DNA of 64,000 nt from Pseudomonadota bacterium (GTDB lineage: Bacteria; Pseudomonadota; Gammaproteobacteria; SURF-13): positions 11,800 through 75,799 of the forward strand of contig JAQBXX010000003.1 in NCBI GenBank assembly GCA_027624315.1. The letters are read 5' to 3'. The translations under genes were made by a program, and so were the position numbers. Positions 1 through 64,000 of this stretch are shown here, in pieces. The notes under the pieces were generated by a model. The model saw only the letters and a list, made by a program, of their open reading frames with translations. It was not told the DNA's origin and ran no database searches. The stretch's first letter is position 1. Each line of letters starts with the position of its first letter.

Positions 1-1
1 C

Positions 2-964
2 GAAGGCATGGCCATCGCCGCCTATACCATCGGCGCTACGATCGGCTACAACTTCATGCGTGGTGAATTTGGCGGGTTGCCCTGCGAGCGTTTTGATGCT
101 GCCTTGGCCGAGGCCCGCGCCGCAGGATTCATCGGCCAGAACATCATGGGGTCAGGCATTAATTTTGAGCTGCACAGCACTTTGGGCGCCGGGGCCTATA
201 TCTCCGGTGAAGAAACCGCGATGCTGGAGACGATAGAGGGCAAAAAGGCATTGCCAAGGTTTAAGCCGCCGTTTCCGGCCAGCTATGGTTTGTACGGACG
301 GCCCACTATCATCAACAACACCGAATCGCTGGCCTCGATACCCCTGATTATGCTGAAGGGCGGGGAATGGTTCCTCAGCATCGGCAAGCCCAATAACGGC
401 GGGCCGAAGATATTTTCCGTGTCCGGTCATGTGAACAAGCCGGGCAATTACGAAGTACCGCTCGGCACGCCGTTCGCCAAGCTGCTGGAGATGGCCGGCG
501 GTATGTGGCAGGGGCGTAAATTGAAGGCTGTGATTCCGGGTGGCTCCTCGGTGCCGGTGCTGCCCGCTGACATCATCATGAACACCAATATGGATTACGA
601 CGCACTTGCCAAGGCTGGCTCCATGCTGGGGGCGGGCTCAGTGATCGTGATGGACGAAACGACTTGCATGGTACGGGCGCTGGCGCGTATTTCTCATTTT
701 TACTATGAAGAATCGTGTGGCCAGTGCACACCCTGCCGCGAGGGTACCGGCTGGCTGTCACGTGTAATTCACCGTATTGAGCATGGGACAGGCAAAATGG
801 AAGACCTCGACATGCTGGTGGATGTGGCCAACAAGATCGAAGGCCGCACCATCTGCGCGCTGGGAGATGCCGCCGCGCTACCGGTGAAGAGTTTCATCGA
901 ACATTTCCGTGATGAATTTCAGTACCACATTGAACATCGCGCCTGTCTGCCGGGCACACACTGA
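2..964 (+). CDS. nuoF: NADH-quinone oxidoreductase subunit F, C-terminal part (5' end outside window)
   Basis: ORF 8..964 is in frame from the window edge; contains the [15 protein letters not shown] 4Fe-4S motif typical of NuoF; immediately upstream of nuoG. Confidence 0.9.
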
Positions 965-975
965 GCCGTGAACGC

Positions 976-3345
976 ATGGTAACCATAGAAATCAACGGCA
1001 AGCCGCTTCAGGTGCGCGACGGCATGATGGTAATCGAGGCCGCAGACGAGGCCGGCATCCCGATCCCGCGTTTCTGTTATCACAAAAAACTTTCCATCAC
1101 GGCCAACTGCCGTATGTGTCTGGTGGACATCGACAAGGCGGTGAAGCCTCTGCCGGCCTGCGCCACGCCCGTCACCGACGGCATGAAGATACTCACCCAT
1201 TCGCCCAAGGCGCTCATGGCGCAAAAGGGCGTGATGGAGTTTCTGCTCATCAATCATCCGCTGGACTGTCCGATCTGCGACCAGGGCGGCGAGTGCGAGC
1301 TGCAGGAGCTTGCGATGGGTTACGGGCGCGATGTCGCGCGCTATCAGGAAAAGAAGCGCGTCGTGCAGGACAAGGACATCGGCCCGCTCATCAGCACCGA
1401 CATGACACGCTGCATCCACTGCACGCGCTGCGTGCGTTTCGGGCAGGAGATTGCCGGTCTGATGGAGCTCGGTGCGACGGGGCGCGGCGAGCACATGGAG
1501 ATTGGCACCTACATCGAGAAAAGCCTGAAGTCAGAGATGTCGGGCAATATCATTGACCTGTGCCCGGTGGGTGCGCTCACCGCCAAGCCGTCACGCTACG
1601 TTGCGCGTGCGTGGGAAATGGCGCAGCGTGCCAGCATTGCCCCGCACGACTCCATTGGCTCCAATCTCTATGTGCATGTGCGCGGCAATCAGGTGATACG
1701 AGTTATCCCGCGCGAAAACGAAGAGATCAATGAAACCTGGATTTCCGACCGTGATCGTTACAGTTATCAGGGGTTGAGCAGCACTGACCGCCTGCGCGTA
1801 CCGATGATTAAACAAAACGGCGCTTGGCACGCAACGGACTGGAGCACGGCGCTGGAAACCGTAGTGCAAGGACTGAAGCAGGTTGTCGCCGCGCACGGCG
1901 CAGCGCAGCTGGGTGCGCTGGCCAGTCCCACGGCTACGCTGGAAGAGATGTACCTGCTGCAGAAGCTGATGCGTGGTCTCGGCTGCAATAATATCGATCA
2001 TCGCCTGCGCCAGACCGATTTCAGCGGTCAGGCAGATGCGCCCGGGTTTCCCGCCCTCAACCACGCCATCGCTGACCTTGAGCAGCTCGATGCGGCGTTG
2101 CTGATTGGCTCCAATGTGCGCAAGGAACAGCCAATTGCGGCGCATCGCCTGCGCAAGGCCGCGCTGAACGGTGCGCACCTCATGCTGCTCAATCCGCTCA
2201 ACTACGACATGAACTTCCCGGTGGCGGAGAAGATCGTTGCGAGCCCTGCGGGCATGGTTCATGCGCTTGCCGGTGTCGTGAAAGAGTTGCTGCAAGGGAA
2301 CGCCGCGCCTGACCCAGCCATTGCAGCGCTGCTTGCCGATGTCCACATCGACGCCACGCACCGCGCCATCGCAGAGCATCTCAAGGGTGCGGATAAAGGC
2401 GCAGTGCTGCTTGGCAATCTCGCTGTTACCCACCCTCACTTCGCCTTACTGCATATACTGGCGCAGTGGGCCGCGCAACTGAGCCAGACCACACTGGGTG
2501 TGCTGCCTGAAGCCGCCAACAGCGCAGGGGCGTGGCTCGCGGGCATGCTGCCGCATCGAGGAGCCGCCGGTGCACGTGTCGCGCAAGCCGGCCTCGACGC
2601 TCAGGCCATGCTGGATGCAAAACTCAAGGCCTACCTCCTCATGGGTGTGGAGCCGGAATACGATTGCGCCAATCCCGCGCGCGCGCTGAGCGCCGTTGCC
2701 GATGCCGACTTCGTGGTGACATTGACGGCATTCAGAAGTGCTGCGATGGAGGGCTATGCCGATGTCATGCTGCCCGTCGTCCCGTTCACCGAAACAGCGG
2801 GCACGTTTGTCAACGCCGAGGGGCGCTGGCAGAGCTTCGAGGCCGCCGTGAATCCACTCGATGAGGCGCGGCCCGCATGGAAGGTGCTGCGCGTACTGGG
2901 TAACCTGTTTGACGCGCCCGGTTTCGATTACGTGACCAGCCACGAGATGCGTGACGAACTCAAGCGCGCAGTCGATAACATGTCATCGAAGAATGAGCGC
3001 AGTGCTGAAGTGCCGGCGCGACGGCTGCCGGCGGCGGACTCCACGCTGATGCGTATCGGTGAGGTGCCGATCTATGCCGTCGATGCACTGGTGCGTCGCG
3101 CCAGCGCCCTGCAACAGACGCAAGAAGCGCAGACAGCGGCGGCGTACGTCAACAGGCGTGTTGCCGCGCAACTTGCTATCGTCGCAGGACAGGAGGTGCA
3201 GGCTGCACAAGGTGAGGCGCGGGCACGGCTTACGGTCGTGATCGACGAGCGCGTACCCGACGGCTGTGTGATGATCCCCGCGGGCCTTGCCGGGAGCGCC
3301 ACGCTCGGCGCTGCGTTTGGCGCCATCGAACTGGCGCGGGTATAG
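976..3345 (+). CDS. nuoG: NADH-quinone oxidoreductase subunit G (molybdopterin/Fe-S subunit)
   Basis: 789 aa ORF; N-terminal 2Fe-2S/4Fe-4S cysteine motifs (CRMCLV, CPICDQGGEC, CIHCTRCVRF); position after nuoF. Confidence 0.93.
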   Translation: MVTIEINGKPLQVRDGMMVIEAADEAGIPIPRFCYHKKLSITANCRMCLVDIDKAVKPLPACATPVTDGMKILTHSPKALMAQKGVMEFLLINHPLDCPICDQGGECELQELAMGYGRDVARYQEKKRVVQDKDIGPLISTDMTRCIHCTRCVRFGQEIAGLMELGATGRGEHMEIGTYIEKSLKSEMSGNIIDLCPVGALTAKPSRYVARAWEMAQRASIAPHDSIGSNLYVHVRGNQVIRVIPRENEEINETWISDRDRYSYQGLSSTDRLRVPMIKQNGAWHATDWSTALETVVQGLKQVVAAHGAAQLGALASPTATLEEMYLLQKLMRGLGCNNIDHRLRQTDFSGQADAPGFPALNHAIADLEQLDAALLIGSNVRKEQPIAAHRLRKAALNGAHLMLLNPLNYDMNFPVAEKIVASPAGMVHALAGVVKELLQGNAAPDPAIAALLADVHIDATHRAIAEHLKGADKGAVLLGNLAVTHPHFALLHILAQWAAQLSQTTLGVLPEAANSAGAWLAGMLPHRGAAGARVAQAGLDAQAMLDAKLKAYLLMGVEPEYDCANPARALSAVADADFVVTLTAFRSAAMEGYADVMLPVVPFTETAGTFVNAEGRWQSFEAAVNPLDEARPAWKVLRVLGNLFDAPGFDYVTSHEMRDELKRAVDNMSSKNERSAEVPARRLPAADSTLMRIGEVPIYAVDALVRRASALQQTQEAQTAAAYVNRRVAAQLAIVAGQEVQAAQGEARARLTVVIDERVPDGCVMIPAGLAGSATLGAAFGAIELARV

Positions 3346-3351
3346 CACGCC

Positions 3352-4395
3352 ATGGATATGCTGAGCACATTCTGGACCACAGTACCTGTCACGCTGCAAA
3401 TCGTGATCCAGATTCTGGCGATTGTGTTGCCCTTGTCACTTGCGGTGGCCTACCTCACGCTGGCTGAGCGCAAGGTGATTGGCTACATTCAGGCGCGCAT
3501 CGGGCCCAATCGCGTGGGCCCGCGCGGTTGGCTACAGCCCATCGCCGACGGCATCAAGCTCCTCATGAAGGAGGTGATTATTCCCTCCGGTGCCAGCCGC
3601 GCACTGTTCATCATCGGGCCGATCTTGTCGCTTGTGCCCGCACTCATCGCCTGGGCGGTGATACCGTTCGACGACACACTGGTGCTCTCCGACATTAACG
3701 CGGGGCTATTGTACATCATGGCAGTCACCTCGATGGGCGTATACGGCGTCATCATTGCGGGCTGGGCCTCCAATTCAAAATATGCGTTTCTGGGTGCGAT
3801 GCGCTGTGCGGCACAGATCGTGTCTTACGAAATCGCCATGGGCTTCGCGCTCGTCGGGGTATTGATCGCGGCAGGCAGCCTCAATCTGGGCGACATCGTA
3901 CGCGCGCAATCGGGGAGCCTGGCGCACTGGTTCTGGTTGCCGCTGCTGCCGTTGTTCCTGATTTACTTCATTGCCGGCGTGGCGGAAACCAACCGCGCAC
4001 CGTTCGACGTCGCCGAGGGCGAGTCGGAAATCGTGGCCGGATTTCATGTCGAGTACTCCGGCATGACCTTCGCGGTGTTCTTTCTCGCCGAATATGCCAA
4101 CATGATTCTGGTTTCAGCGCTGGCCGCGCTGATGTTTTTGGGCGGTTGGCTGTCGCCGTTTCAGGGCATTCCCCTGCTTCAGGGGCTGTTTGCCTGGGTA
4201 CCTGGCATCATCTGGTTGCTGCTGAAAATCTCCGTGCTGCTGTTTCTGTTTTTATGGTTCCGCGCCACCTTCCCGCGCTATCGTTACGACCAGATCATGC
4301 GCCTAGGCTGGAAGGTGTTCATTCCCATCACTATCGTATGGTTGCTGGTGGTGGGTGTCGCCGTGCTTTATAAACTGCCATGGTGGTTTGACTGA
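3352..4395 (+). CDS. nuoH: NADH-quinone oxidoreductase subunit H
   Basis: 347 aa polytopic membrane protein with NuoH/ND1-like sequence; operon position. Confidence 0.93.
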
Positions 4396-4400
4396 GCACC

Positions 4401-4889
4401 ATGAAGACCATTATCAATTACATCAAGAGCCTGTTCCTGTGGGAACTTCTGAAAGGGCTCAAACTGACCGGCGGCTATCTGTTCGCCAAAAAGATCACCG
4501 TGCAGTATCCGGAGGAGAAGACGCCGATGTCGCCGCGCTTTCGTGGTCTGCACGCGCTGCGCCGCTACCCTAATGGGGAAGAGCGCTGCATCGCCTGCAA
4601 ACTGTGTGAGGCGGTCTGTCCGGCGGCCTGTATCACGATTGAGTCGGAACAGCGCGCCGACGGTACACGCCGCACCACGCGCTACGATATTGACCTGTTC
4701 AAGTGCATCTACTGCGGCTTCTGCGAGGAGTCCTGTCCGGTGGATGCCATCGTGGAGACGCGCATCTTCGAGTATCATTTCGAGCAACGCGGTGACAACA
4801 TCATCACCAAGGACAAACTGATGGAGATCGGCGACCGCAACGAAAAACAGATTGCAGCTGATCGCGCCAGCGACGCGCGCTATCGCTAG
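4401..4889 (+). CDS. nuoI: NADH-quinone oxidoreductase subunit I (2x4Fe-4S ferredoxin)
   Basis: Two CxxCxxCxxxCP motifs ([24 protein letters not shown]). Confidence 0.93.
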
Positions 4890-4915
4890 CGCGTTATAAC
4901 CGATCCCGGATTGAC

Positions 4916-5524
4916 ATGGAACACATCATTTTTTATATCTTCTCCGCCATCCTGGTGCTCTCCGCGCTGATGGTGATCACGGTGCGCAACCCGGTGCATG
5001 CAGCGCTGTTTCTGGTGCTCGCATTCTTCACCAGTGCGGCGCTGTGGCTGTTGCTCGAGGCCGAATTCCTCGCCCTCATCCTGGTGCTGGTGTATGTCGG
5101 TGCGGTGATGGTGCTGTTCCTGTTTGTGGTAATGATGCTGGACATCAACCTCACCGTGCTGCGCGAGGGATTTACCAGTTACCTTCCCGTGGGCGCCCTG
5201 ATTGCCACACTGATTCTCATCGAGATGGCGCTGGTGGTCGGGCCTGAACATTTCGGCCTCGACTCTGTCGCCGCGCCTGTGCCGCATACTGCGGGCTACA
5301 GCAATACGCAGGCGCTGGGTAACGTGCTGTACACCGTATACGTGTACCCGTTCGAAATCGCCGGTGTGATCCTGCTGGTCGCTATCATCGGCGCCATCGC
5401 GCTTACCCTGCGCCGCAGGCCACAGACAAAGTATCAGGATCCGTCGCAGCAGGTATTAGTGCGGAGCAAGGATCGCGTACGCATCATCAAAATGCCCTCG
5501 GAGAAGAAGAGGGGTGGCGCATGA
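4916..5524 (+). CDS. nuoJ: NADH-quinone oxidoreductase subunit J
   Basis: 202 aa hydrophobic protein; operon position between nuoI and nuoK. Confidence 0.88.
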
Positions 5525-5826
5525 TCGCCTTGTCGGATTTTCTAGTGCTGAGCGCAATCCTGTTTTGCCTCAGCATGGCGGGCATTTTTCTCAACCGCAA
5601 GAATGTGATTATCCTGCTGATGGCCATCGAACTCATGCTGCTCGCGGTCAACATGAACTTTGTTGCCTTTTCGCATTACCTCGGCGATGACGCCGGACAA
5701 ATTTTCGTCTTCTTCATATTGACCGTGGCCGCCGCGGAGTCGGCCATCGGCCTCGCGATACTGGTGGTGCTGTTCCGCAACCGGCGCGCGATCAATGTCG
5801 AAGACATGGGCAGCCTGAAGGGGTAG
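5521..5826 (+). CDS. nuoK: NADH-quinone oxidoreductase subunit K
   Basis: 101 aa, three TM helices; 4-nt overlap with nuoJ stop. Confidence 0.9.
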
Positions 5827-5829
5827 GGG

Positions 5830-7785
5830 ATGGAGCAGGTTTATCTCGGCATCGTGCTTGCGCCCCTGTTCGGGGCCGTTCTCGCAGGCCTGTTCGGCAG
5901 GTATATCGGACGCAGCGGATCACACTGGGTCACCATCGCCGGTGTGGCGGTTTCCTTTGCGCTATCGCTGCTGGTCTTCAAGCAGATCATCATCGACGGC
6001 GCGGCACCGTTTAACGGCGCCATCTACACCTGGATGGTAAGCGACGGTATCAAATTCGAGATCGGCTTTCTGGTCGATCAACTGACCGCACTGATGATCG
6101 TGGTCGTAACCTTCGTCTCGCTGATGGTGCATATCTACACCATCGGCTACATGCATGATGACCCCGGCTACCAGCGCTTTTTCAGCTACATCGCGCTGTT
6201 CACCTTCTCCATGCTGATGCTGGTGATGTCCAACAATTTCCTGCAACTGTTCTTCGGCTGGGAGGCGGTGGGTCTGGTGTCCTACCTGCTGATCGGCTTC
6301 TGGTTCCAGCGCGAATCCGCGATCTATGCCAACCTCAAGGCGTTTCTGGTCAACCGCGTGGGCGACCTCGGCTTCCTGCTCGGCATCGCCGTCATACTGA
6401 TGCACTTCAACACGCTCGATTACGCGCAGATATTCAAAATGGCACCGCATCTTGCGCACGAAACAGTCACGTTTATTCCCGGCTACGAATGGTCGTTGAT
6501 GACGGTGATCTGCATCCTGCTGTTCATCGGTGCCATGGGTAAGTCGGCGCAGGTACCGCTGCACGTGTGGCTACCGGACTCCATGGAAGGCCCTACTCCG
6601 ATTTCGGCCCTGATACACGCGGCGACCATGGTCACGGCGGGTATCTTCATGGTCGCGCGCATGTCGCCGTTGTTTGAGCTCTCCGAAACCGCACTGAGTT
6701 TTATGATGCTGATCGGCGCGGTCACCGCGCTGTCCATGGGCTTGCTCGGCATTGTCCAGAACGACATCAAACGCGTGGTGGCTTATTCCACCCTGTCGCA
6801 ACTGGGCTATATGACGGTGGCGCTGGGCGCCTCGGCCTACGCCGGCGCCATCTTCCATCTCATGACGCATGCCTTCTTCAAGGCACTCCTGTTCCTCGCC
6901 GCAGGCTCGGTGATCATCGCGCTGCATCACGAGCAGGATATACGCAAGATGGGCGCGCTGAAAAATCATCTGCCGATTACCTACTGGACCTTCCTGATCG
7001 GTACGCTGGCCCTGATCGGCTTCCCCGGCTTCTCCGGCTTTTTCTCCAAGGATGCCATCATCGAGGCAGTCTACGAGTCCACGCTGCCCGGTGCCGGCAT
7101 GGCCTATGCCGCTGTGATGATCGGTGTTTTCGTCACCGCACTGTACAGTTTCCGCTTGCTGTTTCTGGTCTTCCACGGCGAGTCGCGCGTGGATGCGCAT
7201 ACACGCAAACATCTGCATGAAAGCCCGTGGGTAGTGACCGTCCCGCTGATCGCGCTCGCCATTCCCTCAGTGATTATGGGCGCGATTCACGCCGGCCCCA
7301 TGCTGTTTCATGACTTCTTCGGCAAGGCCATATTTGTCCTGCCCCAACATGATGTGCTCGCTCATATGGGCCGCGAATATCAAGGTGTGATGGGCTTTGT
7401 ATTGCATGGACTGATAGAGCCGCCGGTGTGGTTGGCGTTTGCGGGCATCGCAACGGCCTGGTGGTGTTACATCAAACACCCCGAAATTCCCGCTGTCGTG
7501 ATGAGCCGCTGCGCTACACTCTACCGGATCCTGTGTAATAAATATGGATTCGATGATTTCAACGACACCGTCTTCGCCGGCGGCGGACGGCGCTTCGGGC
7601 GCCTGCTGTGGCAGGTAGGTGATGTCACTGTGGTGGATGGCGTGATGGTGAACGGTACCGCGCGCGGCATAGGATGGTTTTCATCCGTCGTGCGCCACGT
7701 ACAGACTGGCTACCTGTATCATTACGCCTTTGCCATTATCATCGGGCTCGTGCTGATGCTCGGCTGGCCTCTGCTCAGTCAATAA
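5830..7785 (+). CDS. nuoL: NADH-quinone oxidoreductase subunit L
   Basis: 651 aa antiporter-like membrane subunit; operon position. Confidence 0.92.
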   Translation: MEQVYLGIVLAPLFGAVLAGLFGRYIGRSGSHWVTIAGVAVSFALSLLVFKQIIIDGAAPFNGAIYTWMVSDGIKFEIGFLVDQLTALMIVVVTFVSLMVHIYTIGYMHDDPGYQRFFSYIALFTFSMLMLVMSNNFLQLFFGWEAVGLVSYLLIGFWFQRESAIYANLKAFLVNRVGDLGFLLGIAVILMHFNTLDYAQIFKMAPHLAHETVTFIPGYEWSLMTVICILLFIGAMGKSAQVPLHVWLPDSMEGPTPISALIHAATMVTAGIFMVARMSPLFELSETALSFMMLIGAVTALSMGLLGIVQNDIKRVVAYSTLSQLGYMTVALGASAYAGAIFHLMTHAFFKALLFLAAGSVIIALHHEQDIRKMGALKNHLPITYWTFLIGTLALIGFPGFSGFFSKDAIIEAVYESTLPGAGMAYAAVMIGVFVTALYSFRLLFLVFHGESRVDAHTRKHLHESPWVVTVPLIALAIPSVIMGAIHAGPMLFHDFFGKAIFVLPQHDVLAHMGREYQGVMGFVLHGLIEPPVWLAFAGIATAWWCYIKHPEIPAVVMSRCATLYRILCNKYGFDDFNDTVFAGGGRRFGRLLWQVGDVTVVDGVMVNGTARGIGWFSSVVRHVQTGYLYHYAFAIIIGLVLMLGWPLLSQ

Positions 7786-7795
7786 GAATATTCCC

Positions 7796-9313
7796 ATGCC
7801 GGCTGATTTCCCTCTATTAAGTCTTGCGATCTGGCTGCCCATCGTCGGCGGCCTGCTGATGCTCGCCACCGCAAGCGAACAGCGCGTGCAGCATACCCGC
7901 ATGCTGGCATTGATCGTTTCGCTGCTTACATTTCTTTGCACGATCCTGCTGTACACGCATTTTAATCATAAGACGTATCACATGCAGTTCGCAGAGAAGA
8001 TGGAGTGGATACAGGCCTTTGATATCAACTACCACCTGGGCATCGACGGCATCAGCCTGCCGCTGATACTGCTTACCAGCTTCACCACCGTGCTGGTAGT
8101 CATCGCCGGCTGGGAGGTGATCCGCTACAAGCTGGCACAGTACATGGCGGCCTTCCTCATCATGGAAGGGCTGATGATCGGTGTGTTTTCCGCGCTCGAT
8201 GCCATTCTGTTCTACGTATTCTGGGAAGGCATGCTGATCCCGATGTTCCTCATTATCGGCATTTGGGGTGGGCCGCACCGTGTGTATGCGGCGGTAAAAT
8301 TCTTTCTGTATACCTTCCTCGGCTCGGTGCTGATGCTGGTCGCGTTTCTGTATCTGTATTTCGCGGCAGGCAGCTTTGCGATCCTCGACCTCCACCAGCT
8401 CAAAATCGGCATGACGGCTCAGGTACTCATCTTCATCGCCTTCCTGGTTGCATTTGCCGTCAAGGTGCCGATGTGGCCGGTGCATACATGGCTCCCAGAC
8501 GCACACGTCGAGGCGCCCACCGGCGGCTCCGTCATCCTTGCCGCCATCATGTTGAAGATGGGCGCGTACGGTTTTCTGCGCTTCAGCCTGCCGATCACGC
8601 CGGATGCGAGCCACGAGCTCGACTGGCTCATGATTATGCTGTCGCTGATCGCAGTGGTGTACATCGGCTTCGTCGCGCTGGTGCAGACGGATATGAAAAA
8701 GCTCATTGCGTACTCGTCCATCTCGCACATGGGCTTCGTCACGCTGGGCTTTTTTATCGTCTTCATGATTTTCGAGCAGACCGGCTCCACGCACGGCGCC
8801 GCGATGGGGCTGGAGGGCGGCCTGGTGCAAATGATCTCGCACGGTTTTGTCTCCAGCGCGCTGTTCCTGTGCGTGGGCGTGCTGTATGACCGCCTGCACA
8901 GCCGCGAGATCAGCGCCTATGGCGGCGTAGCCAACACCATGCCGGCCTTCGCCGCGCTCATGGTGTTGTTCGCGCTTGCCAACTCCGGCCTGCCCGGCAC
9001 CTCTGGCTTCGTGGGCGAATTCATGGTGATCCTCAGCACCTTCAAGGCAAATTTCTGGCTTGCGCTGCTCGCCGGGACTACGCTGATACTGGGTGCTGCC
9101 TACACCCTGTGGATGGTGAAGCGCGTCATCTTCGGTGCGGTGGCCAATGACGGCGTCGCGAGCCTCAAGGACATGAATGCACGCGAGGCGCTGGTACTGG
9201 GCGTGCTTGCCGTCGCCGTGCTGGGCCTCGGTCTCTGGCCTGCGCCGGTACTGGATATCATGCATCCCTCGGTACAGCATCTGCTGCAACACATCATGCA
9301 ATCGAAACTGTGA
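7796..9313 (+). CDS. nuoM: NADH-quinone oxidoreductase subunit M
   Basis: 505 aa antiporter-like membrane subunit; operon position. Confidence 0.92.
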
Positions 9314-9326
9314 GGGCGCGCTAGCC

Positions 9327-10778
9327 ATGGATTTCACACTACCCAATTTCGCCCCCGCCATGCCCGAGATATTCGTGCTCAGCATGGCCTGCATCATACT
9401 GATCGTCGACCTGTTCCTGACCGAGCACACGCGCGTGGTGACCTATCTGTTGTCGCTGATCACGTTGATAGCGGCGGCTGTGCTCACTGCCAACCTCGAC
9501 ACCGCCGAACCGGTGCTCACCTTCAGCGGCACCTTCATCAACGACAGCATGGCGGTGGTGCTGAAGCTGTTTATCTACCTCATCACCTTCGTGGTACTCG
9601 TCTACTCGCACAACTACCTGCGTACGCGCCAGCTTTACCAGGGCGAATATTTCGTGCTGATCCTGTTCGCGGTGCTCGGCATGATGGTGCTGGTCTCGGC
9701 ACACAGCCTGCTCACGATCTACCTCGGGCTGGAGCTGCTCTCACTGTCGCTCTACACCCTGGTGGCGCTACGACGCGACTCGGTCAGCGCCTCCGAGGCC
9801 GCGATGAAGTATTTCGTGCTGGGCGCGCTCGCCTCCGGCATTCTACTGTACGGGCTCTCCATGCTGTACGGCGTCACTGGCAGTCTCGACATCGGAAACA
9901 TCAGCAGCCATATCAGCACGAGCATCGCCACCCCCGCTGAGCACTCCATCGTTCTGGTTTTTGCCCTAGTCTTCGTGCTGGTCGGAATTTTATTCAAGCT
10001 CGGTGCAGTGCCGTTTCACATGTGGGTGCCGGACGTTTACCACGGCGCGCCAACCTCCGTGACGCTGTTCATCGGCACCGCGCCCAAGATCGCGGCATTC
10101 GCGATGCTGATGCGGCTGCTGGTAGACGGACTTGGTGACCTGCACTCGCAGTGGCAGACCATGATCATCATCGTCGCCGTACTGTCGATGGCGGCGGGAA
10201 ATATCATTGCGATTGCGCAAACCAATCTCAAGCGCATGCTGGCGTACTCCACCATCGCGCACGTGGGATTTTTGCTGCTCGGCATCTTGAGCGGTACACT
10301 CAACGGCTACGCGTCCTCCATGTTTTACGTCATCGTTTACGCGCTCATGAGCCTGGGCGGCTTCGGCATGATTATCCTGTTGTCGCGCGCGGGTTTCGAG
10401 GCTGACCGGCTGGAGGATTTCAAGGGGCTCAACCAGCGCAGCCCATGGTTCGCCTTCATGATGCTGATCCTGATGTTTTCCATGGCGGGCGTGCCACCCA
10501 CGGTGGGCTTTTACGCCAAGCTTGCGGTGCTGCAGGCGGTGGTCGAGGCCGACCTGGTATGGCTTGCGGTGCTGGCAGTGGTCTTCTCGGTGATCGGCGC
10601 GTACTATTATCTGCGCATCATCAAGCTGATGTATTTTGACCAGCCCGATGATGTGGCGCCGCTCGCGGCAGGCTTCGACATGCGCCTCGCCATGAGTGCC
10701 AACGGCCTTGCGATACTCGGCCTCGGGCTTTTCCCCAGCGGATTATTGACTCTATGCGCCAGGGCGCTTAACCCCTGA
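9327..10778 (+). CDS. nuoN: NADH-quinone oxidoreductase subunit N
   Basis: Track ORF 9177..10778 carries a 50-aa extension overlapping nuoM; first ATG after nuoM stop at 9327 gives [16 protein letters not shown]..., a typical NuoN N-terminus. Confidence 0.88.
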
Positions 10779-10779
10779 T

Positions 10780-11106
10780 ATGGCCTCCACTTCCGCCCTC
10801 GTCTGGATGCTGCTTGTGCTCGCGCTGATCGCCGCCAATCTTCCGTGGCTCAGCGAGCGCGTGTTCTTTGTGAAGCAGCCCAAGGGTGGCGTCAAGCGCG
10901 CTTGGGTGCGGCTGCTGGAGTGGCTTACGCTGTATTTTGTGATGGGCTTTATCGCCATGGGGCTGGAGCAGAAGCTCACCGGCGATTACCACCTGAAACA
11001 CTGGGAGTTTTACGCCATCAACTTGTTCATATTCATGGTGTTTGCGCTGCCGGGATTCATCTATCGTTACGACCTCAAGACGCACTTCGACAAACACGGT
11101 AGTTAA
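10780..11106 (+). CDS. DUF2818-family small membrane protein (commonly follows nuoN)
   Basis: 108 aa, 3 predicted TM segments, starts 2 nt after nuoN stop; sequence resembles the DUF2818 proteins encoded after nuoN in proteobacteria. Confidence 0.7.
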   Translation: MASTSALVWMLLVLALIAANLPWLSERVFFVKQPKGGVKRAWVRLLEWLTLYFVMGFIAMGLEQKLTGDYHLKHWEFYAINLFIFMVFALPGFIYRYDLKTHFDKHGS

Positions 11107-11163
11107 ACCGCGCGCAAGGATGCACCGTCATTCTTCAAGTACGGTGTAGGTGCTTGTAAAATG

Positions 11164-11229
11164 ACGCAAAGCAAAAATCACACTTTTTGCTTTGCGTGTT
11201 GGGAAAGGCCAAGGATGGCCTTTCCCAAC
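11164..11229. terminator. Two consecutive perfect hairpins between convergent DUF2818 gene and efp; likely bidirectional terminators
   Basis: acgcaaagcaaaaa/tttttgctttgcgt (14 bp stem, 11164-11197) then gttgggaaaggcc/ggcctttcccaac (13 bp stem, 11198-11229); sits between convergent genes. Confidence 0.55.
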
Positions 11230-11235
11230 ATACTA

Positions 11236-11796
11236 TCAGGCGCGCTCGACATACTCCCCGCTGCCGGTATTGATCTTGATAAGGTCGCCGACGCCCACAA
11301 ACGGCGGCACCAGAACGCTGATCCCCGTCTCCAGTTTCGCGTGCTTGTAGGAGCTGTTCGCGCTCTGGCCTTTCAGCACGGCATCGGCATCGACTACCTT
11401 GAGCACCACATTAGGCGGTAGCTCGATGAAAATCAGCCGCTCATTGTACAATTTGGCCTGCACCTCTGTATTGGGTAGCAGATAGCCGATCTGCTGCTCA
11501 AGAAACTCGCGCGGCACGCTGATCTGCTCGTAGGTCTCGCTGTCCATGAATACCAGCGCATCGCCTTCCTCATAGGAATAGGTCAGCTTGCGTGTTTCCA
11601 GCTCGATTGCGTCCACCTTGTCCTCGGCGCGAAAACGTTCGTTAAGCTTGGTACCGGCCTCGATGTCCTTCATCTCGACCTGAGCGAAGGCCCCGCCCTT
11701 GCCGGGTTTGACGTGCTCGACCTTGGATACGCGCCAGAGCCGACCCTGGTAGTCGATCAGGGCATTGGGGCGCAGGGAGGAGGCGGCGATTTTCAT
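11236..11796 (-). CDS. efp: Elongation factor P family protein (KPGKGG loop, lysine at the modification position)
   Basis: 186 aa; KPGKGGAFAQVEMKD matches the EF-P KPGKGQAF loop; three-domain length. Confidence 0.8.
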   Translation of the reverse strand: MKIAASSLRPNALIDYQGRLWRVSKVEHVKPGKGGAFAQVEMKDIEAGTKLNERFRAEDKVDAIELETRKLTYSYEEGDALVFMDSETYEQISVPREFLEQQIGYLLPNTEVQAKLYNERLIFIELPPNVVLKVVDADAVLKGQSANSSYKHAKLETGISVLVPPFVGVGDLIKINTGSGEYVERA

Positions 11797-11885
11797 GCTT
11801 TGATTCTCGTCATTAGAATGCGATGATTATAAAGTGCAGCTTTTCAGAATGACATGATCTGTTCAAAGAACTTACCCCACGTTCC

Positions 11886-13736
11886 ATGACACACGTACCT
11901 TCTGCCTTCGATCCGAAAGCCTTTCTCAAGACCGTGACTGGCAGGCCGGGCATCTACCGCATGCTCGATGCTGTGGGCGGGGTGCTGTATGTGGGCAAGG
12001 CGCGCAATCTGAAGCAGCGCCTGGCCAGTTATTTCCAGCAGCGATCCGCCACGCCGCATGCCGGCAAGACACAGGTCCTGGTCGAGCAGGTGCGCAATAT
12101 CGAGGTCACCGTTACGCATACGGAGACTGAAGCACTGATTCTGGAATGCACGCTCATCAAGCAGCTCAAGCCGCGCTACAACATTTTATTGCGCGATGAC
12201 AAAAGCTATCCCTACATTTTCCTGTCGAGCAAACACGAATTTCCGCGCCTCGCGCTGCACCGTGGTGCTAAGCGCGCAACGGGACGCTACTTCGGTCCGT
12301 ACCCGGGCGCGCTCGCGGCGCGCGAGAGCCTGCATCTGCTGCAAAAGCTGTTTCAGGTACGCCAGTGCGAGGACAGCTTCTTTCGCAACCGTTCGCGCCC
12401 CTGCCTGCAGCACCAGATCAAGCGCTGTACCGCGCCGTGCGTGGGAGCCGTGAGCCAGGAGCGCTACGCGGAAGACGTGCGCCATACCGTGATGTTTCTG
12501 GAAGGCAAGAACCCCGAGGTGATCGGGGAACTGGCGGCGCGCATGGACCAGGCGGCGGAGCAGCGGGATTTTGAGCAGGCGGCACATTATCGCGACCAGA
12601 TTGCGAGCCTGCGCCAGGTGCAGGAGCATCAATACGTCAGCGGGGAGAAGGGCGATCTCGACGTGATCGCGGCGCTGGTGCAAAACGGTGTGGGCTGCGT
12701 GGAGGTATTTTTTATCCGCGCCGGACGCGCGCTCGGCAACAAGGCCTTTTTCCCGCGCCTGCCGGAAGGCGCCAGCGCAAGCGAGATGCTGGGGGCCTTC
12801 ATGCCGCAGTATTATCTCGGCAGCCACACGGGTGACGAACAGCAGATCATCCCCGCCGCAATGATTACCCAACCGCCGTTGGAAGACGCAGACTTGCTGG
12901 AGCAGGCGTTGAGCAGCAAGGCCGGGCGCCGCGTGACTATTTCAAGCAGCGTGCGCGGCGCGCGTGCGCGCTGGCTGCAACTCGCGCAGACCAACGCGGA
13001 GCATGCGCTGGCGCAACAACTGGCCAGCAAAGGCCATATGAACGAACGCTTCGATGCCTTGCGCGCAGCATTGCAGCTTGACCACACGCCCGGCCGCATC
13101 GAGTGTTTCGACATCAGCCACACCCAGGGCGAGGCCACCGTGGGGTCGTGCGTGGTATTTGACAGCCAGGGCCCGCTTAAATCCGCCTACCGGCGCTTCA
13201 ACATCGAAGGCACACCACCGGGCGACGACTACGCCGCCATGCAGCAGGCCTTACTGCGCCGCTATACCAGACTCATGCAGGGCGACGGCATTCTCCCCAA
13301 CATCCTGTTCATCGACGGCGGGAGAGGGCAGGTGGCCGAGGCTGTGCGTGTGCTGGAGGAGTTGCAGATCACCGGCGTGACGATAGTCGGTATCGCCAAG
13401 GGCGAGGGGCGCAAGGCGGGGCTGGAATCCCTCATCGTGGCACACCGGCGCACACCACTTCGGCTACCACCCGATGCGCCTGCCCTGCACCTGATTCAGC
13501 AACTGCGCGATGAGGCGCACCGCTTTGCCATCACCGGACACCGCAAACAGCGGGGCAGGGCGCGCACCACTTCCACGCTGGAGGGCATCCCCGGCATCGG
13601 GCCGCGCCGCCGCCGCGAGCTGCTCAGCCAGTTCGGGGGCTTGCAGGGCGTATCACGTGCCGGGGTGGAAGACCTCAGCCACGTGCCGGGCATCAGCAAA
13701 CAGCTTGCGCAGAAGATATACGATGTGTTTCATTAG
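11886..13736 (+). CDS. uvrC: Excinuclease ABC subunit C
   Basis: 616 aa; GIY-YIG N-terminus (GIYRMLDAVGGVLYVGKARNLKQRL), UvrC C-terminal HhH region; conserved uvrC-pgsA-tRNA synteny. Confidence 0.95.
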   Translation: MTHVPSAFDPKAFLKTVTGRPGIYRMLDAVGGVLYVGKARNLKQRLASYFQQRSATPHAGKTQVLVEQVRNIEVTVTHTETEALILECTLIKQLKPRYNILLRDDKSYPYIFLSSKHEFPRLALHRGAKRATGRYFGPYPGALAARESLHLLQKLFQVRQCEDSFFRNRSRPCLQHQIKRCTAPCVGAVSQERYAEDVRHTVMFLEGKNPEVIGELAARMDQAAEQRDFEQAAHYRDQIASLRQVQEHQYVSGEKGDLDVIAALVQNGVGCVEVFFIRAGRALGNKAFFPRLPEGASASEMLGAFMPQYYLGSHTGDEQQIIPAAMITQPPLEDADLLEQALSSKAGRRVTISSSVRGARARWLQLAQTNAEHALAQQLASKGHMNERFDALRAALQLDHTPGRIECFDISHTQGEATVGSCVVFDSQGPLKSAYRRFNIEGTPPGDDYAAMQQALLRRYTRLMQGDGILPNILFIDGGRGQVAEAVRVLEELQITGVTIVGIAKGEGRKAGLESLIVAHRRTPLRLPPDAPALHLIQQLRDEAHRFAITGHRKQRGRARTTSTLEGIPGIGPRRRRELLSQFGGLQGVSRAGVEDLSHVPGISKQLAQKIYDVFH

Positions 13737-13745
13737 GATATATCC

Positions 13746-14297
13746 ATGAATCTGCCCAATATCCTGACTTTTGTCCGCATCGGCCTGATCCCGGTGTTCG
13801 TGCTTGCCTTCTATCTCCCGTTCAGCTGGGCGCATGTACTTACCGCCGCAATCTTCGCCCTGGCGGCCCTGACCGACATACTGGACGGCTACCTCGCGCG
13901 CCGGCTCGGGCAGGTGTCCGCCCTCGGCACCTTCCTCGACCCGGTAGCGGACAAGCTGATGGTCGCGGTTGCCCTCGTACTGCTGGTGCAGGCCGACCCC
14001 ACACCCTGGCTCGCCATCCCGGCCGCCGTGATTATCGGGCGCGAGATCACCATTTCCGCATTGCGCGAATGGATGGCGGAGATCGGCCAACGCACCTCGG
14101 TCGCGGTGTCGGTGATAGGGAAATTCAAGACCGTCGCCCAGATGCTGGCGCTGCTGTTCCTGCTCTACCGCGAGCCGGTGGTGGGGCTTCCCGTCTACAG
14201 TATAGGCCTGGTGTTACTGTACTTGGCGGCGGGGCTTACGTTGTGGTCCATGGTGGTCTATTTACGTGCCGCCTGGCGCAGCCTGAGGGCGGGCTGA
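13746..14297 (+). CDS. pgsA: CDP-diacylglycerol--glycerol-3-phosphate 3-phosphatidyltransferase
   Basis: 183 aa membrane protein with CDP-alcohol phosphatidyltransferase motif (DGYLAR...G...D...ADK); follows uvrC as in E. coli. Confidence 0.92.
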   Translation: MNLPNILTFVRIGLIPVFVLAFYLPFSWAHVLTAAIFALAALTDILDGYLARRLGQVSALGTFLDPVADKLMVAVALVLLVQADPTPWLAIPAAVIIGREITISALREWMAEIGQRTSVAVSVIGKFKTVAQMLALLFLLYREPVVGLPVYSIGLVLLYLAAGLTLWSMVVYLRAAWRSLRAG

Positions 14298-14354
14298 CAG
14301 CCGCTTTACCTTGACAGCCGGGCCACCGCGGTTACAATAGCGAGCTTCATTTGT

Positions 14355-14429
14355 GCGGGAATAGCTCAGTGGTAGAGCACAACCTTGCCAAGGTTGGGGT
14401 CGCGAGTTCGAATCTCGTTTCCCGCTCCA
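14355..14429 (+). tRNA. glyW: tRNA-Gly (anticodon GCC)
   Basis: GCGGGAATAGCTCAGTGGTAGAGCA...CTTGCCAAGG...GGTTCGAATCT...CCCGCTCCA; cloverleaf by eye; anticodon loop ctGCCaa. Confidence 0.93.
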
Positions 14430-14448
14430 TAATTCAATGATTCAGCAC

Positions 14449-14522
14449 GGCTGGGTGGCAGAGTGGTCATGCAGCGGCCTGCAAAGCCGTGTACGCCGGT
14501 TCGATTCCGACCTCAGCCTCCA
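14449..14522 (+). tRNA. cysT: tRNA-Cys (anticodon GCA)
   Basis: GGCTGGGTGGCAGAGTGGTCATGCA...CCTGCAAAG...GGTTCGATTCCG...CAGCCTCCA; anticodon loop ctGCAaa. Confidence 0.92.
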
Positions 14523-14550
14523 TTATCCCTCGCTATTACCCTCTCATAAT

Positions 14551-14637
14551 GCCCGGGTGGCGGAATTGGTAGACGCAAGGGACTTAAAATCCCTCGGCCT
14601 CACGGCTGTGCCGGTTCGATTCCGGCCCCGGGCACCA
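14551..14637 (+). tRNA. leuZ: tRNA-Leu (anticodon TAA), long variable arm
   Basis: GCCCGGGTGGCGGAATTGGTAGACGC...CTTAAAATC... variable arm ...GGTTCGATTCCGGCCCCGGGCACCA; 87 nt. Confidence 0.92.
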
Positions 14638-14662
14638 TATAAAATCAATAAGATAAAAGCTA

Positions 14663-14697
14663 TACTTGAAGTAACTTCAAGATGACTTTTTTTGCCC
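14663..14697 (+). terminator. Rho-independent terminator after tRNA cluster
   Basis: cttgaagt/acttcaag hairpin followed by atgacttttttt. Confidence 0.6.
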
Positions 14698-14847
14698 GTA
14701 GGGAAAACGTGCCAGATTAATCACGTTGCCACCGCGCTCCGATTCAATGCGTGCCGACGCTACAGCCAAATATTCAGTGGTTAATCCATGTTCTGGCGCA
14801 GTCCGTTGGCCATCCGGCTCTCGCTCGCTAGCGGCCGATGGTCGCGC

Positions 14848-14880
14848 TTGACATACCATTAATGGTATAGGCACAATATG
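14848..14880 (+). promoter_or_regulatory. Putative promoter with perfect 16-bp palindromic operator for the downstream toxin-antitoxin fusion gene
   Basis: TTGACA (14848-14853) then ATACCATTAATGGTAT perfect palindrome (14853-14868), a further ATGGTAT half-site and a CACAAT -10-like hexamer ending about 6 nt before the ATG at 14883 (possible leaderless mRNA). Confidence 0.45.
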
Positions 14881-14882
14881 GT

Positions 14883-15428
14883 ATGTGGCGCATCGAGGAG
14901 CACCGTCGAGTCGACAAACAGCTCTCGGGAGCCGTCCCGCCCGAAATACTCAAGCGCTACGAGAAATGGAAAGACATTGCGAGTCTCTCGGGCCCGCCCG
15001 GTCTGCGCACGATCAAGGGGTTTCACGATGAAGCTCTATCGGGCGAGTGGAAGGGCCATCGATCTTCCCGACTGGGGCTTCAGTGGCGAGTGATCTATCG
15101 AGTCGTCGCGGACGTACTGTCGATCCAGGTCATTCAAGTCACCCCACACGATTACGGAGGCCCTGATATGAAAGAGTTTCGTCCTGCCAAGAAGCGAGTT
15201 GAGGTTTCTGTGGGAGAGTCTGTCCGCATCCTTCGCGAGCTCCAGGAACTCAGCCAACGCCAGCTCTCCGAACTCACGGGTATTCCTCAGGCTACTATCT
15301 CCGCCATCGAGAATGGCCGGATCAATCTGGGCGTCGAGCGGGCCAAGGTTCTAGCTCGTGCACTCAAGTGTCACCCGGCGGTGCTCGTTTTCCCGGGCTG
15401 GGAGGTTCCACTTGAATCTGCGGCATAA
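14883..15428 (+). CDS. RelE/ParE(HigB-like) toxin fused in frame to an XRE-family HTH antitoxin (single 181-aa ORF; internal SD+ATG at 15168)
   Basis: N-terminal ~94 aa ends ...GEWKGHRSSRLGLQWRVIYRVVADVLSIQVIQVTPHDY (RelE/ParE fold signature); C-terminal half MKEFRPAKKRVEVSVGESVRILRELQELSQRQLSELTGIPQATISAIENGRINLGVERAKVLARAL is a Cro/C1-type HTH; no stop between them (gat tac GGA GGc cct gat ATG). Confidence 0.7.
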   Translation: MWRIEEHRRVDKQLSGAVPPEILKRYEKWKDIASLSGPPGLRTIKGFHDEALSGEWKGHRSSRLGLQWRVIYRVVADVLSIQVIQVTPHDYGGPDMKEFRPAKKRVEVSVGESVRILRELQELSQRQLSELTGIPQATISAIENGRINLGVERAKVLARALKCHPAVLVFPGWEVPLESAA

Positions 15429-15497
15429 CCCAACACTCAAGCGGACACCAAAATCCCCCGATAAAGTTGACACCCGGTGCTGATTGGAGAATAAACA

Positions 15498-15831
15498 CAT
15501 GATTCAGGAAACTATTGGCAGAATCGAAGACAAAATTAAAAAAACCAAATTGATGCAGGGAGAAAACAAGGATGAGCTGCTGCATCTGGTGGCAGAGCTA
15601 AAGAGTGAAGTAATGGCACTTTCCAAAACACATCCGGAACAAGCCGAAAGCATTGCCGGCTTTGCAGATATTTCCGCACATGAAGCCGTGAGGGATGTGA
15701 GAAACCCAGACCTGTCCAAGCTGTCAACCGAAGGATTGCTGGCCTCCGTGCGCGAATTCGAGCAATCTCACCCGCGACTGGTTAGCATTGTTAATGTCAT
15801 CAGCAACACCCTGTCAAATATGGGAATTTAA
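15498..15831 (+). CDS. Small coiled-coil protein, probably DUF4404 family
   Basis: ATG at 15498 preceded by GGAG 9 nt upstream; C-terminus ...EFEQSHPRLVSIVNVISNTLSNMGI resembles the conserved DUF4404 C-terminal motif; lower GC than flanks. Confidence 0.55.
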
Positions 15832-15919
15832 GACTAGGAAATCCACCAGCAATCACTGCGATGGTGAAGGCGGAGGGAAGAGAATGATGGGTTTGCGAAC
15901 GGTGCGGGCTTGTGGGATG

Positions 15920-16126
15920 TCAAATGTAAGGCCTGACCCTAGTGTTTCTGACCCTAGTGTTTCTAGTAGTAGTGTTTCTAGTTTCTAGTGTTTCTAGTAG
16001 TGTTTCTAGTAGTGTTTCTAGTGTTTCTAGTGTTTCACGTAGTGTTTCACGCGGGATGGTTTTGCATTCGTGTTGCAGCAGTGAGTCTGCCTCCTTGCCC
16101 AGGAGTTGGCTGATGCGGTCGATCAT
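15920..16126 (-). CDS. Hypothetical 68-aa ORF whose C-terminal two thirds are encoded by the tandem repeat (…RETLRETLETLETLLETLLETLETRNTTTRNT…)
   Basis: ATG at 16126 preceded by GAGG 7 nt upstream; non-repeat N-terminus MIDRISQLLGKEADSLLQHECKTIP; may be spurious. Confidence 0.25.
   Translation of the reverse strand: MIDRISQLLGKEADSLLQHECKTIPRETLRETLETLETLLETLLETLETRNTTTRNTRVRNTRVRPYI
15934..16050. repeat. Degenerate tandem repeat array, ~10 units of (TAG)n-TGTTTC / GACCCTAGTGTTTC (7-15 nt units)
   Basis: Direct reading: tgaccctagtgtttc x2, tagtagtagtgtttc, tagtttc, tagtgtttc, tagtagtgtttc x2, tagtgtttc x2, acgtagtgtttc. Confidence 0.9.
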
Positions 16127-16274
16127 GCGGACACCTCGTTTATCTGGACGGGCTGCGGTAATGCGGGTCTATCCAGCAGCGCGGCGGTTTTTCATCGGAA
16201 GGGAATACGAGCTCAGTCTTGTCAAACGATGCAGGCTCCGGCATTTCCTCGCCGACATGGCTGCTTAGGTGGGT

Positions 16275-16466
16275 TTATTTTGCGCAGCTACGGTCAGAAT
16301 CTTCCGTGAAAGCCTGCGTGCCTATGTAGTAGGTGTTTTGGTAAGTCTGATACTGCTGTAAACCCCACAGGCCGGCAGCAATCACCAATGCGAGGAATAG
16401 TGCCCGGTAGTTCCGCGCGAGGGAGGAGAGGCTGGACGTCCGGGCGAAGGTCTGGGTGCTGAACAT
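16275..16466 (-). CDS. Hypothetical small membrane protein (63 aa, one TM helix)
   Basis: ATG at 16466 with GAGGTG SD 4-5 nt upstream; hydrophobic segment ALFLALVIAAGLWGL; immediately downstream of srkA. Confidence 0.4.
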   Translation of the reverse strand: MFSTQTFARTSSLSSLARNYRALFLALVIAAGLWGLQQYQTYQNTYYIGTQAFTEDSDRSCAK

Positions 16467-16549
16467 AATTCACCTCATGCAGGGCTCGTCTCGCCATACT
16501 ACCCCCCATCCGTGAGCCGCTACAAGCATCTAAGCATTGGGCCCTTTGA

Positions 16550-17542
16550 TCACGCGGGCGCGAGAGGCGGCTCATCCATCAGCGCCACCTGCTCGCGCAG
16601 TTCGAGGATGCGATCCTGCCAGTAGCGCTGGGTGTTGAACCAGGGGAAGGCGGCGGGGAAGGCGGGGTCGTCCCAGCGCCGGGCCAGCCACGCCGAGTAG
16701 TGAATCAGACGCAACGTGCGTAGCGCCTCCACCAGATGCAGTTCACGCATATCGAAATCGCAGAAATCCTCGTAGCCGGCGAGCACGTCGCCGAGCTGGC
16801 GCTGCATCGAGGAATGATCGCCTGAAAGCAGCATCCACAAATCCTGTACGGCGGGCCCCATGCGGCTGTCATCGAAGTCGACGAAATGCGGGCCGTCATC
16901 GGCCCACAGTACGTTGCCGGCGTAGCAGTCGCCGTGCAGGCGCAATATGCGCACCTTACCGGCGCGCGCATAACAACTGCGCACGCCGTCCAGCGCCTGC
17001 GCCACGACGCTCTGCCAGGCATCCATCAGGTCCGCAGGAATGAAGCCGTGCGCGAGCAGGTAATCGCGCGGTTCTTCGCCGAAGCTTGCGATGTCCAGTG
17101 TGGGCCGGGCAAGAAATGGCCGCACCGCGCCGACCGCGTGGATGCGCCCGATAAAGCGGCCCATCCATTCAAGAGTGGTGCGATCATCGAACTCGGGCGC
17201 ACGACCGCTTTGCCGCGGATATACGGCGAAACGAAAGGCCCCGAAGCTGTGTAGCGTCTGTTCACCAGCGAGAACCAGCGGGGCCACGACCGGTATCTCG
17301 TGCTCGACGAGCTCATGCACGAACGCATGCTCTTCCAGAATGGCGGCGTCAGACCAGCGTCCGGGACGATAAAACTTCGCCACCATCGGCGGGCCTTCAT
17401 CCATGCCGGCTTGATAAACGCGGTTTTCGTAACTGTTGAGGGCGAGCAGGCGTCCGTCACCCCTCAATCCCACACTCTCCAGCGCATCGAGCACGCAATC
17501 CGGCGTGAGCCCCGCATAGGGCGTGGTTTCGGTGATATCCAA
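16550..17542 (-). CDS. srkA: Stress response Ser/Thr protein kinase SrkA (YihE/RdoA family)
   Basis: 330 aa; strong similarity to E. coli YihE along whole length (LNSYENRVYQ, FYRPGRWS, LRLHGDCYAGNVLW, GPAVQDLWMLL, PWFNTQRYW); TTG start 10 nt after higA stop. Confidence 0.88.
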   Translation of the reverse strand: MDITETTPYAGLTPDCVLDALESVGLRGDGRLLALNSYENRVYQAGMDEGPPMVAKFYRPGRWSDAAILEEHAFVHELVEHEIPVVAPLVLAGEQTLHSFGAFRFAVYPRQSGRAPEFDDRTTLEWMGRFIGRIHAVGAVRPFLARPTLDIASFGEEPRDYLLAHGFIPADLMDAWQSVVAQALDGVRSCYARAGKVRILRLHGDCYAGNVLWADDGPHFVDFDDSRMGPAVQDLWMLLSGDHSSMQRQLGDVLAGYEDFCDFDMRELHLVEALRTLRLIHYSAWLARRWDDPAFPAAFPWFNTQRYWQDRILELREQVALMDEPPLAPA

Positions 17543-17552
17543 GGGCAGCCTG

Positions 17553-17927
17553 CTAGGCCGCGCGCCGTAACGGATATTTTTGTATCAGTACGTCGGCCGG
17601 AATATTCAATCCTTCCGACAGGCGGCGCACCATCTCCAAGGTAAGCGGGCGTGTACGGCCCAGTATCTCTGCAACCCGTCCACGGCTACCGATGCAGGGT
17701 TCCAGGTCTTTACGAGTCAATCCTCGTGTTTCCATCACATAGTGCAGGAAGTCAATCGGATCAGGGTCTGGGATGGGGTAGTGCCTGGCCTCGTAATCGG
17801 CAATGAGCAGCGTCAGCACGTCCAGCCGGTCGGCTTGGGGAGTGCCGGCCTTTGCCGCCCACAGCGCCTCGGCCTCTTTGAGAGCGGCCTTATAGTCACG
17901 TTTACTCTTGATCGGTTTCAGTTCCAT
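17553..17927 (-). CDS. higA: HigA-family antitoxin (C-terminal HTH)
   Basis: 124 aa; C-terminal HTH GLTRKDLEPCIGSRGRVAEILGRTRPLTLEMVRRLSEGLNIPADVLI typical of HigA; directly downstream of higB. Confidence 0.8.
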   Translation of the reverse strand: MELKPIKSKRDYKAALKEAEALWAAKAGTPQADRLDVLTLLIADYEARHYPIPDPDPIDFLHYVMETRGLTRKDLEPCIGSRGRVAEILGRTRPLTLEMVRRLSEGLNIPADVLIQKYPLRRAA

Positions 17928-17942
17928 TTTGTTTGCACCTCG

Positions 17943-18236
17943 TTAAATCGTGCTCGCATCTATCCTTGCGTATTGCTGGTGTGTGCCGACAAAGCGGATA
18001 AACATCAGGCCACGGTTGTAATGCACGGCCACCACCAGCCGGTAGTCATTGCCCTTAATGTTGAATACCACGCGGTTATCGGCCAGGAAGCTTGCATTGC
18101 GATAGGCGGCCTTAATGTCAGCCGGGCTTTTCCAATGGGCGCGACTCGCATCGGCATACCAGCTACGCAAAGGGATTTCCGCCTGTGGGTGCTTTTCCCA
18201 AAACTCGCGCAACCTCGACAGGGCAATAATCCGCAT
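17943..18236 (-). CDS. higB: HigB-family mRNA interferase toxin
   Basis: 97 aa; similarity to E. coli HigB (…FNIKGNDYRLVVAVHYNRGLMFIRFVGTHQQY); toxin gene upstream of antitoxin as in higBA. Confidence 0.8.
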   Translation of the reverse strand: MRIIALSRLREFWEKHPQAEIPLRSWYADASRAHWKSPADIKAAYRNASFLADNRVVFNIKGNDYRLVVAVHYNRGLMFIRFVGTHQQYARIDASTI

Positions 18237-18307
18237 GCATCAATTTACCATGTTCCCACTATGGGAGCAACACGCCAGACGAACATGATGGACGTACACC
18301 GTATATT

Positions 18308-18335
18308 ACTTAACATAATATACATTATACGAAGT
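18308..18335 (-). other. dif: dif-like chromosome dimer resolution site (XerC/XerD target)
   Basis: Reverse complement ACTTCGTATAA-TGTATA-TTATGTTAAGT vs E. coli dif GGTGCGCATAA-TGTATA-TTATGTTAAAT: central 6/6, XerD arm 10/11, XerC arm 7/11; in AT-rich spacer at the point where gene orientation converges. Confidence 0.7.
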
Positions 18336-18367
18336 ATTATTAATAAGTAAGTTAATAAATACAATAA

Positions 18368-19144
18368 CTAGGGAGATACTTTAAAAAGTCTTATAAAGTT
18401 ACTGGAGGTGGCCTCTTCGACTGCCGACAGAGGGATATTACGCACCTCGGCAATGCGCTCGGCGACGTGGCGCACATAGGCAGGCTGGTTGGTCTTGCCC
18501 CGTTTCGGAACCGGGGCGAGATATGGGGAATCGGTTTCGATCAACAGGCGGTCAAGCGGCATCCGCGCGGCGACGTCGCGCAGGGTGTGGGCACTGTTGA
18601 AGGTGACAATGCCGGAAAACGAGATGTAGAAATTGAGCGCCAGCGCCGCCTGGGCCATTTCCCAGTCTTCGGTAAAGCAGTGCATCACGCCGCCTGCCCG
18701 CTCGGCACCCCCCTCGCGCAGGATACGCACGGTGTCTGCCTTAGCCTCGCGGCTATGCACAATGAGGGGCTTGCCGACGCGCAGCGCAGCGCGGATATGA
18801 GTGCGGAAGCGCTCCTGCTGCCAGCCAACGTCACCTTTGCAATGGTAGTAGTCGAGGCCGGTCTCGCCGATGGCGACGATCTTGGGATGCTGCGCCAGCG
18901 CAACCAGCTCATCCACTGTCGGTTCGCGGCACTCGCGTTCATCGGGGTGCACGCCTACGGAGGCATAGATGAAGGGGTATTGCTCGGCGATAGCGAGCAC
19001 CGCGGGAAAGGTTTCGAGATTTACGCAGACACTCAGCAGTTGCTCCACGCCCTGCTGCCGTGCGGTCTGGAGGACATGGTCGAGATCCCCTCCCAGCGCG
19101 TCAAAATCGAGCCGGTCGAGGTGGCAGTGCGAATCAATCAGCAT
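18368..19144 (-). CDS. tatD: TatD-family metal-dependent DNase (YcfH)
   Basis: 258 aa; MLIDSHCHLD N-terminus and conserved TatD motifs; synteny holB-pilZ-tatD. Confidence 0.9.
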   Translation of the reverse strand: MLIDSHCHLDRLDFDALGGDLDHVLQTARQQGVEQLLSVCVNLETFPAVLAIAEQYPFIYASVGVHPDERECREPTVDELVALAQHPKIVAIGETGLDYYHCKGDVGWQQERFRTHIRAALRVGKPLIVHSREAKADTVRILREGGAERAGGVMHCFTEDWEMAQAALALNFYISFSGIVTFNSAHTLRDVAARMPLDRLLIETDSPYLAPVPKRGKTNQPAYVRHVAERIAEVRNIPLSAVEEATSSNFIRLFKVSP

Positions 19145-19153
19145 ACCCTTGTG

Positions 19154-19528
19154 CTACAGGGTGTTTGTTGCACGCTCGGCCTGCAACAGCCCGGCGAGAT
19201 AGCCCTCAATCTTGCTGCGCGTGGAGCCGCCGTCTATCTCGCTGAACTGCACGCCGATGCCGGCGGGGCGATTTCCCTGCGCTCCCTTGGGAGTGAGCCA
19301 GACGATGCGACCGGCGACAGGCAGTTTTTCTGTCTCATCCATCAGCGTGAGCAGAATAAACACCTCGTCACCCAGCTGGTAGGCCTTGGCGCTGGGAATG
19401 AACATCCCGCCGTTCTTGATAAACGGCATGTAAGCGGCGTATAGCGCGCCCTTGTCCTTGAGTGACAGCGACATGATGCCCTGTCGTCCCGTCGCAGGTG
19501 CGGGTTTGGGTGCTTCAGCCATGTGCAA
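19154..19528 (-). CDS. pilZ: Type IV pilus assembly PilZ-domain protein
   Basis: ~120 aa; LSLKDKGALYAAYMPFIKNGGMFIP matches Pseudomonas PilZ; conserved tmk-holB-pilZ-tatD order. Confidence 0.85.
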   Translation of the reverse strand: MHMAEAPKPAPATGRQGIMSLSLKDKGALYAAYMPFIKNGGMFIPSAKAYQLGDEVFILLTLMDETEKLPVAGRIVWLTPKGAQGNRPAGIGVQFSEIDGGSTRSKIEGYLAGLLQAERATNTL

Positions 19529-19584
19529 TACTCTACGCTTATAAGCTTAACAAACTATAACAAGAAATCGTGCCAATACACTAA

Positions 19585-20622
19585 TTATGCAGGCTGGGAT
19601 GAAACCGCGGCAGTGTCCACCGCCCAGCCGATCAGGGCATCCTCCAGCAGGGATTGAGCATTTACCTGGGTCGACAGCAGCCGTAGCGCATCCTGCGTCC
19701 GCTCCAGATGGCGGTATAGCACGCTCAACTCAGTCCGTTGGGAAATGCGCTGGAGCTGGACATCCAGATCGCAATTTTTAAGGCGCGGGTGATGCGAGGC
19801 TGATTTCAAGCGAATCATGTCTGCGATAAATCCGAACAGCCACTCGACACAATCCGTGGCGCCCCACTCCACCCACGCCGCTGCGCGGCTGACCGGATCG
19901 GCCAGCCCGCGTTGCAGGCCGTCCAGGTCTTCGAGCATGGCGGCGCGATGTAACGGCATGCCGTTGTGCGCGAGCGTGATTGCCTTGAGCGGTGCACCAT
20001 CGGCAAGCGCGAGGAGTTGCGCCGCATCGTGCGTAATGCCTAGACGTTCACTCAACCACGGCAGCGCGAGATCAGCCGGCGGTAGTGTGAAATTCATCCG
20101 CTGACACCGGCTGCGTACTGTGGCCGGCAGCGCGGCGGGGCGGCTCGTGATCAGCATCAACAACGTATGTGCCGACGGCTCTTCAAGTGTTTTGAGCAGG
20201 GCGTTGGCAGCGGAGGCATTCATGCGGTCGGCGGGCCACAGAGCGGCGATTTTATATCCCTCGCCGTGACTCTTGAAGGCGAGAGACGCGTTCAGTTCAC
20301 GTATCTGGTCAATGAGGATGGACTTGCCCTCCTCCACGGGCGTGATCTTCTGGTAGTCGGGATGCGTGCCCGCCCGAAATAGCAGGCAGGGGCGGCAAGC
20401 CCGGCACGCCTGACCATCGGGGGCAGGCTGCGCGCACAACAGCGCCTGCGCGAAAGCGGCGGCAAAGTGCTGCTTGCCCACTCCGCGCATGCCGCATAAC
20501 AAAAGTGCGTGCGGTAGCCGCCCGCTTGCGCGCCACGCAAGCATCTCCTGCCAGCGCGCGTGCTGCCAGGGCAGGATTTGCGCAGCATTGCCGGGGGTTA
20601 CGCCGGAGATTGCATCAGTCAC
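19585..20622 (-). CDS. holB: DNA polymerase III subunit delta'
   Basis: AAA+ clamp-loader motifs (HALLLCGMRGVGK, LKTLEEP); likely GTG start at 20622 overlapping tmk stop (GTGACTGA); longer track ORF starts at 20688. Confidence 0.85.
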   Translation of the reverse strand: MTDAISGVTPGNAAQILPWQHARWQEMLAWRASGRLPHALLLCGMRGVGKQHFAAAFAQALLCAQPAPDGQACRACRPCLLFRAGTHPDYQKITPVEEGKSILIDQIRELNASLAFKSHGEGYKIAALWPADRMNASAANALLKTLEEPSAHTLLMLITSRPAALPATVRSRCQRMNFTLPPADLALPWLSERLGITHDAAQLLALADGAPLKAITLAHNGMPLHRAAMLEDLDGLQRGLADPVSRAAAWVEWGATDCVEWLFGFIADMIRLKSASHHPRLKNCDLDVQLQRISQRTELSVLYRHLERTQDALRLLSTQVNAQSLLEDALIGWAVDTAAVSSQPA

Positions 20623-21241
20623 GCGTGATCTCGTCGAGCGCCTGACCGATCTGCGCCTGCACGGTGGACAACTCCTGCGCGGCATCAATCACGCGGTAGC
20701 GCCCGGGGTGTAGCGCGGCCTGCCGCAAATAGTTGTCACGCACACGCTCGAAAAATGCGAGTTGTTCGCTCTCGAAGCGGTCATGCGTTGTGCTGCGCCG
20801 CCCGGCACGCTCCAGTCCGAGCGCCGGGGGCAGATCAAGCAACAACGTGAGGTCAGGCCGCAGTGGGCCTTGCAGCCACTCTTCGAGTTGCGCGATGCGC
20901 TGTTGCGCGATGCCGCGCCCGCCGCCCTGGTAGGCGTAAGTCGCTTCAGTGAAGCGGTCGCACAGTACCCACTGGCCTGCGGCGAGTGCGGGGTTGATCA
21001 CGCGCGCGAGGTGTTCAGCGCGCGCGGCAAACATCAACAACAGTTCAGTATCCACGGCCATACCGTCATTGCGATGACTGAGCAACACGTCACGGATTTG
21101 CTCGCCGAGTAGCGTGCCGCCGGGTTCGCGCGTCACCACGATGTTCTTTTTTGCATTCAGCAGATGTTGCTTGATGAAGGCGATATTGGTGCTTTTGCCC
21201 GCGCCCTCAATACCCTCCATGGTGATGAAACGTGCCGTCAT
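20615..21241 (-). CDS. tmk: Thymidylate kinase
   Basis: 208 aa; FITMEGIEGAGKST P-loop, DRF motif. Confidence 0.93.
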   Translation of the reverse strand: MTARFITMEGIEGAGKSTNIAFIKQHLLNAKKNIVVTREPGGTLLGEQIRDVLLSHRNDGMAVDTELLLMFAARAEHLARVINPALAAGQWVLCDRFTEATYAYQGGGRGIAQQRIAQLEEWLQGPLRPDLTLLLDLPPALGLERAGRRSTTHDRFESEQLAFFERVRDNYLRQAALHPGRYRVIDAAQELSTVQAQIGQALDEITRD

Positions 21242-22278
21242 TATTGTGCTGCCTCCGTCGCAGGGTAATTACCGCCGAGTTGATGTTTGACCACGGCGCG
21301 ATTGTGCTGCTCCAGCGTCGCGGAAAACACGTGGCCGCCGTCGCCGCGCGCGACAAAGTACAGCGCGTCACCGGGCGCCGGATGCAGCACGGCATGAATG
21401 GCGTCTGCGCCGGGCATGGCGATGGGGGTGGGCGGCAGTCCGGTGTGCATGTAGGTATTGTAAGGTGTATCGGACTCAAGATCACGGCGGCGCAGGTTGC
21501 CGTCAAACGACGGCCCCATACCGTAGATTACCGTCGGGTCGGTTTGCAACGGCATGCCTATCCGCAAGCGCCGCACAAACACGCCCGCAATCAGCGGCCG
21601 CTCACTCGCAAGCCCGGTTTCTTTTTCTACGATGGAGGCGAGTGTCAACGCTTCATCGGGCGTGCGTAGCGGCAACCCCGTGCTGCGATTCTGCCACTCC
21701 TGCTGTAGGCGCTGATCCATGGCGCGGTAGGCGCGCTGCAGGAATGCAACGTCGGTAGTGCCCTTGGGGAAATGATAGGTGTCGGGATAAAAACGCCCTT
21801 CCGGATGCTGCCCCGCAAAACCCAGCTTCACCATGATCTCGCGATCGTCTAGGGCGGACAGCGTGTGGCTCAATTTTTCATGCCGCTCTATCGCATCCAT
21901 CAACTGACGGAAGCTCCAGCCTTCTACCAGCGTGAGCGCATACTCGATTACCTTGTCGCTGGCTAACTGATCCAGCAGTTGTGACGGTGTGGTGCCGGGC
22001 GCCAGTGTGTACTCGCCTGCGCGGACGTTACGGCCCTTGTTCTGTAGATACGAAAGCCAGACGAGGTATGAGGCGTGAGACAAGACGCCACGTTGCTGCA
22101 AATCGTGTGCGATCTTTTTCAGCGTCATGCCGGGAGCGACCTCATAGCTCATGTCGCTGCCCCCTGTATTGAGAGGTGTCGTGGTGAAACGGTAATATTC
22201 CACGCTGGCCCATAACGCTGAAAAAAGCAGAATGGCGAACAACGCCGCACCGGGTGATTTCAACAGGTAGCTTAGCAT
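21241..22278 (-). CDS. mltG: Endolytic murein transglycosylase MltG (YceG)
   Basis: 345 aa, N-terminal TM, YceG-like domain; synteny pabC-mltG-tmk. Confidence 0.88.
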   Translation of the reverse strand: MLSYLLKSPGAALFAILLFSALWASVEYYRFTTTPLNTGGSDMSYEVAPGMTLKKIAHDLQQRGVLSHASYLVWLSYLQNKGRNVRAGEYTLAPGTTPSQLLDQLASDKVIEYALTLVEGWSFRQLMDAIERHEKLSHTLSALDDREIMVKLGFAGQHPEGRFYPDTYHFPKGTTDVAFLQRAYRAMDQRLQQEWQNRSTGLPLRTPDEALTLASIVEKETGLASERPLIAGVFVRRLRIGMPLQTDPTVIYGMGPSFDGNLRRRDLESDTPYNTYMHTGLPPTPIAMPGADAIHAVLHPAPGDALYFVARGDGGHVFSATLEQHNRAVVKHQLGGNYPATEAAQ

Positions 22279-23087
22279 GGGATCATAAGGTCATCGACGT
22301 AAACTGCGATGCGACGCGTGAGCAGCCCAGGTGAAAGTTGAACGCCGTCGAGTTCACGCACCGGCCATACGCCGATCACACTATTGCATAAAAATACTTC
22401 ATCCGCATTCTGCATATCGCTTAATGTGAGGTCAGTGACCGCGCACTCCACTCCAGGCTGCTCCATTATCAGGCCGCGCACTATGCCCGCAATGCCGCAG
22501 CGCGATACGTCCGGTGTATATAATTTTCCGTCACGCACCACAAACACATTGCTCATCGTGCCCTCGATGACGCAATCCGCGGCATCCAGCATCAAACCCT
22601 CGGGAATATCGGCGTCGCTCCACTCATTGCGTGCGAGCACCTGTTCGAGGCGATTCAGGTGCTTGATGCCGGCCAGCACGGGATTGAGGCCGAGACGCGT
22701 GGCACAGACGCGCACGCGCACGCCATGTTGCGCAAAATCTTCGGGCCACGAGGCCCACGGGTACAGCGCCAGTATACGGGTTGCGGGCACGGGCGTGGTC
22801 ATGCGATAGCCGCGCGCGCCTGCTCCGCGCGTGATGATGATCTTGAGCACGGCTTGCGCTGCGCTGCTTGAAGTACAGACCTGACGTGCCTCGGCTTCGA
22901 GCATAGCCGTGTCGGGTGGCGTGATGCCAAGGCGCGCACAGCCCGTGGACAAGCGCTGCATGTGCCTGTCCCACAACAACGGCACGCCTGCGCGTACCGC
23001 CAGCGTCTCAAACACGCCGTCGCCGTAATGCAGGCCGCGATCCTGCGCGCTGATCTGTGTTCCCGCTGCGCCGTTGATGAGTATCAT
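22272..23087 (-). CDS. pabC: Aminodeoxychorismate lyase (class IV aminotransferase fold)
   Basis: Real start MILINGAAG... at 23087 (ATGA overlap with pabB stop); track ORF has spurious 138-aa Arg-rich extension. Confidence 0.85.
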   Translation of the reverse strand: MILINGAAGTQISAQDRGLHYGDGVFETLAVRAGVPLLWDRHMQRLSTGCARLGITPPDTAMLEAEARQVCTSSSAAQAVLKIIITRGAGARGYRMTTPVPATRILALYPWASWPEDFAQHGVRVRVCATRLGLNPVLAGIKHLNRLEQVLARNEWSDADIPEGLMLDAADCVIEGTMSNVFVVRDGKLYTPDVSRCGIAGIVRGLIMEQPGVECAVTDLTLSDMQNADEVFLCNSVIGVWPVRELDGVQLSPGLLTRRIAVYVDDLMIPC

Positions 23088-24445
23088 GGCGCGCTGCCCA
23101 GCGCCCCCAGCAGGCCGCGCGCCTTGGCGCGCGTTTCTTCCAGTTCGCGTTGCGGATTGGAATCGGCGACGATACCGGCGCCGGCGCGCAGGCTGATGTC
23201 GTCGCCCTCTTTCACCAGGGTGCGTATCAATATATTGAAATCCATGTCGCCATCGTGGTTGAGATACCCCATGGCACCGGTGTACGCGCCGCGCGGTTCG
23301 CGCTCCAGCTCGGCGATGATCTCCATGCAGCGCACCTTGGGGCAGCCGGTGATGGTGCCACCGGGAAACACCGCGCGCAACACCTCGCCCGGCGTGGTGC
23401 CCGGGCGCAGTTCGCCATGCACGCCGGAGACGATATGATGCACGTGCGCGTAGCTTTCGACGCTCATCAAGTCGTCCACGCGCACGCTGCCGGGCACGCA
23501 CATGCGCCCCAGATCATTGCGTTCGAGATCAATCAGCATGACGTGCTCGGCACGCTCTTTCGGGTGCGCGAGCAATGCCGCGGCATCGGGCCCGTCGTTG
23601 CTGTGGTTTTCGCGCCGTGGCCGCGTACCGGCGATAGGACGGGTTGCGACCACGCCGCCGCGCACCAGCACCAGGCGTTCCGGTGACGAGCTGATGATGG
23701 CGCTCGCTCCATGGCACGCAAGACCGGCGAAGGGTGCCGGATTATGTTCGCGCAGGCGCCGGTAAATCTGGGCGGCGTCGATGGGCGCCCGAAAGCGGCC
23801 GCGCCATAGCCGCGACAGATTCACCTGAAACACGTCGCCCTCGCGGATATAGCGCAGAATGCGTTCAACACCGTCGAGAAACTCCCGCGGCGCATCTTCC
23901 TGCAACGTGATGCCGGGCCAGGTCACCTGCGCCGCACTCGCGTCTTTTTCAAGGGTGGCGATATCCTCGCGCATGCGCACAAGCAAATCCTCGCTGCCCG
24001 GCTCGGCGATCAGGTGCATGCCTTGGGTGGTGTGATCGCGGACGATCGCGGCCGGGATGCGTGTGGCAAACGCTACCGGTAATCCGGATCGTATCTCAGG
24101 CAAACACAGGCTTGGCTCGATCTGCGCGGCGAGTTCGTAGCCGAGATAGACAAACCAGCCGCCGCGGAATGGCAGCGCCGCTGCGGCGGCGGCGCGGGGT
24201 TGCTGCTCGGCTGACCACCAGCGGTCCAGTTGCGCGAGGAAATCCGTGCCCTCTACAGCCGGGCCGCGCAGCGTGGTGAGATCGGCAAGCTCCAGCGTGG
24301 CGCCAGGGAAGGCGAACAGGATGTCATAACGCGCCGCCGCTGTGCCGTGCACCACGCTTTCCAGCAAATACGGATAGCGCGCGGGGTTGAGGGCGTGCAG
24401 CGCCAGCAGGTCGCAATCGCTGTCCGGTGCGCAGTGATCGGCCAT
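23084..24445 (-). CDS. pabB: Aminodeoxychorismate synthase component I
   Basis: 453 aa; chorismate-binding enzyme motifs (IAGTRPRR, LIDLERNDLGR, PGGTITGCPKVRCMEII, GAYTGAMGY); coupled to pabC. Confidence 0.88.
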   Translation of the reverse strand: MADHCAPDSDCDLLALHALNPARYPYLLESVVHGTAAARYDILFAFPGATLELADLTTLRGPAVEGTDFLAQLDRWWSAEQQPRAAAAAALPFRGGWFVYLGYELAAQIEPSLCLPEIRSGLPVAFATRIPAAIVRDHTTQGMHLIAEPGSEDLLVRMREDIATLEKDASAAQVTWPGITLQEDAPREFLDGVERILRYIREGDVFQVNLSRLWRGRFRAPIDAAQIYRRLREHNPAPFAGLACHGASAIISSSPERLVLVRGGVVATRPIAGTRPRRENHSNDGPDAAALLAHPKERAEHVMLIDLERNDLGRMCVPGSVRVDDLMSVESYAHVHHIVSGVHGELRPGTTPGEVLRAVFPGGTITGCPKVRCMEIIAELEREPRGAYTGAMGYLNHDGDMDFNILIRTLVKEGDDISLRAGAGIVADSNPQRELEETRAKARGLLGALGSAP

Positions 24446-24447
24446 CG

Positions 24448-24557
24448 TTACTCAGGAGACACAAAGTATGGATACACGCTGCCCAAGTGTCTCCTGAGTA
24501 AAAACAGTATTAACCCTACCCCCACCCTGTCCCGCCCCCTAAACAGGGGGCGGGGAC
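24448..24557 (+). repeat. Double-hairpin intergenic repeat element, family 1, copy A
   Basis: 15-bp perfect stem ttactcaggagacac/gtgtctcctgagtaa (loop 24 nt) followed by GC-rich hairpin gtcccgccccct/agggggcggggac; near-identical inverted copy at 30676-30786. Confidence 0.85.
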
Positions 24558-24614
24558 GTGTCGGAGAGTGCATCCTTGATAATAAACTCATGCGTAACCA
24601 GCCGCTGACGGAGT

Positions 24615-25868
24615 TCAGCGCAGCCGGTTGAACACCAGCGTGCAGTTGGTGCCGCCGAAGCCGAATGAGTTCGACAGCACCGCGTCGATCTTCATCTGCC
24701 GCGCGCTGTGCGGCACGTAATCCAGATCGCACTCCGGATCGGGCGTGAGCAGGTTGATCGTCGGAGGCGCCACCTGGTCGCGCAGCGCGAGCACGCTGAA
24801 CACCGCCTCGATGCCGCCCGCCGCGCCGAGCAGATGGCCGGTCATGGACTTGGTGGAGCTGACCGCCATCTTGCAGGCATGCGCGCCAAAGGCGCTTTTG
24901 ATGGCAAGCGTCTCGGCCTTGTCGCCCGCCGGCGTGGAGGTGCCGTGCGCATTGATGTAGTCAATCGACTCCGGCGCGAGGTGTGCGTTGCGCAGCGCGT
25001 GCTGCATGCAGCGCTTGGCGCCCTCGCCGCCTTCCGCGGGCAGCGTCATGTGGTAGCCGTCGCCGCTCATGCCGTAGCCGGTGAGTTCGGCGTAAATCTT
25101 TGCGCTGCGGCGTTTGGCATGTTCGTACTCTTCCAGCACCAGCACGCCGGCGCCGTCGCCCAGCACGAAACCGTCGCGCTCCTTGTCCCACGGGCGGCTC
25201 GCGCTGGCGGGGTCGTCGTTGCGCGTGGACAGCGCGCGCGCGGCACAGAAGCCGCCGAGGCCGGTAGGTGAAGTCGCCATCTCGGCGCCGCCTGCGACCA
25301 TGACGTCGGCGTCGCCGTACTCGATGATGCGCCCCGCCTCGCCGATGTTGTGTGAGCCGGTGGAGCAGGCGGTGACGATGGCGATGTTCGGCCCCTTCAT
25401 GCCGTATAGGATGGAGACGTGGCCGGAGATCATGTTGATGATATTGCTCGGCACGAAGAACGGCGAAATCTTGCGCGGCCCGCCTTCGAGATAGGCGCTG
25501 TGGCCCTTCTCGATGCCGGGCAGCCCGCCGATGCCGGAGCCGATGGCGACACCGATGCGGTCGGCGTTTTCGTCGGTGACGACCAGACCCGCGTCTTCAA
25601 CCGCCTCCTTTGCCGCCGCGATGCCGTAATGGATGAACGGATCCATTTTTTTGACATCCTTGGCGGGCATGTAGTGCGCAGGATCAAAGTTCTTCACGCT
25701 GCCGCCAAAACGGGTCGCAAAGGCCGCAACATCGAAATGGGTAATCGGGCCGATGCCGCTCCTGCCGGCCAGGATATTGGCCCAGGATTCCTGTACGGTG
25801 AGGCCGACCGGCGATATCATGCCGAGCCCCGTGACCACCACGCGACGTTTACTCACGCTTGACCTCAA
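24615..25868 (-). CDS. fabF: 3-oxoacyl-ACP synthase II
   Basis: 417 aa; KAS II active-site regions; fab cluster synteny. Confidence 0.95.
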
Positions 25869-25940
25869 CCATGTGTGTCAAAGATATAAAAACAAAGGCC
25901 GCCCATAAGCATGGAGCGGCCTCATAGCTGGACGGGCGTC

Positions 25941-26183
25941 CTAGGCAACAGCGGATTGGGATTTGATGTAATCAACGGCCTGCTGGACGGTAGTGATCTT
26001 TTCTGCGGACTCATCCGGTATCTCGCATTCGAATTCTTCTTCGAGTGCCATCACCAGCTCCACGGTGTCGAGGGAATCAGCGCCAAGATCATCGACAAAG
26101 GCAGACTCGTTGCTCACCTCTTCTTCCTTGACCCCCAACTGCTCAATTACGATTTTCTTGACGCGTTCTTCGACGGTGCTCAT
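25941..26183 (-). CDS. acpP: Acyl carrier protein
   Basis: 80 aa; [20 protein letters not shown] phosphopantetheine site. Confidence 0.97.
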
Positions 26184-26317
26184 GACGGATACATCCTCCC
26201 AACATTGATGAAATTGCTTGAACGGCTGGCGCTATTTTATTGGAAACCGGGTGATTAGGCCACAATCACCGCCAACGTAATGAAACTAAAAGAAAAAGAA
26301 TCCCGGGCGGCGGGCCT

Positions 26318-27061
26318 TCACGCCATATACATGCCGCCGTTCACGTGCAGCGTCTCGCCGGTGATGTAACCCGCCGGCGGCGAGGCCAGGAAGGCCACCA
26401 CGGCGGCGATCTCCTCCACGCTGCCCAGGCGCTTGAGCGGTATCTGCTGTAACAGCGCGGTGCGTTGATCCTCCGGCAGTGCACGCGTCATGTCAGTGTC
26501 GATAAACCCCGGGGCGACCGCGTTCACGGTGATGCCGCGCGACCCCACCTCGCGCGCCAGCGCCTTGGTAAAGCCGAGGATACCGGCCTTGGCAGCGGCA
26601 TAATTGGTCTGCCCCGCATTACCGGCGGCGCCCACCACCGACGAGATGCTGATGATGCGCCCACGCCGCGCCTTCATCATCGCGGGGAGGCACGCCTTGG
26701 ACAGACGATACACCGAGTTCAGGTTGGTGGCGATGATCTCCTCCCAATCGCTGTCCTGCATGCGCATGAGCAGGCCGTCACGGGTGATACCTGCGTTGTT
26801 GACCAGGATGGAGGGTGCGCCGAAGGCCGGCTCTACCGCGGCGAGCAGCGCCGCTACCGACGCCGGATCGGTCACGTTGAGTATGCATCCTGTACCTTTA
26901 ATTTCTTTATTTTTCAATATATTGCTTATTGAATCTGCACCACTTTGTGAAGTTGCGGTGCCAATGACCACCGCCCCCTGCCGCCCCAATTCAAGGGCAA
27001 TGGCCTGGCCGATACCGCGGCTTGCGCCGGTCACCAGGGCGACTTCGTTACTTAAACTCAT
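26318..27061 (-). CDS. fabG: 3-oxoacyl-ACP reductase
   Basis: 247 aa SDR; TGASRGIG, YAAAKAG motifs. Confidence 0.95.
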   Translation of the reverse strand: MSLSNEVALVTGASRGIGQAIALELGRQGAVVIGTATSQSGADSISNILKNKEIKGTGCILNVTDPASVAALLAAVEPAFGAPSILVNNAGITRDGLLMRMQDSDWEEIIATNLNSVYRLSKACLPAMMKARRGRIISISSVVGAAGNAGQTNYAAAKAGILGFTKALAREVGSRGITVNAVAPGFIDTDMTRALPEDQRTALLQQIPLKRLGSVEEIAAVVAFLASPPAGYITGETLHVNGGMYMA

Positions 27062-28008
27062 GCGGGTTCTCCTTCTTGTGTCACGGCGGCAAGTGCTGCG
27101 GCTAGTGTCGCCGGATCATACAGCGGCAGCGTCTTCATCTCCGGCGCGATGCGCTTGTTCAGGCCCGCGAGCACCTTGCCCGGCCCGCATTCGACCAGCA
27201 CGTCCACGCCTTTCTGCGCCAGCGCCTGAATCACCTCGACCCAACGCACGGGCTGGTACAACTGGCGCGTGAGTCCGTCGCGGATGGACGCAGCGTCTCT
27301 GTAGGCCGCGGCATCGACGTTATTTATTACAGGAATACGCGGCGTCTGAAGCGAAGTATTGCGCAGGCGCTCACCGAGGTGCTCCGCCGCAGGCCGCATC
27401 AATGCACAGTGCGATGGCACGCTCACCGGCAACAGCAGCGCGCGTTTGGCGCCCGCCTGTTTGGCGAGTTCCAGCGCACGCGCGACGGCGGCGCTCTCCC
27501 CCGCCACCACCACCTGCCCCGGTGAATTGAAATTGACCGCTTCGACCACCACCCCCTGCGCGGCCTCGGCGCACACGGCGCGCACCTTGGCGTCATCGAG
27601 GCCGAGGATCGCTGCCATGGCACCGCTGCCTTCCGCCACCGCCGCCTGCATGAATTCGCCGCGCCGGGCGACGAGATCGATGGCGCTGCCAAACTCCAGC
27701 GCCCCGGCGCAGACCAGCGCCGTGTACTCGCCCAGGCTGTGACCCGCCAGATATGCGGGCTGCGCTCCTCCGCGCGCCTGCCAGACGCGCCAGGCGGCGA
27801 CACCGGCGGCGAGCATCGCGGGCTGCGTTTTGCAGGTGAGATTCAAGTCCGTTTCCGGACCCTGTTGCACCAGCGCCCACAGGTCATAGCCCAGCACGCG
27901 CGAGGCCTCGGCGTACGTCGCCTCTATCTCTGCATGGCTCTGCGCCAGTTCCGCCAGCATGCCGATGGACTGCGAACCCTGGCCGGGGAAGACAAATGCG
28001 AGCGTCAT
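27058..28008 (-). CDS. fabD: Malonyl-CoA-ACP transacylase
   Basis: 316 aa; GHSLGEY active site. Confidence 0.95.
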   Translation of the reverse strand: MTLAFVFPGQGSQSIGMLAELAQSHAEIEATYAEASRVLGYDLWALVQQGPETDLNLTCKTQPAMLAAGVAAWRVWQARGGAQPAYLAGHSLGEYTALVCAGALEFGSAIDLVARRGEFMQAAVAEGSGAMAAILGLDDAKVRAVCAEAAQGVVVEAVNFNSPGQVVVAGESAAVARALELAKQAGAKRALLLPVSVPSHCALMRPAAEHLGERLRNTSLQTPRIPVINNVDAAAYRDAASIRDGLTRQLYQPVRWVEVIQALAQKGVDVLVECGPGKVLAGLNKRIAPEMKTLPLYDPATLAAALAAVTQEGEPA

Positions 28009-28020
28009 AGTGTTCAGGCA

Positions 28021-28209
28021 CCTCTAAAAATGCGTCTTTTGCTCCAATACTGCGTTGCAGCTTGTCTCCGCTGCTCACATACTGGCGTGTATGCTGTGCT
28101 GCACATGGATGTGCGAATGTCGCGGGCGCAGGACGCGCAGGAGCGACCGCTGCTCGACGGCGCTGCGCCTTGTCTTGAAGCAAAATCCATCATTTTTAGA
28201 AACGCCCGC
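28021..28209 (+). mobile_element. MITE-like repeat, family 2, copy 1 (~189 bp, terminal inverted repeats CTCTAAAAATG.../...CATCATTTTTAGA)
   Basis: ~95% identical to 41000-41186; termini are reverse complements of each other; fills entire fabH-fabD intergenic spacer; no coding capacity. Confidence 0.85.
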
Positions 28210-29166
28210 TTAATACTTCAGCAACGCCGAGCCCCAGGTGAACCCCGCACCGAACGCCTCCAGCAGCAAGGTGTCGCCGCGCTGAATGCGGCCGTCGCGC
28301 ACGGCGGTGTCGAGCGCAAGCGGCACCGACGCGGCAGAGGTGTTGCCGTGCTTGTCCACGGTGACCACCACGCGCTCCATCGGCATGCCAAGTTTTTTGG
28401 CGGTGGCGCTGATGATGCGGATGTTGGCCTGATGTGGAATGAGCCAGTCCACATCGGATTTCTGCAGCTGATTCGCCGCCAGCGTTTCATCCACAATGCG
28501 GTCCAGCGTGTTCACCGCCATCTTGAAGACTTCATTACCCTGCATGGTGACATAGGCACCGCTCGGAGCGTCGGCGATATCCTCGGTGGTCAGTAAATGA
28601 TGGTAGTGCCCGTCGGCGTGCAGGTGCGTGGAGAGGATGCCCGGCTCGCTGTCCGCCTGCACGATCACCGCACCCGCACCGTCGCCGAACAAGACGCAGG
28701 TGTTGCGGTCCTTCCAGTCCACAATGCGTGAAAAAATCTCGGCCCCGACCACCAGGGCGCACTGCGTTGAACCGCTGCGGATGAATTTGTCGGCAATGCC
28801 CAGCGCATAGACGAATCCGGTGCACGCCGCCTGCACGTCAAACGCCGCGCCGCCGCGGATGCCCAGACGCTGCTGTAACAGGCACGCGGTGCTGGGAAAG
28901 AGTTTGTCGGGCGTGGTGGTGGCGACGATGATGAGATCAATGTCCGCGGGCTGTATACTAGCCGCCGCTATGGCCTGGCGCGCGGCGTGCTCGGCGAGAT
29001 CGCAGGTGGTTTCCTCTGCGGCTGCAATGTGGCGCTCACGAATGCCGGTGCGTTCGACGATCCACGCATCCGAGGTCTCCACCATCTTTTCGAGATCGGC
29101 GTTGGTCAGTATCTTGTGCGGCAGATAACCGCCGGTGCCGCGAATGCGCGCGTAGGGATTGTTCAC
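28210..29166 (-). CDS. fabH: 3-oxoacyl-ACP synthase III
   Basis: 318 aa; KAS III motifs (CTGF..., HQAN). Confidence 0.95.
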
Positions 29167-30203
29167 GGTGCGGTGTTCTCCACCAGATGCGATTCGAGCT
29201 GTCGGCCGATGCGCTGTGGCACGTCCTGCGCCACCTCCAGCATGGCCTCGCGGATCGCGTGGCCGAAGGCAAACACATCGGCGCTGCCGTGGCTCTTGAT
29301 GACGCTGCCCTGTAGCCCCAGCAGACTGGCGCCGTTGTAGCGCCGCGGATCCACTTTATTGCGGAACGCCTTCAACACGGGGGCCGCGATCAGCGCGCAG
29401 AGCCGCGTCAACAGGTTACGCTTGAATTCCTGCTTCAGAAAATGCCGCAACATATGCACCACGCCTTCGCTGCACTTCAACGCCACATTGCCGGTGAAGC
29501 CGTCACATACCACCACGTCGGCCTCGCCCGCGTAAATGCCGTCGCCTTCGATGAAGCCGATGTAGTGGATGCTGCTCTCCGCGAGCATCCGCGCCGCTTC
29601 TTTTACGCGCTCGCTGCCCTTGATTTCCTCCGCACCGATGTTGAGCAGGCCCACGCGCGGCCGCACGGTGCCGTCCACCGCATTTGCCAACACCGAACCC
29701 ATGACGGCGAATTGATACAGGTGCTCGGCGCTGCAATCACTGTTGGCGCCGAGATCGAGCATGTAGGTATGACCGGTCATGGTCGGCAGCGCGGTAATAA
29801 TGGCGGGACGGTCGACGCCCGGTAGCATCTTTAATACATAGCGTGCCGTGGCCATCAGTGCACCGGTGTTGCCTGCGCTCACGCAGGCGTGCGCACGCCC
29901 TTCTTTCACCAGGTTGAGGGCGACGCGCATGGAGGAATCTTTTTTGTTGCGCAGCGCCTGTGACGGCAGCTCGTCCATCTCCACCTGTTGCGACGCATGC
30001 TGTATCAGCAGACGCTCGCTGGCGACATATCGGCCTGCCGTCTTGTCAGCTTGCAATGCCGTGCGCAGGATTGCCTCGTCGCCCACCAGAATCAGATGCA
30101 GCGCCTCATGGGTCGCAAGTGAGTTCAGCGCAGCGGGTACGACAACGGAGGGGCCGTGATCGCCACCCATCGCGTCCAGCGCAATCGTCATGGCGCGTAT
30201 CAT
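29163..30203 (-). CDS. plsX: Phosphate acyltransferase PlsX
   Basis: ~345 aa; [12 protein letters not shown]-terminal motif; start may be M at 30203 or 30191. Confidence 0.92.
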
Positions 30204-30434
30204 CGAGGGAAATCAATTTGATTTCGCACCGCGCGGTATGAAACCGCGCGGGCGACCCAAGGGGAGAGTTGCACTGCTCCCCTTGGGAATCCCCAAGGCT
30301 TTGAGGCCGCAGCAAGCTGCGGGACATGAATTAACAAAACCGGCGTGCAGTTCCACGGAATGCCTCCCGTTGTGTGCGGGCCGTGAGGCGAAGACCCAGG
30401 CAGGATCAGATGAATGGTCCTGGGTTACCGGCGA

Positions 30435-30614
30435 CTACTCGCTTTTGGAGGCGATGACCTTGCGGCCACGATAATAGCCTTCGCGGCTGATGTGGTGCCG
30501 CAGGTGGGTCTCGCCCGTCACGGACTCAACCGACAGGGTGGGCCCGGTAAGCGCATCGTGCGAACGGCGCATGCCGCGCTTGGAAGGGGTTTTACGACTT
30601 TTCTGTACTGCCAT
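30435..30614 (-). CDS. rpmF: 50S ribosomal protein L32
   Basis: Hand translation of minus strand: [59 protein letters not shown]; absent from ORF track (below 60 aa). Confidence 0.92.
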
Positions 30615-30675
30615 GAGCGTGCTCCCTGTTGGGTATTACTGATAAGTCAATAAATAAGCCTACACTTTCCGCTAC

Positions 30676-30786
30676 GTCCCCACCCCCTGTGCAGGGGGCG
30701 GGACAGGGTGGGGGTAGGTAAAACAGTGTCTTTACTCAGGAGTCACATCATTCACATTGTCGCCTTACTTTGTGACTCCTGAGTAA
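30676..30786 (-). repeat. Double-hairpin intergenic repeat element, family 1, copy B (inverted relative to copy A)
   Basis: 16-bp perfect stem ttactcaggagtcaca/tgtgactcctgagtaa plus GC-rich hairpin gtccccaccccct...agggggcgggac; reverse complement aligns to 24448-24557. Confidence 0.85.
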
Positions 30787-30798
30787 TCAATAACGGTG

Positions 30799-31302
30799 CT
30801 ACTGCGGCTTCTTCAGCCGCGCGAGTACCGCAAACGGATGCGGGGGCTTGTCTTCCAGCCGGTCTTCCTGCCCCTCCTGCGCCGGACACTGCCCGGCCGG
30901 ATGCATCGGCACAAACGGTACGGCGAGGATCAGTTCGTCTTCGATGATCTCGGCCAGTTCCATCGGCCCGCTCACCATGAGCGGTTCGTAATCCGCCGGT
31001 AACTGTTCGGCGGCCTCATCTGTTGTCACCAGCCCCAGCGCGAATTCCACATCCACCGGCAGCGCCATGGGTTGCAGGCAGCGCTGGCAGATGATCTGGA
31101 GCCGGGTACGCAGATGCCCGCGCAGATAGGCAATGTGAAGTTCGTCCTTGCCAAACCCGAGTTCCACTTCCACCTCGCCCCGCACCTCGTGCAGAGCAGG
31201 CGCAAGACGCTTGAACCCCACCAGCGGCAGACGACCGTGAAGCTGGCGCCCCGCCTCGGCGAGCCGCAGCGGCTCAATAACCACTGGCAGCTGCTCTAAC
31301 AT
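30799..31302 (-). CDS. yceD: YceD/DUF177 family protein (23S rRNA accumulation protein)
   Basis: 167 aa acidic protein with CxxC...CxxC; conserved yceD-rpmF-plsX order. Confidence 0.85.
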   Translation of the reverse strand: MLEQLPVVIEPLRLAEAGRQLHGRLPLVGFKRLAPALHEVRGEVEVELGFGKDELHIAYLRGHLRTRLQIICQRCLQPMALPVDVEFALGLVTTDEAAEQLPADYEPLMVSGPMELAEIIEDELILAVPFVPMHPAGQCPAQEGQEDRLEDKPPHPFAVLARLKKPQ

Positions 31303-31395
31303 AGGCTGCGCATTGTATAATCAACCCCATCATGTGTCAAAACCACACACCCCGCTCCGCAGCCTGATTTTCTCAGCCTCTCCACATCGCCCCTC

Positions 31396-31974
31396 ATGCT
31401 GCCACTCATCCTCGCCTCGACGTCCCCCGCACGCAAGCTACTGCTGGACGGGTTGGGCCTGCCCTACAGCGTGTGCGGGCCGCACATCGACGAATCACGC
31501 CTGGCGGGTGAGCCGGTCACGGCCATGGTGACGCGGCTGGCCGAGGCCAAGGCACGTGCGGTGATGGCGCAGCACCCGGCGGCGCTCATCATCGGTGCCG
31601 ATCAGGTCGCGGCGCTGGGCGATGACATCCTCGGCAAACCCGGCGGTCATGCGCAGGCGGTGCTTCAGTTACAGCGCGTCTCCGGCAGGCACGTGACTTT
31701 TTATACCGGACTCTGCCTGTTGAACAGCGCCAGCGGCGCGACACAGGTCGACATCGTCCCCTGCACCGTGGTGTTTCGCAGCCTCAGCACGGCGCAGATT
31801 GAAAACTATCTCAAGCGCGAACAACCGTATCAATGCGCCTGCAGTTTCCGCTCGGAGGGCCTCGGCGCCGTACTGACCGAGCGTCTGATCGGCGACGACC
31901 CCAGCGCCCTCATCGGCCTGCCGCTGATCCGCCTCACGCGCATGCTGGAGATCGAGGGTGTGTACCTTATTTAA
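31396..31974 (+). CDS. maf: Maf-like nucleotide pyrophosphatase
   Basis: 192 aa; LILASTSPARKLLL N-terminus typical of Maf/YceF. Confidence 0.88.
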   Translation: MLPLILASTSPARKLLLDGLGLPYSVCGPHIDESRLAGEPVTAMVTRLAEAKARAVMAQHPAALIIGADQVAALGDDILGKPGGHAQAVLQLQRVSGRHVTFYTGLCLLNSASGATQVDIVPCTVVFRSLSTAQIENYLKREQPYQCACSFRSEGLGAVLTERLIGDDPSALIGLPLIRLTRMLEIEGVYLI

Positions 31975-32941
31975 GGCCGCCCCATGCCGATGCTGATGAC
32001 AGCACCGCCTTGCCGAGGGCAAGGCCGGTGCGCTCGGCAAAGCGGTCGAAATAATTCGTGCGCGGCGTGAAGTTGACGATGTTCTCAGCGCCGATCACCT
32101 CACGCGCGACGTAACTGCTACTGCCCAGCGCATCGACCAGCCCCATCTCCACACTTTGCTCACCGGTCCACACCAGACCCGAATAGAGCGTGTCGCTTTC
32201 CTTCAGTCGTGTGCCGCGCCCCTTCTTCACCGTGGCGATGAACTGGCGATGAATGTCCTTGAGCATGCCCTCGACATGCGCCACGTCCTCCGTCTTCACT
32301 GGGGAAAAGGGGTCGAGGAAGCCCTTGTGGTCGCCTGCGGCGAGCAGGCGACGTTCGACACCGAGTTTCTCCATCGTGCCGACGAAACCGAAACCGTCCA
32401 TGAGCACACCGATGGAACCGACGATGCTGGCCTTGTCCGCATAAATCTTGTCCGCGGCGGCGGCAACGTAGTAGCCGCCGGAAGCGCAGACGTCGGTAAT
32501 CACCGCGTAGAGCGGAACCTTGGGATATTTGGCGCGCAGGCGCACGATCTCGTCATTGATGTAACCCGCCTGCACCGGACTGCCGCCGGGGCTGTTGATG
32601 CGCAGAATTATACCTGCGGTATTCGTGTCCTTGAACGCCGCGCGCAGACCGGTGATGACGTGATCGGCGCTGGCGTTGCTGTTGTCGGCAATCACGCCCT
32701 CGACCTCGACCAGCGCGGTGTGCTTGCCAAGCGCGATGCTGCCGCTGAATAAATCCTCCGGCAGATAGATCAGCAGCAACGACAAGAGATAGACAAAAAA
32801 CAGCAGTTTGAAAAATATGCCCCAGCGGCGCGTGCGGCGCTGCTCCTGGAGCGTGGCAAACAGAACCTTGTTCAGCGTCTCGCGCTCCCAGGACCTGGGC
32901 TCGCCGTCACCTGCGGAAGGTGTCTTTTGTTCATCCGTCAT
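31967..32941 (-). CDS. sppA: Signal peptide peptidase SppA (S49 family, 36K type)
   Basis: S49 peptidase fold sequence; real start MTDEQKTPS at 32941 (ATGA overlap with upstream HAD gene stop); track ORF longer. Confidence 0.82.
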   Translation of the reverse strand: MTDEQKTPSAGDGEPRSWERETLNKVLFATLQEQRRTRRWGIFFKLLFFVYLLSLLLIYLPEDLFSGSIALGKHTALVEVEGVIADNSNASADHVITGLRAAFKDTNTAGIILRINSPGGSPVQAGYINDEIVRLRAKYPKVPLYAVITDVCASGGYYVAAAADKIYADKASIVGSIGVLMDGFGFVGTMEKLGVERRLLAAGDHKGFLDPFSPVKTEDVAHVEGMLKDIHRQFIATVKKGRGTRLKESDTLYSGLVWTGEQSVEMGLVDALGSSSYVAREVIGAENIVNFTPRTNYFDRFAERTGLALGKAVLSSASAWGGLK

Positions 32942-33648
32942 GATTTTCGCCCTTGTATATAACCAGGTAACACGCCCGTCGTCGCCACAGCCTCCCTCCG
33001 CACCAGCCATGCAGGCAACTCATGGATGGCATCCAGGCAGTCGAGCGCGCCACACTGCAACAACCGCTCGCGTCCATGGACGCCATAGCTCACTCCCAAG
33101 GCGGGCACGCCTGCATTGCGCGCCATGTGCATATCATACTCGGTATCGCCAATCATCAGCGTATCGTCCGGCGTCACGTCAAGCGCATCCATAAGGTCAA
33201 ACAGCATCTGCGGATGCGGCTTGGAAGGCGCTTCATCGACACAGCGCGATGCGTGAAATAATTTTTTCAGCCCGGTTTGCTCCAGCACATGGTCAAGGCC
33301 GTGGCGGCCTTTACCGGTGGCGACGGCGAGCAGGTAACCCGTATCCGAAAGTCCACTCAGTGTTACTTCAGCGCCCGCAAACAATTCCGAGGGTGAGTGT
33401 GAGTCAGAAAGAAAGTGATGGCGGTAGCGTTGAGTGAGTGCCTCGTGCAGTCGGCTGTCGCCCTCTGGAAATAATGTATGCAGGGCCTCGCCCAAGCCAA
33501 GCCCGATGATATTGCGGATCGCATTGTCTTCTTTTGAGGGCAGCCCGTTATCGTGGATTGCATGCCGCATGCAATGCACAATGTGTGCCTCCGAATCCAT
33601 CAGTGTACCGTCCCAGTCGAAGACCAATAATTTGAATCTGGGCTCCAT
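32938..33648 (-). CDS. HAD-IA family hydrolase (phosphoglycolate phosphatase-like)
   Basis: 236 aa; LLVFDWDGTLMDS motif I, HAD motifs II/III. Confidence 0.85.
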   Translation of the reverse strand: MEPRFKLLVFDWDGTLMDSEAHIVHCMRHAIHDNGLPSKEDNAIRNIIGLGLGEALHTLFPEGDSRLHEALTQRYRHHFLSDSHSPSELFAGAEVTLSGLSDTGYLLAVATGKGRHGLDHVLEQTGLKKLFHASRCVDEAPSKPHPQMLFDLMDALDVTPDDTLMIGDTEYDMHMARNAGVPALGVSYGVHGRERLLQCGALDCLDAIHELPAWLVRREAVATTGVLPGYIQGRKS

Positions 33649-34601
33649 CAGGCCAGCTTCTCCAGCACCTGCTGCAGGTCGGCGGGCAGCGGCGCGGTGA
33701 CGTGAATTTTCCGGCTCCCGCCCGGCAGCTTCAAGGCAATCTCGCGCGCATGCAGAAACACGCGCTTCAGACCGATGGCGCGCATCGCGCGGTTAAACCT
33801 GGCGTCACCGTATTTGACGTCACCGGCGAGAGGATGTCCGATATGCGCCGCGTGCACCCGTATCTGATGTGTGCGCCCGCTGTGCAGTGCAATGCGCATC
33901 AGGCTGGTATCAGCGTAAATCCGCTGTGGCTCGAATACGCTCTCGGCCTCCTTGCCCTCTTCCGTGATTTGCACCATGCGCTCACCCGAACGCAGCACGT
34001 TCCTGCGCAGCGCGGCGTTGACCGTGCGCGCTCCTCCGCTCCAGCGTCCCTGCACCAGGGCGAGGTAATACTTTTCCATGGTGCCGGTGCGCAACAGCTC
34101 GTGCAGCGCCAGCAGCGTGGGGCGTGTCTTGGCGATCATGAGGCAGCCTGAGGTATCGCGGTCGAGGCGATGGACGAGTTCCAGAAACGGTGCCGCGGGG
34201 CGCAGCATGCGCAAGGCCTCAATGACCCCGTGCGACACCCCGCTGCCGCTGTGCACGGCAATTCCGGCGGGCTTGTTCAGCACCAGCAGGTTGTCGTCTT
34301 CATGCAGCACGCTGGCGTCTACCAGCGTCAGTATATGCGATGATGGGGGGGGCTTGGGCGCAGCCTCTTCGATGCGCAACGGCGGGATACGCACCCGGTC
34401 ACCCAGTTGCAAGCGGTAGTCGGGCTTGATGCGACCCTTGTTGACCCGCACCTCGCCCTTACGCACGATGCGATAGACCCGGCTCTTGGGGACGGTTTTT
34501 AAATGCGACAGCAGAAAGTTGTCGATACGCTGGCCCGCGTGACCGGCCCCAATTTCAATAAAATTGACCGGTTTATCAATATCTTTGCAACTTTTGCTCA
34601 T
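33648..34601 (-). CDS. rluC: 23S rRNA pseudouridine synthase RluC
   Basis: 317 aa; S4 domain N-terminus then RluA-family catalytic motif (HRLDRDTSG); divergent from rne as in E. coli. Confidence 0.9.
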   Translation of the reverse strand: MSKSCKDIDKPVNFIEIGAGHAGQRIDNFLLSHLKTVPKSRVYRIVRKGEVRVNKGRIKPDYRLQLGDRVRIPPLRIEEAAPKPPPSSHILTLVDASVLHEDDNLLVLNKPAGIAVHSGSGVSHGVIEALRMLRPAAPFLELVHRLDRDTSGCLMIAKTRPTLLALHELLRTGTMEKYYLALVQGRWSGGARTVNAALRRNVLRSGERMVQITEEGKEAESVFEPQRIYADTSLMRIALHSGRTHQIRVHAAHIGHPLAGDVKYGDARFNRAMRAIGLKRVFLHAREIALKLPGGSRKIHVTAPLPADLQQVLEKLA

Positions 34602-34972
34602 TTTTGAGATAATTCAGCTTAATCGGTCTTGTCTGCCGCATGCAGCAATGTAATTTAACTTAATTTGCGGCCATTTGTACCGATGTACAGGAAATTTGCT
34701 GGAACTGATCTACAGATTTACAAGGTTGACCGGTCACAGACCGGTGCAACCACACCTCAGGGCCCTCTTAAAGACAGAAGAAGGGCCGTGATTAACCGAT
34801 AGACAACGCGCCCCCACCTCCGATGCAGGAGATGTCGAGCGGGCCCGTCTGTCAGCCGGATACTGTGCCCATTATGGATGGCGTGCCCCGGCTGGACTGA
34901 CATTGTAGTACAAGGGCCGCACGGCTGCCGCCACAACAGGATGTGGTTGAGCGCTGGCAAAAGGAATACAAC
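34602..34972 (+). promoter_or_regulatory. rne promoter and long 5' leader (by analogy to the ~360-nt autoregulatory rne 5'UTR of E. coli)
   Basis: 371-bp non-coding gap between divergent rluC and rne; length matches known rne leader; structure not verified. Confidence 0.35.
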
Positions 34973-37396
34973 ATGAAAAGAATGTTATTTAACGCAACTC
35001 AGCCGGAGGAGTTGCGTGTAGCTCTGGTCGATGGTCAGCAACTGTACGACCTCGATATCGAGACCGCCGGTCGAGAACAGAAGAAGTCCAACATCTACAA
35101 GGCCAAGGTCACTCGTGTCGAGTCCAGCCTTGAGGCCGCCTTTGTCGATTATGGCGCGGAGCGCCATGGCTTCCTCCCGTTACGGGAAATCGCCCGCTCC
35201 AATTTTCTCCCCTCCTACAATCCTTTCTCCGGGCGCACCAGCATCAGGGATATGCTGCGCGAAGGACAGGAGATCGTGGTACAGATAGAAAAGGAAGAAC
35301 GCGGCACCAAGGGCGCGGCGCTCACTTCTTTCATCAGCCTGGCCGGGCGTTATCTGGTACTTATGCCCAACAACCCGGGCGCAGGCGGCGTGTCGCGGCG
35401 CATCGAAGGCGATGACCGTGCTGAGCTGCGTGATGCGCTCAACGCACTCACACTGCCTGACGATATGGGCCTCATCGTGCGCACCGCAGGCGTGGGCAAG
35501 AGCGTCGAGGAGTTACAGTGGGATCTCGACTATCTCCTCCAACTGTGGAAGGCTATTCAGGAGGCCCCTGCCACCCGCTCCGCGCCGTTCCTGATCTATC
35601 AGGAAAGCAACTTCGTGATTCGCGCGATTCGCGACTATCTGCGCAAGGACACCAGTGAAATCCTGATTGACAGCGAGGCCGTCTACAACGAGGCGCGTGA
35701 GTTCATGCAGCAGGTGATGCCGCATAACCTGTCCAAGGTAAAGCTGTATCAGGATCACGTGCCGCTGTTTTCCCGTTTCCAGATCGAAAGCCAGATCGAA
35801 TCGGCCTACCGGCGCGAGGTGCGTCTGCCTTCGGGCGGCGCTATCGTGATCGACCACACCGAGGCACTGGTGTCCATCGACATCAACTCGGCGCGCGCCA
35901 CCAAGGGCAGCGACATCGAGGAAACCGCGCTCAACACCAATCTCGAAGCGGCGGATGAAATCTCACGCCAGTTGCGGCTGCGCGATCTGGGCGGTCTCAT
36001 CGTGATCGATTTCATCGACATGACACCGCCGCGCAACAAGCGCCTGGTGGAAGACCGCCTGGAAGAAGCGCTCAAGATGGATCGAGCACGCGTTCAGGTC
36101 GGGCGCATCTCGCGCTTCGGTTTGCTTGAGATGTCGCGCCAGCGGTTACGTTCCTCGCTCGGAGAATCCACGCTCATGATGTGCCCGCGTTGCAGCGGAC
36201 AAGGCACCATACGCAGCGTGGAGTCGGCGGCGCTCTCCGTCCTGCGCATCATCGAGGAAGAGGCGCTCAAGGAAAGCACCGCCAAGATCGTCGCGCAATT
36301 GCCGGTCAATATCGCCACCTACCTGCTGAACGAGAAACGTCAGGCGGTAAACTCCATTGAGCAGCGTCACCGCATAGCCGTGTTGCTGATCCCGCACCCA
36401 TCGATGCAGACACCGCAATACGAAATCCAGCGCTTGCGCGCCGAAGATCTCGGTGCCGAGGATACGGTCGCACCGAGCAGCTATCATCTCGCCATATCCA
36501 TCGAAATCCCGAGTGAAAAGATGGGCGCCGTACAACGGCCCACGCCGGAGGAACCCGCCGTCAAGGGTCTGGTTGCGATGCCGCCACCGCCCGCTCCGAT
36601 CCAGGTCCAGGCCCGGGGAGAGGAAGTCCAGCCCGGCCTGTTCGCCCGCCTGTGGAGCAAGCTGTCGGGCAGCGAAGAAACCTCCGTCACCGAAACCGCG
36701 CCCGTACGCCCCAGCGCGCCCGCAGCACGGGGACGTGACAAAGGACGCGAAAGCGGACGCGGACGCGAGCGCCAGAAGGCGCGCCAGGAACAGCACGAGG
36801 CGCGGCGCACGCGCGAAAAAGGTGGCGCAGCAAAACAGCAGCGCCCCGCCACACCACTGCCGCCGCCGGCGCAGGAGAGGGTGGTCGAGCGCAAGGAAGC
36901 AGCTGTGGAAGCTCCTGCCGCACGCGCCGCCGCTGTGCCAGCTATCGAAGACGCACGTGAGGGTGTGAGTGCAACCGAACGTCCGCGCAGTGGGCGCCGC
37001 GGACGCCGCGGTGGACGGCGCCGCCGCCAGGAAGGCGGGCAGGCCCCTGCCGCCACCGTCGAGGGAGCGCCAGAGACCGACCAAGTAGCCACCCCGGCCT
37101 TCACGGCGGCCCCGCCCATGACTGCGGAGAGACAACAGGCTGTAGCGAGCCCCGTGGCGGTTGTGCCGGCGGCTGAACCCAGGTCACCTATCACAGCGCC
37201 GATCACAGCGCCTGTCACAGCGCCGATCACTGCCCCGCTGCCGGCGCGCGAGCCGACACAGGCCCCATTCCCGCCTTTGGCGGCGCCTGTGGTGGAGCAC
37301 GTGCGCCCGGTGTTTCCGCTGCCGGACCTCCAACCCCGCACTCCCGTCGAGCCACGGGAAAGCGTCTCCGTCACACCGGAAAGAAAATCGGAGTAA
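34973..37396 (+). CDS. rne: Ribonuclease E
   Basis: [22 protein letters not shown] start (GGAA SD); S1 + catalytic domain; Arg/Pro-rich C-terminal scaffold with [17 protein letters not shown] repeats. Confidence 0.95.
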
Positions 37397-37404
37397 TTGC
37401 GCCC

Positions 37405-38262
37405 TCAGCAACCGAAGCGGCGGAGCAGGCTGTCCACCGAGGCAACGTATCCGCCGCCGAACAGGCGCACATGGACGAGCAGCGGATAGAGGTTGTAGAT
37501 ATCACGCCGCACCTCCATGAAACCTGGGGCGATGGGACGCAGCTCTTCGTAACGGCGGAAAAAATCTTCATCAAAGGTGCCGAAGAGCGTGGTAAAGGCC
37601 AGCTCGATCTCGGCGTGGGCATAATAGATGGCGGGATCGATAAACCCCGTGATGCGCCCGCTGCGCGCAAGCACGTTGGTGGTCCACACGTCACCGTGAA
37701 TCAGCGAGGGTCGCGCAGGCTCCTCCAGCCACTCATCGAGACGTGCCGCAAATCTTTCCAGCCGGCCCAGCAACGTGTGTGGCATGCGCCCCGCCTCCAC
37801 CGCTACACCGCCCATATACATCAGGCGTTGATCGCGGAAGAATTCAATCCACGACGCGGCCCATGGGTTGGGTTGATGCAGCCCGCCGATCAGCGTGTCC
37901 TCCTCGAAGCCGAAACCGCGCGGCGCGCTTATGTCATGCAATTCCGCGAGCAGCTCTGCGGCATGGCGCTGCGCGGCTCCCGAAAAGTGACTTTCGCCAT
38001 CGAGATACTCCATCAGCAGCAGCGATGCGGAACTGTGCAGCACTGCGGGCACCGGCAGGCGCGAGTGCTCCGCAAGATAACTCAGCATACGGCCCTCGCA
38101 GGCAAGCCGTGGCTGGGCCGAGCGATCCACCTTGGCGACCAGTGATCCATGGTCCGCGAGTGTTACGCGGTAGACCTCGCCCACGCAGCCGCCGGAAAGC
38201 GGCTCGATGGACAGCGGCATGGCACCGATGACGGCGGCAATCTGGTCGTGCAACGACGGCAT
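37405..38262 (-). CDS. Fructosamine/ketosamine-3-kinase family protein
   Basis: 285 aa; kinase-like fold motifs (LIHGDVWTTNVL, D...GF.DPA). Confidence 0.8.
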   Translation of the reverse strand: MPSLHDQIAAVIGAMPLSIEPLSGGCVGEVYRVTLADHGSLVAKVDRSAQPRLACEGRMLSYLAEHSRLPVPAVLHSSASLLLMEYLDGESHFSGAAQRHAAELLAELHDISAPRGFGFEEDTLIGGLHQPNPWAASWIEFFRDQRLMYMGGVAVEAGRMPHTLLGRLERFAARLDEWLEEPARPSLIHGDVWTTNVLARSGRITGFIDPAIYYAHAEIELAFTTLFGTFDEDFFRRYEELRPIAPGFMEVRRDIYNLYPLLVHVRLFGGGYVASVDSLLRRFGC

Positions 38263-38753
38263 CAGACGTCGAGATGACGCTGGCGTATATCCGCGAGCAG
38301 CCCGCGCGCGGCCTCTTCTACGAGGTCGATCACGCGCTCGAAACCGCTGGCGCCACCGTAGTAAGGGTCCGGTACCTCGCGTTCGTTGAGATGCGGCGCG
38401 AACTCAAGAAGCAGTTTCAATTTGTGCTTGTGTGTGACGCTACTCAGGCATTCAAGCGAGCGGTAATTTTCATCGTCCATGGCGAGCACATAATCAAAAT
38501 GCTCGAAATCCGACGCTTGCGCACGCCGGGCGCGCTGCTGGCCGATATCAAACCCACGCCGTAACGCACTCTGCCGGGCACGTTCATCGGGCGGTTCGCC
38601 GACGTGGTAGCTGTGAGTGCCTGCGGAATCCACCTCAATGCGAGCGCCAAGACCCGCCTGCTCTACCCACTGCTCAAAAAAACCGTGCGCCAGCGGGGAA
38701 CGGCAGATGTTGCCCATGCACACGAACAATACCCTCACTTTGTTGCGTTCCAT
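38262..38753 (-). CDS. Low-molecular-weight protein-tyrosine phosphatase
   Basis: 163 aa; VLFVCMGNICRSP P-loop, DP motif. Confidence 0.9.
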   Translation of the reverse strand: MERNKVRVLFVCMGNICRSPLAHGFFEQWVEQAGLGARIEVDSAGTHSYHVGEPPDERARQSALRRGFDIGQQRARRAQASDFEHFDYVLAMDDENYRSLECLSSVTHKHKLKLLLEFAPHLNEREVPDPYYGGASGFERVIDLVEEAARGLLADIRQRHLDV

Positions 38754-38821
38754 TCACGACATCCTCATATCTTGCACCAGGAAGATGGACTTACACGGCG
38801 CTACCCCGTTATTGTATAAGC

Positions 38822-39088
38822 ATGCACCGCTACACCGTAAGCCTTGAACAACTGCGCGCATTTATCGGGCGCCGCGTGCGCCATCATGACATTGAATGCC
38901 AGATCATCGAGATACTGGAGGATGGGCCCGCCTTGGTGTTGCAGGACTGCGAGCAGCACACCGTGATTCAGGCCGACCAGCATGGCGAGGCGCATCGCCG
39001 CGTCGCGCCTACCTTTATTGTTCCTGTTGCTGGCGATGAGGCTGGCGAATTGAATCCAGCCTTTGTGAACTTGAATCTGCTAACGTGA
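38822..39088 (+). CDS. Hypothetical protein (88 aa), unrecognised
   Basis: Only ORF in the 325-bp gap between the PTP gene and kdsB; TTACAC-17-TATAAG-like promoter immediately upstream; no recognisable domain. Confidence 0.3.
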
Positions 39089-39841
39089 AGTGAGCAGGCG
39101 CTCCACACGCGCCAGATCATGTTCGGTATCCACTCCCGGCCCCGGCGTTTCCAGCGCCACATCGATATGGATGCGGTGGCCGTGCCACAGCACGCGCAGT
39201 TGCTCCAGTGCCTCGGTTTGCTCCAGCACGCTCGCAGGCCAACCAATATATTGCTTGAGAAAACCTGCGCGGTAAGCATAGAGGCCAATGTGACGGAAGT
39301 GTTGCGTATCATCAGGCAGATGCTGACGGCCCGCAGCGAAGGCCTGCCGGTGCCAGGGAATGGGCGCGCGGCTGAAATAGAGCGCATAACCCTCGCTGTC
39401 CACCACCACCTTGCACACATTGGGATCGAACAAATCGTCGGCCTCGGTGATGAGTTCGCACAGCGTTGCAACGGAGGCCTGCGGGTGTGCGGCAAGATTG
39501 CGCGCCGCCTGCGCGATGATAGCGGGCGGAATGAGCGGCTCGTCGCCCTGCACGTTGACCACGATCTCGGCGTCATCCATGTTCAGCTTTGCCGCGGCCT
39601 CGGCGAGACGTTCGGTGCCGGAGAGATGGCCGGACGACGTCATGCAGACTTCGGCACCGAAGGCGCGCGCCGCCAGCGCAATCCGTTCGTCGTCGGTGGC
39701 GATCACCACGCGGCTGGCGCCGCTCTCCTGCGCGCGCCGGTGTACATGCTCCAGCATCGGCTTGCCCGCGAGAGTACGCAGCACCTTGCCCGGCAGTCGG
39801 GTTGAATCATGGCGCGCCGGAATGATCACATCGAATTTCAC
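39080..39841 (-). CDS. kdsB: 3-deoxy-manno-octulosonate cytidylyltransferase (CMP-KDO synthetase)
   Basis: 253 aa; N-terminal IIPAR..S.RLP.K motif; lpxK-ycaR-kdsB synteny. Confidence 0.92.
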
Positions 39842-40017
39842 GCCAGCTCTTCGCTCTGCAGGCGCCGCGCCTCCTGCTCCAGCATCACCGGTATGTCATC
39901 ACGGATCGGGTACGCCAGCCGGTCCCACTTGCAGATGAGTTCTGCGGCGGATTTGTCATGCACCAGCGGCCCCTTGCACACAGGGCACACCAGGATATCA
40001 AGCAGTTTTGGGTCCAT
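39838..40017 (-). CDS. ycaR: Trm112/YcaR-family small zinc-ribbon protein (UPF0434)
   Basis: [18 protein letters not shown]... conserved YcaR start at 40017; track ORF extended to 40056. Confidence 0.8.
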
Positions 40018-40993
40018 GAGGAATTTTCTCCAGCAGTTCAAGTAATGCGGCGCCAAAGGCAGGATCGAGCTCCGCCGTGACGGGCAGGTACCAGTAATGG
40101 GGTCTGGCGAACGGTTTGCATTTTACCGCATCCTTCTCGGTCATGAACACGGTGCGGCCGTCATCAAAACGAAAATCCTGCTCCACAAAGCGGTAATGGT
40201 CAGGAAAGGCATGTTCTACCACACTGAGACCCAGCGCACGCAGTTGATTGAAAAATCGCACCGGATTGCCTATGGCGGCGACGGCGTGTACGGTCTCTCC
40301 GCTGAAGCTCTCGATGCCGCGCGTACGTGCCTCATCCGCCAGATTGCGCGCGGCGAGCGGCTGCAAGCGCATGGCGAATTCACCATCAGCTGCAACACCA
40401 CCATTGCACACCTTCATGTTCACCGTGCGCAATCGAGTGAGTGGTTCGCGCAGCGGCCCCGCCGGCAGGCAATGGCCGTTGCCGAAGCGGCGCGCACCGT
40501 CAATTACGGCGATTTCAATATCCCGCGCCAGCGCGTAATGCTGCAGGCCGTCATCGGCAATGATGATGTCACACGCAGGCAGCAGCGTACGCGCGGCAGC
40601 GACACGATGCGGCGCGATCATGACCGGACAAGCGCAGCGCAGCGCCAGCAACACCGCCTCGTCGCCCATCTGTGCCGGATCAGAATCGGGATGCACCGCC
40701 TGCGGATAGTATCGCGTCTTGCCGCCATAGCCACGGCTGATGATACCGGGTTTCCAGCCGCGCGCCTGCAAAAAATCCGCGAGCCAGATGACCAGCGGCG
40801 TTTTGCCGGTGCCGCCGGCGGTGATATTGCCCACCACGACGACCGGAGCAGCGATCTTGGTTACGCGCAACACCCCGCTGCGATACAGGCCGCGGCGTGC
40901 CAGGGTTAAGAGGCAGTACAGCCACGCAAGCGGCAACAGCAAAAACGAGAGAAAATTATGGCTATACCAATAGTGGTCCAGGCGCTTCATCAC
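39998..40993 (-). CDS. lpxK: Tetraacyldisaccharide 4'-kinase
   Basis: 331 aa; P-loop [12 protein letters not shown]; GTG 40993 / ATG 40990 start. Confidence 0.9.
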
Positions 40994-40999
40994 AGGACG

Positions 41000-41186
41000 C
41001 CTCTAAAAATGCGTCTTTTGCTCCAATACTGCGTTGCAGCTTGTCTCCGCTGCTCACATACTGACGTGTATGCTGTGCTGTACAAGGACGTACGAATGTC
41101 GCGGGCGCAGGACGCGCAGGAGCGACCGCTGCTCGCCTGCGCTGCGCCTTGTCTTGAAGCAAAATCCATCATTTTTAGAGACGCCC
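41000..41186 (+). mobile_element. MITE-like repeat, family 2, copy 2
   Basis: ~95% identical to 28021-28209, same orientation; fills entire msbA-lpxK spacer; right end abuts TTAA containing msbA stop codon; flanked by gacgcc direct repeat. Confidence 0.85.
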
Positions 41187-42983
41187 TTAAAGGGCGGAGG
41201 ACTCTGTCGCAGTCAACGTCTGCGCTGCGACATCTGCGGTATCGCGGAACTGCATCTTGTGCAGCGCGGCGTAGTGGCCGTTACGCGCCAGCAGTTCACT
41301 GTGCCTGCCCTGTTCGATGATGCGGCCGGCGTGCAGCACGATGATGATGTCCGCCTTCTCGATGGTGGAAAGGCGATGCGCAATCACCAGCGTGGTGCGC
41401 GAACGCATCAGGCGCTCGAGCCCGGCTTGGATGTAGCGCTCGGATTCCGTATCGAGCGACGAGGTCGCCTCATCGAGAATCAGGATGGGCGCGTTTTTCA
41501 GCAGTGCGCGCGCTATCGCCAGGCGCTGACGCTGCCCGCCGGAAAGCAGCACGCCATTCTCGCCCACCAGCGTATTCAGCCCTTGCGGCAATGGGCGGAT
41601 AAACTCCATCGCGTGCGCGGCCTCGGCGGCCTCGATGATGTCGTGTTCGCTCGCAGTCCCGAGCCGGCCGTAGGCAATGTTGTGCGCTATCGTATCGTTG
41701 AACAGCGTCACCTCCTGGCTCACCAGCGCGATCTGGTCGCGCAGATCGGCAAGCCGCAGGTCGCGGATATCGCAGCCGTCGAGCGTGATGCTGCCGCTGC
41801 TGATGTTATAGAAACGCGGCAGCAGGCTGACCAAGGTGGATTTGCCGCTACCGGAACGGCCCACCAGCGCGACGGTCTGGCCCGGCTGCACCTTGAAACT
41901 GATGTCGTGCAGCACCTCGCCCTTGCGCTCGTCATAACTGAACGAGACCTGCCGGTATTCAATCGCACCTGCTGCGCGCGCGAGACTGCGCGTACCGGTA
42001 TCCGGTTCGGCGGCGCTGTCGATAAACGAGAAGATGCTCTCCGCGGCGGCAATGCCCCGCTGTATGGTGGCGTTGATGGTGGTGATGCGTTTCATGGGCC
42101 CGAGCATGAGTACCATGGCGGCGACAAACGACATGAAGCTACCCACGCTGACAGAGGCCAACATCGAATCCCGCGTAGCGAGGTAGACAATACCGGCCAG
42201 CGCGCTGGCCGTTACCAGCTGGACCAGAGAAGTGCTCGCGGCCGATGTCGCCGTCATCTTCATGTTCAGGTGACGGTTGGCCTCACTGGTACGCTCAAAC
42301 TGAGTGGCCTCATAGCGCTGCGCACCGAATATCTTAACCACGCGTTGCGCACCTATCGCCTCCTCCGCGACATGCGTAATGTTGCCCATGGAATGCTGGA
42401 TACGCGTGCTGATGCGACGGAACCGCCGGTTGATATAGAGCACCAGAAATGCGATGAACGGCCCGGTCAACAGGAACACCAGTGCCAGCAAGGCATTAAG
42501 ATAAAGCATCCACGCGACAAGACCCACCACCGTCAGCGTATCCTTCACAATCACGGTGATGGCGCTGGTCGATGCCTGTGCCACTTGCTCCACATCGTAG
42601 ATCAACTTCGACAGCAACTGGCCGGAGGAGTTATTGTCGTAAAACGCAGCCGGCAACAGCAGCAAGTGATTAAACATCAGGTCGCGCAAGTCGTTCACCA
42701 CCTTGCGTCCCATCCACGACAAGCCATAGGTGGATATGAATTCAGCGATGCCGCGCACCAGAAAAAGGCCGACCAGCCACAGCGGCATCATGCGTATGAT
42801 GGCCGGGTCATTGGCGACGAAACTGCCATCGGCGAGTGGCTTTATCAGCGCCGCGAAGCCCGTTTCCGTGGCGGCAAAAACCACCATCGCCAGTGTCGCG
42901 ACGACAAAGGCCTTCCAGTAAGGCATGGCATAGCGCAGCAGCCGCCGATACACGGCGAAGCCGCTAACATTACTCATGGCCAC
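41187..42983 (-). CDS. msbA: Lipid A export ABC transporter permease/ATPase MsbA
   Basis: 598 aa; 6-TM exporter domain + ABC signature LSGGQRQR, Walker A GRSGSGKST. Confidence 0.92.
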   Translation of the reverse strand: MAMSNVSGFAVYRRLLRYAMPYWKAFVVATLAMVVFAATETGFAALIKPLADGSFVANDPAIIRMMPLWLVGLFLVRGIAEFISTYGLSWMGRKVVNDLRDLMFNHLLLLPAAFYDNNSSGQLLSKLIYDVEQVAQASTSAITVIVKDTLTVVGLVAWMLYLNALLALVFLLTGPFIAFLVLYINRRFRRISTRIQHSMGNITHVAEEAIGAQRVVKIFGAQRYEATQFERTSEANRHLNMKMTATSAASTSLVQLVTASALAGIVYLATRDSMLASVSVGSFMSFVAAMVLMLGPMKRITTINATIQRGIAAAESIFSFIDSAAEPDTGTRSLARAAGAIEYRQVSFSYDERKGEVLHDISFKVQPGQTVALVGRSGSGKSTLVSLLPRFYNISSGSITLDGCDIRDLRLADLRDQIALVSQEVTLFNDTIAHNIAYGRLGTASEHDIIEAAEAAHAMEFIRPLPQGLNTLVGENGVLLSGGQRQRLAIARALLKNAPILILDEATSSLDTESERYIQAGLERLMRSRTTLVIAHRLSTIEKADIIIVLHAGRIIEQGRHSELLARNGHYAALHKMQFRDTADVAAQTLTATESSAL

Positions 42984-43010
42984 TCCAGTTTAGAGGCACC
43001 CATGCACACT

Positions 43011-43436
43011 TCAGTGTTTGCTTTGCTGCGGGTTCTGCGTTGCCAGCGTGATGTGCACGAAGCCAAGCTGACGCGCGACGTCCATCGCGGTGATGACGGA
43101 CTGGTGCGGGGTCTTGGCATCGGCGCTGATGACGACCGGAGCATCCTTGAGATCGGCGGCCGCCTGTTGCAGGGCGCGCTTCAGGGTTTCCGGCGACGTG
43201 TTCACGACCTGCTGCTGATTGATGTAATAGCGGCCTTCGGTGTCAATCACGATCCCCAGCGTCGCATCCTGTTTGGCTTCAGCCCCGGCGCTCGCCTCGG
43301 GCAGCGTGAGGGTGATGCCGGCATCACGGTTGAAGGTGGTGGTCACAATGAAAAAGATGAGTACCACGAACAGGATATCGACGAGCGGTATCAGGCTCAA
43401 TTTCGGCTCATCACGGCGTGTGCGACGCAGATTCAT
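43011..43436 (-). CDS. exbD: ExbD/TolR family biopolymer transport protein
   Basis: 141 aa; N-terminal TM followed by periplasmic domain; downstream of exbB-like gene. Confidence 0.85.
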   Translation of the reverse strand: MNLRRTRRDEPKLSLIPLVDILFVVLIFFIVTTTFNRDAGITLTLPEASAGAEAKQDATLGIVIDTEGRYYINQQQVVNTSPETLKRALQQAAADLKDAPVVISADAKTPHQSVITAMDVARQLGFVHITLATQNPQQSKH

Positions 43437-44056
43437 GGCCGGGCCCCCTGTTCTCGGTCGCCGTGCAGCACCTCCACCATCTTGATCGCCTGCTGTTCCA
43501 TCGTCACTACCAGCTCTTCAATACGCCCGCGGAAATAACGATAAAGTGTCAGGCTCGGAATCGCCACGCACAAACCCGCCGCCGTGGTCACCAGCGCCTT
43601 GGCGATGCCGCCCGCCATTTCCACGGGATTGCCGATGCCGTGTACGTTGATGGAGTTGAATACCTGAATCATGCCGAACACGGTGCCGAGCAGACCGAGC
43701 AAAGGGGTTATCGCAGCGATAGTGCCGAGCGCATTCAGAAAGCGTTCCATTTCATGCACCACGTGACGCCCGGTTTCCTCGATGCTCTCCTTCATCACGT
43801 CGCGGGGGTGGTGCAGGTTGAGCAGGCCGGCGGCGAGGATACGACCCAGCGGCGAACTCTTGCTCAGGGTGTCAATGTGCGTTGTGTCGAGCTGATGATT
43901 CTTCGCCCAGTGCCAGATTTGCGCCAGCAGATGTTCCGGCGCGACATGTCTTCTCTGCAGCGCCCAGCAGCGTTCAATGATGATGGCGGTGGCGGCTACC
44001 GAGCACAACAGTAGCGGCCACATGACCCAACCGCCTGCCTTGATGATTTCAAACAC
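43433..44056 (-). CDS. exbB: MotA/TolQ/ExbB proton channel family protein
   Basis: 207 aa; three TM helices and TolQ/ExbB conserved region. Confidence 0.85.
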   Translation of the reverse strand: MFEIIKAGGWVMWPLLLCSVAATAIIIERCWALQRRHVAPEHLLAQIWHWAKNHQLDTTHIDTLSKSSPLGRILAAGLLNLHHPRDVMKESIEETGRHVVHEMERFLNALGTIAAITPLLGLLGTVFGMIQVFNSINVHGIGNPVEMAGGIAKALVTTAAGLCVAIPSLTLYRYFRGRIEELVVTMEQQAIKMVEVLHGDREQGARP

Positions 44057-44241
44057 GTTGCGTTACCTGCACCTTACGTGTGGGATGTGGTGGCTATTGT
44101 AGTATATCTTTAACATAGTGACATAAATCGTAGCGAGCGGCTTTCAGGCGGGGGCGGTGGAGCGCAGGAACCGGAGTGTACATAGAAGTACATGAGGATT
44201 CCGAGCACCGCACGCACCCGCATCAAAGACGCGCAGTAGAT

Positions 44242-44931
44242 TTATGACGCTATGTACTGCAACACGCCATCGCGCAGCGTGAGCACGCGCTGCATGCGGG
44301 AGGCAAGCGTAAGGTCGTGCGTGACCACCACGAGACTCGTATGCAATGCCGCGTTGAGCTCCAGCATCAGCTCGTACACCTGCTCGGCGTTGCGGCGGTC
44401 GAGATTGCCCGTGGGTTCATCGGCCAGCACGCATTGCGGGCTTGTCACCAGGGCGCGCGCCACCGCTGCGCGTTGACGCTCACCGCCGGAGAGTTCGCCG
44501 GGGCGGTGCGCAAGACGTGAAGCCATACCCACCTTCTCCAGCAGTACATGCGCCTGTTCCGCGGCCTCGCGCGGAGCAAGACCGCGAATGAGCAGCGGCA
44601 GGCTCACATTTTCGAGCGCGCTGAATTCCGGCAGCAGATGGTGAAACTGATAGACAAAGCCGAGTGCCCGGTTACGCAGGCGGCCACGGTCCGCGTCATT
44701 GAGTCGCGCCATGTTATGCCCCTGCACCCACACCTCCCCCGCCGTGGGCAGGTCCAGCCCGCCGAGCAGGTGCAACAGCGTGCTCTTGCCGGAGCCGGAG
44801 GCCCCGACGATAGCCACGCACTCGCCTGCCGCGACGGAAAGATTCACATCCTTCAGCACTTCGGCGTAGAGGCCGCCTTCGCTGAAGGTCTTCACGAGGC
44901 CGCGGCATTCCAGCACCGGTATGTCACTCAT
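44242..44931 (-). CDS. lolD: Lipoprotein-releasing system ATP-binding protein LolD
   Basis: 229 aa ABC ATPase; [17 protein letters not shown]. Confidence 0.9.
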
Positions 44932-46171
44932 AGCGCAGGGCCTCCGCCGGCTGGCAACGTGCCGCGCGCCATGCGGGATACAACGTGGCCAGCAGACTCA
45001 GCACAAAGGCCACGCTGCTGATATTGAGCACATCGTCCCAGCGCATATCCGACGGCACTTCACTGATGAGGTAGACATCCGCCGAGAGGAACTGGATGCC
45101 GAAGGCATGCTCGATCCACGGCACGATCGTCTCGACGTTGAGCGCCAGGCTCACCCCGCCGATGACGCCGAGCGCGGTACCGGCGACGCCGATCACCATG
45201 CCCTGCACCATGAAGATCGCAAGTATGCTCGCGGGCGTGGTGCCGAGTGTGCGCAGGATTGCGATATCGGCCTGCTTGTCGGTCACCACCATCACCATGG
45301 TGGAGACGATATTAAAGGCCGCGACCGCGACGATGAGCGTGAGAATGATGAACATGATGCGCTTCTCCAGCGCCACCGCGCGGAAAAAACTCACATGCTG
45401 GCGCGTCCAGTCGCTGGCGAAATACTGCGCGGGCAATTGCCGCATCAACTCGCGCATTACTGCGGGCGCGGCGAACATGTCGTCGAGCCTGAGACGCAAT
45501 CCACTCACCTTGCCTTCCATCTGAAACAGACGCGCGGCATCCTCCATGTGCATAAGGGCGAGGCTGCCGTCGTATTCATTATTGCCGACATGAAATATGC
45601 CGGTCACCGTGAAGCGCTTGAGGCGCGGCAGCACGCCGACGGGCGTCACTGTGACCTGCGGCGTAATCAGCGTGACCTTGTCACCCACATCCACACCCAG
45701 GTAACGCGCCAGCTCGCGCCCGAGCACGATGCCGAAGGCCCCGGGCGCGAGATCACCCAACCGGCCGACCACCATCTTTTTATCGATGTAGGACACCTTG
45801 GGTTCTTCCCGTGGAATGATACCGCGCACCTGCACGCCGCTCACCACCTGACCGTTGGTGAGCATGCCCTGCGCCTCGATGTAGGGCGCCGCACCCTGCA
45901 CTCGCGGATGATGGGCAATGCTGTCTTCGAGCGCGCGCCAATCAACGAGAGTTCCATCGGCTCCGCTAATCGTCGCGTGTGCGGTCATGCCGAGGATGCC
46001 GTTACGCACCTCGCGCTGAAAGCCGTTCATCACCGACAGCACGGTGATGAGCGCCGCGACACCGAGGGCGATGCCCAGAATGGAGGTCAACGAGATGAAG
46101 GAGATGAAGTGATTGCGGCGCTTGGCGCGGGTGTAGCGCAGCCCAACAAACAATTCCAGCGGTCTGAACAT
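44924..46171 (-). CDS. lolC: Lipoprotein-releasing system transmembrane protein LolC/E
   Basis: 415 aa; MacB-like FtsX permease; coupled to lolD. Confidence 0.88.
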
Positions 46172-46242
46172 GAGACCGCATTAAATCATACTTGTAAAAA
46201 AATTGCTCCCTGCAACGGTGTCTGTCACAGGACGCGCAGGCA

Positions 46243-46274
46243 ATAAAAAAGCCGGCTCCGCGCAGCGCGTCCGG
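46243..46274 (-). terminator. Rho-independent terminator downstream of the transposase-like ORF
   Basis: minus-strand reading gccggacgcgctgcgcggagccggc hairpin followed by ttttttatt. Confidence 0.55.
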
Positions 46275-46308
46275 CGTCATGCGCCCATGAAACAGGCGGT
46301 GTGGTTAT

Positions 46309-46578
46309 TTACCCTTGCTGGCGGCCATCGATACCGGCCGGCAAGCGCGGCCCGCGCAAACTGCATGGCACTCGGGCGAGAAATTCATCACGCCACTGGT
46401 AATACTGGGATTCACTGATCCCGTATTTGCGGCACAAGTCCGTCAGCGGCTGACCGCGCAGCCCTTCAATCACGATTTGCGAGCGCTGCTTGGCGCTCTT
46501 TATCACGGTAATCATAGCTTTCCGAGCATCCATATACCCTGTATAGCTCAAAATAGCGGCACTGTTTATTAGATTCAT
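46309..46578 (-). pseudogene. IS3-family transposase OrfA remnant (N-terminal HTH only)
   Basis: …LTDLCRKYGISESQYYQWRDEF matches IS3/IS407 OrfA HTH (…VKELCRKHGFSDASFYTWRAKF); C-terminus diverges; no orfB or inverted repeats nearby. Confidence 0.55.
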
Positions 46579-46884
46579 TAGCTCGCAACACGCCCGTATG
46601 GCATATTGCAGGGAATATTACCGCCATCATTCATAAAAAATACATTAATAACAATATATTACGATTGTTTGTTATTGTAAAATATATGACATATCGCACT
46701 TGGCGCTCAGACGTAATACGGCAGCTAATACCACGCATAAGGAACAGTTACGCCAGGACTGGCATTGCCCGCTGAAGCCGACTCCACCCCCGCCGCATGC
46801 GCTATAATGCCGCCCATCCATGTGGGCACAGACCTTCCCGCATAACGTCTCACTTCGCTTGCCCGCACCAGCAACATCGCGCCT

Positions 46885-47931
46885 ATGTCACTTCGTAGCA
46901 GCACATTTCATCTACCGCCCGAGTGGGCAAGGCAAAGCGCCGTAATGTTGACCTGGCCGCATGCGCACAGCGACTGGCGCCCGTGGCTGGCCGAGGTGGA
47001 ACCGGTGTTTATTGCCATCGCGCACGCGGTAGCGGAGCGCGAACAGGTCATCATCACCGCACATGATGCCGCGCACCTCGCGCACATTCGCACCCTGCTG
47101 CAGCGTGCGGGCACCGACCTCGACCGTGTTCACCTGTATATCGCCCCTTCCAACGATACCTGGGTGCGCGATCATGGGCCCATCACGGTGAGCAAAAACG
47201 GCGCCCCGCTATTGCTCGATTTTATTTTCAACGGCTGGGGCGATAAATTCGATGCCACGCTCGATAACGAATTGATGCCGCACTTGCACGCACAAGGCGC
47301 CTTCGGCGCCACACCGCTCACGTCGATTGATTTTGTGCTGGAAGGAGGCAGTATCGAGGTGGACGGCGCGGGCAGCCTCCTCACCACCGAGCGCTGCCTG
47401 CTCTCGCCCCAGCGCAATCCCACTCTCACTCGCGCCGCCATCGAAGCGCGGCTGCACGAGTGGCTGGGAGTGGACCGTGTGCTGTGGCTAACGCACGGCT
47501 ATCTCGCCGGCGACGACACCGACAGCCACATCGACACGCTGGCGCGCTTTTGCAGTCCCAACACGATCTGCTACGTCGCGTGTGACGATGCGGGTGACGA
47601 GCATTACACTGAACTCAAGGCCATGGAGCAGGAGTTGCAGGCGCTGCGCTCCGCTGCGGGCGCGCCTTATCGCCTGGTACCGCTGCCGTGGCCACAAGCC
47701 AAATACGGCGACGACGGCAGGCGCCTGCCCGCGAGCTATGCCAATTTTCTCATCATCAACGGCGCGGTGCTGGCGCCAACCTATGACGATCCGGCTGACA
47801 AGGCAGCGCTGACGCGCCTCAAAACATGCTTCCCGGATCGCGCCGTCATCGGCATCCCGTGCCTTCCGCTCATCCGCCAATACGGCAGTCTGCACTGCGT
47901 TACCATGCAGTTGCCCGCCGATGTGCTGTAA
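46885..47931 (+). CDS. aguA: Agmatine deiminase
   Basis: 348 aa; porphyranase-type PAD fold motifs; followed by aguB. Confidence 0.88.
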   Translation: MSLRSSTFHLPPEWARQSAVMLTWPHAHSDWRPWLAEVEPVFIAIAHAVAEREQVIITAHDAAHLAHIRTLLQRAGTDLDRVHLYIAPSNDTWVRDHGPITVSKNGAPLLLDFIFNGWGDKFDATLDNELMPHLHAQGAFGATPLTSIDFVLEGGSIEVDGAGSLLTTERCLLSPQRNPTLTRAAIEARLHEWLGVDRVLWLTHGYLAGDDTDSHIDTLARFCSPNTICYVACDDAGDEHYTELKAMEQELQALRSAAGAPYRLVPLPWPQAKYGDDGRRLPASYANFLIINGAVLAPTYDDPADKAALTRLKTCFPDRAVIGIPCLPLIRQYGSLHCVTMQLPADVL

Positions 47932-47940
47932 AATGCGCGC

Positions 47941-48831
47941 ATGACTAATCTCCTGCTCAAGGTCGCTTTAATCCAGCACGCCTGTGGCGCCGAACGCAGC
48001 ACCAATCTTGCCGCGAGCATGCGCGCGATACGCGAGGCCGCGAGTCAGGGTGCGCGTCTCGTCGTGTTGCAGGAACTGCATCTTGGACCTTATTTCTGCC
48101 AGACCGAGGACACGCGTAATTTTGACCGCGCCGAAACCATCCCCGGCGCGACTACGGACGAGCTCGGCAAGCTCGCGGCGGAACTTGGCGTGGTCATCGT
48201 CGCCTCGTTGTTTGAACGCCGTGCTGCGGGCGTGTATCACAACACTGCGGTGGTGCTGGAGAGCGACGGCCGCATCGCGGGCAAATACCGCAAGATGCAC
48301 ATCCCGGACGACCCGGGCTACCACGAAAAATTTTATTTCACGCCGGGCGATCTCGGCTTTACGCCCATCAAGACCTCGCTCGGTACGCTCGGCGTGCTGG
48401 TGTGCTGGGATCAGTGGTACCCCGAAGCCGCGCGCCTTATGGCGCTGGCCGGTGCCGACCTCCTCATCTACCCGACCGCCATCGGCTGGGATCCGAACGA
48501 CGACGCGCAGGAACAGACACGCCAGCACGAGGCGTGGATGACGATTCAACGCGCCCATGCCGTGGCCAACGGCCTGCCGGTGCTGGCCTGCAACCGCACC
48601 GGATTCGAGGCCGATCCGTCCGGGCGCGGCGCCGGCGTCCGCTTCTGGGGCTCCAGCTTTATCGCCGGGCCGCAGGGAGAAATCCTCGCCGCCGCACCGG
48701 AAGACGCGCCCGCTGTGTTGGTCGCCGAACTCGATCTCAGCCGCAGCGAACAGGTGCGGCGCATCTGGCCCTATCTGCGCGACCGGCGCATTGATGCCTA
48801 CCAGGATCTGATGCGGCGTTATCGTGACTAG
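47941..48831 (+). CDS. aguB: N-carbamoylputrescine amidase (nitrilase superfamily)
   Basis: 296 aa; E-K-C catalytic triad context (LVCWDQWYPE). Confidence 0.88.
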   Translation: MTNLLLKVALIQHACGAERSTNLAASMRAIREAASQGARLVVLQELHLGPYFCQTEDTRNFDRAETIPGATTDELGKLAAELGVVIVASLFERRAAGVYHNTAVVLESDGRIAGKYRKMHIPDDPGYHEKFYFTPGDLGFTPIKTSLGTLGVLVCWDQWYPEAARLMALAGADLLIYPTAIGWDPNDDAQEQTRQHEAWMTIQRAHAVANGLPVLACNRTGFEADPSGRGAGVRFWGSSFIAGPQGEILAAAPEDAPAVLVAELDLSRSEQVRRIWPYLRDRRIDAYQDLMRRYRD

Positions 48832-50116
48832 CTCCCGCGCTGCGCCCAAACCCATGCAGCACTTCCCGCTTGCGCGCGCTGCCGAGCTGCTTGATCTTAT
48901 CCTGCACGGTCGCTCCCCCGCCGACCAACTGATGCAGATGTACTTCCGCAAAAATCGCAACATGGGCGTGCACGACCGCGGCTTCGTCGCCGAAACCGTG
49001 TACGGCTGCTTGCGCCGCAAGCGCCTGCTGGAACACTTCATCAACCAGGCCGCGCCCGCAGCGCTGGACATCGTTGCGACCTATCTTGCCGCCATCCAGG
49101 GCTGGAGCGCGCGCGCCCTGGAGCAGGCGGGCTATCACGCCGACGTGCGCGGATTGGTGGCGCGCATCCGTGAGACCGATATCACCGCCCTGTCGGCCGC
49201 AGTGCGCGCCGATCTACCCGACTGGCTTTACGAGCGTCTGGAGGCGCAGCTCGGAGAAACGGAAACCCTGGCGCTCGCCGCCGCATTGAATCAGCCCGCG
49301 CCGGTGGACTTGCGCGTCAACACGCTCAAGGCAAAACGCGAAGACGTAGTCGCCCTGCTGGCGGAAGAAGGCTACCCTGCCACACCCACCCCGCTCTCTC
49401 CCGCCGGCCTGCGCCGCAACAAGCGCAGCCCGTTGTTCAAGACGCGCGCCTTCAGCGAGGGCCTGGTCGAAGTGCAGGATGAAGGCAGCCAGCTCCTCGC
49501 CCTGCTGGTGGAGCCGCGGCGCGGGGAAATGGTGGTGGACTTCTGCGCCGGCGCGGGAGGAAAGACACTGCATCTGGGCGCGCTGATGGACAACAGCGGC
49601 ACACTGTACGCCTTCGACGTCTCCGCCCGACGGCTCGACCAGATCAAGCCGCGCCTGCGGCGCGCCGGCCTCGACACGGTGCGCAGTGTCGTTATCGAAC
49701 ATGAACGCGACCGGCGCGTGCTGCGCCTGCGCGGCAAGATCGACCGCGTGCTGGTGGACGCCCCCTGCACCGGCATCGGCACGGTGCGGCGCAATCCGGA
49801 TATCAAGTGGCGCACGCACGACCTGGCGCAGAATGCAGAGCTGCAAGGCCGCATCCTCAACGCTGCCGCAGAGTTGCTCAAACCGGGCGGACGCCTGGTG
49901 TACGCCACCTGCAGCCCGCTGCGCGAAGAAAACGAGGCCGTAGTCGAGCCCTTTCTGGCGGCACACCCGGAGTTTCATGTCGTTCCGGTGGCGGAGATTC
50001 TCACGCGCAAGGGTATCGCATTGAAACCGCCGCCCACTGAAGCGGCGTTGCGCCTCTACACGCACCGCCACGGCACCGACAGCTTCTTCGCCCAAGTGCT
50101 GGAAAAAGAAAAGTAA
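48824..50116 (+). CDS. rsmB: RsmB/NOP-family rRNA m5C methyltransferase
   Basis: 430 aa; SAM-binding motif VDFCAGAGGKT, DAPCTG, catalytic TCS. Confidence 0.8.
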   Translation: MTSSRAAPKPMQHFPLARAAELLDLILHGRSPADQLMQMYFRKNRNMGVHDRGFVAETVYGCLRRKRLLEHFINQAAPAALDIVATYLAAIQGWSARALEQAGYHADVRGLVARIRETDITALSAAVRADLPDWLYERLEAQLGETETLALAAALNQPAPVDLRVNTLKAKREDVVALLAEEGYPATPTPLSPAGLRRNKRSPLFKTRAFSEGLVEVQDEGSQLLALLVEPRRGEMVVDFCAGAGGKTLHLGALMDNSGTLYAFDVSARRLDQIKPRLRRAGLDTVRSVVIEHERDRRVLRLRGKIDRVLVDAPCTGIGTVRRNPDIKWRTHDLAQNAELQGRILNAAAELLKPGGRLVYATCSPLREENEAVVEPFLAAHPEFHVVPVAEILTRKGIALKPPPTEAALRLYTHRHGTDSFFAQVLEKEK

Positions 50117-50175
50117 ATGCCACTGAACGTGTTTTGTGGAATAATTGCGCGCCGGACCTCACCAGACAAAAGCAC

Positions 50176-51291
50176 ATGATCCTCATACTCAAACCAGACA
50201 CCACAAAATCCAGCGCCGATTACAAACGGCTGATGGAGTATCTCGCCAATCTGCCCAACATCCAGATTCGCATCCACGAAGAACAGGGTGTGCAGCAGAC
50301 ACTGACCGAAATCTACCTCATCGGTGATACCGCGCCGCTCAACCTCAATGACATGGATGGCCTGCCCGGTGTCGAGCGTGCGGTGCGTGTTTCGGAGGCG
50401 TACCGAATTCTGGGACGACACAAGGTCGACGTGCGCGCCACGCACTTCGACTACAACGGCGTGCGCTTCGGCCAGGACACCCTGAATGTTTTTGCCGGAC
50501 TCTGCGCCGTGGACACGCCGGAGCACGTCGAACTCATGATGAAGGCGCTGCGCGATAACGGCCAGGTGTGCACACGCATGGGCGCATACAAGCCGCGCTC
50601 CAATCCCTACTCCTTCCAGGGCCACGGCAAGAACTGCCTGCCCTACGTATTCGAACTCGCCGGCAAATACGGCATCAAGGTCATCGCCATGGAGGTCACG
50701 CACGAGTCGCATGTGGAGGAAATCCGCGAGGCCTTGAAGCAGACCGGCCATCCCACCGGGGTGATGTTACAGATCGGTACGCGCAACACCCAGAACTTCG
50801 AGCTGCTCAAGATCGTCGGCCGGCAGAAGGAGTTCCCGGTGCTGCTGAAGCGCGGTTTCGGCATCACGCTGGAGGAATCTCTCAACGCCGCGGAATATCT
50901 CGCGAGCGAGGGTAACCGTAATGTGGTGTTCGGTCTGCGCGGGATGAAGACCAATGTGGGCGACCCGCACCGCAACTTCGTGGATTTCTCGCACGTGCCG
51001 GTGGTCAAGCGCCTCACGCGCATGCCGGTGTGCATAGACCCGTCACATTCCGTAGGCTCGCGCGACTCTGCGCCGGACGGCATCCTCGACATCGTGACAG
51101 TGACCGCGCAGGGTGTTGTTGCGGGCGCCAACATGGTGCTGGTCGATTTTCATCCCGCGCCACACAAAGCGCTGGTGGATGGCCCGCAGGCACTCACGCT
51201 GGAAGAACTGCCCTACTTTCTGGAAGACGTGCGCATCGCACGCGAGGCCTACGAAAAGCGCAGCCTGCTCGCCAAACGCCTGAACACTTAG
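50176..51291 (+). CDS. 3-deoxy-7-phosphoheptulonate synthase, type I-beta with N-terminal regulatory domain
   Basis: Core matches Thermotoga/Bacillus-type DAHPS (LQIGTRNTQNFELLK, PVLLKRG, VCIDPSHS); start MILILKP at 50176 preferred over 50134. Confidence 0.8.
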   Translation: MILILKPDTTKSSADYKRLMEYLANLPNIQIRIHEEQGVQQTLTEIYLIGDTAPLNLNDMDGLPGVERAVRVSEAYRILGRHKVDVRATHFDYNGVRFGQDTLNVFAGLCAVDTPEHVELMMKALRDNGQVCTRMGAYKPRSNPYSFQGHGKNCLPYVFELAGKYGIKVIAMEVTHESHVEEIREALKQTGHPTGVMLQIGTRNTQNFELLKIVGRQKEFPVLLKRGFGITLEESLNAAEYLASEGNRNVVFGLRGMKTNVGDPHRNFVDFSHVPVVKRLTRMPVCIDPSHSVGSRDSAPDGILDIVTVTAQGVVAGANMVLVDFHPAPHKALVDGPQALTLEELPYFLEDVRIAREAYEKRSLLAKRLNT

Positions 51292-51299
51292 GGCTCCCT

Positions 51300-52031
51300 T
51301 TAGCTGGCTTTGCGCCCATCCAGCATTTCCATCAGCCGCTCCGCCGGCACGTAACCCGGGATCAGGCTGCCGTCTTCAAGTATGAGTGTCGGCGTGCCGG
51401 AGACGCCGACCTGTTTCACCGCCTGCATATGCTGCTGCACCGGATGGGCGCAGGTCTTCTGCGGCACGTCTTCATCGGCCTTGGCATGCGTGAGTGCGGC
51501 GTTCCGATCCTTGGCACACCATGCGGAAACCGCCTTTACATAGGACGGTGAATCTATGCCCGTGCGCGGGTAGGCGAGATAACGCACCTTGATTCCGTAT
51601 TTGTTGAGTTGCGCCATTTCGCCGTGCATCTTCCGGCAGTAACCACAATCGATGTCGGTAAACACCGTAATGGTATGTTTTACCTGTTTGGGCGCAAATA
51701 CAATCATGCTGCTTTCGCTGATCCCGTTAATCACCTTGAGGCGCGCCTGACTCCGCTTTAATTCGGTCAGATTTTCTTCCTGCGCCACGTCGATGACATC
51801 ACCGCGGATGAGATAGCGCCCATCCTGTGTCATGTATAAAACTGTGGCGCCGTAGCTGACTTCATACACGCCGGGGATTGCCGAGGCGGTGACGCTGTCA
51901 GGCTTTTTGCCGGGCAGCAACGTCTCCAGCGCCTTATTGATTTTCGCCGCCTCGTCTGCGGCCTGCACAGGTGCGAATGCCGCCAGCAATAGTGCCGCAA
52001 GCACCCCCGTCAATACTGATTTTTTACTCAC
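51300..52031 (-). CDS. dsbC: Thiol:disulfide interchange protein DsbC/DsbG family
   Basis: GTG start at 52031 with AAGGAG SD; signal peptide; CGYC active site; xerD-dsbC synteny. Confidence 0.85.
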   Translation of the reverse strand: MSKKSVLTGVLAALLLAAFAPVQAADEAAKINKALETLLPGKKPDSVTASAIPGVYEVSYGATVLYMTQDGRYLIRGDVIDVAQEENLTELKRSQARLKVINGISESSMIVFAPKQVKHTITVFTDIDCGYCRKMHGEMAQLNKYGIKVRYLAYPRTGIDSPSYVKAVSAWCAKDRNAALTHAKADEDVPQKTCAHPVQQHMQAVKQVGVSGTPTLILEDGSLIPGYVPAERLMEMLDGRKAS

Positions 52032-52053
52032 GCTAAAATCTCTCCTTGAACAT

Positions 52054-52536
52054 TCAATCACGAAAATTGGTGTATTGCAGCGGCAACTCCAGGTGAGCGC
52101 CACGCAGCAGCGCCATCACCTCCTGCAGGTCATCGCGCTTTTTGCCGGTGACGCGCACCTGCTCACCCTGTATCGCCGCCTGCACCTTCAGCTTCGAGTC
52201 CTTGATCAGCTTGACGATCTTCTTGGCCAATTCACTCTCGATACCCTGCCGCACGGTGATTTTCTGCTGTGCCTTGCTGCCGCTGATTTCAATCTTGTCG
52301 GCCTTGAGCACGGCGATATCCACGCCGCGCTTGGCCAGCTTGCTGTGCAGGATGTCGGTAATCTGCTTGATCTGAAATTCATTATCCGCATGCAGCGTGA
52401 GCAGCATTTCCGCATGCTCCACATTCGCACCGGTGCCCTTGAAATCGAAGCGCGTACTGACTTCGCGATTGGTCTGATCGACGGCGTTGGTGAGTTCGTG
52501 CGCGTCCACTTCGGAGACTACATCAAACGATGGCAT
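52054..52536 (-). CDS. yajQ: YajQ-family nucleotide-binding protein (UPF0234)
   Basis: 160 aa; [11 protein letters not shown]... conserved YajQ N-terminus. Confidence 0.88.
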
Positions 52537-52583
52537 GATAGTTATCCTGACTCAAGAAATACCGGGAAATAATAACACGTCAG

Positions 52584-53525
52584 TTACCCGCGCGGATGAT
52601 GCTGCGCATGCAGATTTTTTAATCGTTCGCGCGCCACATGCGTATAAATTTGTGTGGTGGACAAATCACTGTGGCCGAGCAACATCTGCACTACGCGCAG
52701 ATCTGCGCCGTGATTGAGCAGGTGGGTGGCGAACGCGTGGCGCAGGGTGTGCGGTGACAAATGCTTGGTAATGCCCGCGCGCTGTGCGTGGCGACGGATG
52801 AGATGCCAGAAGCCTTGGCGCGTCATATCCGCTCCGCGCCGCGTGGGAAACAGAAAAGCGCAGACCTTGCCGCGCAGCAATTGCGGACGCGCCGCGCTCA
52901 GATAGCGTTCCAGCCAGACGTGAGCCTCCTCGCCGAACGGGATCAGCCGCTCCTTCGACCCCTTGCCGATGACACGCAGCACGCCTTGATGCAGGTTGAT
53001 CTGCGGCACCGTGAGCTGTACCAGCTCCGACACGCGCAATCCGCAACCGTAGAGCAACTCCAGCATGGTCCGGTCGCGCAGGCCGAGGGCGTTATTGATG
53101 TCGGGCGCGGCGAGCAGCGCCTCGACTTCGGCCTCGGTGAGCGACTTGGGGAGGTTGCGCCCCACCTTAGGTATCGCCACCTGCGCGCTGGGGTCGTGCT
53201 GCAGGCGGCCTTCGCGCACCATATGGCGATAAAAGCGGCGCAGCGTCGAAACCAGGCGTGCGCGGGAGCGCGGTTGCCTGCCCTGATGCGTGCGCAGCTC
53301 CAGATAATCCATCACCTGCGCACGCTCACAATGCAGCAGGCTGCGTTGCTGTTGCGCCAGCCAGCGCGCATAACCTTGCAGGTCATTGCGATAGGTGGCG
53401 CGCGTGTTGGCACTCAACCCGTGCTCCAGCCAGAGCACATCGAGAAAGCTCTCAATCAGTGTGCTCTCCTCTGCGACCAGAGGAAGAGGTGCCGGCGCGG
53501 CTGGATCAGCCTGCGTGTCGCTCAT
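52584..53525 (-). CDS. xerD: Site-specific tyrosine recombinase XerD
   Basis: Real start MSDTQADPA at 53525; R..HxxR..Y catalytic residues (LRHAFATHLL, YTHV); adjacent to dsbC as in E. coli. Confidence 0.85.
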   Translation of the reverse strand: MSDTQADPAAPAPLPLVAEESTLIESFLDVLWLEHGLSANTRATYRNDLQGYARWLAQQQRSLLHCERAQVMDYLELRTHQGRQPRSRARLVSTLRRFYRHMVREGRLQHDPSAQVAIPKVGRNLPKSLTEAEVEALLAAPDINNALGLRDRTMLELLYGCGLRVSELVQLTVPQINLHQGVLRVIGKGSKERLIPFGEEAHVWLERYLSAARPQLLRGKVCAFLFPTRRGADMTRQGFWHLIRRHAQRAGITKHLSPHTLRHAFATHLLNHGADLRVVQMLLGHSDLSTTQIYTHVARERLKNLHAQHHPRG

Positions 53526-54003
53526 GCTCCAGCAGCCAGCGTTTGATGCCGAGTTGAGTTCCTGCGATGGCGCCGGAATAGCCGCCCAGGCCGTTGTGCG
53601 CCACGATGCGGTGACACGGGACGATGATCGGAACCGGATTGGCGCGGCAGGCATTGCCCACGGCGCGCGCACCGGTGGCCAGTTGTGTGGCGAGCATGCC
53701 ATAACTTACGGTCGCGCCGGCAGGGAGATTCAGCAGCGCGTGCCACACGCGCTGCTGAAACGGCGTGCCGTGCAGGGACAAGGGAATGGAAAATGGTTGA
53801 CGCGGGTGGGCGAAGTAACGCAATAACTGGTCAACCACGCGTTGCGCGAAGATCGTGGCGGGCGCGAGATCGGCGTGGCGCAGGGAGAGAAAATCCAGGC
53901 CGCAGACGGCCTCCTGCCGGAGACACACGCCAAGCTTGGCGTGCAGGCCGAGGGGGGCGGCCAGGATGGCCGCGTAGGTCCGTACAGCGACCGGCGCGGC
54001 CAT
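53506..54003 (-). CDS. ogt: Methylated-DNA--protein-cysteine methyltransferase
   Basis: 165 aa; PCHRIV active site; overlaps xerD start by 20 nt. Confidence 0.85.
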   Translation of the reverse strand: MAAPVAVRTYAAILAAPLGLHAKLGVCLRQEAVCGLDFLSLRHADLAPATIFAQRVVDQLLRYFAHPRQPFSIPLSLHGTPFQQRVWHALLNLPAGATVSYGMLATQLATGARAVGNACRANPVPIIVPCHRIVAHNGLGGYSGAIAGTQLGIKRWLLEHERHAG

Positions 54004-54010
54004 AGCTCTC

Positions 54011-54355
54011 CTACAGCTTTTCCTGAATGCGCGCTTCCTTGCCCTGCAGATCGCGCAGATAGTAGAGCTTGGCGCGGCGTACCGCTCCGCGGCGTTTCAC
54101 GGTGATGTCATGGATGCTCGGGCTGTAGGTCTGGAACACACGCTCCACACCCTCGCCATGCGACATCTTGCGCACGGTAAAGGCCGAGTTGAGGCCGCGG
54201 TTGCGGCGCGCGATTACGACGCCTTCAAAGGCTTGCAAGCGTTCGCGCGTGCCCTCCTTCACCTTGATCTGAACCACGACGGTATCGCCCGGCGAGAAAT
54301 CCGGCACCTTGCGTGACATTTGTTCGGCTTCGATTTGTTGAATGATGTTGCTCAT
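54011..54355 (-). CDS. rplS: 50S ribosomal protein L19
   Basis: 114 aa; conserved L19 sequence. Confidence 0.95.
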
Positions 54356-54378
54356 GGTGTATTCCTGTGCGTAATTGT

Positions 54379-55137
54379 TTAATTGCTCTCTTCAATAAAC
54401 TCATCCAGCAGACGGCGCTGCTCCGGCGTCAGCGTCATCCCTTCCAGCAGATCGGGCCGCCGCAACCAGGTGCGCCCCAGCGTCTGCTTCTCGCGCCAGC
54501 ACGCAATCGCGCGATGGTCACCACTCAGCAGCACCTCCGGCACCCGCAGGCCGTCGATTTCCTCGGGCCGCGTGTAGTGCGGAGTGTCGAGCAGTCCGCT
54601 GGCAAATGAATCCTGCGCGGCGGAATCCTCGTGCCCCAGTGCACCCGGCAACAATCGGGTGATGGCGTCGATCATGACCATCGCCGCCAGCTCTCCGCCG
54701 GAGAGCACATAGTCGCCTATCGACCATTCCGCGTCGACATGCGTGGCAATCACCCGCTCATCGATGCCTTCATAGCGTCCGGCCACCAGCACCAGTCGCG
54801 CGTGTGTAGCAAGCTCCTTCGCCCCGGCCTGATCCAGCCGCCGTCCCTGCGGCGTGAGGTAGACCACATGGGCCTGTTCCTCACCCGCACCGCGCGCTGC
54901 CACTATCGCATCGCGCAGCGGCTGCACCTGCATCACCATCCCCGGCCCGCCGCCGTAAGGGCGGTCATCCACCGTGTGGTGGCGGTCGTGCGCGTAATCG
55001 CGCGGGTTCCAGCGCGTGAGCCTCAGCACGCCGCTCTTCAGCGCCCGGCTCGTGATGCCGTAGTCCGCCAGTGCATCCAACATCTGCGGAAACAGCGTTA
55101 CTACAGCTATTTCCACCGCTAAAATTCCGGGTCCCAA
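54379..55137 (-). CDS. trmD: tRNA (guanine37-N1)-methyltransferase
   Basis: TrmD SPOUT motifs; alternative GTG start at 55116 (2 nt after rimM stop). Confidence 0.92.
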
Positions 55138-55655
55138 TCCACTCGCAACACAGCCTGCGCGCGGTCGACCTCTCGTACCACTTCACCCGGGATATAGGGG
55201 ATCAAACGTTCCCGCTCACCCTTGACCACCAGTACATCGTTCGCGCCGGTCTCCATCAGGTGATCGACCACGCCCAGTTCGACCCCCTCCAGCGTTACCA
55301 CCTTGAGGCCCACCAGGTCAGCCCAGTAATACTCACCCGCGTCGAGCGCGGGCAACTGGTCACGGCTGACGGCGATCTCGGCACCCAGCACCCGCTGGGC
55401 CGCATCACGGTCATGGTGTGTCTCAAACCGCACGACGACACCCTTGCCCTGATGGCGCCCTTCGGCAACCGCCTGCTCCACCCAGGGCGCGTCTGCCGTT
55501 GCGCCAGCGGCGCGCAGATACCACGGACGATAGTGCAGGATATTTTCTACAGGCGCGGTATAGGAAACAATCTTCAACCAGCCCCGCACCCCGAAAAGGC
55601 CAGCGACCCGGCCCACTACAATCAGGCGCGGCGTCCCTGCCTCGCCAACCGACAA
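55119..55655 (-). CDS. rimM: Ribosome maturation factor RimM
   Basis: PRC-barrel protein; proposed TTG start at 55655 just after rpsP stop; track ORF extends to 55739. Confidence 0.8.
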
Positions 55656-55656
55656 C

Positions 55657-55899
55657 TCAGGCAGCAATGCTCTTAATGAGCCCGGCGACACGGTCGGACG
55701 GTTTCGCGCCCTGCGAAATCCAGTAGCCGATGCGATCATTATTCAGCGTGAGCTTCACTTCACCGCCGGTGGCGATAGGATTGAAAAATCCCACGCGCTC
55801 GATGTAGCGCCCATCGCGCGGCTGACGGCTGTCCGTCACCACGATGTTGTAAAACGGGCGCTTCTTCGCGCCACCGCGAGCCATGCGTATGGTTACCAT
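55657..55899 (-). CDS. rpsP: 30S ribosomal protein S16
   Basis: 80 aa; [21 protein letters not shown]. Confidence 0.95.
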
Positions 55900-56016
55900 C
55901 GTTGTTTATCCTCATTAAAATCGGGTCCGGGCCTTGCTCTGGGCCTTACAGCAACAGCCTGAATAAGCGCGTCATTCTACGCGAAAAGTCCACGCCAAGG
56001 AAGACCTTATCCTTTT

Positions 56017-56715
56017 TTAAGGGGTCAGAGCCCTTTTAGCAGGCCGCCCCCGCCTCGACTGGCCCACCCTCATTTTAAGCTTACCCTCTACCTTGTGCTT
56101 GAAGTAGTCGTTCCCCAACGGCGTGCCTGTCTGCCACGCTGCCCTGATTTCATTCATTTCGCTCTGATCAACATGCGCCTTGAACAAGGCGCGGTAGGCT
56201 TCCTTACGCTGCACTGCTGTTTTAGCCAAACTGAGATAAAGCTCGTGTGGAGTGACCAGCTTCTCTTCTCGTCCCTCCCCGTTCGTCCGATAACTCGACC
56301 AGCGGTAATCGCGCGGATGGGCCACCATGTTGGCCCGCACCGGGTTCAGCTCGATGTAGCGCATACAGGTTAAAAGATAATCTTCTTCCTGCACCATACT
56401 GGCTTTGTAACGTCCCTCCCAAAGTGTGCCGCTGGTGCCATACTGATGGTTGACGTAGGGTACGTAACGCCGCCCGACGTACTGCATCATGCGGCTGATC
56501 CCGTCACGGTCACCCGGCGTAGCCAGTATATGCACATGGTTGGTCATCAAGACATAGGCATGTATAGCGCAGTGATAACGGGTCGCTGCCTCCTGCAACC
56601 AGCCCAGATAGGCGCGGTAATCGCTTTCCTCATAAAAGACCGGCTCCCGGTTGTGCCCGCGCTGGACGACATGCACGGGTATGCCAGGCAGATAAAATCG
56701 GGGTTTTCGCGGCAT
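56017..56715 (-). mobile_element. REP-associated tyrosine transposase (RAYT; IS200/Y1-like TnpA_REP)
   Basis: Start MPRKPRFYLPGIPVHVVQRGHNREPVFYEE…HxH motif (NHVHIL) and catalytic Tyr region; track ORF has spurious 48-aa extension through the flanking repeat. Confidence 0.85.
56018..56037. repeat. REP-like hairpin, left flank of RAYT (ttaaggggtcagagcccttt)
   Basis: Inverted copy at 56770-56790; forms aaggg/ccctt hairpin; contains RAYT stop codon. Confidence 0.8.
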
Positions 56716-56769
56716 GATGGCATCACTCTCTGGTCGATCGCTCAACATACCACAGGACACCGCCGTATT

Positions 56770-56790
56770 AAAGGGCTCTGACCCCTTTAA
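56770..56790. repeat. REP-like hairpin, right flank of RAYT (aaagggctctgacccctttaa)
   Basis: Reverse complement of 56018-56037 with one extra A. Confidence 0.8.
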
Positions 56791-57413
56791 TGGTGTCGAG
56801 CACCGCCACCACCCTGGTGTTCGCGCGCCACGCGCGCGGCAACGTGGACCTGGTTCCAATTGCCGCAGTGGTGATCCTGCTCGCCAACCTGATGGTGCTG
56901 GTACGGCTGGGGGTCATTGCCGCCGTAGTATCACCAAACCTGCTGCCCGCACTGCTGCCAGTGCTGGGTGGCGGCCTGCTTGCAGGATTAGCCGGTACAG
57001 CCCTGTTTTGGCGCGACCTGCGCAGTGATGCCGCGTTGCCCGCCCTGGAACTCAACAATCCCACCGAGATACGCACTGCACTGGGCTTCGGCCTGCTCTA
57101 CGCGGCGGTGCTGTTCGCCGCCGCCTGGCTGGCAGATTACGCGGGCAATCAGGGCCTGTATGCCGTGGCGCTGGCGTCCGGCCTCGCCGACGTGGATCCG
57201 ATCACGCTGTCCAGCCTGCGCCTGTTTGCGCTTGGCCGACTGGCCGAAAGCCCGGTGGTAACGGCGATCACCCTCGCCTTTGTCGCCAACCTTGCGTTCA
57301 AATTCGGCCTGATGCTGTTTATCGGCGGCGCGGCGCTGTCGCGCAAGACCGCTGTGGGCATGCTGTCCATCGCTGTGGGCGCAGGCGCCGGGTGGGCAGC
57401 TTTCAATATTTAA
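56790..57413 (+). CDS. DUF4010 (MgtC-family C-terminal domain) membrane protein, possibly N-terminally truncated
   Basis: 207 aa, 5-6 TM helices, Ala/Leu/Gly-rich; starts at the edge of the RAYT right repeat; full-length relatives often carry an N-terminal MgtC domain absent here. Confidence 0.55.
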   Translation: MVSSTATTLVFARHARGNVDLVPIAAVVILLANLMVLVRLGVIAAVVSPNLLPALLPVLGGGLLAGLAGTALFWRDLRSDAALPALELNNPTEIRTALGFGLLYAAVLFAAAWLADYAGNQGLYAVALASGLADVDPITLSSLRLFALGRLAESPVVTAITLAFVANLAFKFGLMLFIGGAALSRKTAVGMLSIAVGAGAGWAAFNI

Positions 57414-57414
57414 T

Positions 57415-57455
57415 TTCAAACAAACGCAAGGGCGGAATACGACTTGCGTCTAACC
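57415..57455. terminator. Bidirectional terminator hairpin between convergent DUF4010 gene and ccp
   Basis: acgcaag...cttgcgt stem; minus strand followed by ttgtttgaaatt. Confidence 0.5.
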
Positions 57456-57467
57456 CATCCAAACCCT

Positions 57468-58475
57468 CTAGTCAGGCAGTGTACCGCTCAGACTGTTTAG
57501 GAACGCGGCCAGATATTTAACCTGTTTGTCGGTGAGGTCTTGTTGCAGTTGCGTCTTGGCCATCACGCGCACGGCTTCGTCCAGCGTCGGCACACTGCCG
57601 GTGTGAAAATAAGGCGCGGTGAGCGCGATGTTGCGCAGCGTTGGCACTTGGAACAATCGCTTGTGGATATCTTCCTTGGTGGCTTCGTAGCGCCCTAAAT
57701 CATCCGTGACCAGATTATATTTCCGGTCATACTCGCTGCCTGGATAATTGGGGAATAGCTCGTAAAACCCCTCCCCCATCGGTACCGGGGGGCCGGAAAT
57801 GTTGATCCCGAAGTGACAGGCCGAGCACCCGATCTTCTGAAACTCCTCGAAGCCGCGCCGTGCATTTTCGGATAATGCCTTTTTATCGCCCTTCAGATAA
57901 CGGTCGAAGGCGCTCTCGGGGGTGATCAGTGTACGCACATACGCCGCCACCGCCTTGGCGATGTTGTGCGCAGTCACAGGCTGCTCCTTGCCAAACGCAC
58001 GCGTAAATTGCCTACGGTAGCCTTTGCTGGCCGTGATGCGCTCTATCAATCCGGCTTCGTCCGGGTTGGCCAGCACATCGAGATCAAACAGGTGGTCTGT
58101 GACCGCCGCTTCAAGGCTCGCCGCGCGCCCGTCCCGGAATTGTACGCTTTGGAACGCGGCGTTCAGCACCGTCGGCGTGGAGCGGCGCGGGCTCTTGCCG
58201 AGGGCGCCCACGGAACGTACGCGCCCATCAGCGCCAGCCCTGTTCACGTCGTGGCAGGTATTGCAGGAAATCGTGTTGTTGACCGAGAGCCGGGTATCGG
58301 AATACAACTGCTTGCCCAGCGCGATCCTGGCGGGTGTCTGCGGATTGTCCGCAGGTTCCGGTGCATTGTGCGGCAATGGGGAAAATACTTCGAACGCCAG
58401 CAATGGCTGCGAGCAACCCACGAGCACAACGAGTGTGAGGTTGCGTAAAATCCCCGGCAGAACATTCATGCGCAT
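57468..58475 (-). CDS. ccp: Di-haem cytochrome c peroxidase
   Basis: Start MRMNVLPG (signal peptide) at 58475; two CxxCH haem motifs (CNTCH, CSACH). Confidence 0.88.
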   Translation of the reverse strand: MRMNVLPGILRNLTLVVLVGCSQPLLAFEVFSPLPHNAPEPADNPQTPARIALGKQLYSDTRLSVNNTISCNTCHDVNRAGADGRVRSVGALGKSPRRSTPTVLNAAFQSVQFRDGRAASLEAAVTDHLFDLDVLANPDEAGLIERITASKGYRRQFTRAFGKEQPVTAHNIAKAVAAYVRTLITPESAFDRYLKGDKKALSENARRGFEEFQKIGCSACHFGINISGPPVPMGEGFYELFPNYPGSEYDRKYNLVTDDLGRYEATKEDIHKRLFQVPTLRNIALTAPYFHTGSVPTLDEAVRVMAKTQLQQDLTDKQVKYLAAFLNSLSGTLPD

Positions 58476-58489
58476 TTCCAACCCTTGAA

Positions 58490-58522
58490 AACCAAAAAGC
58501 CGAGCAATGCTCGGCTTTTCTT
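58490..58522 (-). terminator. Rho-independent terminator after rplQ
   Basis: minus strand aaaagccgagcattgctcggctttttggtttt. Confidence 0.7.
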
Positions 58523-58539
58523 GTGACTCTAAAAAATTC

Positions 58540-58929
58540 TTACTTCGCAGCCGTTTTGACTGCTTCCGGCTGAGGACGATCCACCAGCTCCACCAGCGCC
58601 ATCGGCGCGGCATCACCGGCACGGAAGCCGCACTTCAAGATGCGCAGGTAGCCGCCCGGACGCGCCTTGTAGCGCGGGCCGATTTCGTTGAACAGCTTGG
58701 TAACCATCTCGCGGTCGTGTATGCGCGCGAATGCCAGCCTGCGCTGGGACATGCTGTCGACTTTAGCAAGCGTGATCAGCGGCTCTACGACGCGCCTCAG
58801 GTCTTTGGCCTTGGGCAGCGTGGTCTCGATCACCTCGTGGCGCAACAGTGCTGCGGCCATGTTTTTGAACATGGCGCCGCGATGTGAGCTGTTGCGGCTT
58901 AATTGACGTCCTGCATTACGGTGGCGCAT
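58540..58929 (-). CDS. rplQ: 50S ribosomal protein L17
   Basis: 129 aa conserved L17. Confidence 0.95.
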
Positions 58930-58953
58930 ATCAGTTCCTGAGTCCTTGCGGTG

Positions 58954-59952
58954 TTAAGCAGACGCTTTTTCTTTGTCACGCAGATGCGCGGGCGGCCAGT
59001 TTTCCAGGCGTATACCGAGCGAGAGGCCATGCGAGGCCAGCACATCCTTGATCTCGGTGAGCGACTTCTTACCGAGGTTCGGCGTCTTCAGCAACTCATT
59101 TTCAGAACGCTGAATCAGGTCGCCGATGTAGTGAATATTTTCCGCCTTGAGGCAGTTCGCGGAGCGCACCGTGAGTTCGAGATCGTCGACCGGGCGCAAC
59201 AGAATGGGATCGATCTCGGCCTGCATCGAGGCCGGCAACACTTCTTCGCTGCCCTTGAGCTCGACGAAGGTGGAGAGCTGATCCTGCAATATCGTGGCGG
59301 CGCGGCGGATCGCTTCTTCCGGATCGACGGTGCCGTTGGTTTCGATGTCGATCACCAGCTTGTCGAGGTCGGTGCGCTGCTCAACGCGTGCGCGCTCCAC
59401 GAGATAGGTGACGCGCCGCACAGGGCTGAACGAGGCATCGAGGCTAAGCTTGCCGATCTTGCGGTCTTCCTCGGCGTTGGCGCGCGTCGAGGCCGGTTCA
59501 TAACCACGGCCGCGCTTGACCTTGAGCGTCATGTTGATTTCACCCGACTTGGTGAGGTGCGCGATGACGTGATCGGGGTTCACGATTTCAACATCGTGGT
59601 CGAGCGTGATATCACACGCCAGCACAACACCCAAGCCCTTCTTGCGCAGCGTGAGTGTGGCTTCATCGCGCGCATGCATGCGTATCGCGAGGCCCTTGAG
59701 GTTGAGCAGGATTTCGACTACATCCTCCTGCACACCTTCAACGGTGGTGTATTCGTGCAGCACGCCTTCGATCTCCGCATCAACCACCGCGCTCCCCGGC
59801 ATGGAGGAGAGCAGGATGCGACGCAGCGCATTGCCCAAGGTGTGCCCAAAGCCGCGTTCCAGCGGCTCCAGCGTTACCTTGGCATGTCTGTCGTTAATGG
59901 CTTGAACAGAGACCAGACGTGGTTTCAAAAATTCTGCGACTGAACCCTGCAT
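58954..59952 (-). CDS. rpoA: DNA-directed RNA polymerase subunit alpha
   Basis: 332 aa; conserved NTD/CTD. Confidence 0.97.
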
Positions 59953-59978
59953 AGAAAATCCTCTTGGTATAACCAGCG

Positions 59979-60605
59979 TTACTTCGAGTACAACTCGACG
60001 ATAAGGTGTTCGTTAATGTCGGCGGAAAGCTCACTGCGTTCCGGCAATGCCTTGAATACGCCTTGCAGCTTGGTTACGTCTACATCGATCCAATCCGAAA
60101 AGCCGCGCTGCTGGGCCATTTCCATGGCCGCCTTGATGCGCAACTGTTCCTTGGCCGCCTCGGCAGCAGCGATGACATCATTCGGCTGCACCTGATAGCT
60201 CGGAATATTGACCTTTTTACCATTGACGGTGATCGCATTGTGGCGCACCAGCTGCCTGGCTTCAGAGCGCGACGCGCCAAAGCCCATGCGAAACACGACG
60301 TTGTCCAAGCGCCCTTCCAGCAGCTGCAACAGAAGTTCACCGGTGGAGCCCTTGCGGCTGTCGGCTTGGGCATAGTAGCCACGGAACTGGCCTTCCAGGA
60401 CCCCGTAGGTGCGGCGGAGCTTCTGCTTCTCACGCAACTGGCGGGCATAGTCAGACAAGCGCGTACGGCGCTGCCCATGCTGTCCGGGCGGGAAGGCGCG
60501 GCTTTCGATCGCGCACTTGCTGGTAAAACACTTCTCGCCCTTGAGGAAAAGCTTTTCGCCCTCACGGCGGCACAAACGACACTTGGGACCTGTATATTTA
60601 GCCAC
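59979..60605 (-). CDS. rpsD: 30S ribosomal protein S4
   Basis: 208 aa; [16 protein letters not shown]. Confidence 0.97.
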
Positions 60606-60623
60606 GGCTGACTCCAGACTTAC

Positions 60624-61028
60624 TTAAACGCGACGTCGTTTCGGAGGACGGCAACCGTTATGCGGAATCGGTGTCACGTCGGAGATGTTGATAACCTTAA
60701 AACCTACCGCATTGAGCGCACGCACGGCGTACTCACGGCCCGGCCCGGGACCCTTGATAAACACCTCAAGCGTCTTGACGCCGAACTCCAGTGCCGCAGT
60801 ACCTGCCTTCTCGGCAGCCACCTGCGCCGCAAACGGCGTGCTCTTGCGCGAACCACGGAAGCCGCAGCCACCCGCAGAGGCCCAGCTCAGTGCGTTACCC
60901 TGGCGGTCAGTGATCGTAATGATGGTGTTGTTGAACGAAGCATGCACGTGAGCCATGCCATCGACGACATTCTTCTTGACCTTTTTACGGGCGCGCGATG
61001 CAGTTTTGACTGCTGTTTTGGCTACCAT
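60624..61028 (-). CDS. rpsK: 30S ribosomal protein S11
   Basis: 134 aa conserved S11. Confidence 0.97.
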
Positions 61029-61037
61029 ATAATCCCG

Positions 61038-61397
61038 TTATGTTTTGCGAATGGCTTTGCGCGGACCCTTGCGTGTACGCGCGTTGGTGCGGGTGCGCTG
61101 TCCACGCACCGGAAGACCGCGGCGATGACGCAGACCGCGATAGCAGCCGAGGTCCATCAGGCGCTTGATGCTCATCGACACCTCGCGGCGCAGATCGCCT
61201 TCGACCCTGAGCTTCGCCACTTCAGCGCGAAGCGCTTCGACCTGTGCCTCGGTCAGGCTCTTGATCTTGATATGGGGATCAACATGCGCTGCCGCACAAA
61301 TGGCCTGCGCACGGGTATGTCCGATTCCGTAGATTGACGTTAACGCAATCACGGTATGCTTCTGGACTGGAATATTTATGCCTGCAATACGTGCCAT
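61038..61397 (-). CDS. rpsM: 30S ribosomal protein S13
   Basis: 119 aa; [10 protein letters not shown]. Confidence 0.97.
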
Positions 61398-61492
61398 TCA
61401 ACCATTCTCGCTCTGAGTAATAACACCCTTGAAAAACCAGTCAGTATACGCACTCAGGTAGCAATAATCAAACTATCTGCTATCTGCCGCGC

Positions 61493-61606
61493 TCAGCCTT
61501 GACGCTGCTTGTGACGTGCATTGGTACACACCACGCGCACCACACCCTTACGCTTCAGCACCTTGCAATTACGACACAGCTTTTTTACCGAAGCCCGCAC
61601 TTTCAT
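61493..61606 (-). CDS. rpmJ: 50S ribosomal protein L36
   Basis: Hand translation [37 protein letters not shown]; not in ORF track (37 aa). Confidence 0.92.
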
Positions 61607-61666
61607 AAAAATTCTCCACACTACAATCTATACATGGTGCTATGTATGGATGGACGATCCGGCATC

Positions 61667-63007
61667 CTACCGGGGCTGGCCTCTCAGGTTCGCCTTCTTT
61701 AACAGGCCTTCGTACTGATGCGACATCAAGTGCGCCTGGACCTGCGCTATAAAATCTATGACCACAACGACAATAATCAGCAGCGAGGTGCCACCGAAAT
61801 AAAATGGTACGTTCCAGTACACGATCAAAAACTCCGGCAACAGACACACCAGCGTGATGTAGATCGCACCCGCCAGTGTCAGCCGCGTGGTGACGCCGTC
61901 GATATAATGCGCGGTCTGCTCACCAGGCCGTATGCCCGGGATAAAGGCGCCGGATTTTTTAAGATTTTCCGCCGTCTCTTTCGGGTTGAACACGAGCGCC
62001 GTATAAAAAAAGCAAAAGAAAATAATCAGTGCCGCATACGACATCACATACAGCGGTTGCCCGGGTGACAGCGTGGTCGCAATGTCACGCATCCAGCTCA
62101 GGCCTTCACTGCCGCCCCACCAACTGCCGAGGGTGCTCGGAAACAGCAACATACTCGATGCAAAAATCGGCGGAATTACACCCGCCATGTTCACCTTGAG
62201 CGGCAGGTGGCTTGCCTGCGCTGCAAATATCTTGCGCCCCATCTGACGTTTGGCATAGTTCACCGGTATGCGCCGTTGTCCACGCTCCACGAATACCACA
62301 AACGCGGTCACCGCAAGCGCGAGCGAGAACAACACTAATACGGTGAAAAAATGCATCTCACCGGTGCGCGCAAGTTCGAGCGTGCCACCGATGGCGGACG
62401 GTAACCCGGCCACAATACCGGCAAAGATAATGATCGAAATACCATTACCTACACCGCGCTCGGTCACCTGCTCACCCAGCCACATCAGGAACATGGTGCC
62501 GGTCACCAGCGTGACCGTCGCTACGAACACAAAATTCGTGCCCGGGTTAATCACCACCGAGACTCCACCGCTACTCTGGCTCTGGAGCGCAATCGCAATA
62601 CCGATGGCCTGGAACACGGAGAGCACCACGGTGCCACGGCGCGTGTACTGGGTGATCTTACGCCGTCCGGCTTCGCCTTCTTTTTTAAGCTGCATCAGTG
62701 ACGGCATCGTCACCGAGAGCAACTGCATGATAATGGAGGCCGAAATATACGGCATGATACCGAGCGCAAATACCGACAGACGCTCCAAGGCACCACCGGA
62801 AAACATGTTGAACATGTCAACGATGGTTCCGCGCTGTTGCTCGAACAAAGCCGCCAGTGCCACCGGATCAATGCCGGGCACAGGTATGTGGGCACCGATA
62901 CGAAATACTATCAGCGCACCCACCACGAACAGCAGGCGCCGCCTCAGCTCGCTGAGTTTACCCATGCCCCCCAGGGCACTTGCCATGGTTGAACGTGTAA
63001 CGGACAC
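61667..63007 (-). CDS. secY: Preprotein translocase subunit SecY
   Basis: 446 aa, 10 TM; conserved SecY. Confidence 0.96.
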
Positions 63008-63442
63008 TTAATCCTCAATCTTGCCGCCGGCCGCCTCGATGGCAACACGCGCACCCTTGGTGACAGCGAGGCCGCGCGTGGTGACTGCCGCAGCCAGCTT
63101 GCCGGAAGCGATCACCTTGACGCGCTTGACTGCCTTGGGTACGAGATCTGACGCCTTGAGCAGCGCCATGTCGATGACCTGGCCGTGCAGCTTTTGCAGC
63201 GTATCCAGGCGCACTTCCGCGGTATCATCAGCGGTCGGTGAAGCGAAGCCGTGCTTGGGCAAGCGGCGTTGAATAGGCATCTGGCCGCCTTCAAAACCGA
63301 CCTTGTGGTAACCACCGGCGCGTGCGTGCTGGCCTTTATGGCCGCGTCCGCAGGTCTTGCCGAGGCCGGAGCCACCGCCGCGTCCGACGCGTTTGCGCAC
63401 GGTTTTTTCACCCGGCGCGGGCTTTAGTGTATTGAGATGCAT
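63008..63442 (-). CDS. rplO: 50S ribosomal protein L15
   Basis: 144 aa conserved L15. Confidence 0.96.
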
Positions 63443-63639
63443 CAGGCGACGTCCTCGACCTTGACCATATAAGAAACTTTATTGATGATGCCGCGTACTT
63501 CCGGAGTGTCCTGCAACTGTACACTCTGATTCATGCGCGCCAGACCCAGGCCTTTCAGGCAGGCAACATGCCGTGGCAGACGCCCATGCTTGCTGCGTAC
63601 CAGCGTCACCTTTACTACTTTCTTCTTCGCCGCAGACAT
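63442..63639 (-). CDS. rpmD: 50S ribosomal protein L30
   Basis: 65 aa conserved L30. Confidence 0.93.
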
Positions 63640-63641
63640 GT

Positions 63642-64000
63642 CTACTCCAGTATCTCAGCTACGGTCTTGCCGCGCTTGGTGGCGATTTGTTCCGGCGCCG
63701 ACATGTCCGTCAGCCCCTTCAGGGTTGCGCGCACTACATTGATGGGGTTGGAAGATCCGATGCACTTGGCAAGCACATCCTGCACCCCCAGCACCTCGAA
63801 CACGGCCCGCATGGCGCCGCCGGCGATGATGCCGGTACCTTCCGATGCCGGCGACATGAATACCTTGGTCGCGCCATGGTTGGATGTGATCGCATACTGC
63901 AAGGTGCGTCCGTTCAGGCTCACCGAGTGCATGTTGCGACGCGCATCGTCCATCGCCTTCTGAATCGCCGCCTGCACCTCACGCGCCTTGCCGCGGCCCA
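63642..64000 (-). CDS. rpsE: 30S ribosomal protein S5 (5' end beyond window)
   Basis: Conserved S5 C-terminal sequence; reading frame open to window end. Confidence 0.93.

Follow-up and report, generated by a model that had tools for sequence, protein, structure and literature searches.

A MITE family with GAGG-bearing tips at tight operon junctions of uncultured Gammaproteobacteria, a candidate donor of ribosome-binding sites

The window, that is, the whole 64,000-nt stretch of DNA that was analysed, contains two copies of one dispersed repeat, located at the minus-strand junctions fabH-fabD and msbA-lpxK (Table 1). A direct-repeat search returned one 187-nt family, whose only two members (28021-28207 and 41000-41186) are 96% identical, which bears out the earlier note in treating them as real repeat copies; the family consensus adds 5 nt to each copy, which brings both to 192 nt. 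The gene names proposed there, namely fabH, fabD, msbA, and lpxK, agree with our gene calls, made with a home-made caller, and are backed by Pfam and NCBIfam matches. Each copy had been described as exactly filling its spacer: the occupancy holds, whereas the fill is near-exact rather than exact, with the element accounting for 192 of 196 nt between msbA and lpxK and for 192 of 201 nt between fabH and fabD. Likewise, the claim that the right end abuts the TTAA containing the upstream stop codon is correct for copy 2, which directly adjoins the TAA, but not for copy 1, where 2 nt (GC) intervene. Both copies are oriented alike on the minus-strand transcripts, and their mRNA-sense end reads ...CATTTTTAGAGG, with a GAGG motif at the distances from the lpxK and fabD start codons that the earlier note had given (Table 1); an alternative lpxK GTG start at 40993 would reduce the former spacing to 6 nt. 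In copy 1, the motif extends to GAGGUG, which is complementary to the CACCUC tail of 16S rRNA. What may be a solitary leftover of a tip lies between exbD and msbA, and the chance expectation for such a 13-nt consensus match is estimated at ~0.008 per window.

Table 1. Genes, element copies, and associated sequence features of the two junctions in the window
Feature	Position	Strand	Basis
fabD	27058-28008	-	Gene call, Pfam/NCBIfam
fabD ATG start codon	28006-28008	-	NCBIfam fabD aligns residue 2 to model position 2
Through-frame of copy 1, 59 codons, UGA 5 nt upstream of fabD AUG	28014-28193	-	
MITE copy 1, 192 nt, fabH stop to fabD start, degenerate junctions	28016-28207	-	
SD-like GAGG of copy 1, 12 nt before fabD ATG	28021-28024	-	Sequence
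Nested 51-nt module of copy 1	28097-28147	-	
fabH stop codon TAA, 2 nt (GC) from copy 1	28210-28212	-	
fabH	28210-29166	-	Gene call, Pfam/NCBIfam
lpxK	39998-40990	-	Gene call, Pfam/NCBIfam
lpxK ATG start codon	40988-40990	-	Gene call, sequence
60-codon frame of copy 2, from AUG inside entry TIR, open across element	40990-41172	-	
MITE copy 2, 192 nt, long variant, msbA stop to lpxK start	40995-41186	-	Repeat search, family consensus
Exit-side TIR arm of copy 2, mRNA sense CAUUUUUAGAGGCGUCC	40995-41011	-	Sequence, fold, consensus
SD-like GAGG of copy 2, 9 nt before lpxK ATG	41000-41003	-	Sequence
Nested 51-nt module of copy 2, GTCGCTCCTGCGCG...GTACAGCA	41076-41126	-	
Entry-side TIR arm of copy 2, mRNA sense GGGCGUCUCUAAAAAUG, anti-SD-like, pairs with exit arm	41170-41186	-	Consensus, fold
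msbA stop codon TAA, directly adjoins copy 2; within TTAA 41187-41190	41187-41189	-	
msbA-like ABC exporter	41187-42976	-	Gene call, Pfam/NCBIfam
Possible solo remnant of element tip (GGGTGCCTCTAAACTG), exbD stop to msbA start	42986-43001	-	

The repeat represents a previously undescribed MITE family, without a counterpart in Rfam or in the reviews consulted, and in the scan its occurrence was confined to a small group of related uncultured Gammaproteobacteria. Examination of 8-kb snippets picked through one conserved 26-mer yielded 43 loci across six MAGs (17, 11, 8, 5, 1, and 1), which is a lower bound from this single scan, and at least 42 family copies in these six uncultured gammaproteobacterial genomes; the chance expectation for the element tip pattern was 0.00. 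The elements comprise 17-bp TIRs (GGGYRCCTCTAAAAATG ... CATTTTTAGAGGYGCCC) with an inner 11-bp stem, and they fall into length classes of 84, 135, 141, 150, 192, 201, and 210 nt, among which a nested 51-nt module is missing from the common 141-nt form; a repeat unit of 9 nt also occurs. The element contains no transposase gene, its open frames being only 42-70 codons long and devoid of a codon-position signature, and no inverted tip pair that could mark an autonomous IS partner was found around any gene in the 8-kb family loci. Searches of a plasmid collection and of viral contigs returned one 35-nt chance match and three isolated tip matches, respectively. No promoter-like site was found in either window copy, and no terminator-like site on either strand of the two. 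All but one of 42 copies are intergenic, and copies elsewhere lie beside unrelated genes such as proA, map, folA, ruvC, purN, moeB, and hslV. The identification as a MITE made in the earlier note is upheld by the TIRs, a 4-bp target-site duplication (TSD), the large number of scattered copies, and orthologous sites that are occupied in some genomes and empty in others.

Several known identities were rejected. A known RNA family is contradicted by the lack of Rfam matches at gathering thresholds or, for the element, at E<=10. Neither ERIC nor another enterobacterial repeat is indicated, since a search at megablast sensitivity through 5,426 genomes of E. coli, which carry ERIC, found no match of the element. 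REP, BIME, and REPIN sequences are GC-rich palindromes of 20-40 nt that lack a TSD and are mobilised by RAYT, whereas this element is 84-210 nt long, duplicates 4 bp of its target, and has TIRs with AT-rich cores. An intrinsic terminator or attenuator was dismissed as well, since no terminator-like site, the mark of which is a GC-rich stem with a U-run directly after it, was found on either strand of either window copy.

Perfect 4-bp flanking duplications are present in 13 of 42 copies, at least three of the four bases match in 27 of 42, and the duplications are all AT-rich; the window copies have degenerate TSDs, namely TTAA/TGTG for copy 2 and AAGC/GAAC for copy 1. Close relatives with empty sites, obtained by protein search and contig look-ups, reveal both junctions in their unoccupied state. 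The msbA-lpxK junction is empty in L136, L138, L140, and L141 (LpxK identities of 92, 89, 87, and 72% among these relatives), where the two genes overlap as TAATG or TGATG and no SD lies upstream. The fabH-fabD junction is empty in L143, L145, and L148, with a spacer of 5-16 nt; L013 and L147 share the insertion there with the window, and this one, copy 1, is the older of the two. These three empty fabH-fabD sites differ among themselves, leaving the exact TSD of copy 1 not recoverable, and their comparison with the filled site suggests that CCTGAAC, which follows GAGGTG in copy 1, is ancestral flank. A metagenome scan with LpxK retrieved only relatives of <=59% identity, whose junctions usually measure -11 to +40 nt. 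The placement of the copies inside two operons, as originally proposed, is corroborated by flanking genes that are co-directional and that overlapped or lay 5-16 nt apart prior to insertion.

Further, 11 of the 23 tandem copies lie within -1 to +2 nt of the upstream stop codon. The target preference is for AT-rich tetranucleotides such as TTAA, TAAA, ATAA, and TGAA, and because such tetranucleotides in 60% GC genomes are mostly stop codons or start-proximal spacers, the copies often sit exactly at gene junctions; selection against other sites adds to this preference. Target preference and selection, which had been offered as alternatives, therefore both have a part. In the mechanism that we propose, insertion would proceed with a 4-bp duplication at an AT-rich tetranucleotide, mostly a stop codon or the bases just before a start; it would have parted an overlapping TGATG or TAATG junction without an SD at msbA-lpxK, and a 5-16 nt spacer at fabH-fabD.

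Both tips of the element read TTTTTAGAGGYGCCC outward, and the consensus has GAGG at both ends, which makes the orientation of the element irrelevant to the provision of GAGG. The shared orientation of the two window copies, pointed out in the earlier note, is thus real, whereas no significance attaches to it, the orientation of tandem copies being split 14:9 across the family. Ten proteins, namely ProA, Map, FolA, RuvC, PurN, MoeB, HslV, MetW, FabD, and LpxK, start 1-10 nt past a tip, and their N-termini align to model positions 1-5, so that no room is left for another SD. These starts hard against the tips, with their family-typical N-termini, support the donation of a ribosome-binding site (RBS), and genes starting farther from a tip have a GGAG or AGGA motif of their own. 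An SD-like motif is found at -20 to -4 in 21 of 57 window genes, as compared with 8 of 57 in a control window. At the two window junctions, no SD-like motif other than that of the tip is suitably spaced from fabD and lpxK, which makes it their only plausible RBS after insertion, in line with the RBS supply that had been suggested. Each tip, which reads UUUUUAGAGG(U/C)GCCC outward, would endow a sequence 0-10 nt beyond it with an SD at 5-15 nt, and we propose that insertions in essential operons survived because the tip brings this RBS; the tip-borne motif probably explains why such insertions are tolerated.

The claim of RBS supply is weakened by two orthologous fabH-fabD insertions, in L013 (MAG CAWUTX) and L147, where a 12-nt deletion took out AGAGGTGCCTGA and left UUUUUACGCC-AUG without an SD; since fabD is intact in both, GAGG is not indispensable for it. 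Moreover, preferential conservation of GAGG at start-adjacent tips was rejected, as a hand count found it in ~16 of 21 such tips versus ~74% of all tips.

The sense RNAs of the two copies form long hairpins, with folding energies of -91.6 kcal/mol (z -5.45) and -84.7 kcal/mol (z -3.39), that enclose the SD in the terminal stem, which confirms the long TIR hairpin predicted earlier. In free RNA, the calculated probability of being unpaired was 0.000 for the lpxK GAGG and 0.04 for the fabD GAGG, and placing a ribosome footprint on the upstream stop in the model raised it to ~0.3 for the former (msbA stop) and to 0.29-0.53 for the latter (fabH stop). The paired TIR arms would mask the SD in the mRNA, and because of this masking the tip motif would be useless without coupling or processing. 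We infer that the tip GAGG serves as an RBS once a ribosome that ends translation at the adjoining upstream stop codon melts the entry arm and exposes the SD, a modelled step that would bring back translational coupling; an alternative route of unmasking would be cleavage of the long stem by RNase III.

Pairing in the terminal stem, scored over 49 pairs, is kept in 98.8% of cells on the canonical strand versus 90.1% on the other. Relative to the TIR consensus, the window copies show six deviations, all of them C-to-U in the mRNA sense and yielding G.U pairs. Selection on the hairpin at the level of the host mRNA was rejected, because the same G.U bias holds whichever way the host gene runs, with G.U to A.C ratios of 18:1 for antisense and 20:2 for sense copies; the asymmetry follows the strand of the element and not host transcription, so that no shaping of the copies by the host mRNA is visible. 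Copies lying antisense would have A.C mismatches and hairpins that are on average 13 kcal/mol weaker, and they are about as frequent. The strict confinement of G.U tolerance to one strand may hint at a need for that particular strand to fold in single-stranded form while the element propagates, which would be surprising in a transposon with target duplications.

A frame starting at ATG(15) is open in 33 of 42 copies on the canonical strand and in 41 of 42 on the other, the remaining four frames being closed in virtually all copies. This raises a different reading, in which a post-termination ribosome would re-initiate at the AUG that lies 14 nt in from the entry tip and unwind the hairpin while translating a functionless peptide. 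Besides the open through-frame, every structural length variant, including the 51-nt module and the 9-nt unit, is a multiple of 3, and among 38 cases with a gene start <=60 nt from a tip the frame stop overlaps the downstream start (ATGA, GTGA, TTGA, TAATG, or TAGTG) in 13, against ~5.6 expected (binomial p = 0.002, post hoc). The phase d mod 3 = 1 was found in 18 of the 38, a bias that is marginal (p ~0.03-0.07) once orthologous duplicates are removed. At the window junctions, the frame of copy 2 ends at a UGA (40990-40992) that overlaps the lpxK AUG as UGAUG, while that of copy 1 falls 5 nt short of the fabD AUG; the most parsimonious history of copy 2 (TSD TTGA) requires a 1-nt insertion at the exit, which makes the overlap. 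A precedent exists in MIRUs, which lie at start codons and have an internal ORF coupled at -4 (PMC12548453). On the other hand, these tests are post hoc and rely on a small, partly non-independent sample; the canonical frame of nine copies has a TGG-to-TGA change, the reverse-strand ATG is missing in three copies, and the internal AUG lacks an SD and lies within the stem. Nor is there an excess at the shared third codon position, where only 10 of the 38 columns that vary in alignment A3 fall, on which ground a functional element peptide was rejected. We consider this relay of ribosomes rather unlikely, and equally tentative is the broader picture of a 'translation-transparent' transposon that would combine, in either orientation, an AUG 14 nt in, a through-frame kept by lengths that are multiples of 3, and an exit SD.

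The same hairpins and tips are open to other explanations. The main effect of the element might be on RNA processing, with RNase III cutting the ~30-bp interrupted TIR duplex, splitting the cistrons into mRNAs of unlike stability, and freeing the SD. The near-perfect long terminal stems of the canonical strand and the highly stable folds would suit such a role, for which RNase III cleavage at Correia TIRs and the RNase E effects of ERIC are precedents (PMC10969869; PMC3184786), but the sequence has no feature specific to RNase III, and the abundance of antisense copies despite their weaker hairpins speaks against it; we judge it improbable. A similarly low probability is given to a selfish, neutral insertion, in which GAGG would be present only since the transposase recognises GGGYRCCTCT, and translation would proceed independently of it, e.g., from an A/U-rich leader. 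This possibility gains from the loss of GAGG beside an intact fabD, from the ordinary conservation of GAGG at start-adjacent tips, and from the empty junctions, which also lack an SD, so that expression without one is possible when genes are coupled. It does not fit, however, with the ten housekeeping genes at the tips, whose own SD must have been displaced by 84-192 nt, or with the SDs that are present in genes farther away; termination-reinitiation coupling over 192 nt is, moreover, not expected, as its efficiency drops with distance (PMC12548453). Instead of a mobile element, a host cis-regulatory RNA of lipid operons, such as a leader, a riboswitch, or an attenuator, could be imagined from the window, where both copies lie in lipid/LPS operons. 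This reading is refuted by the family distribution and the empty sites, that is, by close relatives without the element at both junctions, by copies flanking unrelated genes, and by the TSDs, as well as by the absence of Rfam matches and of a terminator-like site in the searches described above, and we regard it as next to impossible. The account that we prefer, a MITE that targets junctions, donates an RBS through its tips, and has its SD unmasked via coupling, is held as a whole with moderate confidence.

Among known systems, Correia elements duplicate TA, while this family duplicates 4 bp, and we know of no relationship between the TIR sequences of the two. Both Correia elements (CREE/NEMIS, Neisseria) and this family are long-TIR MITEs that lie by genes, are co-transcribed, form TIR hairpins, exist in deletion size classes, and contain expression signals, although their sequences are dissimilar. 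Correia elements are ~100-160 bp long, abundant next to genes, and carry expression signals (PMC10969869; PMC3184786). They donate promoters and an IHF site, whereas the tips of this family both present an SD, and no promoter-like site was found in the window copies. MIRUs lack TIRs and TSDs and occur as tandem units in actinobacteria; an assignment to this type was rejected, since the family copies are single, have TIRs and a TSD, and reside in gammaproteobacterial MAGs. The two nevertheless share the position of short repeats at operon gene junctions and may share an internal ORF that overlaps the downstream start, as seen here in 13 of 38 cases, and the present family differs in being a TIR/TSD transposon of Gammaproteobacteria that adds an SD and a hairpin, with support for its ORF that is statistical and post hoc. 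In MIRUs, the overlap (-4) of the internal ORF presumably keeps the effect on expression as small as possible (PMC12548453).

ERIC/IRU elements of Enterobacteriaceae (ERIC ~127 bp) resemble the family as imperfect-palindrome MITEs in transcribed intergenic regions, and their orientation and position alter mRNA stability through RNase E (PMC3184786); unlike this family, ERIC is flanked by TA, and no RBS donation has been described for it. The Chunjie MITE of Geobacter uraniireducens also inserted in an operon whose structure was kept, prefers AT-rich targets, and folds very stably (PMC3184786), with 21-bp TIRs and 9-bp direct repeats in place of the 4 bp duplicated here. Neisseria REP2 is likewise a dispersed repeat that gives an adjacent gene an RBS (PMC3184786), but it has no TIRs, supplies a promoter, RBS, and ATG, and is not a MITE. 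In rpmI-rplT and in the phages MS2/f1, an SD is paired with a distant upstream segment and freed by upstream translation (PMC12548453), much as in our fold model; those structures evolved in the host or phage, whereas here the transposon would bring both halves of the masking helix. Donation of an RBS by a MITE is absent from the reviews of prokaryotic MITE functions consulted, which cover promoters, IHF sites, RNase cleavage, gene inactivation, sRNAs, and terminators.

Tight junctions of essential operons would be expected to be nearly untouchable for an insertion of 140-190 bp. If the element were translation-transparent, ribosomes leaving the upstream gene would pass through it and on to the downstream gene, essential operons could be colonised at their overlapping stop/start junctions, and the family would be a TIR-transposon counterpart of mycobacterial MIRUs. 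Should the relay or the unmasking prove true, designers of synthetic operons would gain a small, portable 'coupling-preserving spacer', and long-distance coupling would gain a testable model; the strand-specific structural constraint may also inform on how such MITEs move. The family constitutes a set of natural experiments with matched empty sites, in which a transposon with its own initiation signals can occupy such junctions and may preserve translational coupling there.

The window, which belongs to a scaffold in the MAG of an uncultured proteobacterium, holds a single family of long direct repeats, with exactly two members at 96% identity, one in the fabH-fabD spacer (copy 1) and one in the msbA-lpxK spacer (copy 2). 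The identities of fabD and lpxK are backed by NCBIfam equivalogs, Pfam analysis of an identical metagenome scaffold found ExbB, ExbD, ABC_membrane with ABC_tran, LpxK, Trm112, and KdsB, and orthologous loci gave domain matches to PlsX, FabH, FabD, FabG, and AcpP. The earlier note held that both copies exactly fill these spacers and supply the ribosome-binding site of the downstream gene; this proved accurate on the whole, but the family-based limits reach 5 nt further, a GC dinucleotide separates copy 1 from the fabH stop, and the elements, both 192-nt forms, take up 192 nt out of 196 in the msbA-lpxK spacer and 192 out of 201 in the fabH-fabD spacer. Read as mRNA, the two copies share the terminus ...CAUUUUUAGAGG, which puts GAGG 9 nt before the ATG of lpxK and 12 nt before that of fabD.

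Positions of the two element copies, their host-gene boundaries, and further features (window coordinates unless a locus from another contig is named)
Feature	Position	Strand	Remark
Copy 1	28021-28207		family-based limit 28016
fabH stop TAA	28210-28212	-	gene calls
fabD start ATG	28008	-	gene calls
Copy 2	41000-41186		family-based limit 40995
msbA-like ABC exporter stop TAA	41187-41189	-	gene calls
lpxK start ATG	40990	-	GTG also at 40993
51-nt module, copy 1	28097-28147
51-nt module, copy 2	41076-41126
51-nt module, L035	4420-4470
51-nt module, L027	4075-4124 and 4170-4220
51-nt module, L047	1284-1335
51-nt module, L022	445-477
Tip match between exbD stop and msbA start	42986-43001	-	GGGTGCCTCTAAACTG
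Variant element, L136	2654-2688		GGGCGTCTCTAAAAATTCGATCAAGAC...
Variant element, L137	1514-
~140-nt repeat, first copy	24450-24600	+
~140-nt repeat, second copy	30615-30790	-
Three-tRNA cluster	14355-14634
Tandem array	15940-16050	+	periods 9-12 nt
Rfam match, Xanthomonas sRNA sX9	44119-44193	-	46.8 bits (gathering threshold 44)
Rfam Alpha_RBS	61365-61468	-	45 bits (gathering threshold 38)

With a 26-mer from the inverted repeat as probe, a scan of one genome per species returned 53 stretches, 43 of them in six Gammaproteobacteria MAGs; the other matches are isolated and lie in AT-rich genomes. BLAST comparison and alignment gave the consensus GGGYRCCTCTAAAAATGATGGATTTTGCTTCAAGACAAGGCGCAGCGCAGGCGAGCAGCG followed by CAGCATACACGYYAGTATGTGAGCAGCGGAGACAAGCTGCAACGCAGTATTGGAGCAAAAGACGCATTTTTAGAGGYGCCC, and copies occur in a common 141-nt form, an 84-nt deletion form, a 150-nt form, and forms of 192-210 nt, in which a 51-nt module is nested at the junction of these two consensus segments. 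Once the tips were refined, 13 of the 42 copies proved to have a perfect 4-bp duplication at their flanks (TTAA, TAAA, ATAA, TGAA, TCAA, TACA, ACAT, GATA, ATCT, or TTTA) and 27 match at three or more of the four flank positions, and all but one of the 42 are intergenic by our own gene calls; these loci are 8-kb snippets retrieved through one conserved 26-mer, so that divergent copies are missed, and they include insertions orthologous between MAGs (L023/L044, L027/L039, and window/L013/L147). Its terminal inverted repeats (TIRs), target-site duplications (TSDs), small size, many copies, and filled and empty sites identify the element as a MITE. It is a new family, which is absent from the reviews of prokaryotic MITEs consulted. 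Searches of Rfam and of E. coli genomes found nothing, plasmids gave no meaningful match, and no autonomous partner turned up in the 8-kb loci around the copies. The 51-nt module, GTCGCTCCTGCGCGTCCTGCGCCCGCGACATTCGTACGTCCTTGTACAGCA, sits at two different internal MITE sites (after ..GCAGCG or ..GCAACG, with CAG following) and is also found alone, outside MITEs; its TCCTGCGCG unit is present in two to four copies, and the module resembles a mini-element that moves independently and targets a specific sequence.

On contigs encoding LpxK homologues at 92, 89, 87, and 72% identity, the msbA and lpxK reading frames share a single base; these empty junctions read ...CCCTATAATGAAG, ...CACTTTAATGAAG, ...TTCTTTGATGAAG, and ...CCGCTTGATGAAA, and none of the four has a Shine-Dalgarno (SD)-like motif upstream. 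One such contig belongs to MAG JAURVQ01, which carries at least eight copies elsewhere. Since the junctions of these relatives are empty and overlapping, copy 2 is an insertion specific to its lineage, at a junction that was translationally coupled. Its most parsimonious history would involve a TTGA TSD within the ancestral CCCTTTGATGAAG, a TGA to TAA change on the entry side (next to the upstream stop), and a 1-nt insertion, TTGATG to TGTGATG, on the exit side (next to the downstream start). The fabH-fabD junction is empty in three relatives (TGA plus 16 nt, TAA plus 5 nt, and TGA plus 5 nt ahead of the ATG), whereas the window, L013 (MAG CAWUTX01), and L147 carry the element there; this insertion is older and has decayed junctions. 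A 12-nt deletion took out AGAGGTGCCTGA in L013 and L147, where fabD is preceded by UUUUUACGCC, without an SD. The relative with 92% LpxK identity (L136) has an empty msbA-lpxK junction, but a variant element, inside which the contig ends, lies directly 3' of the trm112 TGA in the same operon; at the same trm112-kdsB point in the window, the genes overlap as GTGA. In a few distant gammaproteobacterial relatives (L088, L093, L094, and L123), msbA-lpxK spacers of 114-237 nt contain other palindromic repeats, and the junction may be repeatedly hit by different small repeats. The tip match ahead of msbA in the window agrees with the MITE tip consensus at each of its first 13 nt (estimated chance expectation ∼0.008 per window), and GGAG and then the ATG of msbA come after it. 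The match may represent either the remnant of a solo tip or the footprint of an excision.

Element orientation is unconstrained across the family. Of the 23 copies in tandem contexts, 14 are oriented to transcription as in the window and 9 the other way round, so the common orientation for which the earlier note proposed a genome-wide check does not hold; a further seven copies have divergent genes on their two sides and four have convergent ones. Because both consensus tips read TTTTTAGAGGYGCCC outward, orientation need not be constrained. Element position is strongly constrained, and the upstream stop codon lies within -1 to +2 nt of the element in 11 of the 23 tandem copies, bearing out on both counts the suggestion of target preference or selection at such junctions. 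Contributing to this placement are TSDs that contain a stop codon, such as TTAA, TAAA, and TGAA, and TSDs ending in TA, which form TAG with the first G of the element.

An outward-reading gene start lies within 60 nt of 38 element tips, and at ∼20 of these it is at most 13 nt away. Ten starts (ProA, Map, FolA, RuvC, PurN, MoeB, HslV, MetW, FabD, and LpxK) were tested against NCBIfam, and the predicted N-termini fall at model positions 1-5, indicating that these calls are sound; the other start codons are predictions of our own gene caller. GAGG precedes the start of these ten genes by 6-15 nt, a spacing too short to accommodate another SD; genes starting further from the tip have their own GGAG, AGGA, or GAGGA motif. 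GAGGUG is complementary to CACCUC of the 16S 3' tail, and an SD-like motif lies upstream of 21 of 57 window genes versus 8 of 57 in a control window. Against a role of the tip as a ribosome-binding site stand the SD-less fabD of the L013/L147 deletion and GAGG at start-adjacent tips, which is not conserved beyond that at other tips. The tip motif nonetheless probably works as a ribosome-binding site, for which the best available evidence is that housekeeping genes tolerate insertions of 84-192 nt just before their start.

Folding of the sense RNA (-91.6 kcal/mol, z -5.45, for copy 2 and -84.7 kcal/mol, z -3.39, for copy 1) places GAGG inside the terminal stem of both copies, and a partition-function model gave it an unpaired probability of 0.000 and 0.043, respectively. 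When a block on the mRNA, reaching from the upstream stop codon as far as +12 or +15 nt, stood in for a terminating ribosome, this probability rose to 0.31-0.33 for copy 2 and 0.29-0.53 for copy 1. We infer from this model that a ribosome terminating at the upstream stop would block the entry arm and thereby unmask GAGG, as in RNA unfolding, one form of translational coupling (PMC12548453). Alternatively, RNase III might cleave the element duplex, as it does in Correia elements (PMC10969869). Neither window copy contains a promoter-like or terminator-like site.

Translation might also pass through the element. On both strands, an ATG at tip position 15 (AAAAATG) opens a frame reaching the far tip, which is free of stops in 33 of 42 copies on the canonical strand and 41 of 42 on the reverse strand, the remaining four frames being closed in almost all copies. 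The nine copies closed in the canonical frame have a TGG to TGA change in common, and the structural variants all have lengths divisible by three. In copy 2, the frame runs for 60 codons and its UGA ends on the lpxK AUG (UGAUG); in copy 1, it runs for 59 codons and ends 5 nt ahead of the fabD AUG. The frame stop overlaps the start codon in 13 of the 38 tip-proximal genes against an expectation of ∼5.6, given that such stops have a background frequency of 44% and that one phase in three would fit (p = 0.002), in tests that were post hoc and used a small, partly non-independent sample and a home-made gene caller; gene-start phases relative to the tip are 18:12:8 in the 38 cases. Variable sites show no third-codon-position excess, so any function of the frame would lie in translation itself and not in a peptide. 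That the frame is a translational relay like the coupling proposed for MIRUs (PMC12548453) is a tentative reading, which we consider rather unlikely.

The window copies depart from the TIR consensus six times, always by a C to U change in the mRNA sense that keeps pairing as G.U; for copy 2, the antisense RNA is 15 kcal/mol less stable than the sense RNA. This bias gives no evidence of selection on the hairpin in host mRNA, since the G.U:A.C ratio in the terminal 17 bp is similar whatever the direction of host transcription (sense 20:2, antisense 18:1, divergent 7:0, and convergent 6:0); the constraint thus belongs to the element and not to the host message. Among 24 copies of 141 nt (49 pairs), 98.8% of stem cells are paired on the canonical strand versus 90.1% on the other, with compensatory changes at three to five pair positions. 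One particular element strand would have to fold, and a single-stranded transposition stage and the element's own transcript are possible sources of the bias.

The window also contains a second repeat family of ∼140 nt, whose two inverted copies, ∼80% identical, lie on either side of the plsX-fabH-fabD-fabG-acpP-fabF cluster; in each copy, a 14-bp hairpin (TTACTCAGGAG.CAC...GTG.CTCCTGAGTAA) precedes a C/G-rich one (CCCGCCCCCT..AGGGGGCGGGG). Some 1.3 kb downstream of the three-tRNA cluster, GTTTCTAGT(AGT) units form an irregular tandem array, the sX9 match lies upstream of the exbB-exbD-msbA-lpxK cluster, and the alpha-operon ribosome-binding-site leader is an ordinary feature.

Donation of a ribosome-binding site is absent from the MITE functions given in the reviews consulted (PMC10969869); a described donor is the REP2 repeat of Neisseria, although REP2 does not belong to the MITEs (PMC3184786). 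In behaviour, the family is closest to Correia and ERIC, as co-transcribed TIR hairpins at gene junctions, and to Chunjie, in operon insertion without disruption, but it differs from all three in the outward SD at both tips and in the tip helix that masks the SD, and a possible MIRU-like relay frame would be a further difference.
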